From: an uncultured archaeon
GTDB taxonomy: Archaea; Asgardarchaeota; Thorarchaeia; Thorarchaeales; Thorarchaeaceae
Length of the DNA stretch: 32,000 bases
Reading direction: 5' to 3'
Assembly (NCBI GenBank): GCA_964354495.1
Contig: CAYHAA010000001.1
Location: 278,075 to 310,074, forward strand
Part shown: piece after piece, positions 1 to 32,000 of the stretch
Numbering within the stretch: the stretch's first letter is position 1
Layout: every line of letters starts with the position of its first letter
The notes under the pieces: generated by a model
Told to the model about the DNA's origin: nothing
The model's input: the letters and a program-made list of their open reading frames with translations, nothing else
Databases searched by the model: none
Made by a program: the position numbers and the translations under genes

Positions 1-107
1 TACATTAATTGGCGCAAGGTATATCTGATATAGGAATCCCTTTATCGCGTCGGGTAATGCAGGAATAACGTTCAGAGAGAAACCACCAGTTGGGGGTACC
101 AAAAACC

Positions 108-566
108 ATGTCGCCCGCCGAAAAGAAAGCCAGCAACAAAATCAAGAAGTATCTGTTCAAGATAACAGTTGTCGGCCCAGATGACAAGCTTCTCATGGAT
201 GTTCTTTCATTATTCGATGATCCCGTCGTATCAGTCGATGGGATTCGAATCGGATCAACTGAGGTGGATGTTGACACCTCTGAGATTCATGCTGTCTTCA
301 TGTCGCCAAGGCACTCTGCTCTGGATGTCCTTCTCACCCTGACTTACAGAGGTGCAAGTGGTGCCATCATTGTGCTCAGAGAACCTGATTTGGAGCTGGA
401 GCGACTATATCGAGATGAAGCTCGGACGAACCTAGGTGCAGATATATCCATGCGCACCGTGACTACAGGCTCCTCAATAGATGATTTCAAGCGAAATGAG
501 ATTCATCATCTCTTCGAGGAAGTCGTTGTGGACATTTTGAAGCGCAAGACTCGAAAGGGGAAGTAG
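108..566 (+). CDS. Degenerate Rab/Ras-like small GTPase-fold protein (probable pseudo-GTPase)
   Basis: YLFKITVVG resembles Rab YLFKLLLIG and LTYRGASGAIIV resembles YYRGAHGIIVV, but the G1, G3 and G4 motifs are absent. ATG at 108 is preferred over TTG at 90. Confidence 0.6.
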   Translation: MSPAEKKASNKIKKYLFKITVVGPDDKLLMDVLSLFDDPVVSVDGIRIGSTEVDVDTSEIHAVFMSPRHSALDVLLTLTYRGASGAIIVLREPDLELERLYRDEARTNLGADISMRTVTTGSSIDDFKRNEIHHLFEEVVVDILKRKTRKGK

Positions 567-602
567 TACAAACCTTTTTTTCAGTCCTGATACCACTCTA
601 GA

Positions 603-1667
603 TTGGTGTCCACGGTGAGCTCGGATAATAAGAGAAGCGACGAATACTGGATGGGCGTGCGCGATGCACTCAGAATGATAGATATCTTCAACAAGTGGGC
701 TGTGAGAAATCCCACTCGCGCGAAGAGTCTTGAAGATTTCATTAACGATGGGCTCATAGCAGCCGCCAAGCGATGCGAGTCTTGTCTCCGAGAGAAACTA
801 GGGATTAGTTTCCTCAAAGAAGAGCCAGCTGAAGATGTTCCTCCTTTGGTTGAGTCACCAGCTCCCGAACCAGCGGCTCCTCCTGACTTTGAGTCTGCAC
901 CAGACGAGATTTTCGACGCACACAGTGAATCTCCTCCAGATACCGATTTTGAGGTTGCTGTAGAGTCTGTGGACTATTCCTCCGAACAGGAGATTCACAT
1001 CGAATCAGAAGAGCCCACCATATCTATCGATACTGTCGAACGGTTAGAGGAAGAGCCCATGGACGATATTGTCATTGAGGGTCCACAACGTGATTTCTCG
1101 ACAGATTTCGTTCTTGTCGAGCCATCACCGCTTTCCGTTGATGCTGACGAAATAGAACCCGAGAGACCGGAAGTCGATGAATCATTACGTGAGTCTGACC
1201 TCGAAGAACTCGTTCATTCGGATGAATTAGATCTGGAACCAGAAGATGATGAGAGCCGGCCGACATTCACATGGGCTGATTATGAGGCTGCAATCACGCC
1301 TGCTCCTGAACCAGAGCCATTAGAGTCTGACTCTGTTGAATCCACGATTAGAGAAGGTGATTATGAAGTGCCTCCAATTGAGGACCGAAGTTCTCCAGAT
1401 GACGAAGCCTTTGGGGGACCTCCTGAGCCTTCTGAAGCACCCAAGGGATGGAGCACATATGATGAATCGGCCATCGCCAGTGAGGAGATTCCTGATGAAT
1501 CCTATGATACCAAGGATGAGGTTGAGATGGATGATTCAGAAGTGTCCAAACCCAGTGAAGCCGCAACACCAGTCACCGAACCTCCTTCTCCCCCGCCGCC
1601 GCCTGAAACCGAGGAGGATGAAGAGGAGCGACGACGAAGAGCACGAAGGCTGTTTTTCGGAACCTGA
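603..1667 (+). CDS. Hypothetical acidic, Pro-rich, largely disordered protein with a short N-terminal helical CxxC domain
   Basis: 354-aa ORF. ~70-aa N-terminal ordered-looking segment (KRCESC), then ~260 aa rich in E/D/P/S, PPSPPPPP, and C-terminal RRRRARRLFFGT. Start codon uncertain. Confidence 0.75.
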   Translation: MVSTVSSDNKRSDEYWMGVRDALRMIDIFNKWAVRNPTRAKSLEDFINDGLIAAAKRCESCLREKLGISFLKEEPAEDVPPLVESPAPEPAAPPDFESAPDEIFDAHSESPPDTDFEVAVESVDYSSEQEIHIESEEPTISIDTVERLEEEPMDDIVIEGPQRDFSTDFVLVEPSPLSVDADEIEPERPEVDESLRESDLEELVHSDELDLEPEDDESRPTFTWADYEAAITPAPEPEPLESDSVESTIREGDYEVPPIEDRSSPDDEAFGGPPEPSEAPKGWSTYDESAIASEEIPDESYDTKDEVEMDDSEVSKPSEAATPVTEPPSPPPPPETEEDEEERRRRARRLFFGT

Positions 1668-2693
1668 TCAGCTCTTGAGAATCTCCTCATAGAGCTGGAC
1701 CGCTTCTTTTGCGGTACTGACGCCTCGTACGATGGCACTGCCTGTAGACATTAGGGTGATCTTGGAACCCGAAGGTTTCTGGATTATCAGGACTTTCTTG
1801 CCTGACTTGACGGTATCCTTAGAATCAAGATGCTGTGATATGGCTCTTAGGTCTAGATTCATGATTGTCGGAGGTGAGATATTGAAGTCATTAGTGCATA
1901 GAGCAGTGACAATAAGCCCTTTGCCTCTTCGTGCCTTTGTGACATCTGGTTGTGAACACTGTGAACAATCGGGGATACGTCCGATATCAAAGAAATCAAA
2001 GCTGAGAGAGGCTGAGTCAATTGTCATTAGTCGATTTGCAAGAGCGGGCTTCTTTCGTGTTGCAAGAAGTATTGCTTCATTTACCTCTACAGCCGCAGCA
2101 AGTGAGAGAAGAGTGGGAGACACGCCGACTTGTACACATGTATTGTCGGGATTGTCTTCTGCATCACCCATCAAACAATGAAGGCATCCTGTCTCACCTG
2201 GAATGAATGTTGAAAGGTTCGCATAGTATTCTATGGCTCCTGCGAATACATAGGGAATCTTCAGCCTCAGGCTTGCTCTGTTGATGATCCTGCGAGTCTT
2301 GAATGAGTCAAGTCCATCGACTATGATATCAGTTCCTTCCAAGAGCTCCATCACATTTTCATCTCGGATTGAAATAGAGAATGGTTCGAACGCTACTTCG
2401 GGGTTCATAGAAGCAAGGTTCTTGGCTGCCACAATTGCCTTGGGCTTTCCGATATCCTTTGTGTTGTAGATGGTCTGCCTCTGTATGTTGGACAGTTCGA
2501 CAATGTCCCTGTCTATGATTCTTATTGTTCCGAATCCAATGGCCGCCAAGAGTCGAAGTGCAGGGCTCCCTAGTCCTCCGGCTCCAACGACTGCAACAGT
2601 AGATTCCATGATTGCTTGCATATCTTCCTCTGTGAAGTCCCTGAGGGCAAGCATCCGGGAGTATCTCTCCCTCTGATTCTTAGTGAGTTTCAT
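1668..2693 (-). CDS. moeB: ThiF/MoeB/UbaA family E1-like adenylyltransferase with C-terminal extension
   Basis: RYSR, VVGAGGLG, DRDIVELSNIQRQ, DGLDS, zinc motifs CLHC and CSQC, and putative catalytic Cys (NTCVQVG). ATG at 2693 (MKLTKNQRERYSR) is preferred to avoid overlap with the divergent gene. Confidence 0.9.
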   Translation of the reverse strand: MKLTKNQRERYSRMLALRDFTEEDMQAIMESTVAVVGAGGLGSPALRLLAAIGFGTIRIIDRDIVELSNIQRQTIYNTKDIGKPKAIVAAKNLASMNPEVAFEPFSISIRDENVMELLEGTDIIVDGLDSFKTRRIINRASLRLKIPYVFAGAIEYYANLSTFIPGETGCLHCLMGDAEDNPDNTCVQVGVSPTLLSLAAAVEVNEAILLATRKKPALANRLMTIDSASLSFDFFDIGRIPDCSQCSQPDVTKARRGKGLIVTALCTNDFNISPPTIMNLDLRAISQHLDSKDTVKSGKKVLIIQKPSGSKITLMSTGSAIVRGVSTAKEAVQLYEEILKS

Positions 2694-2752
2694 CTCTTTG
2701 AAACATGATGCAAAGCACTCACTTAAAGCCTTGGACAGCAACATCGGGTAGC
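2694..2752. promoter_or_regulatory. Putative compact bidirectional promoter
   Basis: 59-bp gap between divergent moeB-like and DUF362 starts with a central AT-rich element (ACTTAAAG). Confidence 0.35.
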
Positions 2753-3577
2753 ATGGTGTTCACATCTGAGGTGTCAATAGGTGTGCGCAGGAGCCCAACG
2801 GAGGCGCTGGATGTGGCGCTCTCAGGGCTACGTACTCCACTAGAAGTGCCACGCGGTCCAACACAAGTTGTGATCAAGCCATCGATTTACGACCCAAAAC
2901 TAGTAGGTAATACACATGTCAGTATTGTGAAAGCTGTACTCAATGCGTTCAAAATGCTCGGTCCTGCTGTAATTGTTGAAAGCGATAATCCTCGTCGAAG
3001 AGCAACGGATGCGTTTCAGCAGAGCGGCTATTCCTGCCTTTCCGGCTCTGGTTCGTCATTGGTCAATCTCTCAGAGCTTGATACGACAGTCGTGAAGATG
3101 CCTGGCCACTTCTTCAAAGAACACAAGATGCCCAAGATTCTTACAGAGGGCCACTTCTTCATCAATGTACCCACAGTCAAGATTGAGCCAGATATATGTA
3201 GCATCGGAGCGGGTATCAAGAACCTCCTCGGACTCGTTCCAGAGGTAGAGAAGTCCGTCTACCACCAGAGAATCGATGACGTTCTCATGGATCTTCTCAC
3301 AGTCTTCCGGCCTCATATGACCATTGTCGACCTGACAACCTTGGTGATTGGTGATAGGACTGAGGGGATAACAAGAGAGGTAGGTGCTGTCATTGTCGGT
3401 ACAGACCCCGTTGCGGTAGACGCATTCTGTGCTGATTTGGTTGGTGTCGATGCTATGACGGTCTTGCATCTGAGAAAAGCGCACGAGCTTGGTCTTGGCG
3501 AGATTGTACTTGATAGAATACGTGTGAATGGTACCGTAACTCAGAAACAGAAGCTGTTCCAAGCCTGCAGGCATTAA
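2753..3577 (+). CDS. DUF362 domain protein
   Basis: VVIKPS, VIVESD, LVNLSE, FINVPTVK, GIKNLLG and GTDPVAVDA are typical DUF362 motifs. ATG at 2753 preferred. Confidence 0.85.
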   Translation: MVFTSEVSIGVRRSPTEALDVALSGLRTPLEVPRGPTQVVIKPSIYDPKLVGNTHVSIVKAVLNAFKMLGPAVIVESDNPRRRATDAFQQSGYSCLSGSGSSLVNLSELDTTVVKMPGHFFKEHKMPKILTEGHFFINVPTVKIEPDICSIGAGIKNLLGLVPEVEKSVYHQRIDDVLMDLLTVFRPHMTIVDLTTLVIGDRTEGITREVGAVIVGTDPVAVDAFCADLVGVDAMTVLHLRKAHELGLGEIVLDRIRVNGTVTQKQKLFQACRH

Positions 3578-3660
3578 CAAAACGGAATGCATTTATCTAT
3601 AGTCAAGCAGCAAGCGAAATCACTGCAAGATTCCCTCATGCTTCGCAGATGCGTTAGGAG

Positions 3661-4836
3661 ATGGCATCCATGGATTGGACTTCTCATACAATGGAAAGAA
3701 TTCCTGAGTCTGACACATTAAAGATGTTTGATCTAGCCAAACGCCTTGAGAGTGAAGGCAAGAAGATCTATCACTTCGAGGTTGGACAGCCAGACTTCCC
3801 CACACCGAAGAATGTTGTCAATGCTGGTATTGATGCACTGAAAAAGGGGCTTACAAAGTATACCCCTGCTCGCGGAATTCCCCAACTACTTGATGCTATT
3901 CAGGGCTATTACAATTCACGAGGCATTGCCATTAATGGGAGGAAAAATGTCATCGTTACACCTGGAGCAAAGATGGCGCTGTTCCAAGGATTTCTGAGTA
4001 CGATTGATGCGGGTGATGACGTATTACTTCTATCTCCCGCATGGCCTACATATCGTGTTATGATTCGAACCGTAAATGCAAAACCTGTCGACGTGTGTAC
4101 CAAGCCCAACTATACTCTTGATGAAGAAGCGCTTAAACATGCGATCTCACGGACAGTTTCTGCGCTCGTAATCAACACGCCAAATAATCCCACAGGGGGT
4201 GTCTTGACCAAGGAGAACCTGAAGCTCATCTATGACCTTGCAATGGATCATGATTTCGTTGTCTTCTCAGACGAGATCTACGAGACCCTTGTCTATGACG
4301 GTTTCAAACAGGCGTCAATGCTTGAAGTCGATCCGGCCATGGAGCGAACGCTTGTAATCAACGGAATGAGCAAATCGTATAGCATGACCGGCTGGAGACT
4401 TGGCTATGCTGTTGGGAATGAGGAAACCATCTCAAACATGACTAGAATTCAGCAAAACACGACTTCGTGTGCAACATCATTCGTTCAATATGCTGGTGTG
4501 GAGGCTCTCAACGGTGACCAAGCATCTATTGATGTGATGGTCAGGGAGTATCACGCTCGCCGTGACGAAATCACTCGACTCTTCAATAAGATTGAAGGAG
4601 TATCCTGCATTAGTCCAAAGGGCGCTTTCTACGTGTTTCCTGACTTCAAGGAGTACGGAGTGAGCAGCACAACGCTAGCTGAATTGATCCTCAAGAAGAC
4701 AGGAGTATGTTGCACACCGGGCATAGCATTTGGAGCGAAGTATGACAGTCATCTGAGATTCTCCTATCCAATATCACTGACTGAGATACGGGAGGGCATG
4801 GCTAAGCTCGCGCAGTTCTTGCCAACCCTTATTTGA
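3661..4836 (+). CDS. PLP-dependent class I/II aminotransferase (aspartate/aromatic aminotransferase-like)
   Basis: GQPDFPTP, KYTPARGIPQL, NTPNNPTG, SDEIYE, and SKSYSMTGWRLGY containing the PLP lysine. Confidence 0.95.
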   Translation: MASMDWTSHTMERIPESDTLKMFDLAKRLESEGKKIYHFEVGQPDFPTPKNVVNAGIDALKKGLTKYTPARGIPQLLDAIQGYYNSRGIAINGRKNVIVTPGAKMALFQGFLSTIDAGDDVLLLSPAWPTYRVMIRTVNAKPVDVCTKPNYTLDEEALKHAISRTVSALVINTPNNPTGGVLTKENLKLIYDLAMDHDFVVFSDEIYETLVYDGFKQASMLEVDPAMERTLVINGMSKSYSMTGWRLGYAVGNEETISNMTRIQQNTTSCATSFVQYAGVEALNGDQASIDVMVREYHARRDEITRLFNKIEGVSCISPKGAFYVFPDFKEYGVSSTTLAELILKKTGVCCTPGIAFGAKYDSHLRFSYPISLTEIREGMAKLAQFLPTLI

Positions 4837-4886
4837 TATGCCCCCGCTCGGTGTATCATTGAATGGATGTCTTAGGATGAGTCCTC

Positions 4887-5486
4887 ATGACACACCGAGA
4901 AGCTGAGGAATCTGGCGATGACCAGTTGCCCCGTTTTGAGTGCACAAAGTGTGGAGCGTGCTGCCGTGAAAAGACAATGCTCATCACGGTAACTGGTAGC
5001 GATATTACCAGGATTTCTGCAGCCTTGGGTTTAAGCCCCGAGGAAACAATGAGGGCTCTTGACTTCTACGTTGTTGCGGCAGAGAATGAAACTCCGGTAG
5101 GCCTCCAAGGAATTCCCTCACCAATGACTCAGAGAGGTTCAGCTTTCATCGCGCTCAAGAAGATGGAGAATGGCGATTGTGTTTTTCTCAAAGACAATCT
5201 CTGCATGATTCACACACTGCGACCCACAGTCTGCAGATCCTTTCCCTTTGCATTCCGGGAGTCTGCTGATGGAGTGAAGTGGGGGCTCAGTGCAGCGAAA
5301 CATATCTGCTCAGGACTTGGTATGGGACCGGAGGTATCAGAAGAAGAATTGTGCGAGCTTTCTCTTTCTGTCTTGGAGAGCATGCGGGTCTACAGAGAGT
5401 TCATCGAAGAATGGAACGCAAAGTCCAATACAACCGCATTTGACCTTATTCGGGTGATTCTGTCAGAACGGCGTTTCTACATCTAA
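4887..5486 (+). CDS. YkgJ family cysteine-cluster (putative Zn/Fe-chelating) protein
   Basis: CTKCGACC ... CVFLKDNLCMIHTLRPTVCRSFPF motif set. Confidence 0.88.
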   Translation: MTHREAEESGDDQLPRFECTKCGACCREKTMLITVTGSDITRISAALGLSPEETMRALDFYVVAAENETPVGLQGIPSPMTQRGSAFIALKKMENGDCVFLKDNLCMIHTLRPTVCRSFPFAFRESADGVKWGLSAAKHICSGLGMGPEVSEEELCELSLSVLESMRVYREFIEEWNAKSNTTAFDLIRVILSERRFYI

Positions 5487-5500
5487 AATGGCATGAGCTA

Positions 5501-5632
5501 ATGGAGTATCGGCCGGCTAATCTTTTCCACAAGTTCATCTCGCCTCTCAGATGGGGCCCAGAGGTGTCTGCAGAAGAAGCAGTGGAGCTGCGTGTGACAA
5601 TACTTGTTGAGCATTATGGTTCCTTAAAATAA
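5501..5632 (+). CDS. 43-aa small ORF or gene remnant homologous to the C-terminal part of the upstream YkgJ protein
   Basis: Manual translation MEYRPANLFHKFISPLRWGPEVSAEEAVELRVTILVEHYGSLK. GPEVSAEEAVEL matches YkgJ GPEVSEEELCEL. Confidence 0.4.
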   Translation: MEYRPANLFHKFISPLRWGPEVSAEEAVELRVTILVEHYGSLK

Positions 5633-5639
5633 GGACAGC

Positions 5640-6614
5640 TCAGAGTCTTGTGAGAATCTGTAGTATGTTGTCAAAGTTGTGTTCTACTGTTCTGCTCTTT
5701 TCTGCGTACTGGGCCAGAACGGCGAGCCTCTCGTCCTGCCTTGCACGCGCTGCGAATCTCTCTGAACGTATCTCTTCGTGTATGGCTGCGTTAATCGAGA
5801 GTATCTCGTCAGAAGTTCTTAGGACGTATTGTAGCATCTTGATCACCAGCTTGAAATCATTGATATCTCTGAGTTGTAGTGTCTGGCTATAGAATTGGAA
5901 CTCAAGTCTTGCTAGTCGTTCACGCATTCTGATGAGCTCCAAAAGCCAATTCGGGGCTTTTTCCTCCACCAATTTGCTGCCGAGCTCTGACCAGTGCTGT
6001 TGTTGATCCAGCAATTGGACGAGATAGCTGCGAAGGAATCCGAAATGGTCGACACCGTTTTCAATTTCCTCTTCAGTTCCAATTGGCCGCATCATTCTAT
6101 CCATTTGGCTATGCTTCACTGCAATCTTGAGCGAGAACTTATCCACGTACCGCTTTATTTCGTCGGTCTTCTCCTTCTTTGACATAAGATCTGCAAATGT
6201 ATCCCCAAGGGTCAGAATGAACTTGTAGAGGCACTCGGAGCATATCTCTGCATCAGCGGTCGCCTCTTTTGTCGAGAGGAATTGCAGAGCGTCTTCAAGG
6301 TCATCTCCGGGAACATCCTTTCCATGAATCCTCAGCACCCAGCCTTGTGAAATACAATACACTCTATTGTCAGGATAGTTGATGAAAATCGAGGCGTAAC
6401 ATATGTTGCCCTCGGTAGCTCGTTCTTCTTTCATGCTCTCCTTGTCTGTGTGAAAGCCAAAGATTGAGGGGTCAATCTCTATTGCTTCAATCTCCAAAAC
6501 GCTATCATCATTGACACAGAGTTTCTCGTCTCCGAAAACCTTGTAACATGGGCATCCCCGGACCATTCTAATCGAAGACATTTCTCGTTCTCCAGGCATT
6601 TTACTCTGTGCCAT
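5640..6614 (-). CDS. Hypothetical protein, GCPCYK Cys-rich N-terminal domain plus helical C-terminus (paralogue 1)
   Basis: 324-aa ORF; shares GCPCYK, IDPS, CY, YC.SQ, ALQF and ICSxCLYK with the neighbouring ORF. Confidence 0.8.
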   Translation of the reverse strand: MAQSKMPGEREMSSIRMVRGCPCYKVFGDEKLCVNDDSVLEIEAIEIDPSIFGFHTDKESMKEERATEGNICYASIFINYPDNRVYCISQGWVLRIHGKDVPGDDLEDALQFLSTKEATADAEICSECLYKFILTLGDTFADLMSKKEKTDEIKRYVDKFSLKIAVKHSQMDRMMRPIGTEEEIENGVDHFGFLRSYLVQLLDQQQHWSELGSKLVEEKAPNWLLELIRMRERLARLEFQFYSQTLQLRDINDFKLVIKMLQYVLRTSDEILSINAAIHEEIRSERFAARARQDERLAVLAQYAEKSRTVEHNFDNILQILTRL

Positions 6615-6681
6615 TTCAGATTAGCCAAGCAGAGAATCATCCAGAACACCAATATTACCACTATTAGATTTATAGTAGTTA

Positions 6682-7680
6682 TTATGTGGTATGTGCGTCA
6701 ATCTCGCTGAGTACCCTCACAAGATTGCTGAATCTGTACTCAGTGTTCATCCTCTTCTGAGAATGTTTCCTGAACTTCTCTTGAACTTCTGTGCTCATCA
6801 GGTTTCGCTCTATGATGATGTTGGTCTTTTCTCGAATCATATCACTGAGCTTGATTACTCTTTCAGAAATACTCACCATGAATCTTAGCGTGCTTAGGGC
6901 ATCGATTTCGCTTGAAGTGCTCTCCAATTCTAGAACCTGAGCGAGAAATACACCTTCGAGTCGATAGAATGTACTATAATGATCAACAAGCTCGAGGAGC
7001 ATCTTATCAGCGTTGGCTTTCTTTAGTTTCATTGTAAGAGCAGCCCATTGCGACCGTGACTGATTGATTCTCTTGATGTATTTTTTCACATGCTCCTGAT
7101 ACCCTGTATCGGAGGAGATACTCGACCCATAGCTGCTTAGTTCCGCTGCCATCCTTCTCGATACCTCTCGTACATAAGAAGTGACGATTTCTTCTCTTTC
7201 GAGGTCATTAAGGAAGCCGGATGAAGCCTCTCCAAGAGTCTTCAGGTACTTGTAAAGACAGTCAGAGCAGATTACTCCATCTCTGCTCTTCTCAGTGGAC
7301 GTGACGAACTGGAGGGCGCTATCGATTTCAGCTGTCTTGACATCCTTCTTATTGATATTGATTCTCTGTGCTTGGCTGACACAATAGCAGTGCCCCTCCT
7401 TCCTATCCAAGTAGATGAGGAGGTAACACATGCTTGCGTTGTTACTCTTGTATTGAACGAGGTCCTCAACAGCATCGATTCGTTCAAAGAATGACGGATC
7501 TACAGATATGGCATTGATTGGCAATACATCATCAGAGTTCAGGCAGACCTTCTCTTTTTCTAGACCAATGAACTCTTTATAGCAGGGGCACCCCTTGACT
7601 AATTTTGTCTTGACCTGCTCACCCCTCACCAATGATGTTTCCGCGTCGAGTTGGGAGGCTTCAGGTCCTATCAATAGCAC
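6682..7680 (-). CDS. Hypothetical protein, GCPCYK Cys-rich N-terminal domain plus helical C-terminus (paralogue 2)
   Basis: 332-aa ORF, GTG start preceded by AGGAGT; paralogous to 5640..6614. Confidence 0.8.
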   Translation of the reverse strand: MLLIGPEASQLDAETSLVRGEQVKTKLVKGCPCYKEFIGLEKEKVCLNSDDVLPINAISVDPSFFERIDAVEDLVQYKSNNASMCYLLIYLDRKEGHCYCVSQAQRININKKDVKTAEIDSALQFVTSTEKSRDGVICSDCLYKYLKTLGEASSGFLNDLEREEIVTSYVREVSRRMAAELSSYGSSISSDTGYQEHVKKYIKRINQSRSQWAALTMKLKKANADKMLLELVDHYSTFYRLEGVFLAQVLELESTSSEIDALSTLRFMVSISERVIKLSDMIREKTNIIIERNLMSTEVQEKFRKHSQKRMNTEYRFSNLVRVLSEIDAHTT

Positions 7681-7866
7681 ACTCCTAAGGTAGGCCGGAC
7701 GACCGCTGTATTATTATCTTATAATAGGTTTGGATATGAAGATTCCTATTTCGGAAATCTTGTATCTATCCCCGCGCGCCACTGCAAAGCCTCCATGCTT
7801 CCTCTCCTTTTCAATCAATCTCGCATGGTGAAATGATGAATCGGGACTGGGCGAAGTATGACTGAC

Positions 7867-8007
7867 TTAGCCCCAGAGTTCTCTCTTCAGAAGATCACGA
7901 ATGGCGATTCTGATTGCCTCTGACCTATTCGGGTAGAGATTATTCGCAACTAGACGTTCAAGTCCTTCTACATATTGCTCTGGAATGTGCAGTGTTACCA
8001 GCTTCAT
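7867..8007 (-). CDS. Ribbon-helix-helix (CopG/Arc/MetJ) transcriptional regulator, CdrS-like
   Basis: Not in the ORF track. Manual translation MKLVTLHIPEQYVEGLERLVANNLYPNRSEAIRIAIRDLLKRELWG; (Y/F)PNRSEAIR is characteristic of small archaeal RHH proteins. Confidence 0.88.
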   Translation of the reverse strand: MKLVTLHIPEQYVEGLERLVANNLYPNRSEAIRIAIRDLLKRELWG

Positions 8008-8054
8008 ATTGAGTAATCACCTAGAGCATCTCTGTGTCATACTTGAATATGGTT

Positions 8055-8069
8055 GTGAGTAATACTCAC
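8055..8069. promoter_or_regulatory. Palindromic candidate operator
   Basis: GTGAGTA-A-TACTCAC perfect inverted repeat between the divergent RHH and membrane-protein genes. Confidence 0.4.
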
Positions 8070-8131
8070 TGGGTATTGAAAATCGCAATCCTGATATCGC
8101 TTCGACTCAAATACCAATCACGAGTGAAACA

Positions 8132-8425
8132 ATGGGCAACTGGGAGGATTGGAGAAGAAAGTCTTGGAGCTACTATGCATGTCTACTGCTATTACTTTCT
8201 CCTCTGATTCTAATCCTCTCTGAGATGTTTCTTACAGCAATGTATCTAGGTGTCGACGCAATAGTTCCGTTCTTTGTGTTTGCAGTCTTTGTCATCGTTC
8301 TTGTTTTTGGTCTTGGTGTAAAGTATCGATATCGTGGAATAAATCCTGCGTCAAGAAATATCATCAATGCGGTTGACGACTACTATTACGAACGGACTAG
8401 AGCTGATGAATCGGATTATCCTTAG
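8132..8425 (+). CDS. Small membrane protein with two predicted TM helices
   Basis: Two hydrophobic stretches (YYACLLLLLSPLILIL; AIVPFFVFAVFVIVLVFGLGV) followed by KYRYR. Confidence 0.65.
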   Translation: MGNWEDWRRKSWSYYACLLLLLSPLILILSEMFLTAMYLGVDAIVPFFVFAVFVIVLVFGLGVKYRYRGINPASRNIINAVDDYYYERTRADESDYP

Positions 8426-8477
8426 GAGGACACTGCAGTGCTCTATACAACTCACAGTTCAGGATTAGCCGTCAGGA

Positions 8478-8492
8478 GAGAAGTTATATTCA
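8478..8492 (+). promoter_or_regulatory. Putative BRE/TATA promoter of the acd operon
   Basis: GAGAAGTTATATTC about 40 nt upstream of the GTG start. Confidence 0.4.
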
Positions 8493-8530
8493 GTCATATT
8501 CGACCCACGACCTGTGCCCAACTGTAGGTC

Positions 8531-10657
8531 GTGTTGAACGTGGACAGGCAAAAAGGCATTGACAGTCTATTCAATCCTCGCTCAATTGCGGTGATTGGAG
8601 CATCAGAGGTTCGTGGAAAGCTCGGAAACGATGTTATGCGTAATCTCATCGAAAGTGGTTACGAACGTCGAATCTATCCCATCAATCCGAAAGCAGGCGA
8701 GATTCTTGGTCATAAGGTATTCAGATCGGTGAAAGATGTCCCTGGGGAAGTAGATGTTGCAGTGATTGTAATTCCTGCAAAATTCGTCCTCGAAGCCGTC
8801 GAGGAATGCGGTAAGAAGGGCGTGAAGGCTCTAGTGATTATCTCTGCAGGTTTCAAAGAGATTGGTCATGAGGGACAAGAGGCTGAGAGAATGCTTGCCA
8901 CCCTTGCTGAGAAGTATGAGATGGTGATTCAAGGTCCAAACTGCCTTGGTATCATCAACACCTCAGCTCCATACAATGCATCATTTTCATCTGGAACTCC
9001 AAGCAAGGGAGTCATTGCATTTGCCTCACAGTCAGGCGCACTGATGACAGGAATTCTAGATTGGAGTCTCATGGAAAGAATTGGTTTCTCCAAGTTTGTA
9101 AGCCTCGGAAACAAGGCTCATCTCGATGAAGCCGATTTTGTTGAAGCCTTTGGAAGAGACCCTGACTCGACTTTTGTTCTTCTGTACATTGAATCCGTGG
9201 TAGATGGAAACAAGTTCATGGAAGCATGCCGTAAAGTCGTACAACACAAACCGATTTTTGTGGTCAAGTCTGGTGTAAGTACTGCGGGTGCAAGGGCTGC
9301 ATCATCACATACCGGTTCGCTTGCCGGTAGTGACATAGCCTATGATGTTGCCTTCAAACAATGTGGAGTTCGGCGGGCAAGTAGCATGGCCTCTCTTTTC
9401 GACATCGCTGCAGTCTTTGATAACATGCACCTCCCGTCTGGCAATCGCGTGGCGATTGTCACCAATGCTGGAGGCCCAGGTATTCTCACAACTGATGCAT
9501 GCGAGGCAAGCGGACTCAAGATTGCTCAGTTGACATCGGCGACAGTAGAATGTCTAAAAGCGAATCTGCCTCCTGCGGCTGCAGTCTACAATCCTATTGA
9601 TGCACTCGGAACTGCACAGCCTGAGGACTATGAGCTTTGTATCGAGGCTGCACTTAGAGACGAGAATGTTGACTCGGTGCTCGTGTTGCTTACTCCTCAA
9701 GCCATGACGAAACAGACTGAAACTGCACAGGTGATTGTAAGCATCCACACGAAATACCCCAAGAAACCAGTCATAGCGGTCTTTATGGGTGGCAACTCAA
9801 TGGTCTACCCACGAATAGTGCTGACAGAGGGTCACATACCGGTATTTGACTTTCCCGAGCGAGCGGTGCATGCGCTGGCTGAACTCTACAAATACACAGT
9901 GAGTCGGGATAGCCTCAAGGATGAGTCAATACCACGATTCAAAGCTGATAAGAAGAAAGTCGAGAAGATCATCAGCGATGTAAGAACAGATAGACGTAGA
10001 GTCCTCCTTGGTAGTGAGGCACATGCAATAGCCGAGGCGTACGACATACCAGTTGCCAAGATTCGTCTTGCGACAAGCTCTGAAGAAGCAAAGGTTCTAG
10101 CAGAGGAACTGGGATATCCTGTTGTACTGAAGATCGCCAGTCCAGACATAGTTCACAAGAGCGATATCGGGGGAATAAAGGTAGGTCTCAAGACTCCTGA
10201 AGAGATTGAAGCTGCATTCCTACAGATATTGGACAATGCTAAGGCACAGATGCCCAAGGCCATCATCTATGGTGTTGATATTCAAGAGATGGCTGAAAAG
10301 GGCAAGGAGTTGATTATTGGCTGTTCCAGAGATGTTCAGTTCGGCCCTCTGATCATGTTTGGCGCAGGAGGCATCTTTGTCAATTATTTGAAAGACATCG
10401 GATTCCGTCTTGCTCCTATGACAAGATCTGATGCAAGCGATTTGATCATGGAGACCAAGATTGGTACGCTTCTCAGGGGTGTACGAGGAGAGGCTCCGAG
10501 TGATGTAGCCGCTATAGAAGATACAATCCTGAAGATTAGTCAGCTTGTGACGGATTTCCAGGAAATTGTTGAATTGGATATCAATCCTGCATTTGCCTAT
10601 GAGAAGGGGAAAGGCGTTTCTGCTGTTGACGTCAAGATAACGATAGGAGGTCCATAA
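8531..10657 (+). CDS. acd: Acetate/acyl-CoA ligase [ADP-forming], fused alpha-beta subunits
   Basis: SIAVIGAS CoA-binding fold, GPNCLG, SQSGA, ASSHTGSLAG (phospho-His), NAGGPG, NPID, GYPVVLK..SPDIVHKSDIGG and ELDINP (ATP-grasp). Confidence 0.95.
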   Translation: MLNVDRQKGIDSLFNPRSIAVIGASEVRGKLGNDVMRNLIESGYERRIYPINPKAGEILGHKVFRSVKDVPGEVDVAVIVIPAKFVLEAVEECGKKGVKALVIISAGFKEIGHEGQEAERMLATLAEKYEMVIQGPNCLGIINTSAPYNASFSSGTPSKGVIAFASQSGALMTGILDWSLMERIGFSKFVSLGNKAHLDEADFVEAFGRDPDSTFVLLYIESVVDGNKFMEACRKVVQHKPIFVVKSGVSTAGARAASSHTGSLAGSDIAYDVAFKQCGVRRASSMASLFDIAAVFDNMHLPSGNRVAIVTNAGGPGILTTDACEASGLKIAQLTSATVECLKANLPPAAAVYNPIDALGTAQPEDYELCIEAALRDENVDSVLVLLTPQAMTKQTETAQVIVSIHTKYPKKPVIAVFMGGNSMVYPRIVLTEGHIPVFDFPERAVHALAELYKYTVSRDSLKDESIPRFKADKKKVEKIISDVRTDRRRVLLGSEAHAIAEAYDIPVAKIRLATSSEEAKVLAEELGYPVVLKIASPDIVHKSDIGGIKVGLKTPEEIEAAFLQILDNAKAQMPKAIIYGVDIQEMAEKGKELIIGCSRDVQFGPLIMFGAGGIFVNYLKDIGFRLAPMTRSDASDLIMETKIGTLLRGVRGEAPSDVAAIEDTILKISQLVTDFQEIVELDINPAFAYEKGKGVSAVDVKITIGGP

Positions 10658-10659
10658 GG

Positions 10660-11724
10660 ATGGCGAAGAATATTTTGATCACTGGGGATACAGTGACAGG
10701 AAAAACGATGGTTGCGATTGCTCTGGCAAGCAAACTCAGAGCTGAAAAGAAATCCGTTGGCTACTTCAAGCCATCAGGCATCAAGAGTTATATCCATAGC
10801 ACATCCGACGAAGACGTGGATGAGGACGCTGCGGTCATGAAAGAGATTCTTGGCATGAAAGAGCGTTTGAGTTGCATCTGCCCAATAGTACGTCATATGT
10901 CAAGCTATGACGAATTGATTCGTATTGGGAAAGAGAAGCTGAAGCAGAAAGTGCAGACATGCTATGCAAAGATTGCAAAGAATCACGATTATGTAATCAT
11001 TGAAGGAGAGAAGTCTCCTTGGTATCTGATGCACGTTGACCTCTCCACCCTCGATATCGCCAGGGATTTGGGAGCCACGGTCATTTGCCTAGTCAATTTT
11101 CCTGATATTGCGGCCATTGATGATATTCTCCTTCAAAAAGAACTCTTCACCAGATATGGCACATCGAGAATAGGAGTTGTTCTCAATCTCGTTCCTCCCA
11201 TGCTAAAGAAAGTCGTTAACGAGAATATTCGTCCATTCCTGGAAGAGCAAGGAATGGTATTCTGTGGTGTTCTATACAACAATAGAGAGCTGTTCAGCCC
11301 TACAGTTGGCGAAATCATGCGGGGGTTAGAAGGGGAGATGGTCATTGGGATGGACAAGATGGACCTTCTCATCGACAAATTCATCGTTGGTAGCATGGCT
11401 CCTGAGAATGCACTGAAGTGGTTCCGTGAATCGAAGGACAAGGCTGTAATCACAAGTGGCGATAGGACGGACATCTGTCTTGCTGCCCTGGAAACTGATA
11501 CGAATCTTCTGATTCTCACGGGTGGCGTGGGTCCCGATATTGCCACTCTGACCAGAGCCCGCGAACTCGGTGTACCAATCATGATGACCGCTTTGGATAC
11601 CTATGCCACGAGCCAAGTTGTTAACGAACTGGTTGGCACTGTGACTGTTGATAACAAGGAGAAGATCGCTGCCGTAGAGAGAATAGTCGGAGAAGCTCTG
11701 TCGATAGAGGATCTCGACCTCTAG
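10660..11724 (+). CDS. Phosphotransacetylase N-terminal-like protein (BioD-like P-loop plus DRTGG domain; no PTA catalytic domain)
   Basis: TGDTVTGKT, VGYFKP, IIEG, ITSGDRTDI and LILTGG. It starts 2 nt after acd, a known gene pairing. Confidence 0.9.
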   Translation: MAKNILITGDTVTGKTMVAIALASKLRAEKKSVGYFKPSGIKSYIHSTSDEDVDEDAAVMKEILGMKERLSCICPIVRHMSSYDELIRIGKEKLKQKVQTCYAKIAKNHDYVIIEGEKSPWYLMHVDLSTLDIARDLGATVICLVNFPDIAAIDDILLQKELFTRYGTSRIGVVLNLVPPMLKKVVNENIRPFLEEQGMVFCGVLYNNRELFSPTVGEIMRGLEGEMVIGMDKMDLLIDKFIVGSMAPENALKWFRESKDKAVITSGDRTDICLAALETDTNLLILTGGVGPDIATLTRARELGVPIMMTALDTYATSQVVNELVGTVTVDNKEKIAAVERIVGEALSIEDLDL

Positions 11725-11744
11725 GGTTGACAACAGCTGCAAGA

Positions 11745-12090
11745 GACTTGGACAAAGTTGGACAGGTGCTTATATAGTCCAGTACAGACCAATCCTGTGA
11801 GGATGACCTGACATGAACTCTGTCCTCACGGAGTCGAGCCCAGTGCCGTTTCTTGGGCGGACAGCACTCTGATGTCCAAGATTGTCCAATTAACAATGAA
11901 CGGTTCAGTACCATGGGAAAGGGAGGGAGCAATATTGCTCCCGATCTAAGACAAATCGAACGTACAATCGCCGGGAGGAGCCCTTGTACGTTCAATGCCG
12001 GAATCTGCCTGCCTTCCATAAGTCATCTTGTATAGTTAGGCTAATACACGGTCATTATGCAGACTGTGTCCTATACATCACTCAGACCAT
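11745..12090 (+). ncRNA. Candidate structured non-coding RNA of unrecognised family
   Basis: At least six helices, including a 15/17-bp long-range stem (11748-11764 with 11873-11889), an 18-bp palindrome and a 10-bp perfect stem. Most G-U wobbles favour the + strand. No credible ORF. Confidence 0.4.
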
Positions 12091-12227
12091 CTCAGCATAT
12101 TCTAGCCACTCATAAGCATGAAAAGGCGGAAAATCGGGCGACAAGGCCACTCTTTCGTTGTCCAGCAACACATTTATGCCAGCGAAAAGTTATCGATTTC
12201 TCGTATCTCAAAATTTGAGGTGAACTA

Positions 12228-12992
12228 ATGGCTTCAGATGCTGAAAAGTCGGAGGCTGCCGGTGAAGCAATGGACTCTACGAAGGCTGAACGAGAACTTG
12301 AGTCCTTGAAGTGGATCCGTGAGCGGCGCTCCATTAGGGAGTTCACTGGTGAAAAAATACCAGATGAGCATATTGAGTTGATCCTCGAAGCGGCGAGGCA
12401 TGCTCCCAGTCCTGAGAACATGCTTATGATTCGTTTCGTTGTGATTCGTGATGATCAGGACACGAAGGTGTTTCTTGCTGATATAGCCCAAGAGATGGCT
12501 CAAACCGCTTTTGGTGGGGCACCCTTTGAGCTCACAAGTGGTCGAAACTGGTTCATAAACGACCCTTATAGGGCCGCTGTCTATGCCCGGCTTCGAGACG
12601 GTGAGTTGTTCCGTTATCCTGAGAAGAGCGATACAGTGATAATCGTGTGCGCGAGCGATGTTTGGACTGATGCAGGTTACCTGTATGAGAATGACCTCTT
12701 TGGTTCTGTCGTGTCTGGAATGGCCATTATGAACATGTGGTTGACAGCTACAGAACTGGGATATGGCTGCGGCTATGAGGCTCTCGTCTGTTCAGATCCC
12801 CGTCATGCTGAACTGATTCGTGACAGACTTGGGATTCCTCCCATCTGGAAACCTATCACTGCATTCTGTATTGGAAAGAGGATTTCGCCACGAGCTCTTG
12901 GTCCGAGCAGACCTCCACTTGAGGGTCTGATGTACCAGGAACGCTGGGGATTCCCGTACAAGCGCCTCGCATTCAGGAAGGAGGGCGACTAA
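12228..12992 (+). CDS. Nitroreductase-superfamily flavoprotein
   Basis: IRERRSIREF, ILEAARHAPS, MNMWLTATELGYG; insertion between the core motifs. Confidence 0.9.
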   Translation: MASDAEKSEAAGEAMDSTKAERELESLKWIRERRSIREFTGEKIPDEHIELILEAARHAPSPENMLMIRFVVIRDDQDTKVFLADIAQEMAQTAFGGAPFELTSGRNWFINDPYRAAVYARLRDGELFRYPEKSDTVIIVCASDVWTDAGYLYENDLFGSVVSGMAIMNMWLTATELGYGCGYEALVCSDPRHAELIRDRLGIPPIWKPITAFCIGKRISPRALGPSRPPLEGLMYQERWGFPYKRLAFRKEGD

Positions 12993-12993
12993 G

Positions 12994-13521
12994 ATGCAAG
13001 TAGAATTCAAAGGCAAAACTCTGGAGAACATGAAGAAACTCGCTGGTGAAGCTGGCCTCACTCCTGCTGGTCTTATCGAGGTGGTCATGCAACAATTCGT
13101 GGACAATAAGGGTGGCAGAGTCTACACAGGAAGATGGTCGGGGGGAGAGGTCGATGGAGTCAAGGGCATGAGATATGTACCCCAATGGCCGTTTAGACCC
13201 GGCTTCAAGGAGGCGGATGGAAGTGAAGTCAAGCGGTGGAAAGCTGAAACCAAGGCCTTCCGCAAGCATCCGACAGGCGCATGGCCGTTCTATCCCCATC
13301 TGAAAGAGGGAGATATCGAGCATGAATACTGGACCTCGAAGAAGATGTACCATCAATCATTCATGAATGATCGAAAAGGTCGCATTGTGACCCTAATGGA
13401 TGGTGACAAGTATGAGGAATTCCTTAGAACAGTCAAGAAAAGGAAGGGGAATTTCTGGGCTACTAGCGTTGAGCATGTCATGATAGAGGCCATCGATGAC
13501 TGGATGGCTAAGGAGGAATAA
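12994..13521 (+). CDS. Hypothetical protein with possible RHH-like segments at both ends and an internal WPFxP repeat
   Basis: 175-aa ORF, translationally coupled (1-nt and 2-nt gaps) to its neighbours. Confidence 0.75.
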   Translation: MQVEFKGKTLENMKKLAGEAGLTPAGLIEVVMQQFVDNKGGRVYTGRWSGGEVDGVKGMRYVPQWPFRPGFKEADGSEVKRWKAETKAFRKHPTGAWPFYPHLKEGDIEHEYWTSKKMYHQSFMNDRKGRIVTLMDGDKYEEFLRTVKKRKGNFWATSVEHVMIEAIDDWMAKEE

Positions 13522-13523
13522 GA

Positions 13524-13895
13524 ATGGCATCACAGCTACAGCAATTCTTTGAGTTTTTGATTAGTAAGGTCAAAGACAAAGAAGAGCTTCAAGGACATGT
13601 TATGAAGTGGATTGGTCCCTATGACGGCAAGATTCTCCAGGTCATTACACCCGACCATGGCGCTCAATACATCGTCGTTCAAAAGGGTGCGCCCTGGATG
13701 TCTCTGCATGAAGGGATATATCCCAGTCCAGATGTCATATACAAGTCGAACTCGGAAACCCTGCTTGGAATATTCACCGGTGAAGTCAACTTCAAGGACA
13801 CAATGAAGGACGGTCGCCTGACTGTCATTGGGAATGCCAATGAGAGTGATCCTCTAGCAAACCTGATTCTGGTTGCTATGACTGGTGGTATATAG
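13524..13895 (+). CDS. SCP2 sterol/lipid-binding domain protein
   Basis: PDVIYKSNSETLLGIFTGEVNFKDTMKDGRLTVIGN matches the SCP2 pattern; lipid-metabolism context. Confidence 0.8.
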   Translation: MASQLQQFFEFLISKVKDKEELQGHVMKWIGPYDGKILQVITPDHGAQYIVVQKGAPWMSLHEGIYPSPDVIYKSNSETLLGIFTGEVNFKDTMKDGRLTVIGNANESDPLANLILVAMTGGI

Positions 13896-13907
13896 GAGGC
13901 ATGCCAG

Positions 13908-15032
13908 ATGGAAGTCAAAAATATCGCAGTCGTTGGTGCAGGACTCATGGGTTCTGGAATTGCCTACATCTCTGCATGGAATGGATTCAATGTCTACCTG
14001 CTAGATGTCAATGATGCAGCAGTCGAAGCGGGAATGGACCGCATTCGCAATGATGTAATGACTGGTATCAACAAGAACAAGATATCGATGTCTGATGCAG
14101 AAGCACTTATGGGCCGGCTCAAATATGGCACCAAGCTTGAAGAAGGTGTCAAAGATGCAGACCTCGTCATTGAGGCAATCTTCGAGAACATGGATGTCAA
14201 GAAGCAGCTCCTTGCAAAGGTGGACAAAGCAGCTCCCAAGCGTGCAGTACTCGCGACCAACACCTCCTCCCTGAGTATTGATGAGCTTGCTACATCGACC
14301 ACTCGTCCTGCTCAGTTTCTGGGAATGCACTATTTCTCTCCGGTTGCCGCAATGAAGCTTCTCGAGCTCGTCATCGGCAAAAAGACGAGTCCAGAGACCA
14401 TTGCCATCGCAGTTGCAGTCGGGAAGAAACAGGGAAAGACAACTGTACAGGCCAAGAACAGTCCTGGCTTCATTGTCAATCGAATACTGAATCCCGTGCT
14501 CAGAGAGGCTATCATCCTCTATGAGAAGGGGGTTGCGACAAAGGAGGAAATCGATACTGCCATGACTGTACACGGCAGGATGCCTGCAGGACCATTTTCC
14601 CTTAGCGATTTTGTTGGCCTTGATATTGCCTTCAATGCGATGAGCACGCTCTATCGTGAGCTTGGGGATTGTTACAAGCCTCCTGATACTCTCAAGAAGC
14701 TTGTTGACTCTGGAGCCATAGGAATGAAGGCCAAGAAGGGCTTCTATGACTACACAGGTGCCAGTAAGGCCACTGAGAAGCCCAAAGGTGCTGACCTCAA
14801 GTGGCTCGCGATGCGTATTCAATTGATGGCTATCCGTGAGGCAATGATGCTGGTCGATAGCGGGATTGCTACCCGAGCAGATATCGATCCCGCAATGATC
14901 CTCGGCGCCAGCTTCCCGAAAGGTCCATTCGCCATGGCTGAGGAAATGGGTATGAACAAGGTTCGTGACGAGATCCAGAAGCTACACAAAGAGTTTGGCA
15001 ACTGTTATCGCGTTCCCAAGATGCTGCAATAG
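13908..15032 (+). CDS. 3-hydroxyacyl-CoA dehydrogenase with duplicated C-terminal domain
   Basis: VVGAGLMGSGIA, VIEAIFE, TNTSSL, GMHYFSP, PGFIVNRI, GPF..SDFVGLD; second C-terminal domain ADIDPAMILGASFPKGPF. Confidence 0.95.
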   Translation: MEVKNIAVVGAGLMGSGIAYISAWNGFNVYLLDVNDAAVEAGMDRIRNDVMTGINKNKISMSDAEALMGRLKYGTKLEEGVKDADLVIEAIFENMDVKKQLLAKVDKAAPKRAVLATNTSSLSIDELATSTTRPAQFLGMHYFSPVAAMKLLELVIGKKTSPETIAIAVAVGKKQGKTTVQAKNSPGFIVNRILNPVLREAIILYEKGVATKEEIDTAMTVHGRMPAGPFSLSDFVGLDIAFNAMSTLYRELGDCYKPPDTLKKLVDSGAIGMKAKKGFYDYTGASKATEKPKGADLKWLAMRIQLMAIREAMMLVDSGIATRADIDPAMILGASFPKGPFAMAEEMGMNKVRDEIQKLHKEFGNCYRVPKMLQ

Positions 15033-15042
15033 GGACCGGAAT

Positions 15043-15080
15043 CTGGCGGCAACATTAGCGCCGCCAGTTTCTCTTTTTTT
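15043..15080 (+). terminator. Hairpin plus U-tract terminator
   Basis: CTGGCGGC / GCCGCCAG stem followed by TTTCTCTTTTTTT, just after the HAD stop. Confidence 0.7.
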
Positions 15081-15156
15081 ATCCTATGTATCACAATCAA
15101 GGAACCATAGTTTTTAAGAGGCGCGAAGTCTTGCAGACCTCCAGAACTATTCAAAG

Positions 15157-15978
15157 GTGTATGAAATGGGCGAATACAAAACAATGCTGTATAGCAAAGA
15201 GGGTACGTTTCTCACCCCTGTCAAGAATATTGCAGTTATTAAGATGAATAGGCCAGATGCACTGAACGCAATCAATGACCAATTCATGCTTGATCTTGGT
15301 GCTGCACTTGATGAGGCTGAGAAGGATCCAGACATTCGGTCTGTGATAATAGGGACAAATCACCCCAAGGTCTATTGTACTGGAGCAGACTTGAAGATGG
15401 CTCAAGGATTCCTCAAAGATCCTAATTCAGTTGCCGGTGCTATCAAACAAGGGCAAATGGTTATTGACAAAATAGCTAGGCTCAGTAAGCCAGTGATTGC
15501 TGCTATTCACGGGCTGTGCCTCGGTGGCGGTACAGAGATTGCTCTTGCTTCCGATGTTCGAATATGTGATACTGAAGCAAAGATAGGCTGCCCCGAAGTT
15601 GCTCTGGGATTGATTCCAGCTTGGGGTGGCTGTGTACGGATGGCAAGAGTGGCTGGACTTGGAAAGGCACTCGAGTTGATTTTGACCGGAGCTCAGCTAA
15701 CAGGAGCTGAAGCATTAGCAGCTGGACTTGTCAGCAAGGTCGTAAGTCCTGATGATCTGCAAAGCGAAGCAATCAAGCTCGCGATGAAATTTGGCCAGAA
15801 TGCACCAATTGCACTCAAGCTAGCCAAGAGGGCTACTCATATGGCTTTTGACGCCAACTATGAAGCGAACCTGAAATATGAGGTCGATGCCTCTGTTGAA
15901 TGTTTCAAGACTGCTGACCTTGGAGAAGGTATTTCTGGAATACTTGAGAAGCGCCAACCCAAGTTCAAGGGCAAGTAG
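15157..15978 (+). CDS. Enoyl-CoA hydratase/isomerase (crotonase family)
   Basis: NRPDALNA, CTGADL, KPVIAAIHGLCLGGGTEIA, PEVALGLIPAWGG. Start could be ATG 15157, 15163 or 15184. Confidence 0.93.
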   Translation: MYEMGEYKTMLYSKEGTFLTPVKNIAVIKMNRPDALNAINDQFMLDLGAALDEAEKDPDIRSVIIGTNHPKVYCTGADLKMAQGFLKDPNSVAGAIKQGQMVIDKIARLSKPVIAAIHGLCLGGGTEIALASDVRICDTEAKIGCPEVALGLIPAWGGCVRMARVAGLGKALELILTGAQLTGAEALAAGLVSKVVSPDDLQSEAIKLAMKFGQNAPIALKLAKRATHMAFDANYEANLKYEVDASVECFKTADLGEGISGILEKRQPKFKGK

Positions 15979-15996
15979 AAGCAGTTCAATTGCTGA

Positions 15997-16033
15997 CCCA
16001 CAACCAGGAAGGTTGTGGGCTTTCTCTCTTTTT
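15997..16033 (+). terminator. Hairpin plus U-tract terminator
   Basis: CCCACAACC / GGTTGTGGG 9-bp stem followed by TTTCTCTCTTTTT. Confidence 0.7.
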
Positions 16034-16207
16034 CATGATGTTTTCTCGCGTTCATTATCTTTCTCGCTAATTATCAATATTGAACCTGATTTGCAGGGAA
16101 AGCGTCAACCTTAAGACCTCGATACTAGAGGTTGCCTGACTGAAAGTGGAGCATGATTGGATGTTTCACATCGATCATATTCATGCTCTTACTGCGGAGG
16201 ATATGAA

Positions 16208-17374
16208 ATGGCAAGAAGAGTTGCTGTAGTCGCTGGAGGCCACAGCAAATTCGGTAAAAGGTATGATGCAACCATGCGGGAGCTCTGCGCTGAGGCCTAC
16301 AAACCAATTTATGATGTAGGCATCACTCAGGACAAGATAGACGCCAGCGTCCTTTCGTACGCAGCCTCGCAGTTCACAGGTCAGGGCGCTGGCTCAGCCC
16401 TGATGGCTGACTACATTGGTATGCAAGAAAAACCCCATCTTAGAGTAGAATCTGCGTGCACCACCGGAACTGCAAGTCTGAGAGCTGCTTGGGGAATGGT
16501 TGCGGCTGGTCTCTATGATGTCATGCTCGTGATGGGTGTTGAGCAGATGAATCGTGTATCATCAGCTACTGCAACTGAATACATGTCTCGAGCAGGAGAC
16601 ATGCGTTGGGAGTATCCCTATGGAATCAGTTTCCCTGCATTCTATGCACTGATGGCTTCGCGGTATATGAGTGAATACAAAATGCCGCACGACATCCTAG
16701 CGCAAATCGCTGTCAAGTCCCATCACTATGGTGCTCAGAATCCCAAGGCACATCTCCCCAAGGAAGTGTCCTTTGAGGAGGCGAATAACGCTATTCCGAT
16801 ATGCAGGCCTCTCAACCTATACGACTGTAGCCTAATCACTGATGGCGCTGCTGCAATTGTCATTGCGGCAGAAGAAAAAGTGAAACAATTCACTGATCGA
16901 CCTATGTGGATAAAGGGTATCGGAGCAGGCGCATCTGAGAATATGATTCAGGACCGTCCTACTTTGACTTCAATCCCAGGAGCAAAGCGTGCAGCGGCAG
17001 CGGCGTACAAGATGGCTGGCGTAAAACCAGAAGACATCGATATGGCTGAGGTTCACGATTGTTTCACAATCGCCGAATTGATTGCCTACGAGGACTGTGG
17101 TTTTGCGGCTCCAGGAAAAGGCCCAGAGTTGGTCGAGAATAAGGAAAACTATCATACCGGTAGAATTCCAGTGAACTGTGATGGTGGTCTTAAGAGCAAG
17201 GGACATCCCCTAGGAGCTACAGGAATCTCAATGACCTATGAGGTCATGAAGCAGATGAGGGGTGAAGCAGAGGCCAAATCGCGTCAGATTAAAGATGTCA
17301 AGTACGGCCTGGTTCACAACGTGGGGCAGTCCGGGCAGTTTGTGAACGTCTTCATCTATGAGAGGGGTTGGTAA
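16208..17374 (+). CDS. Thiolase (acetyl-CoA C-acyltransferase, archaeal/SCP-x type)
   Basis: VESACTTG (catalytic Cys), NPKAH, EVHDCFT, GGLKSKGHPLGATG, HNVG. ATG 16208 has a GGAGG RBS. Confidence 0.95.
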   Translation: MARRVAVVAGGHSKFGKRYDATMRELCAEAYKPIYDVGITQDKIDASVLSYAASQFTGQGAGSALMADYIGMQEKPHLRVESACTTGTASLRAAWGMVAAGLYDVMLVMGVEQMNRVSSATATEYMSRAGDMRWEYPYGISFPAFYALMASRYMSEYKMPHDILAQIAVKSHHYGAQNPKAHLPKEVSFEEANNAIPICRPLNLYDCSLITDGAAAIVIAAEEKVKQFTDRPMWIKGIGAGASENMIQDRPTLTSIPGAKRAAAAAYKMAGVKPEDIDMAEVHDCFTIAELIAYEDCGFAAPGKGPELVENKENYHTGRIPVNCDGGLKSKGHPLGATGISMTYEVMKQMRGEAEAKSRQIKDVKYGLVHNVGQSGQFVNVFIYERGW

Positions 17375-17377
17375 ATC

Positions 17378-17797
17378 ATGGCAGAGAAAAAGGAACTCTA
17401 TCTAGGGTACTCCACAGACAAGGCAATCACGCCCTTCATGCAGAATTTTCTGGAACATCTAGACCAGGGTCGTCTGATGAAAAGCAAATGTGGCAAGTGC
17501 GGAAAAGAGTATCTTCCTCCAAGACAGCACTGCCAGAAGGACATGAGTGAATGTACCTTGGTTGAAGTGAAAGAGAAAGAAGCCAAGTTATACTCCTATG
17601 TGATTGTTGACTTTGCACCAGAAAGCCTCTCATCAAAGCAGCCCTATGTAGTGGCCATCGGTCAATTTCCATCAGGGCTGAAGCTGACAGCGCATATTAC
17701 TAACCTGATGAGCCTGCCCGAGGTTGGAATGAAGCTCAAACTGGGTTTTGACAAGTCACCCGATGGCAAGATGGTCACATATAGGTGGCTAGTATAG
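17378..17797 (+). CDS. DUF35 Zn-ribbon/OB-fold thiolase partner
   Basis: CGKCG..YLPPR..C, LYSYVIV, PYVVAIG; directly follows the thiolase. Confidence 0.92.
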   Translation: MAEKKELYLGYSTDKAITPFMQNFLEHLDQGRLMKSKCGKCGKEYLPPRQHCQKDMSECTLVEVKEKEAKLYSYVIVDFAPESLSSKQPYVVAIGQFPSGLKLTAHITNLMSLPEVGMKLKLGFDKSPDGKMVTYRWLV

Positions 17798-17804
17798 CTC
17801 AAAT

Positions 17805-17836
17805 CGGGGGCTTGAGCCCCCGTCTACCTCTTTTTT
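17805..17836 (+). terminator. Hairpin plus U-tract terminator
   Basis: CGGGGG(CT) / (AG)CCCCCG stem followed by TCTACCTCTTTTTT. Confidence 0.65.
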
Positions 17837-17867
17837 GGTGAAGCATCGGTCTGTTCAGGATGTTTTT

Positions 17868-18206
17868 TCATTGTTTTGAATACAGCTCAAGGATCTTTGC
17901 CCACCGTGACTGAAGGCGTACAGCTCTCAATGTCTGTAGATAGACTGCCGAAGCCCTTGCAGAATCACAGCCCTCGATCTCATCTACGGCATGATTGATG
18001 ATCTCTGTGATGTCTTTGAACCTTCTCCGGCCGTCATTTCGTAGATAGCCTGCGAACGCGACATAGTCTCTACTCTTCTGGCCTAGCCCTTGGAGAAGCA
18101 TTATTTCATCCTGAACTACTGCATTCAGCTCATAGGAATTCTCGAGGGACTTCTTCATGGCGCTTAGACTATCGATATAGACGTGATTCGTCCCTTTTGA
18201 ATCCAA
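17868..18206 (-). CDS. Hypothetical helical protein
   Basis: 112-aa TTG-start ORF filling the gap between + strand genes; protein-like composition. Confidence 0.6.
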   Translation of the reverse strand: MDSKGTNHVYIDSLSAMKKSLENSYELNAVVQDEIMLLQGLGQKSRDYVAFAGYLRNDGRRRFKDITEIINHAVDEIEGCDSARASAVYLQTLRAVRLQSRWAKILELYSKQ

Positions 18207-18384
18207 GCATATCAGTCCCCTAATCTTATAGTTGCATTTACGGTTCGAACCACTAATTAAACATTAAGCATCAAAACTCATCAGAATCCCAGCAAGCGCC
18301 ATTTCCCCGATGTCGCCGCTTCTCAGGAATATCTGGTTCTTCCGAAGGCTTATTACATTGGTTTGAGCCACCCCGCCCATTACT

Positions 18385-19185
18385 TTGGAGGAACTGGTTG
18401 TGTCTGAACAAGAAATACTCTATGAGGTATCCGATGGTATTGCTACTATCACCATCAATAGACCAGCGAAATACAATGCACTATGCACCTCAGTCGTGAC
18501 TACTCTGAGGCAGCTCTTCAAGAAAGCTGAGGGAGCTAGTTCGGTTAGGGTTATTCTTCTTACAGGTGCTGGTGAGAAAGCGTTTGCAGCGGGGGCCGAT
18601 ATTACTGAGTTTCAGGGAAAAGACTCCAAGACGGTTCGACCTCTTACAGAGAATGGACAAGAGCTATGCAAATACATAGAATCGATGGGCAAACCTGTCA
18701 TAGCTGTTGTGAACGGATTCGCGTTAGGCGGAGGTTGCGAGATTGCCATGTCATGTGACATCCGATACGCGTCCTCCAATGCGAAATTCGGCCAACCCGA
18801 AATAAATCTCGGAATCATTCCGGGTTTTGGTGGTACTGCGCGGCTCGCGCGACTTGTCGGTCTTGGTATGGCTAAGGAGCTAATATACGGCGGAGAACAG
18901 ATTAAGTGTGAAGAGGCTCTCAGAATTGGCCTTGTCAACAAGATGTTCGAGTCTGTCGAAGAACTTCGGAATGGCGCGATGCAACTTGCTCGAAAGCTCG
19001 CGGCGAAGCCGGGTGTCGCGTTGGCACTCTCAAAGCAGTCCCTCAATAATTCTTGGGAGATGCCTCTCAACAAGAACTTGAAATTCGAAGTCGATGTGTT
19101 CTGCAAGACCTTTGATACAGAAGACAAGGATGAGGGCGTCAGCGCGTTCTTAGGCAAGCGAGAAGCCAAGTTCAAGCACAAGTAG
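18385..19185 (+). CDS. Enoyl-CoA hydratase (crotonase), second copy
   Basis: TINRPAKYNA, FAAGADI, GKPVIAVVNGFALGGGCEIA, GQPEINLGIIPGFGG. Confidence 0.95.
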   Translation: MEELVVSEQEILYEVSDGIATITINRPAKYNALCTSVVTTLRQLFKKAEGASSVRVILLTGAGEKAFAAGADITEFQGKDSKTVRPLTENGQELCKYIESMGKPVIAVVNGFALGGGCEIAMSCDIRYASSNAKFGQPEINLGIIPGFGGTARLARLVGLGMAKELIYGGEQIKCEEALRIGLVNKMFESVEELRNGAMQLARKLAAKPGVALALSKQSLNNSWEMPLNKNLKFEVDVFCKTFDTEDKDEGVSAFLGKREAKFKHK

Positions 19186-19188
19186 ATG

Positions 19189-19228
19189 GGTGCACGGGTT
19201 TGGAATCCCGTCACCTTCTCTCTATTTT
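19189..19228 (+). terminator. Hairpin plus U-tract terminator between convergent genes
   Basis: GGTG-C-ACGGG / CCCGT-CACC stem followed by TTCTCTCTATTTT. Confidence 0.5.
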
Positions 19229-20146
19229 GAGGTGTCCATCTTCCTCGATTATTTTCCCCTTTTTCTTGAGCAGCTCAACATGCTTCTCAAGCATGAATAC
19301 CTCGAAAGCACGATAGAGCTCCATCGGGATTCGCCGATAGATGGTTGGTTTGAGAGCCATCTTCTCAATAGTATCGATACCACTCGCAATATTGTCGAGC
19401 ACACGCCTCTCTCTCTCGCCGAAGACTCTCGTGAACGCCTGCAGTCTCATTTTGAGATCCTCAGTGACGGGGTCAATGAGGTGGCTGCTAATTCCTGTCC
19501 TTGGATTCATCTCAATCACCCGCTCCACGGACTTCTTGAAATCCGCAATATCACTCACCTTATTTCCATACCATGGCCCAAAGCTTGTCAAATCGATGTC
19601 GACCAGGAAAATTGTATCATAGCCATTGATGCCAAAACAGGTATGGTCCAGTGTATGACCCGGCAGATGAATCGGAATAATCTCAGTTTCACCACAGCTG
19701 ATGGCTTTTCTATCTTCGAAGGTGCCAGTGACATTATACTCCGCCAAGACATGTGCAAAACTCGTGTTGATGAACACTCTCCAGACGTCGTATTGACTGC
19801 GCCCCTCCATTCCGTAGTAGTCGACCATCCCTTTGAAGGTTCGAACCCCCTTCTCGGCGAGTGGATGACATATCATTTCACAATCTGCAGCTCTTTGAAT
19901 GATTGCGGCATAGCCCTTATGGTCGATATGGAAGTGTGTCAGGATAATCCTCTCAATATCGGAGAGTTCATGGCCGAGGTCTCTCAAAGTCCGTGTTACG
20001 TTTTCCATGCTTGTGCCGGCATCCACCAGCGTCAGAATCTCGTCATCAATCAGCAGTGTATTCGCCTCAGGAAAACCAGCTCCATTCTTACCTCTCACAA
20101 GGTGTACCTTTGGCAAGACCTCGATGTGTGTTGGATACTCGGACAT
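19211..20146 (-). CDS. Metallo-beta-lactamase fold hydrolase
   Basis: LVDAG, THFHIDH (HxHxDH), PGHTLDH; probable C-terminal wHTH. Confidence 0.9.
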   Translation of the reverse strand: MSEYPTHIEVLPKVHLVRGKNGAGFPEANTLLIDDEILTLVDAGTSMENVTRTLRDLGHELSDIERIILTHFHIDHKGYAAIIQRAADCEMICHPLAEKGVRTFKGMVDYYGMEGRSQYDVWRVFINTSFAHVLAEYNVTGTFEDRKAISCGETEIIPIHLPGHTLDHTCFGINGYDTIFLVDIDLTSFGPWYGNKVSDIADFKKSVERVIEMNPRTGISSHLIDPVTEDLKMRLQAFTRVFGERERRVLDNIASGIDTIEKMALKPTIYRRIPMELYRAFEVFMLEKHVELLKKKGKIIEEDGHLKIERR

Positions 20147-20237
20147 TGCAGTTCAGTCTCTTCTTGTCCTAAATAACTCTCTCTGTCGCACAATCTATAT
20201 TGCACGGTGTCGTTCTACTATATTCAATCATATGTAG

Positions 20238-21704
20238 GTGAGTTCGATGAGTCAACGCTTGTTTGCAGTATTTGATATAGGTACCACAGGAACACGATCG
20301 GTAATAATTGATGAAGAGGGCCGTGAACTCAGCAAGGCGTACGAGGAATATCCCAGCAAGCCCGCCGAGCTCAAGACGCATGAGCAGCTTGCAGACACGT
20401 TTTGGCGGACTTCTGCAAACACCATGCAGCGTGCTCTATCAGCATGCAAGTACGGTGCTGATGCGATAGTCGGAGTTGTCGTGACCACGACAAGGGACAG
20501 TATCACGCCGATTGACTCCAAGGGCAATCCATTAGCTCCCACAATCACTTGGGTTGATAATCGGTCCAGCAAGAAGAGCAAGGAGCTCGCCGATATAATT
20601 GGCCCGCGAAAAAGCGTCAACAAGATGATGTGGTTCATTGAGAACAGACCAGACTTCTTCAAGAAGGTCCATAAATGGGCACCATTGGACGCGCTCATAA
20701 ACAGTCGATTATGCGGTGTTCTGGCCAGCTCTCCTGCGGATGCGCGCTTTGGACCAATTGATCATGAAACACTCCAGTGGTCTGAAGAAATATGTGAGGC
20801 CACTGGCATTCCTATTGACAAGCTCGTACGAATCGTGAACTCCGGGTCGACGATTGGAGAACTATCATCTGCAGCTGCCAAGACCACAGGTCTGAGAAAG
20901 GGCACCCCTGTTATAATGGGAAGCGGTGATCAACAATGCTCAGCCCTAGGAATGGGTGTCATTGAGCCAGGAGTTGTGAAGGCAACAACGGGCACAGGAA
21001 CGTTCGTAATCACCCACCTTGATGAGTTCATGGAGAATCCCTTTGTCATGTTCTGCCATCCCTCAGCGATGCCGGGCAAATGGATCTTGGAGGGTGTTAT
21101 ACCAGGGACAGGACTCACCTACAAATGGTACAGAGATCAGTATTGTGAACCTGAGATGGCGTTGGCGGTTCAAACAGAGATGGATGCCTACCAAATAATG
21201 GAGACCTCGGCGGCCTCAGTCCCTGCAGGCAGTGATGGTCTTGTAGTGTTTCCATTCATGGCATACGGTCTTGGAATCATCTATCATCTAAGTTTCCGTC
21301 ATACTAAGGCTCACGTAGCACGAGCAATACTCGAGGCGAATGGCTACGGAATCAAGATGTACATCGAGATGATGGAGGGTATGTTGGATGCCAAGTTTGA
21401 CGAACTCCGCATTGATGGCGGCGGAGCCAACTCACCTCTGTGGCGACAGATTCAGGCTGACTGCTCTGAGAAACCTGTGGTCCTTCCGCGGATCAGAGAT
21501 TCAACAGTCAACGGTGCTGCAATGCTTGGCACAGTTGGGACAGGTATCTACGGCTCTTACAAAGAGGCTGTTGAGAATATGTTCCACATCGAAGAACGCC
21601 GGGAACCCATTCCTGAGAATGTCATCATCTACAGGAAACAGTACCAGACTTTCAACAAACTCCTGAATTCGGAATTGGGCAATATACTGGAATCAATCTC
21701 GTAG
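20238..21704 (+). CDS. FGGY-family carbohydrate kinase (glycerol kinase/xylulokinase-like)
   Basis: FDIGTTGTRS, GSGDQQCSALG, TGTGTF, DGGGANSPLWRQIQAD. Start GTG 20238 or ATG 20247. Confidence 0.93.
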   Translation: MSSMSQRLFAVFDIGTTGTRSVIIDEEGRELSKAYEEYPSKPAELKTHEQLADTFWRTSANTMQRALSACKYGADAIVGVVVTTTRDSITPIDSKGNPLAPTITWVDNRSSKKSKELADIIGPRKSVNKMMWFIENRPDFFKKVHKWAPLDALINSRLCGVLASSPADARFGPIDHETLQWSEEICEATGIPIDKLVRIVNSGSTIGELSSAAAKTTGLRKGTPVIMGSGDQQCSALGMGVIEPGVVKATTGTGTFVITHLDEFMENPFVMFCHPSAMPGKWILEGVIPGTGLTYKWYRDQYCEPEMALAVQTEMDAYQIMETSAASVPAGSDGLVVFPFMAYGLGIIYHLSFRHTKAHVARAILEANGYGIKMYIEMMEGMLDAKFDELRIDGGGANSPLWRQIQADCSEKPVVLPRIRDSTVNGAAMLGTVGTGIYGSYKEAVENMFHIEERREPIPENVIIYRKQYQTFNKLLNSELGNILESIS

Positions 21705-21768
21705 AAGAAACGAAACGTCCGAGGCAGGTACTGTGTAGATCCATGCGGATACTGGGCCGAAGAGGCGC

Positions 21769-22020
21769 TTACTCCTTGTCTTCGTCCCGATTGTCTTCCC
21801 AGATTCTGCCGAAGAACACTAAGGCCAGAACAAGCTCGGAACCTTTTGCATTCTGAGCCAGATACTCGATCGATTCACTAATAGTGTTCTCGTGCTCCCA
21901 TGCATGTCGGGCAAGGTCCACAAGATCATCGAATCTCTTGTCAGGAATTTCGAGTGCTTGGGTAATCTTCTCGGTATCGTGACCTTTTACATTGAGAGTA
22001 CCAAGATTATATTCTGGCAT
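21769..22020 (-). CDS. Small hypothetical protein
   Basis: 83-aa ORF from ATG 22020 (MPEYNLG...), acidic, occupying the kinase-glpA gap. Confidence 0.65.
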   Translation of the reverse strand: MPEYNLGTLNVKGHDTEKITQALEIPDKRFDDLVDLARHAWEHENTISESIEYLAQNAKGSELVLALVFFGRIWEDNRDEDKE

Positions 22021-22205
22021 CTTCACGTACACCTTAGCAGCCAGCATGGGCCCGGTCCTTTTAATCTATCTGCGGCTGGAATTCTGCAAATCTGCACTAA
22101 TGAGTGCAATCGAAACCCTTGTATTGCGCGTAGAAGACTCCCCCAGTGAGGCAGAGATTCTATCTGTGAAAGCTCCATGACCGAAATCTTCGGGGATTCC
22201 ATTCT

Positions 22206-23870
22206 ATGACCGATACCCAGTTCGATGTTGTCGTGATTGGCGGAGGAAGTACAGGAACAGCTGTGGCCCGTGATTGCGCCATGAGAGGCCTACGGATTCT
22301 CTTGTTGGAACGTGATGATATTGCATCGGCCACCGTAGGTACGTGCGCAGGAATGATCTCATCTGGTCTAAAGTACAGTGACGAACCTGATATCATGGCT
22401 ATGTGCTCAAAGGAAGTTGTGCATTTCAGTCATATCGCTCGCCATATCATCTCCAAGAATCCGATCATTGCACCGCTCTTGGACCTAAGTGATGCCGCGA
22501 GTGATAGTTCATATGTTGACTCATACTCGGCACATGCTGAGGAACGTGCAGTACCTTCGATGCTGTTTTTGACACCTGAGGCTTCACGTGAAATTGAGCC
22601 GATGCTTCATCCTGATGTCATCGCCAGTGTCTACTATGAAGAATTCTTCATAGATCCCTTCCGTCTGTGCATGCTTCAGGCTCTAGATGCTGCCAAGCAT
22701 GGCGCAAAGATAAAGACCTACTGCGAGGTCATTGATTTTGCCATCAATCACAATAACAAGCTCGAGGGTGTCGTTTTCTACAATGGAGTAACAGGCCGTA
22801 CTGAGAAGGTCAGGACCGAATTCGTCATCAATGCTACTGGCCCTTGGGCACACAAGGTGGCTAGCCTTGCGGGTGAGAAACTAGATATTCGCCTCAACAA
22901 GGGCGCTCATGTCATACTAGACAGAAGAGTGGTCAATGTTGGGGTCACTGTAAAGGCTATTGATGGAAGATGGGTCTATCTTTTTCCCCACGAGAATACT
23001 ACGCTTCTCGGGACAACCGCCTTGGACACATGGGAGGATCCGGATTCACTCGTTGCTTCCTTTGATGAAATCGAATATCTTCTTCAGAGCATCGAGACTG
23101 TGCTACCATCTATTCGTGAGGCCCGTATTATTAGAACAATGGCAGGCGTCAGACCCCTTGTTCCTGAGTGGAAGAAACCTGAGGGAAAGGTGACTCGCGG
23201 CTACCAAGTCATAGATCATGGTGCGAATGATGGTACAAAGGGACTGATTAGCTTCACAGGAGGAAAGCTGGTCATGTGCAGGCACATGGCTGAAACTGTC
23301 ACAGACCTTGTCTGCAAGAAGCTTGGCAAGACTGCGACCTGCACGACCCATGAACAACCTCTTCCGGGAAATGAGGCCGACATCGATATTGTCGGACTCT
23401 CAAGAGAATATGGCATTGCCCTTCATGCCTTGGAACGTATGCGCGCGCGTCGGGGAGCCGATATGGTGAAAGTTTTGGAGCTCACAAGACAGCATCCCGA
23501 GTGGAAGACCACAGTATGCACATGCGAGCCAGTCATTGAGGCAGAGGTACGCTACACAATACGAGAGGAATTTCCGCAGACACTGAACGACCTCCGACGC
23601 AGACTTCGTCTGGGAACTGGTCCATGCCAAGGGACATCTTGCACCTACAAAGCTGCAGCAATCCTCTGTGAAGAGCTCAATCTGGGTGGCGATGACTTTC
23701 TTGTTGATATTCTAGATTTCAGAGCAGAACGATGGAAAGGAATTCGGCAGTCTCTTCGGGGCGAGCAACTGGCTCAAGATGAACTCACGCAGGGAATGTA
23801 TGCATGCGTGGGAAACCTTGACCAGTCTGATGTAGACTATGATATCAAACCCTGGGAGGAGGGATGCTGA
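22206..23870 (+). CDS. glpA: Anaerobic glycerol-3-phosphate dehydrogenase subunit A (FAD, C-terminal BFD-like 2Fe-2S)
   Basis: IGGGSTG, GMISSGLKY, NATGPW, GVRPL, GGKL, CTCE...GTGPCQGTSC. Confidence 0.9.
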   Translation: MTDTQFDVVVIGGGSTGTAVARDCAMRGLRILLLERDDIASATVGTCAGMISSGLKYSDEPDIMAMCSKEVVHFSHIARHIISKNPIIAPLLDLSDAASDSSYVDSYSAHAEERAVPSMLFLTPEASREIEPMLHPDVIASVYYEEFFIDPFRLCMLQALDAAKHGAKIKTYCEVIDFAINHNNKLEGVVFYNGVTGRTEKVRTEFVINATGPWAHKVASLAGEKLDIRLNKGAHVILDRRVVNVGVTVKAIDGRWVYLFPHENTTLLGTTALDTWEDPDSLVASFDEIEYLLQSIETVLPSIREARIIRTMAGVRPLVPEWKKPEGKVTRGYQVIDHGANDGTKGLISFTGGKLVMCRHMAETVTDLVCKKLGKTATCTTHEQPLPGNEADIDIVGLSREYGIALHALERMRARRGADMVKVLELTRQHPEWKTTVCTCEPVIEAEVRYTIREEFPQTLNDLRRRLRLGTGPCQGTSCTYKAAAILCEELNLGGDDFLVDILDFRAERWKGIRQSLRGEQLAQDELTQGMYACVGNLDQSDVDYDIKPWEEGC

Positions 23871-25244
23871 GTGAATCTCAAGGCTGATCTTCTTGTCATT
23901 GGTGGTGGCATGGCAGGGCTTGTTGCAGGCACAGTAGCTTCTGAATCTGGTCTGACTACTCTTCTTCTTAGAAAGGGCCAGAGCGCCACCGCATACTCCT
24001 CAGGTGCGATAGACGTCATTGGGTATGTTCCAGATGTCCTAGAGCCCTTTTCAAGCCCCGAAGAAGGATTGCTTGCGATTGCGGCTCTATATCCTCTCCA
24101 CCCGTATGCAGTTGTTGGCTATGGTGATGATGCTACATCTGAAGAAACGGGCGCAGCAATTGTTGGGAGAGTGCGGGGAGCTATTACGTGGCTGAAGGAG
24201 AATCTTGGGGGTACAATTGCTCCCGTAGTGGGCGAGTTTGATACCAACATGCATCTCATCACAATTCTTGGTACTGCAAAGCCCGCTTGTCTTGCACAGA
24301 CGACGATATGCCCCGCTGACCTTGAGAATCGAGAAGATAGTGTTCTTCTCTTTGCGGGTATCACCGGTTGTTCTGAATTCAGTCCATCTGCAGCTGCGAA
24401 GACTTACATTGAGGACCGAATCGCTCTCGGTGGACCTCCTCACAAGGTTGGTCATTGCATGCTTCAGGTCTCCCCCTTTGGCAAGTCCTTCAACATCTCA
24501 TCTATTGAGATTGCTCGGCATCTTGATCGTGAAGGTTCGATAGAGGCCCTTGCAGAACAACTCAAGGTACAAGTGAAACGAATTGGTGCGACACATGTTG
24601 CCTTGCCGCCTGTGCTGGGTATTCGCAATGCAATTGCGAACAAGTCGAAGTTGGAGAAGCTGATAGGAGCCACTGCCTTCGAATTACTAGGTTTTCCGCC
24701 ATCTGTCCCCGGTCTACGACTTCAACGCGCGCTTGAAGGCGTTTTTGTCAAAGCTGGAGGCAAGATGCTGGTAGGTCATGAAGCGATTTCCCACGTTAGA
24801 ACAAAGCAACGGGTCACTGCGGTCATCGCACGCAGCCCACTTCGTGAAATAAGGATAGATGCAAAGGCCTTCATCCTAGCAACTGGGAAGTACATCGGAG
24901 GTGGGATTGCTGGTAATGAGAAGGGACTCCGCGAGACCGTGTTTGACATCATGACTGTCACAGACGACTATCACTCGTCACGAGATATCGTACCCTCTCG
25001 TTCAACCAATCGCCTGTCAATCAGTCCCACTGGACAGCCAATTCAAGCCTGCGGATTGGGTATCGACTCACAATTCAGACCAGTTCGCGAAGACGGACTA
25101 GAATGGGCAGACAACCTCTTCGCAGCGGGTGCTGTTCTTGCTGGCTACAATTATTCTGTGGAGAAGAGTGGGCTGGGTGTTGCCTTAACGAGTGGATATA
25201 GCGCAGCCAAGAACGCTATTGATTTCCTGAGGGAGGTGAAATAG
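23871..25244 (+). CDS. glpB: Anaerobic glycerol-3-phosphate dehydrogenase subunit B
   Basis: VIGGGMAG, SSGAIDV, PPSVPGLRL, LATGKYIGGG, NLFAAGAVL, SGLGVALTSG. Confidence 0.9.
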   Translation: MNLKADLLVIGGGMAGLVAGTVASESGLTTLLLRKGQSATAYSSGAIDVIGYVPDVLEPFSSPEEGLLAIAALYPLHPYAVVGYGDDATSEETGAAIVGRVRGAITWLKENLGGTIAPVVGEFDTNMHLITILGTAKPACLAQTTICPADLENREDSVLLFAGITGCSEFSPSAAAKTYIEDRIALGGPPHKVGHCMLQVSPFGKSFNISSIEIARHLDREGSIEALAEQLKVQVKRIGATHVALPPVLGIRNAIANKSKLEKLIGATAFELLGFPPSVPGLRLQRALEGVFVKAGGKMLVGHEAISHVRTKQRVTAVIARSPLREIRIDAKAFILATGKYIGGGIAGNEKGLRETVFDIMTVTDDYHSSRDIVPSRSTNRLSISPTGQPIQACGLGIDSQFRPVREDGLEWADNLFAAGAVLAGYNYSVEKSGLGVALTSGYSAAKNAIDFLREVK

Positions 25245-25245
25245 G

Positions 25246-26481
25246 TTGGACGAGGATGAGGCCTATGAATATGTGAAGAGCACACTGAGGAAGGAAAAGA
25301 TAACTCCCTATCGTCCTGATGAGATAGAGAAGGTGAAATCTGTTAGTTCCTGCATCAACTGCGGACTATGCACGAATCATTGTCCAGTGGTTGCAGCTGT
25401 GGGCGTTGACCGTTTCAGTGGTCCCCGAAGTATTGCTGTGGAACTATCTCGTTCACCTCCTGAATACTGGTCCGCGGCAGATAAGGTGTACTTATGCACA
25501 GAATGTGGAACATGTCGCGAGGTCTGTCCCAAGAATGTAGACATTCCTGAAATCGTCAACATGATCCGCGCAAGAATCTTCGAGCATCGACCAGACCTCG
25601 TGCCAAAAGCCTTCATGTCGGTCAGAGAAATCATTACAGAACATGGTCTTGCGTTCGAGCCCTGGGCGGATAGAGAAGAGAAGGAAGGAAGTCGAGATAT
25701 GCGACTTGAGCATCTGGGACTCCCTTATGTGCCTGACAGAACAAAGGAGAATGCAGATGTACTGTTCTTTCCTGGTTGTCAGGCTGAAGAACGGGCACAG
25801 GAAGTTCGTGAAGCCGCGAAGGTGATTCTTGACTTCTTTGATGTCGACTTCACCCTTCTTAACGAATTCTCGTGCTGCAGCCTTCCATCGCATTTGATGG
25901 GCGACGAAGTGACAGCGAGGGCATTAGCTGAGAAACTGAAGCAGAAGATTAAGAAACTAGGTGTGAAGAAGGTTGTGACAACATGTGCAGGCTGTACATC
26001 AAACTTGGCCAGTCTTGCTGAACGAGATGGCTGGGGGATTCCAGTATATCACATGCTTGAGTTTCTCGCTGAGGAAATTGGATACAAGAGAGTATCCAAG
26101 GCTCTGAGAAAGACTCAGACTCCTGATGATGCTCATATTTCGGTTCATGATCCCTGCCACCTCATTCGCCATACATCACGACAGATAATGGATTATGCAT
26201 CGGAAATCCTAGCTGTCATTCCTGGGGTGAAGGTCACCACTTCCGAGGCACATGACTCGTGCTGCGGTGGTGGTGGTATGGTATCTTATCACTCTGATGA
26301 CGTGGCTAATGCCGTAGTGCAGGAGAATCTCATCGCCTTGGCGGCTACTGGGGCGGAACGTCTGGTGACACCATGTCCTCTCTGCACCGCACAATTAGAG
26401 AACAATCTGTTCAAGAGCGGAAGTCCCATTGAAGTGGAGGATTTCACGGTCTTTATAGCTCGGAGACTTCCCAAGGAGTGA
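25246..26481 (+). CDS. glpC: Anaerobic G3P dehydrogenase subunit C-like Fe-S protein (2x 4Fe-4S plus CCG domains)
   Basis: CINCGLCTNHC, CTECGTCREVC, CC, CAGC, HDPCH, CCGGGG, CPLC. Confidence 0.85.
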   Translation: MDEDEAYEYVKSTLRKEKITPYRPDEIEKVKSVSSCINCGLCTNHCPVVAAVGVDRFSGPRSIAVELSRSPPEYWSAADKVYLCTECGTCREVCPKNVDIPEIVNMIRARIFEHRPDLVPKAFMSVREIITEHGLAFEPWADREEKEGSRDMRLEHLGLPYVPDRTKENADVLFFPGCQAEERAQEVREAAKVILDFFDVDFTLLNEFSCCSLPSHLMGDEVTARALAEKLKQKIKKLGVKKVVTTCAGCTSNLASLAERDGWGIPVYHMLEFLAEEIGYKRVSKALRKTQTPDDAHISVHDPCHLIRHTSRQIMDYASEILAVIPGVKVTTSEAHDSCCGGGGMVSYHSDDVANAVVQENLIALAATGAERLVTPCPLCTAQLENNLFKSGSPIEVEDFTVFIARRLPKE

Positions 26482-27917
26482 TTAGCACCGTGCTCGATTC
26501 AAAGACGATAAAGAATCTCTACAAACGCATGGTTTCCATAGTTGGGCCAGAGAACGTACATCAACAGGAGACCGACAGAGTGCTCAATGCTCATGATGCA
26601 TGGCCCCTCAGCGAGGCCAAGTTGCGAGCTGGAGAGATGCTTCCTCTCGCAGATCTCTTGGTCTTCCCCTCATGTCGAGAAGAGGTAGCGGCCGTACTTG
26701 TGGCTGCGAACGAGCTGGAAATCCCTGTCACGCCTGTTGGGGGCGGTGCTGGGACATGCGGTGGGACATTGCCCATCTATGGAGGAATACAGCTTGATCT
26801 AAAGCGGATGTGCAAGATTTGCGAGATTGACGACCAATCGATGACTATCAGAGCTCAGGCTGGAGTAGTAGGAATCGATCTAGAGGAATACGCAAATCGA
26901 CACGGCTATACTCTGGGTCACACACCTACCTCCCTGAGAGCATCGAATCTTGGCGGATTCATTTCAACCCGCTCCGGGGGTTCTATGTCCTCTCTCTATG
27001 GGAAAATCGAGGACCTGACCTTGGGTCTCGAGGTCATACTACCGGATGGGTCAATCTCAAAATGCAAGGCTGTCCCAAGGCAGTCTGTGGGTCCCGATCT
27101 CCGCCAGCTCTTCATAGGTTCAGAGGGAACCCTAGGAGTGATCACGGAGGCAACATTGCGGCTGTTCCCACTTCCTGAGGAACGTCGTTTCAGGAGTTTC
27201 ACTTTTCCTGATGTTCACAGTGGTCTAGAAGCAATTCGCAACATCTTCAGAATTGGAATTACTCCATCCATTGCCAGGCTGTATGATCCCGAAGACGCCG
27301 CTATGAGCTTCTCAACGCATTTTGAATTCGAAGAAGGGCATTGCATGTTGCTCCTCGGGTTCGATGGCGACAAAGCCCGCGTTGATCTTGATGAAAGGAA
27401 GTCCGTTGATATCTGTGTCAGACACGGTGGAACTGACTTAGGTGAAGGTCCTTCCAAGAGATGGTGGGAGCATAGGTATGACATGTACTATCCAACCCGT
27501 CTAACGACATCGGGTTATGCCATTGGTGACACCATTGACATAGTGGCAACCTATGACAAGCTCGAGAAGGTCTACCAGTCGATGAAGGCAGCAATGGAGG
27601 CAGATGACGCAATAGTCATGTCCCACTTCTCCCACATGTACCAGAACGGTGGTAGCATCTACATGATCTTCTTCACCTCCCAGCCAAGTGCCGAGACCGC
27701 CTGGACGACATACAGGAAGATCTGGGATGATGGTGTTGCAGCTTGTCTTAGAGAGGGTGGAACGATGAGTCACCAGCACGGCGTCGGTCTCACTCGAAGT
27801 ACTTACACGGAAGATGAGTTGGGGTCCTCATTCATTATACTGAAGAAAATCAAGGATGTTCTCGATCCTAAGGGAATAATGAATCCCGGTAAGCTTGGAC
27901 TGGGGGTGCGAAAATGA
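26478..27917 (+). CDS. FAD-binding oxidoreductase of the VAO/PCMH family, alkyldihydroxyacetonephosphate synthase (AGPS)-like
   Basis: LGHTPTS...GGFISTRSGG...YGKIEDL, GPDLRQLFIGSEGTLGVIT, SHFSHMY...SIYMIF, SHQHGVG, DPKGIMNPGKL. Confidence 0.85.
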   Translation: MISTVLDSKTIKNLYKRMVSIVGPENVHQQETDRVLNAHDAWPLSEAKLRAGEMLPLADLLVFPSCREEVAAVLVAANELEIPVTPVGGGAGTCGGTLPIYGGIQLDLKRMCKICEIDDQSMTIRAQAGVVGIDLEEYANRHGYTLGHTPTSLRASNLGGFISTRSGGSMSSLYGKIEDLTLGLEVILPDGSISKCKAVPRQSVGPDLRQLFIGSEGTLGVITEATLRLFPLPEERRFRSFTFPDVHSGLEAIRNIFRIGITPSIARLYDPEDAAMSFSTHFEFEEGHCMLLLGFDGDKARVDLDERKSVDICVRHGGTDLGEGPSKRWWEHRYDMYYPTRLTTSGYAIGDTIDIVATYDKLEKVYQSMKAAMEADDAIVMSHFSHMYQNGGSIYMIFFTSQPSAETAWTTYRKIWDDGVAACLREGGTMSHQHGVGLTRSTYTEDELGSSFIILKKIKDVLDPKGIMNPGKLGLGVRK

Positions 27918-29050
27918 CATTTGATGAAAGTCTCGCAGAGAAGATTAGGCTCTGTGCGGCATGCCCCAAGATGTGCCGCCATGTTTGCCCGACTTTCTTC
28001 GCTTGGCGTTCAGACTCCCCGACACCGCACGGCAGGGCCCTTTTGATACACCAAGAACTAATCGGCACTCGTAAGATAGATGATCGTGGCATTGAAGTTC
28101 TCTATCAGTGTCTCGAGTGCAGTCACTGCCTAACATGGTGTAAACCTGAGGTTGATATCGCATCTATTGTTGAGCAGAAGCGCAAGGTGCTGGTGGCTGA
28201 AGGTCGACGCCCCAAAGGTCTGACCGAGGTGGCTCATGCCATTAGGAAATACCATAATCCGTTCTCTGAGCCCCATGAGTCACGTAACAACTGGCTCTCC
28301 GTCAACAGCAAGAAGAAGGGGAAAACAATATTCTACTTCGTCGGTTGTACATCATCATATAGAGAGAAGGAGATCGCAGCTGACACTGTAGACCTTTTGG
28401 AATCTCTGGGTTACAGAGTTCTCGTCGCAGGTGGCTTGCAGGGTGAGTGGTGCTGCGGGTCTCCGCTCTTCCGAACTGGTGATGTTGAGCTTGGTATGGA
28501 ACTTGCACAACACAATACTGAGATGCTCAATAAGATGGATGCACAAGAGATAATCGTGACATGTCCCGGCTGTTTCCGAGCTCTATCAAAAGACTACCCT
28601 GCCCAGGGACTAGTGATCAACAAACCTGTTAGGCATATCAGCCAGCTACTAGACGAGATGAAAGAGAGTCTTCCAGTCTTTGATTTTGAGGGGACAATCA
28701 CCTATCATGACCCATGCCATCTTGGGAGACACTCGAAGATCTACGACGAACCAAGGAATGTCATCAATCGAGTTTCGGGCTCCAAGCTGGTCGAGATGGA
28801 ACGAACCCGTGAGAATGCCATGTGTTGTGGCAACGGTGCTGGACTAAGAACTCTCTTTCCAGAACATGCCAAGAAAATCGGCTCCGAACGGGTTCGCCAA
28901 GCGCAGTCTACTGGTGCAACTATCTTAGTCACATCTTGCCCGTTCTGCAAGAACATGCTTGGCTCGCAGACTGGAAATGGTCTGACAGTATTGGATCTAC
29001 CTGAGATTGTCCTGATGGCCAAGAGAGGCCGCAAACTTAAGACACATTAG
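27914..29050 (+). CDS. Fe-S oxidoreductase (GlpC/GlcF/HdrD-like, CCG domains)
   Basis: CAACPKMCRHVC, CLECSHCLTWC, CCGSP, CPGC, HDPCHLGR, CCGNG, CPFC. ATGA overlap with the upstream gene. Confidence 0.9.
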   Translation: MTFDESLAEKIRLCAACPKMCRHVCPTFFAWRSDSPTPHGRALLIHQELIGTRKIDDRGIEVLYQCLECSHCLTWCKPEVDIASIVEQKRKVLVAEGRRPKGLTEVAHAIRKYHNPFSEPHESRNNWLSVNSKKKGKTIFYFVGCTSSYREKEIAADTVDLLESLGYRVLVAGGLQGEWCCGSPLFRTGDVELGMELAQHNTEMLNKMDAQEIIVTCPGCFRALSKDYPAQGLVINKPVRHISQLLDEMKESLPVFDFEGTITYHDPCHLGRHSKIYDEPRNVINRVSGSKLVEMERTRENAMCCGNGAGLRTLFPEHAKKIGSERVRQAQSTGATILVTSCPFCKNMLGSQTGNGLTVLDLPEIVLMAKRGRKLKTH

Positions 29051-29079
29051 GATTTACCTGTCAGTGAGCCGGAACGACC

Positions 29080-30198
29080 ATGGATACCGAGGAAATACTT
29101 CAGCTAAAGGTCCGATTACTCACCGAGGGAGCCAGACTTCCAGAGGGTGAGTGGAAGGGACGACGAGGCGGCGCAGGTCCCGTCGGAAGTCGGTATTTTC
29201 TCCTTCCAAATGGTCGCACCTGTGGTATCCCAATCAGAACAGGTAGGCAGGCCAATCTCTTCGGGTCAGCTAGTCTTGAGCCCACTGACGACCCGAGGGT
29301 GTGGCTGTACGATGATTCAATTCCATTGATTGTAGTCCCTCGGCCGAAGTTCTATGATTTGAGGACCAGTGAAGGAATAGCCTACAGTAGTATTGCCCTT
29401 CTTCATGGAGAACGGACACTTGCGACAACAGTCTACCAGTCCTGTAAGTACTGGTCAAATGGTTCCCAATGCAAGTTTTGTACAATACCTTTCTCGTATC
29501 TCTCTGGTGACACAGTGCTGGAGAAGGCTCCTGAGGATATTGTGGAGGTAATCATTGCGGCGCAGAAGGAAGAGCTGATTGATGACGTACTCCTCACGAC
29601 AGGAACTCCTGATGCTCCTGACATGGGCTGTAAGAGGTTGATAGATACAGTCACGGCCATACGGCAAGCAAGTGACATCCCAATTGCTGTTCAGTTTGAA
29701 CCTCCTGTTAGGCACGCCATGATTCGGGAAGTAGCCAAAGCAGGAGCAGTTGCTGTGGGAATACATATTGAGAGTGCAGATGACTCAGTCCGTCAGGAGA
29801 TGTGTCCTGGCAAACATCAGTTCGGTTCTCTCGATTTCTATAAGAAGAGCTGGCGATACGCTCTGAAGTACTTTGAACGGGGTCATGTCAGTACATTTGT
29901 TCTGCACGGTCTTGGTGAAGATGTCCAAGAGACCTTGAAACTTGTCGAGGAGATCTCCCGACTTGGTGTGATGTCTGTGGTTGCTCCTGTGCGACCGTCG
30001 CGAGGGAGCAAATTGGCTGACTACATCCCTCCATATGTTGGAGACCTTGCTGGCTCGGTTGACTTCTACAAGAACACCGGCAGGATTCTCTATACTCATA
30101 GTCTGAATCCAAAACAGACTGCCGCTGGGTGCCACAAGTGCGGCGGATGTACGCCTATCCAAGAAGCATATGACTGGGCAGCAGCGCAGAAGTTATAG
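29080..30198 (+). CDS. Radical SAM protein, MSMEG_0568/NitD-like
   Basis: LATTVYQSCKYWSNGSQCKFC (CX8CX2C) and C-terminal AGCHKCGGC; family resemblance recalled, not searched. Confidence 0.8.
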   Translation: MDTEEILQLKVRLLTEGARLPEGEWKGRRGGAGPVGSRYFLLPNGRTCGIPIRTGRQANLFGSASLEPTDDPRVWLYDDSIPLIVVPRPKFYDLRTSEGIAYSSIALLHGERTLATTVYQSCKYWSNGSQCKFCTIPFSYLSGDTVLEKAPEDIVEVIIAAQKEELIDDVLLTTGTPDAPDMGCKRLIDTVTAIRQASDIPIAVQFEPPVRHAMIREVAKAGAVAVGIHIESADDSVRQEMCPGKHQFGSLDFYKKSWRYALKYFERGHVSTFVLHGLGEDVQETLKLVEEISRLGVMSVVAPVRPSRGSKLADYIPPYVGDLAGSVDFYKNTGRILYTHSLNPKQTAAGCHKCGGCTPIQEAYDWAAAQKL

Positions 30199-30200
30199 CG

Positions 30201-30719
30201 GTGAACAACTCTCTAGGATTGATGAACACATCTGACTTGCCTGCTGAGGAAATCCGTGTGGTTGAGTTCGCAGAGGCGGACGCAGAAGAAATCTCAGAAT
30301 TGTTCAGACAAGTATGGCCACTTGCTCTAGAGTATCCTAAGCACTGGCGAAAGAAACGTATGTACGCGCCGGCGAGGATTATTCGAGAGATGAGATCAGG
30401 CTATCATTACTTTGGTAGTAGACTTGAGGGAAAGATCGTGGGAGTCTACAAGGCCATCATTACTGAGAAGGGACTATATGGAGCGCATCAGACTGTACGT
30501 CTGGAGTGTAGGACTTCCGGTTTAGCTTCTGCAATGTATATTCAATTTGCAGAGTACGCCAGAGAACACGGATGCCAAATGAATTACTGCAACATCCTCG
30601 TTGGTCAGGAAGTCGGAGAACGTCTAATGAGGAAATTCGGATTTACACCTTGGGGCAAGCCCTATGAACAGGCTAAGGGCATGTTGGTACAGATGTACGA
30701 ACGTCTTCTGGTTCCTTGA
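30201..30719 (+). CDS. GNAT family N-acetyltransferase
   Basis: Motif A-like TVRLECRTSGLASAMY and LMRKFGF. Confidence 0.8.
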   Translation: MNNSLGLMNTSDLPAEEIRVVEFAEADAEEISELFRQVWPLALEYPKHWRKKRMYAPARIIREMRSGYHYFGSRLEGKIVGVYKAIITEKGLYGAHQTVRLECRTSGLASAMYIQFAEYAREHGCQMNYCNILVGQEVGERLMRKFGFTPWGKPYEQAKGMLVQMYERLLVP

Positions 30720-30792
30720 TTTTCTTCAGTTCCGAAAGACCTTTAGATAGCTCAGGAACCCACACTATGTCAAACTACCTCGAGGAATCAAT

Positions 30793-32000
30793 ATGGAAGT
30801 CTTCCCGATTCTCGTAGATGGCGAAGAAGTGGACACAGGAAAATACACGGTCTTTCCAGACATGGAGAAGGTGACTCAGGATCCGGGTCTTGGCATTGCC
30901 CTGCAACTACAGAACGCCTCATCACTCTCACGCTTCGTCTTCTCTAAGATTCCCGGAATGATATCCAGTAGTACTCCTGAGATGAGATTCCTCAGAGACT
31001 ATCGAAAATACCACGGTGTTCCAAAGTACTCTAAAGATGAGCTCGACGACGTAGTCTATACAAAGGTTTCACTGTCTCGTGAACAGGATATCGAGAGAGC
31101 GATAACTGCGGGCACACGAGATCATATGAAACTGTACAACCCCTTCAGAATCCCTGGCATGGGCGTGACTTTGGACGAGAGGGCGGACGCGCTGCACAAC
31201 GCAAGTCTAGAGATCAAGAAGAATTGGGATGTTATTCGGGAGATATCCATCAAGGAAGGAATGCCTGTTGGTACCCTGAAATGGGCTTGGAACCTTGGGG
31301 CGTGGAGTGACTACCGAAAATCCGTGGATGAGTGGGGAAAACTTCTTGATGTGATTGAAGAACCAGGGCTTGATGGAGGAAGGTCATATCGCTTTCGCGA
31401 GCCGTACGGCGTGTCTGCATTGTTCACGCCATATAATGCTCCTATCGCTTTGGGTATCTTCAGTATCACCTCGTCCGTTCTCGCAGGCAATTCGACGATT
31501 CTGAAACCGCCGAACAAGGTCCCTCTGAGTACGATTATCTTTGCTCGCATTTTCATGAAGAGTTTCCTTGAGAGCGGAATGCCATCATCAATACTGCAAG
31601 TCCTTACTGGCGGAGGAAAAGAGCTGATGGAGCGATTCGTTTCCGACCCCAGAGTCGGGGCACTCGTCTGGTACGGTGACAGTGATGTTGGTTTGAAGCT
31701 GTGGTCCAATGCAGTTGGAAGACGGACTCAGATGGCTCCTGAGTTAGCAGGCAGCGATCCATGTCTTGTCTGGGGAAAAGATGTAGATCTTCGAAAGGCT
31801 GCTGAGGTCATTACAAAGGGGCGATTCCTCGGTAGTGGACAGGCATGTATGGCTATCAAACGCTTGATTGTGCAAGACTCATTGTATAGCGAGCTGGTAT
31901 CGCTACTAGTCGAAGAAGCCAAGAAGCTCAAGGTTGGTCTTCCATCCGATCCAACGGTATCACTGTCTCCCGTTGGCATCACAGCGCTTTACCTCCTTAT
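30793..32000 (+). CDS. Aldehyde dehydrogenase family protein (3' truncated by the window end)
   Basis: Not in the ORF track. Open from ATG 30793 (GAGGA RBS) to the end. REPYGV...TPYNAP, LAGNSTILKP, PELAGSDP (catalytic Glu), SGQACMA (catalytic Cys). Confidence 0.93.
   Translation, partial: MEVFPILVDGEEVDTGKYTVFPDMEKVTQDPGLGIALQLQNASSLSRFVFSKIPGMISSSTPEMRFLRDYRKYHGVPKYSKDELDDVVYTKVSLSREQDIERAITAGTRDHMKLYNPFRIPGMGVTLDERADALHNASLEIKKNWDVIREISIKEGMPVGTLKWAWNLGAWSDYRKSVDEWGKLLDVIEEPGLDGGRSYRFREPYGVSALFTPYNAPIALGIFSITSSVLAGNSTILKPPNKVPLSTIIFARIFMKSFLESGMPSSILQVLTGGGKELMERFVSDPRVGALVWYGDSDVGLKLWSNAVGRRTQMAPELAGSDPCLVWGKDVDLRKAAEVITKGRFLGSGQACMAIKRLIVQDSLYSELVSLLVEEAKKLKVGLPSDPTVSLSPVGITALYLL

What the first reader, a model, noticed from the sequence alone, without database searches (positions are those of the whole stretch)
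11745..12090. Densely structured ~350-nt non-coding stretch: candidate novel RNA
Seen, in the only large gene-free gap: (i) long-range stem TTGGACAAagTTGGACA (11748-64) with TGTCCAAgaTTGTCCAA (11873-89), 15/17 bp, extended by GGTGCT/AGCACT. (ii) Enclosed helices GTGAGGATG (11797-805)/TGTCCTCAC (11821-29) and GCCCAG/TTGGGC (11838-58). (iii) 18-bp palindrome GGGAGCAATATTGCTCCC (11925-42). (iv) GAACGTACAA/TTGTACGTTC 10-bp stem (11958-93). (v) TGTATAG/CTATACA enclosing ACACGGTC/GACTGTGT (12029-77). Most G-U pairs work on the + strand. I could not match it to RNase P, SRP, 5S, an intron or a riboswitch consensus. Inference: an uncharacterised ncRNA, a cis-regulatory leader of the lipid operon, or a MITE-like element.
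Basis: partly seen in the sequence, partly recalled or inferred. Interest (0 to 1): 0.7.

Follow-up and report, generated by a model that had tools for sequence, protein, structure and literature searches.

The report
Mini-transposon beside a conserved small-RNA gene
The flagged stretch is two unrelated things side by side: a recently inserted 177-base gene-less copy of an IS607-type jumping element that carries a guide-RNA scaffold, and an older single-copy folded RNA element on the opposite strand that is kept throughout one family of Thorarchaeia (Asgard archaea) and matches no described RNA family.

Summary

(A) Window 11728-11904 is one copy of a multicopy 177-212-nt miniature element, with 20 full-length copies in this genome. 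It is absent from the same site in a sister species. It inserts next to AGGG(T) and ends in ACGG(T). Its ends match an autonomous IS607-type element in the same genome (serine-recombinase TnpA plus TnpB). Its right half is homologous to the stretch at the 3' end of tnpB genes where the omega (guide) RNA lies. This is a known kind of element, and this scan has noted mini-IS607 copies before on other DNA.

(B) Window ~11905-12092 is single-copy and syntenic. It was found in 68 of 87 genomes of the class and gave only weak hits elsewhere in the phylum. Two hairpins (11925-42, 11958-93) covary strongly, and the wobble pairs fit the minus strand only. A TATA-like box lies a fixed 20-23 nt upstream on that strand. 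The best reading is a small-RNA gene of about 90 nt with an invariant CUCCCGG loop. It is not a leader of the lipid operon.

Rfam gives no match. No RNA run was available, so expression is untested.

The parts
11722..11727 (+). Target motif TAGGGT at the left junction (AGGG plus T). It overlaps the TAG stop codon of the upstream DRTGG-domain gene (10660-11724).
   Evidence: An A precedes GGGT in 19 of 22 MITE-type left ends and in 4 of 4 autonomous-type left ends. Two empty sites in the sister genome G012 keep AGGAT / AGGGT.
11728..11904 (+). 177-nt IS607-type miniature element with no ORF. The boundary is ambiguous by up to 4 nt because GGTT is repeated at both junctions (11725-28 and 11902-05).
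   Evidence: 28 blast matches, 36 nhmmer hits and 33 CM hits in the own genome. Depth is 3- to 27-fold that of the flanks, with loose ends at 11723 and 11904, in public contigs.
11748..11764 (+). Left subterminal repeat, TTGGACA twice.
   Evidence: Inverted copy at 11873-89. The same motif lies in the left ends of the autonomous elements on contigs C24, C22, C17 and C46. Only 2 of 14 pairs show double changes.
11770..11778 (+). Conserved TATA-like box CTTATATAG inside the element. It is a possible promoter reading into the guide-RNA part (inferred).
   Evidence: Columns A49 T50 A51 T52 are invariant or nearly so in the 18 copies. It resembles the tRNA-gene TATA boxes of this genome.
11797..11871 (+). 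Hairpins P2 (11797-11829), P3 (11829-34 with 11866-71) and P4 (11838-58) of the element, the proposed omega-RNA scaffold.
   Evidence: Consensus fold. 6 of 19 pairs in these helices show double changes and 92.6-95.2% of cells are paired per helix. P4 and the sequence after it lie at the 3' end of tnpB ORFs on C24, C17 and C46.
11873..11904 (+). Right subterminal repeat (TGTCCAA twice) and the right-end tail TTAACAATGAACGGT, which ends in ACGG(T).
   Evidence: The tail is nearly invariant in the 18 copies. The same end follows tnpB in C24, C17 and C46.
11905..11924 (+). Flank that would serve as the guide of an omega RNA read from this copy (inferred). On the minus strand the same bases are the C/U-rich tail after hairpin H1.
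   Evidence: Its position relative to the right end follows the IS607/TnpB logic (passages of 10.1101/2023.11.20.567912).
11925..11942 (-). Hairpin H1 (GGGAGCA/UGCUCCC) of the conserved element B.
   Evidence: 6 bp with 97.7% of cells paired. 3 pairs show double changes, mostly from one genome whose stem is almost wholly swapped.
11958..11993 (-). Hairpin H2 of element B: a 10-bp stem and a loop with an invariant CUCCCGG (CCGGGAG at 11971-77 on the + strand).
   Evidence: 9 of 10 pairs show double changes. A.C against G.U counts on the plus strand are 24 against 3. The loop motif is seen in 37 of 37 sequences.
11994..12015 (-). Unconserved spacer of fixed length between the TATA-like box and H2.
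   Evidence: 20-23 nt in 37 of 37 sequences, with 0.19 bits per column against 1.0-1.45 in the neighbouring parts.
12016..12023 (-). TATA-like box ACTTATGG (minus strand), the putative promoter of the small RNA.
   Evidence: 1.45 bits per column. It resembles the CTTTATG / CTTATAAG boxes that lie 23-25 nt upstream of tRNA genes in this genome.
12024..12092 (.). Block conserved in sequence (CTTGTATAG, GCTAATAC and others) with no supported structure. It is either a putative upstream control region or the 5' part of a longer RNA.
   Evidence: 1.13 bits per column. The stem prediction has 62 A.C and 36 other mismatches among 473 cells. z is -0.91 / +0.81.
12166..12227 (+). The nitroreductase gene's own promoter-like box (CAACACATTTATGCCAGC, 12166-83) and its Shine-Dalgarno sequence GAGGTGA (12217-23), ahead of the ATG at 12228.
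   Evidence: Conserved across the family at about -50 from the start codon.

Best explanation
The stretch is a composite of two units.

(A) Window 11728-11904 is a non-autonomous, protein-less derivative of an IS607-family transposon. It inserted at an AGGG(T) site, right at the stop codon of the upstream gene.
- It keeps the left end. This holds two TTGGACA repeats, which are probably binding sites for the serine-recombinase transposase, and a TATA-like box.
- It keeps the right end, which carries the scaffold of the TnpB guide (omega) RNA and stops at ACGG(T).
- Inferred: it is moved in trans by the IS607 TnpA encoded elsewhere in the genome. Its RNA, extended into the flank, would guide TnpB to the empty AGGG-flanked site.

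(B) Window ~11905-12023 is an independent small-RNA gene on the minus strand.
- A TATA-like box at 12023-12016 is followed by a 22-nt spacer.
- Next comes hairpin H2 (11993-11958) with the invariant loop CUCCCGG, then a U-rich linker, hairpin H1 (11942-11925) and a C/U-rich tail.
- The conserved block 12024-12092 is probably its upstream control region.
- What the RNA does is not shown. The most likely mechanism is pairing of its C/U-rich loop and tail with purine-rich ribosome-binding sites (inferred).
For: (A) Copy number and spread
- The first ~180 nt of the gap give 28 blast matches in the own genome.
- 20 copies match the full covariance model at 85 bits or more.
- The family is found in 15 of 26 sampled genomes of the taxonomic family and 0 of 124 outside it.

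(A) Insertion site
- The site is empty in G012, whose flanks are 93-94% identical. A second empty site matches the C4 copy.
- None of 52 other loci upstream of the nitroreductase gene holds the element.
- Junctions read AGGG|T...ACGG|T. This matches the published IS607 logic: target and TAM TGGG, right end TCGG, a GG core (passages of 10.1101/2023.11.20.567912).

(A) Autonomous relative on contig C24
- Its left end carries the same GGGT and TTGGACA motifs.
- Its TnpA matches NF033518 'IS607 family transposase' at 160.5 bits against a cut-off of 110. The domain order is HTH followed by Resolvase.
- It encodes a TnpB-like protein (PF07282). Its right end is 84% identical to the window copy over 67 nt.
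- Internally deleted intermediates of ~370 and ~480 bp lie on C17 and C46.

(A) Structure
- 94.6% of cells are paired. 24 cells show double changes against 7.4 +/- 2.8 in shuffles.
- G.U outnumbers A.C 56 to 24, which favours the + strand.

(B) Distribution
- There is one copy per genome in 25 of 28 genomes of the genus.
- The core model hits 68 of 87 genomes of the class. The own genome has one hit, at 87.9 bits on the minus strand.

(B) Structure on the minus strand
- 95.5% of cells are paired and 12 of 18 pairs show double changes.
- 62 cells show double changes against 16.4 +/- 3.1 in shuffles (0 of 500 shuffles reach this).
- Slid controls give 30-53% paired.
- One pair runs A-U 11, G.U 15, G-C 10.

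(B) Independence from the neighbouring genes
- The unit stays put where the upstream gene differs (11 of 37 loci) or where 0.76-1.07 kb is inserted before the nitroreductase gene (6 of 37 loci).

(B) Promoter signature
- The spacer has a fixed length and is unconserved. The box resembles the tRNA-gene promoters of this genome.
- Folding z is -3.94 on the minus strand.
Against: General
- No RNA run holds this DNA, so neither RNA is shown to exist.

(A)
- Folding energy of the element is unremarkable (z -1.2 to -2.0).
- The copies are paralogues, so shared descent inflates the shuffle control.
- The long-range stem has only 2 of 14 covarying pairs. It may be a pair of DNA repeats rather than an RNA helix.
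- The TnpB relatives score below NCBIfam's TnpB cut-off (74.8 against 100 bits), and their activity is untested.
- The MITE left end matches the autonomous left ends only weakly (nhmmer E about 6e-4 to 1e-3). The true parent may therefore be a different element.

(B)
- No clear oligo-T terminator follows H1.
- H1 is almost invariant.
- The TATA-like box is a weaker match than the promoter of the neighbouring gene.
- In the upstream block, a small GTAT/ATAC pairing shows G.U only on the plus strand in 11 sequences.
- The 10-mer complementary to the loop is not enriched in the genome: 2 sites, one of them the element's own plus-strand copy, against about 6 expected.
Confidence: 0.68

Rival explanations
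1. Element B is a cis-acting RNA on the plus strand: a leader or riboswitch of the nitroreductase/beta-oxidation operon, or a 3' UTR or terminator structure of the upstream DRTGG-domain gene.
For: It lies between two co-directional plus-strand genes. The plus strand of 11905-11996 also folds well (z -3.07). The plus-strand model R1 finds it in relatives. A few G.U-only pairings occur on the plus strand in the 12024-12092 block.
Against: Hairpin H2 has 24 A.C mismatches on the plus strand against 3 G.U. The nitroreductase gene has its own conserved promoter-like box downstream of B. B persists without the DRTGG gene in 11 of 37 loci, and is separated from the nitroreductase gene by 0.76-1.07 kb in 6 of 37. 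The predicted plus-strand 3' domain has 98 of 473 unpaired cells.
Confidence: 0.1
2. Element B acts as DNA, not RNA. Its palindromes and conserved boxes would be binding sites for a transcription factor that controls the flanking metabolic genes.
For: The 18-bp palindrome is almost invariant in sequence. The 12024-12092 block is conserved in sequence without structure. The position lies between two metabolic gene sets.
Against: In H2, complementarity is conserved rather than sequence: 9 of 10 pairs show double changes, with strand-specific wobble intermediates. Protein-binding DNA does not require this. H1's loop length varies by 1-2 nt, and one genome replaces the stem almost entirely while keeping a hairpin.
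Confidence: 0.1
3. The miniature element is a domesticated guide-RNA gene: a host-kept omega RNA that directs a TnpB-type protein to regulate neighbouring genes, and no longer a mobile element.
For: It carries a conserved TATA-like box in front of the scaffold. Related work describes domesticated TnpB-guide pairs (title and abstract of PMC10705468 in the listing).
Against: This copy is absent from the same site in the sister species and from 52 other loci. Copies sit at unrelated sites. Near-identical copies break the assembly at six contig ends. All of this indicates recent mobility, not a fixed host gene.
Confidence: 0.04
4. The whole 11745-12090 stretch is one novel structured RNA of about 350 nt.
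For: The whole gap folds better than shuffles (z -3.22).
Against: The left 177 nt are a recent insertion absent from relatives that keep the right part. The two parts favour opposite strands.
Confidence: 0.01

Closest known systems
IS607-family transposons and their protein-less miniature derivatives (PATE/MITE-like mini-IS that still encode an omega RNA)
   Same: - The serine-recombinase TnpA matches the NCBIfam IS607 model above its cut-off in the autonomous relative.
- tnpB lies next to the right end.
- The target is AGGG and the right end ACGG, parallel to the published TGGG and TCGG with a GG core (passages).
- No long target duplication is made.
- Gene-less copies that would need TnpA and TnpB in trans are described for IS605-type elements (passages of PMC10055086; PMC3119063).
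   Different: - The host is an Asgard archaeon.
- The linked TnpB-like proteins are long (504 to 568 aa or more) and divergent, below the NCBIfam TnpB cut-off.
- The copies keep a TATA-like box in front of the scaffold.
- Mobility and guide function are untested here.
TnpB omega RNA (right-end guide RNA of IS200/IS605 and IS607 elements)
   Same: The homologous sequence overlaps the last codons of tnpB and runs to the transposon's right boundary. It has a multi-hairpin scaffold with some covariation. The adjacent flank would be the guide.
   Different: No Rfam family matches. The 5' limit of the RNA is unknown. In the miniature copy, the partner of the stem next to the guide comes from the left end, so that stem may be a DNA-level inverted repeat instead.
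aCas1-associated Asgard TnpB loci (Cas1H-Asgard-1/-2 of Altae-Tran et al. 2023, PMC10691335)
   Same: The TnpB on contig C1 of this genome is 46% identical to the C24 TnpB. Earlier scan notes place the C1 TnpB in that group. Its 3' flank gives a weak match to the same right-end model (39.2 bits). The paper notes a single conserved T in front of a hypervariable, guide-like region (passages), as seen here after ACGG.
   Different: The window's element groups with copies linked to an IS607 serine recombinase, not to Cas1. The downstream GTTCACTCA motif the paper reports was not seen after the copies I looked at. The paper's SI Fig. S4 was not available to me.
Trans-acting regulatory small RNAs with C-rich loops that pair with ribosome-binding sites (for example RsaE/RoxS of Firmicutes; recalled, not from a call)
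   Same: Element B has a short two-hairpin layout, an invariant C/U-rich loop (CUCCCGG) and a C/U-rich tail.
   Different: No homology, expression data or target is shown. The resemblance is a lead from memory, not a test.

Membership tests
IS607-family non-autonomous (miniature) element | Dispersed multicopy sequence too short to encode a protein | tested here: met
   20 full-length copies of 177-212 nt. No family match for the ORFs that overlap it.
IS607-family non-autonomous (miniature) element | Ends homologous to those of an autonomous element that encodes an IS607-type serine transposase | tested here: met
   On C24, the left end, tnpA (NF033518, 160.5 bits against a cut-off of 110), tnpB and the right end are all present. 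The left-end match is weak (E about 7e-4).
IS607-family non-autonomous (miniature) element | Insertion at a GG-containing target without a long duplication, and a precise empty site in relatives | tested here: met
   2 of 2 empty sites examined. Only GGT(T) is shared by the two junctions.
IS607-family non-autonomous (miniature) element | Excision and integration by TnpA supplied in trans | not testable with these tools
   Needs an excision assay.
TnpB omega RNA | Encoded at the 3' end of tnpB and ending at the right transposon boundary | tested here: met
   The right ~70 nt of the element align to the 3' ends of tnpB ORFs on C24, C17, C46, C1, C3 and C7.
TnpB omega RNA | Conserved secondary structure supported by covariation | tested here: inconclusive
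   8 of 33 pairs show double changes and 94.6% of cells are paired. The copies are paralogues, and z-scores are only -1.2 to -2.0.
TnpB omega RNA | Transcribed, bound by TnpB, and guides cleavage next to the TAM | not testable with these tools
   No RNA holder was listed.
Any Rfam family (riboswitch, RNase P, SRP, 5S, snoRNA and others) | Score at or above the family's gathering threshold | tested here: not met
   0 matches in the whole window. With relaxed thresholds only chance-level hits appear (E 0.7-8, 11.6-18.4 bits against cut-offs of 38-56).
Cis-regulatory leader/riboswitch of the downstream operon | Lies in the 5' UTR on the gene's strand, between promoter and start codon | tested here: not met
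   Wobble pairs fit the opposite strand. The gene's promoter-like box lies downstream of the element. The two are separated in 6 of 37 loci.
Independent small non-coding RNA gene | Conserved structure with compensatory changes, own promoter, kept independently of its neighbours | tested here: met
   The promoter is inferred from sequence only.
Independent small non-coding RNA gene | A discrete transcript | not testable with these tools
   No RNA run available.

The most novel reading that the evidence does not exclude
Element B encodes an undescribed small RNA found throughout this family of Thorarchaeia. Its invariant CUCCCGG loop and C/U-rich tail would pair with purine-rich ribosome-binding sites. 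That would make it the first trans-acting translational regulator RNA family defined in Asgard archaea. Separately, the miniature IS607 copies, each with its own TATA-like box, would form a dispersed set of self-expressed guide RNAs for the genome's large TnpB nucleases.
Probability: 0.25. Interest if true: 0.65.

Novelty: new member of a known kind. Interest (0 to 1): 0.42.

Why it matters
The miniature element is ordinary in kind. It still yields the left and right ends, the target motif AGGG(T) and a candidate guide scaffold for a large, untested Asgard TnpB lineage. That information is what a bench test of those nucleases would need.

The conserved element is a new candidate RNA family. 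It is single-copy, carries strong strand-specific covariation and is confined to one family of Thorarchaeia. Very few regulatory RNAs are described for Asgard archaea, and this one can be tested directly once strand-specific RNA data exist.

The case also shows how a recent insertion next to an old structured element can pass for one long RNA.

Tried and rejected
RNA evidence
- Rfam at gathering thresholds over the whole window gave 0 matches. Relaxed thresholds on 11500-12400 gave only chance-level hits.
- RNA runs: no RNA holder was listed, so expression could not be examined.
- Laying DNA contigs of 4 runs showed no joint across the element. It only confirmed the repeat depth and the ends.

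Coding and transposase checks
- Small ORFs in the gap (11621-12019 minus, 11853-12035 plus, 12110-12421 minus) have no Pfam match. The first two run across the insertion, so coding was rejected.
- A Y1 (IS200/IS605) transposase was not found in the genome: 0 matches at 97.7% completeness. The peel-and-paste model was set aside in favour of IS607.

Element B
- A replication-origin or protein-binding reading was considered and ranked low because of the strand-specific compensatory changes.
- The plus-strand 3' domain predicted for B did not hold up: 98 of 473 cells are unpaired.
- Scanning the genome for sites complementary to the loop found 2 sites for the 10-mer, one of them the element's own plus-strand copy, against about 6 expected from length alone. 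There is no enrichment.
- Outside the family, the core model gave 5 weak hits (E 7e-4 to 8e-3) in 124 genomes. I treat these as chance.
- A trimmed alignment (A10) misaligned the 5' strand of H2 and was not used.

Earlier notes and literature
- This scan's earlier notes hold nothing like element B by sequence.
- A full-text search for Asgard / non-coding RNA / covariation / Thorarchaeota listed 8 of 9 papers, none on such an RNA judging by title and abstract.

Full report
**Observation.** The gap between the DRTGG/AAA_26-domain gene (10660-11724) and a nitroreductase-family gene (12228-12992) is 503 nt. The gap as a whole folds better than dinucleotide shuffles: z -3.22 on the plus strand, -2.05 on the minus strand. 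Rfam gives no match at gathering thresholds anywhere in the window. Relaxed thresholds give only chance-level hits.

**The left part is a repeat.**
- A search of the window's own genome with the gap found 28 matches, all to its first ~180 nt.
- nhmmer with a profile of the copies gave 36 hits. 19 are complete copies of 176-212 nt. Three left halves and three right halves sit at contig edges. Several hits are decayed copies, and six are right-end pieces directly behind TnpB-like genes.
- A covariance model (R2) found 33 matches, 20 of them over the full model at 85 bits or more.
- In public contigs, word depth over 11710-11914 is 113-886 against about 33 in the flanks of run X1. Loose ends pile up at 11723 and 11904.
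- The family occurs in 15 of 26 sampled genomes of the taxonomic family (11 of 14 genera) and in 0 of 124 genomes of the rest of the phylum sample.

**It is an insertion.**
- In G012, a genome of the same genus, the flanks are 93-94% identical and contiguous. The site reads ...CTCTAGGATTCCGTG..., where the window has ...CTCTAGGG TTGAC...GAACGG TTCAGTA....
- That makes a 177-nt insert, with GGTT repeated at both junctions.
- A second copy (contig C4) has an empty site in G012 that reads GGAAGGGT|CAGTC.
- None of the 52 other loci upstream of nitroreductase homologues that I examined carries the element. Those were 52 of the 80 loci returned.
- An A precedes GGGT in 19 of 22 left ends. The right end ...AATGAACGGT is nearly invariant.

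**What kind of element.**
- No Y1 transposase was found in the genome, but there are two serine recombinases.
- The one on contig C24 matches NCBIfam's 'IS607 family transposase' above its cut-off (160.5 against 110 bits). Its domain order is HTH then Resolvase.
- Upstream of it lies a left end, AGGGT|GG...CTTTGACAAAGTTGGACA..., that resembles the miniature element's left end.
- Downstream lies a 504-aa TnpB-like gene (PF07282; guided_TnpB 74.8 bits, below the cut-off of 100). Its last codons and 3' flank are 84% identical to the window's right end over 67 nt.
- Two internally deleted copies of ~370 and ~480 bp (C17, C46) link the full element to the miniature ones.
- The junction logic parallels the bench-tested IS607-family IStron: AGGG target and ACGG right end here; TGGG target/TAM, TCGG right end and a strict GG core there. 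I read passages of preprint 10.1101/2023.11.20.567912.
- Protein-less IS605-type derivatives that still encode omega RNAs and depend on TnpB in trans are already described. I read passages of PMC10055086 and PMC3119063.
- This scan has also noted mini-IS607 copies on other DNA.

**Structure of the element.**
- 94.6% of cells are paired. 8 of 33 pairs show double changes. 24 cells show double changes against 7.4 +/- 2.8 in shuffles.
- G.U outnumbers A.C 56 to 24, which favours the plus strand.
- The long-range stem itself has only 2 of 14 covarying pairs. It consists of two TTGGACA repeats at each end in inverted orientation. I therefore read it as the subterminal inverted repeats of the transposon, probably transposase binding sites, rather than a proven RNA helix.
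- A TATA-like box (CTTATATAG, 11770-78) is conserved between the left repeats and the hairpins. If it is active, transcripts would start near 11800 and carry hairpins P2-P4, the tail and the flank. This is inference.

**The right part is old and conserved.**
- The blast search in relatives showed that window 11916-12077 is kept in synteny.
- In the alignment, the two hairpins stand out.
- A model (R1) finds exactly one copy in 25 of 28 genomes of the genus and in 19 of 26 sampled family genomes. It finds none in 124 other genomes of the phylum sample.
- A core model on the minus strand (R3) hits 68 of 87 genomes of the class: 67 of 85 in the family and 13 of 17 genera. Outside the family it gives 5 weak hits in 124 genomes.
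- Record titles of the relatives name Candidatus Thorarchaeota. This agrees with earlier notes of this scan.

**Strand and structure of B.**
- On the plus strand, hairpin H2 has 24 A.C mismatches and 3 G.U pairs. Read on the minus strand, the A.C cells become G.U.
- On a minus-strand MAFFT alignment of 37 sequences, 95.5% of cells pair and 12 of 18 pairs show double changes.
- 62 cells show double changes against 16.4 +/- 3.1 in shuffles (0 of 500 shuffles reach this). Slid controls give 30-53% paired.
- One pair reads A-U 11, G.U 15, G-C 10.
- The loop motif CUCCCGG is present in all 37 sequences.
- One genome replaces H1 with an almost wholly different stem.
- Folding z for 11905-11996 is -3.94 on the minus strand.

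**B is an independent unit.**
- It stays in place in 11 of 37 loci where the upstream gene is a different one. It also stays in 6 of 37 loci where 0.76-1.07 kb separates it from the nitroreductase gene.
- That gene has its own conserved box (AATACATTTATGC type) about 50 nt before its start codon.
- On the minus strand, a TATA-like box (ACTTATGG, 12023-12016) lies 20-23 nt before H2 in all 37 sequences.
- The spacer carries 0.19 bits per column, against 1.45 for the box and about 1.0-1.1 on either side.
- tRNA genes of this genome have similar boxes 23-25 nt before the mature 5' end.
- Taken together, this is the layout of a promoter, a spacer and a transcribed small RNA.

**Limits.** No RNA run was available. 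Both RNAs, the promoter, the 3' end of the small RNA and all activities are therefore inferred. The function of B is unknown. Pairing of its C/U-rich loop with ribosome-binding sites is a hypothesis, and a simple count of complementary sites shows no enrichment.

**Verdict.** The finding is real but composite. One half is a new member of a known kind of mobile element. The other is a new candidate small-RNA family of Thorarchaeia on the opposite strand.

Noticed in passing
L131:312-481 and L131:589-761: One Thorarchaeota relative carries two tandem copies of element B upstream of its nitroreductase gene (51.0 and 74.1 bits).
   Followed up: no
L032:1914-2876 (minus strand), inside the C24 IS607-type element: A 320-aa ORF with no Pfam match fills the gap between tnpA and tnpB on the opposite strand. 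It may be cargo, or a spurious frame over a decayed N-terminal part of tnpB. The related C1 TnpB has about 200 more N-terminal residues.
   Followed up: partly
L060, L062, L063, L064, L065, L066 (between B and the nitroreductase gene): In several genera an extra gene with its own TTTATGC-type box is inserted between element B and the nitroreductase gene. In L064 and L066 its product starts with a CIFCG-type cysteine motif.
   Followed up: no
window 12127-12140 and aligned positions in relatives: A short TTACAAAAT-like motif recurs between element B and the nitroreductase promoter box in many genomes of the genus. Its role is unknown.
   Followed up: no
G000 contig ends: C25:3-117, C36:14-54, C8:122123-122163, C42:2-94, C6:152723-152815, C35:10552-10606: Six contig ends stop inside near-identical copies of the 212-nt subfamily of the element. 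The true copy number is therefore higher than the number assembled.
   Followed up: partly
G000 C7:73844: ARAGORN calls a tRNA-SeC gene in this genome, which suggests selenocysteine use. Only 14 tRNAs were found in that run.
   Followed up: no
G000 C1 (minus strand) near 371812: This is the only other perfect CCGGGAGGAG site in the genome. It lies 7 nt before a GTG, like a ribosome-binding site, and is a possible target of the B RNA loop.
   Followed up: no

Follow-up and report, generated by a model that had tools for sequence, protein, structure and literature searches.

A Thorarchaeaceae operon joining GlpABC to a short AGPS-like flavoprotein and its Fe–S partner, with a likely role in small polyol or ketol phosphate catabolism

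The window analysed here, a 32,000-nucleotide stretch of DNA from an uncultured archaeon of the Thorarchaeaceae (hereafter Thor), carries the block of genes listed in Table 1, the families of which were all confirmed by Pfam and NCBIfam. From glpA to the Fe–S gene, the reading frames are packed as the original prediction had claimed, with gaps of 0 nt (glpA to glpB) and 1 nt (glpB to glpC) and 4-nt overlaps of the flavoprotein gene with both glpC and the Fe–S gene. Farther downstream, the spacings are 29 nt (Fe–S to radical SAM), 2 nt (radical SAM to GNAT), and 73 nt (GNAT to aldehyde dehydrogenase, ALDH). The kinase gene precedes glpA, as had been stated, but is not coupled to it. The two are separated by 501 nt containing an ORF on the opposite strand, and the kinase in the Thor genome is therefore probably transcribed apart from the glpA operon. 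Elsewhere in Asgard archaea, the two genes are directly adjacent or overlap.

Table 1. Genes of the operon and its surroundings in the window
Feature	Position	Strand	Domains or basis of assignment
FGGY-family kinase	20238..21704	+	Pfam FGGY_N + FGGY_C
92-aa ORF	21769-22047	opposite to operon	
GlpA-type flavoprotein subunit of an anaerobic G3P-dehydrogenase-type complex	22206..23870	+	DAO, DAO_C, BFD-like [2Fe-2S]
GlpB subunit	23871..25244	+	TIGR03378
GlpC-like Fe–S subunit	25246..26481	+	2x[4Fe-4S] ferredoxin domain + two CCG domains
AGPS-like (YgcU-type, short) VAO-family flavoprotein	26478..27917	+	PDB matches, fold, signature residues
Fe–S electron-transfer subunit, TfrB/HdrD/GlcF-like	27914..29050	+	Ferredoxin-like N-terminal domain + two CCG domains
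Radical SAM (MSMEG_0568-like) + GNAT pair	29080..30719	+	TIGR04043 for radical SAM
Radical SAM gene	29080-30198		
GNAT gene	30201-30719		
Aldehyde dehydrogenase, truncated by window end	30793..32000	+	Pfam Aldedh

The flavoprotein is AGPS-like, as had been predicted, and not like GlcD or D-lactate dehydrogenase (D-LDH). Against PDB sequences it scores 219 bits with AGPS 2uuu and 212 bits with 4bby (EC 2.5.1.26), and at most 147 bits with D-LDH types. Its AF2 model (pLDDT 88.7) has the VAO-type two-domain fold, with AGPS 5ae3 as the top match (TMq 0.88, E 8e-42) and LDHD at TMq 0.83. The motifs quoted in the original prediction, GHTPTS (residue 147), GGFISTR (159), YGKIEDL (174), SIYMIF (393), and HQHGVG (432), are all present and mark the AGPS-like clade. 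The signature residues are Arg267, Tyr395, and His432-Gln433-His434 (His-x-His), and in GlcD-like enzymes the corresponding sites are occupied by Glu, His, and Gly-Glu-His. All 109 AGPS-like sequences and none of the GlcD outgroup possess the AGPS-type residues, which argues for a DHAP-like substrate. Since this set replaces the GlcD/D-LDH signature, a simple 2-hydroxy acid is, judging from the sequence, unlikely to be the substrate.

The differences from AGPS should also be noted. Tyr395 corresponds to the catalytic Tyr578 of the Cavia enzyme and Arg267 to Arg419, and the first and third residues of the HHH loop are kept, but the middle one (His616, an active-site residue) is Gln in the Thor protein, and the overall identity is just 25–28%. 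Ahead of the FAD domain there are 58 residues, predicted to form three helices and no sheet, compared with roughly 135–205 in AGPS. The Thor protein is thus without most of the AGPS-only N-terminal domain, which gates the lipid channel (PMC3509576), and it is also without a cap insertion of roughly 40 residues (Cavia 426–465).

In trees built without eukaryotic or Myxococcus xanthus AGPS, the flavoprotein lies apart from the 2-hydroxyacid dehydrogenases, as the original prediction implied, but it groups with short YgcU-type forms, which have a CCG Fe–S or ETF redox partner, and not with the long clade nearest the crystallised AGPS. The long clade scores 300–322 bits against AGPS, above the Thor protein. 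An AU test did not reject a tree forcing the Thor sequences and the long clade together (p = 0.084). The gene neighbourhoods of the two clades differ clearly. A CCG Fe–S gene accompanies 22 of the 46 short-clade loci and none of the 39 long-clade loci, whereas a DagK-type lipid kinase gene accompanies 24 of the long-clade loci and none of the short-clade loci. Actinobacteria and some Myxococcota of the long clade have the DagK-type kinase and a GlpD-like gene beside the enzyme, and a lipid version of the scheme (kinase, dehydrogenase, AGPS-like step) may exist there.

Escherichia coli YgcU is 32% identical to the Thor protein end to end, equally short, and bears the AGPS signature. Its neighbours include an FGGY kinase (YgcE, 25% identical to the window kinase) and a GlpP-like antiterminator. 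The tree places both proteins among the short forms, but YgcU belongs to subclade S1 and has HHH in the loop, while the Thor protein belongs to S2 and has HQH. The E. coli cluster (ygcN-O-P-Q-R-S-U-W, yqcE, ygcE) has an ETF (YgcQR) and a FixCX-like pair as acceptors instead of a CCG Fe–S subunit, and an SDR and MFS transporters but no GlpABC.

The Fe–S protein contains two CCG domains and Fer4_8 (Pfam), and scores 209 bits with TfrB (NCBIfam cut-off, 385 bits). Its Cys clusters are invariant among 16 Asgard orthologues. Its gene adjoins the flavoprotein gene at 14 of 15 other Asgard loci and is 4 kb off at the fifteenth. In two Bacillota proteins (P0142 and P0274) both parts form one chain (FAD_binding_4, FAD-oxidase_C, Fer4_8, CCG), and the Myxococcota flavoprotein has a second FAD-binding domain in the same chain, with the Fe–S gene coming next, a GlcD-GlcE-GlcF-like layout. 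The predicted complex of the two Thor proteins scored 0.91 and the best of three controls 0.00; 58 of 80 solved complexes attain the mark applied to this score, as do 2 of 110 mismatched pairs, and the pass may partly reflect likeness to solved complexes. The three runs agree on at least 90% of the contacts, with a partner pLDDT of at least 90, and dock the ferredoxin-like domain (residues 9–78) onto the FAD domain. These results suggest that the flavoprotein is the catalytic subunit, and the Fe–S protein the dedicated partner, of a two-subunit dehydrogenase. Because the partner is conserved, fused in some lineages, and predicted to bind, the evidence points to net electron transfer, which the redox-neutral exchange of AGPS does not need. 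The pairing is the standard dehydrogenase design of this genome, in which at least six other GlcD-like flavoprotein genes are paired with CCG Fe–S genes. It resembles GlcDEF and similar 2-hydroxyacid dehydrogenases, in which a VAO-family flavoprotein hands its electrons on to a partner subunit containing 2x[4Fe-4S] and two CCG domains, except that the Thor catalytic subunit carries the AGPS set in place of the aligned His and Gly-Glu-His.

GlpA, encoded by one copy in the genome, scores 429 bits with TIGR03377 (cut-off, 552.8; Pfam DAO, DAO_C, and Fer2_BFD), and its substrate may be other than G3P, given this score below the cut-off. GlpB exceeds its cut-off (TIGR03378, 218.9 versus 174.15 bits). 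The GlpC-like protein (Pfam Fer4_8 and two CCG) matches TfrB best (174 bits) and GlpC NF008369 at 127 bits, both under the cut-offs. The order and domain sets of the three subunits are identical to those of GlpABC from E. coli and Haloferax. The Thor system differs from these in the scores of GlpA and GlpC, in a partner kinase that is not GlpK, and in an operon that runs unbroken into a second flavoprotein/Fe–S enzyme. Many GlpA/FngA-family enzymes occur in polyol, not glycerol, contexts (Schut et al. 2026, PMC13689815).

The kinase, from its residues and matches, is of the soluble-sugar FGGY type without the glycerol contacts of GlpK. The top NCBIfam matches are LsrK (236 bits; cut-off, 528) and XylB (209; 380), and the GlpK model gives 154 bits (590). 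The top PDB match is AI-2 kinase 5ya0 (164 bits), with glycerol kinase at 119 bits. Asp occupies the position of GlpK Glu84, and the Tyr135 and GAPYWDP loops are deleted. With the glycerol-contact residues missing, an orthodox glycerol kinase is out. Glu84, Tyr135, and GAPYWDP are retained in a paralogue elsewhere in the genome (G000:C4:187206-188696), which is also more GlpK-like (356 bits versus 152 for the window kinase).

The arrangement kinase-GlpA-GlpB-GlpC-flavoprotein-FeS is repeated in Asgard families with flavoprotein identities of just 45–50%, and at 11 of the 15 other Asgard loci a kinase homologue is encoded within ~6 kb of the flavoprotein. Chance does not account for this block, the conserved Asgard core of which comprises FGGY kinase, (GlpABC), flavoprotein, and Fe–S protein. 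G3P-dehydrogenase-type genes (GlpABC or GlpA/GlpD-like) are found next to the flavoprotein gene in Asgard archaea and many bacteria. Neighbourhoods that combine kinase, G3P-dehydrogenase-like, and AGPS-like genes are widespread in prokaryotes, in line with the earlier statement that similar ones exist. Six bacterial loci were annotated, five from the clade nearest Thor (L014, L015, L017, L018, and L031) and one from the YgcU clade (L028). The neighbours include KduI/IolB isomerases, class II aldolases, FGGY kinases, SDR, ETF, MFS_2 and ABC sugar transporters, and RpiR and LacI regulators. Fusions to sugar enzymes also occur among the relatives, with a PfkB sugar kinase in P0203 and a Cof-type HAD sugar phosphatase in P0208.

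We therefore consider it likely, on balance, that the operon is catabolic and acts on a small, soluble polyol phosphate or ketol phosphate akin to glycerol phosphate. This substrate class is proposed from gene context. The FGGY kinase would phosphorylate the free compound, and the GlpABC-type complex, from its family membership, would oxidise a glycerol-3-phosphate-like end to a DHAP-like ketol phosphate. The conserved synteny fits the earlier proposal, in which the kinase acts first and GlpABC second, and a further enzyme works on the DHAP-type product. The predicted flavoprotein/Fe–S heterodimer probably oxidises this ketol phosphate in a further net two-electron step. With the AGPS active-site kit (Tyr base, conserved active-site Arg, and His-x-His loop) retained, catalysis probably begins in the AGPS manner, by deprotonation beside the ketone, with FAD reduced or alkylated. 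No acyl/alkyl exchange would follow, and the reduced flavin would be re-oxidised through the two [4Fe-4S] and CCG clusters of the partner to an acceptor. The catalytic residues of AGPS being intact, exchange or elimination chemistry by the flavoprotein may nevertheless occur. A parallel is the Brucella erythritol pathway, in which EryA is an FGGY kinase and EryB a GlpD-like polyol-phosphate dehydrogenase, giving a DHAP-like ketol phosphate by the same logic. The Brucella pathway is not known to include an AGPS-like enzyme, and the Thor locus is without EryC/H/I-type isomerases.

Plain glycerol catabolism is a rather unlikely alternative. Here a divergent glycerol kinase and GlpABC would yield DHAP, and the AGPS-like/Fe–S enzyme would be an accessory acting on DHAP or on the opposite enantiomer, sn-glycerol-1-phosphate from archaeal lipids, to supply the same pool. 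The GlpB score, the very broad association of G3P-dehydrogenase-type with AGPS-like genes, and the antiterminator of the E. coli cluster are consistent with it, and Thor genomes are reported to have GlpA/D without a bona fide GlpK (PMC6737245). The lost GlpK contacts, the more GlpK-like paralogue, and the sugar genes, not glycerol genes, beside the annotated close bacterial relatives argue against it, and a G1P dehydrogenase would be of no obvious use to bacteria.

We give a low probability to a redox-balancing pair, in which GlpABC oxidises its substrate and the AGPS-like/Fe–S enzyme works in the reducing direction as the final electron sink. A thiol/disulfide or other carrier would shuttle electrons between the two CCG subunits, in the manner of thiol:fumarate reductase. 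TfrB is the top NCBIfam match of both CCG proteins, but both scores are far under the cut-off. The modules are translationally coupled, and Thorarchaeota are anaerobic with no clear quinone pathway (in the Thor genome, one MenA-family match was found and MqnC was not), yet many genomes carry the AGPS-like/Fe–S pair without adjacent GlpABC, and no candidate carrier or oxidant was identified.

The role originally favoured, O2-independent ether-lipid catabolism, is now very improbable. In that scheme an alkylglycerol phosphorylated by the kinase would be oxidised by GlpABC to alkyl-DHAP, the ether would be cleaved by reverse AGPS chemistry, and the resulting fatty alcohol or aldehyde would pass through ALDH to the adjacent beta-oxidation genes. 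The AGPS matches, the retained Arg267 and Tyr395, a DHAP-type product deliverable by GlpABC, and the lipid kinase pairing of the long clade are in its favour. Against these stand the position outside that clade, the missing channel-gating domain, the Gln at His616, the Fe–S partner, the sugar-operon relatives, and the kinase, since FGGY kinases work on soluble sugars and polyols and a lipid kinase is absent at the locus. ALDH and thiolase/ECH/HAD genes lie near the operon in the window genome and the Thor genome CP070761, but the 15 loci of other Asgard families have no such neighbours. Among the loci examined, ALDH adjoins the module in the two Thor-family ones only, and all its NCBIfam scores are far under the cut-offs (top, lactaldehyde dehydrogenase, 139 bits versus 650). 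Forward ether-lipid synthesis by a bona fide Asgard AGPS is scarcely credible: the catalytic Tyr and Arg are kept and JGI automatically labels close Thorarchaeota homologues 'alkyldihydroxyacetonephosphate synthase', but the gene sits with a kinase, GlpABC, and an Fe–S partner, with no FAR or GNPAT, the 97.7%-complete genome yielded no PF01553 (GNPAT/PlsC-type) acyltransferase, NAD_binding_4 matches are weak (at most 49 bits, in epimerase-sized ORFs), a 2026 study puts eukaryotic AGPS inside or adjoining myxobacteria (PMC13012113), and the preprint version of that study reports no evidence of the plasmalogen pathway in Archaea (10.1101/2025.10.10.681575).

The radical SAM and GNAT genes probably lie outside the conserved module. 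No such pair occurs at any of the 15 Asgard loci outside the Thor family or at any of 80 bacterial loci. The radical SAM protein scores 277 bits with TIGR04043 (cut-off, 303.7), and the same pair is found beside the operon in CP070761.

The window belongs to a 3.3-Mb Thorarchaeota (Asgard) genome that is 97.7% complete. Examination of the open reading frames and domain families confirmed the gene content, gaps and overlaps of the original prediction. From glpA to the aldehyde dehydrogenase (ALDH) gene, the consecutive spacings are 0 nt, 1 nt, two 4-nt overlaps, 29, 2 and 73 nt. The genes upstream of the series encode an ADP-forming acetyl-CoA synthetase, an SCP2-like protein, a 3-hydroxyacyl-CoA dehydrogenase, two enoyl-CoA hydratases, a thiolase with its OB-fold partner, and a protein of the metallo-β-lactamase fold. 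Most of the spacer between the kinase gene and glpA is occupied by an opposite-strand ORF of 92 aa. No equivalent of this ORF exists in the shorter spacer (216 nt) of Thor genome CP070761, and the two spacers gave no convincing alignment. An Rfam scan of positions 19000-32000 gave nothing at E values up to 0.1.

Positions of the features in the window and on the contigs (C1, C2, etc.) of the source genome, G000
Feature	Position	Strand	Remark
FGGY kinase	20238-21704	+	first in the plus-strand series 20238-32000
GlpA, GlpB, GlpC-like Fe-S protein	from 22206	+	501 nt downstream of the kinase; operon to the second Fe-S gene, 22206-29050
VAO-family flavoprotein	26478-27917	+	after the GlpC-like gene
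Second CCG-type Fe-S protein	27914-29050	+	after the flavoprotein gene
Radical SAM protein	29080-30198	+	after the second Fe-S gene
GNAT	to 30719	+	after the radical SAM gene
ALDH	30793-32000	+	interrupted by the window end at 32000
92-aa ORF	21769-22047	-	in the kinase-glpA spacer
ORF overlapping the 92-aa ORF	21892-22149	+	no Pfam match
FGGY kinase paralogue	C4:187206-188696
Locus of the most GlpK-like FGGY kinase	C4:185885-188735 (L146:5385-8236)
GlcD-like flavoprotein and CCG Fe-S pairs	C1:576140-578777, C1:587641-590153, C1:438147-439538, C2:96518-99066, C5:126364-128962, C5:77562-79535, C4:45311-47961, C16:65153-66904
MenA-family prenyltransferase match	C13:73201-74043
GlcD-like gene (646 aa)	C13:70177-71379		adjoins the MenA-family match

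In phmmer searches of the PDB, the flavoprotein is most similar to alkyl-dihydroxyacetonephosphate synthase (AGPS) of Dictyostelium (2uuu, 219 bits) and guinea pig (4bby, 212 bits), and D-lactate/glycolate dehydrogenase types and other families score at most 147 bits. The AlphaFold2 model (pLDDT 88.7, pTM 0.88) has a predicted VAO/PCMH-type FAD fold closest to the solved AGPS structures; the top Foldseek match is AGPS (5ae3/4bby, TMq 0.88, E 8e-42), followed by mouse LDHD (TMq 0.83). We compared the active-site residues in an alignment of 135 relatives, consisting of 109 AGPS-like sequences and a GlcD-type outgroup. Tyr395 lines up with the catalytic residue of AGPS (Tyr578 in guinea pig, Tyr508 in Dictyostelium) and is kept in all 109 AGPS-like sequences; Arg267, which lines up with Arg419 of guinea pig (Arg352 in Dictyostelium), is kept in 108 of them (AGPS residues from PMC3509576). 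Both the catalytic Tyr and the Arg of AGPS are thus present in the Thor flavoprotein. His148, Trp329 and the third His of the His432-x-His434 loop are found in 98-100% of the AGPS-like sequences, whereas the GlcD-type outgroup has Glu in place of Arg267, His in place of Tyr395, and Gly-Glu-His at the loop. The sequence scores, the fold match and these signature residues support the earlier assignment of the flavoprotein as AGPS-like rather than GlcD-like.

Two differences from AGPS should be noted. The loop of three histidines in AGPS (His615-617, of which His616 and His617 are active-site residues) is His432-Gln433-His434 in the Thor flavoprotein. The His-Gln-His form occurs in the sequences of the Thor family and one other Asgard family, and the remaining Asgard and bacterial relatives have three histidines. 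AGPS also possesses an extra N-terminal domain, composed of a β-sheet and a gating helix, which controls the fatty-chain channel. In contrast, only 58 residues precede the FAD-binding domain in the Thor flavoprotein, and they are predicted to form three helices and no strand. Its alignment begins at residue 176 of guinea-pig AGPS and at approximately residue 127 of the Dictyostelium enzyme.

Trees were built with FastTree (135 sequences) and IQ-TREE (LG+C20, 71 sequences) without eukaryotic AGPS and Myxococcus xanthus MXAN_1676, and bit scores against the PDB entries served as a proxy for kinship with AGPS. The AGPS-like superclade has 98-99% support in both trees and contains a "long" clade L (100% support) with a median N-terminal extension of 63 residues. 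Clade L is the highest-scoring group against the AGPS structures, as represented by the loci L117 (322 and 282 bits against 2uuu and 4bby, respectively), L030 from Mycobacterium (300 and 238 bits) and L120 (240 and 176 bits). The Thor flavoprotein falls outside clade L, among short forms, in both trees. Its subclade, S2, has a median extension of 0 aa. Closest to the Thor flavoprotein in the trees are sequences from other Asgard archaea, a small group of bacteria, and forms from Myxococcota in which a second FAD-binding domain is fused on. The other short subclade, S1, holds Loki-type Asgard sequences and E. coli YgcU, an orphan relative that scores 135 and 142 bits against 2uuu and 4bby and is 32% identical to the Thor flavoprotein. 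A tree constrained to unite the Thor sequences and clade L was not rejected by the AU test (p = 0.084), in which the group was named after the tree had been seen. Because of this value and the composition of the trees, the phylogeny is suggestive rather than decisive that the Thor flavoprotein lies outside the clade closest to true AGPS.

Gene context splits the long and short kinds sharply. Within 3 kb of the flavoprotein gene (39 loci of clade L, 25 of S1 and 21 of S2), a DagK/YegS-type lipid kinase is found in 24 loci of clade L and in none of S1 or S2, and an FGGY kinase in 1, 15 and 7 loci, respectively. The CCG Fe-S gene is absent from clade L but present in 8 loci of S1 and 14 of S2. 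GlpA/GlpD-like genes occur in all three groups (26/39, 16/25 and 4/21), and the GlpA neighbor in S2 is a member of a complete GlpABC set. The layout of clade L is of the Mycobacterium/Nocardia/Streptomyces type, with a divergent GlpD-like gene, a TetR regulator, and the lipid kinase directly downstream; this set is conserved in Actinobacteria (L030, L032-L037, L040-L049 and L054-L058) and in one locus of Myxococcota (L143). Among 151 Myxococcota genomes, neighbors were checked for seven long forms; a DagK-like gene lies near two to three of them, and no FAR or GNPAT gene was found near any. For a lipid pathway running from kinase through dehydrogenase to an AGPS-type step, the long clade is a stronger candidate than the Thor operon, and its actinobacterial members, with their linked lipid kinase and GlpD-like genes, suit the originally predicted lipid pathway better. 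The Thor protein resembles the YgcU-type flavoproteins in its short form, in its AGPS signature, and in having a sugar kinase and a redox partner as neighbors.

The redox partner is the CCG-type Fe-S protein. Its gene overlaps the flavoprotein gene, and the two are fused in Bacillota proteins. The predicted complex of the two proteins scored 0.91, and the best of three controls 0.00; 58 of 80 solved complexes attain that mark, as do 2 of 110 mismatched pairs, though the score may partly reflect likeness to solved flavoprotein/Fe-S complexes. The prediction runs had at least 90% of contacts in common, with a partner pLDDT of at least 90. In the model, the N-terminal ferredoxin-like domain of the Fe-S protein (residues 9-78, with invariant Cys motifs) docks on the N-terminal helices 28-54 and on FAD-domain loops of the flavoprotein, including residues 152-155 of the GHTPTS motif. 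The overlap, the near-universal adjacency and the fusions mark the Fe-S protein as the partner of the flavoprotein, and the complex model supports, but does not prove, binding of the two. AGPS catalyzes a redox-neutral exchange that needs only oxidized FAD (PMC3509576) and has no electron-transfer partner, whereas the electron-transfer subunit is conserved with the Thor flavoprotein, an argument that the chemistry is net redox.

Of 201 Asgard genomes sampled, 115 carry the flavoprotein; in its own family the share is 38 of 43 genomes, with the source genome excluded. Across 15 loci from 11 other Asgard families, the Fe-S and flavoprotein genes are immediate neighbors in 14 and 4 kb apart in one, and 11 loci have a homologous FGGY kinase within approximately 6 kb. 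The complete order, kinase-GlpA-GlpB-GlpC-flavoprotein and then the Fe-S gene, is found in four loci of three families (45-50% identity), including L125, where the Fe-S gene is 4 kb downstream; in a fifth locus, L137, GlpABC is a few kb away. No radical SAM, GNAT, ALDH or β-oxidation genes are nearby in these 15 loci, although all are syntenic in CP070761. The conserved core is thus the kinase, the flavoprotein and the Fe-S protein, often with GlpABC, and the other genes form a neighborhood seen only in the Thor-family loci examined. A search of Loki-type loci for further conserved neighbors gave an α/β hydrolase in a single locus and nothing recurrent. As for the radical SAM protein, a Nit1C-type MSMEG_0568 cluster was ruled against: its TIGR04043 score (277.3 bits) is just below the cut-off (303.7), the GNAT is its only companion in the window, and nitrilase and other Nit1C genes are absent beside it.

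Judged by its sequence, the kinase is not a glycerol kinase. It scores 154 bits against the GlpK model TIGR01311 (cut-off 590), and among solved structures it comes closest to LsrK, the AI-2 kinase (164 bits), with glycerol kinases at 119 or lower. In the alignment with E. coli GlpK, Arg83, Trp103 and Asp245 are kept. Of the glycerol contacts Glu84 and Tyr135, the former is replaced by Asp and the latter is lost with its loop, as is the loop carrying GAPYWDP. A paralogue in the genome scores 356 bits in the GlpK comparison and keeps all of these features. Its gene, that of the most GlpK-like FGGY kinase in the genome, is convergent with a LarA-family (lactate-racemase-like) gene, with no glp genes near it. 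As for GlpABC, the Thor operon matches the anaerobic G3P dehydrogenase in domain architecture and gene order; GlpB scores above its equivalog cut-off (218.9 versus 174.15 bits), whereas GlpA (429.2 versus 552.8) and GlpC (127 versus 278, NF008369) score below theirs.

The bacterial relatives that were annotated sit among sugar-catabolic genes. In six loci (L014, L015, L017, L018 and L031 of the group nearest the Thor protein, and L028 of S1), the neighbors include KduI/IolB isomerases, class II aldolases, a fucose-isomerase-like gene, MFS_2 and ABC sugar transporters, RpiR and LacI regulators, an SDR and a fused ETF. The closest matches in a library of 1.8 billion proteins include AGPS-like domains fused with Fer4 and CCG domains and, in metagenomic proteins, with a PfkB sugar kinase (P0203), with a Cof-type HAD phosphatase (P0208) and with a second FAD_binding_4 domain (P0121, P0123 and P0124). 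The last kind, of 900-990 aa, is followed in Myxococcota by a CCG Fe-S gene. One AGPS-like fusion is preceded by a GntR regulator and followed by a GlpA-like gene. No functional characterization of YgcU, Rv2251 or bacterial AGPS-like enzymes was found in the literature.

We consider it reasonably likely that the Thor operon serves the catabolism of a small polyol or ketol in phosphorylated form. The FGGY kinase would phosphorylate this compound, and oxidation of the product by the GlpABC-type complex would yield a ketol phosphate resembling DHAP. The short AGPS-like flavoprotein would then perform a further net two-electron step with its AGPS-type residues, passing the electrons to the CCG Fe-S subunit. 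A quite improbable variant is that the AGPS-type site serves an O2-independent, Fe-S-coupled cleavage or oxidation of a 1-O-substituted DHAP, which may arise from, for example, a glycerol ether or glycoside after phosphorylation and oxidation by GlpABC; if true, C-O bonds on glycerol backbones would have a new anaerobic route of cleavage. The originally predicted pathway, in which a phosphorylated alkylglycerol is oxidized by GlpABC and its ether cleaved by reverse AGPS chemistry to feed ALDH and β-oxidation, is chemically coherent, but we regard it as very unlikely. It lacks a lipid kinase, the gating domain is mostly missing, no role is left for the redox partner, the adjacency of the ALDH and β-oxidation genes, which had been taken as parts of the system, is not conserved in the other Asgard families, and the annotated bacterial loci carry sugar-catabolic genes. 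Even less likely is forward ether-lipid synthesis, since the search of the genome for the AGPS pathway partners FAR and GNPAT gave no good candidate: no PF01553 acyltransferase was found, and the PF07993 matches are weak (at most 49 bits, in ORFs of approximately 330 aa), giving no convincing FAR. A recent study (PMC13012113) places eukaryotic AGPS inside or beside the myxobacteria, and its preprint version (10.1101/2025.10.10.681575) reports no evidence for the plasmalogen pathway in Archaea.

Close Thorarchaeota homologues are annotated by JGI as "alkyldihydroxyacetonephosphate synthase". Taken at face value, this label would suggest that ether lipids of the eukaryotic type are made or broken down by Asgard archaea, a point of relevance to the lipid divide and eukaryogenesis; the present evidence indicates that the label is misleading for the clade of the Thor protein. 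The analysis instead delimits a large enzyme family without an assigned function, which includes YgcU and is present in more than half of the sampled Asgard genomes. The family retains the unusual covalent-flavin residues of AGPS, yet is wired to electron carriers. A further reading suggested by the trees, related to the cleavage variant above and likewise improbable, is that redox-neutral AGPS evolved from Fe-S/ETF-linked ketol-phosphate dehydrogenases by gaining the lipid-gating N-terminal domain and losing the redox partner. Identifying the substrate of the family would give a function to a module conserved in gut bacteria, sediment anaerobes and Asgard archaea, and could also show how a non-redox flavoenzyme originated from a dehydrogenase.

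The source genome carries at least six other pairs of GlcD-like flavoprotein and CCG Fe-S genes, an unusually large set. Quinone production bears on the electron destination of CCG enzymes. A MenA-family prenyltransferase match scores 123.6 bits, above the cut-off of 102, and MqnC was not found in the source genome.

Five further Asgard genomes have a flavoprotein match that is interrupted by a single in-frame stop, which could be an assembly error, a pseudogene or recoding. The stop is TAA in G170:C10:41557-42951, G229:C2:20407-21801 and G219:C20:2963-4366, and TGA in G209:C12:11003-12400 and G237:C285:14688-16091. The flavoprotein gene is intact in L123, a locus from a genome of the same genus as G170.
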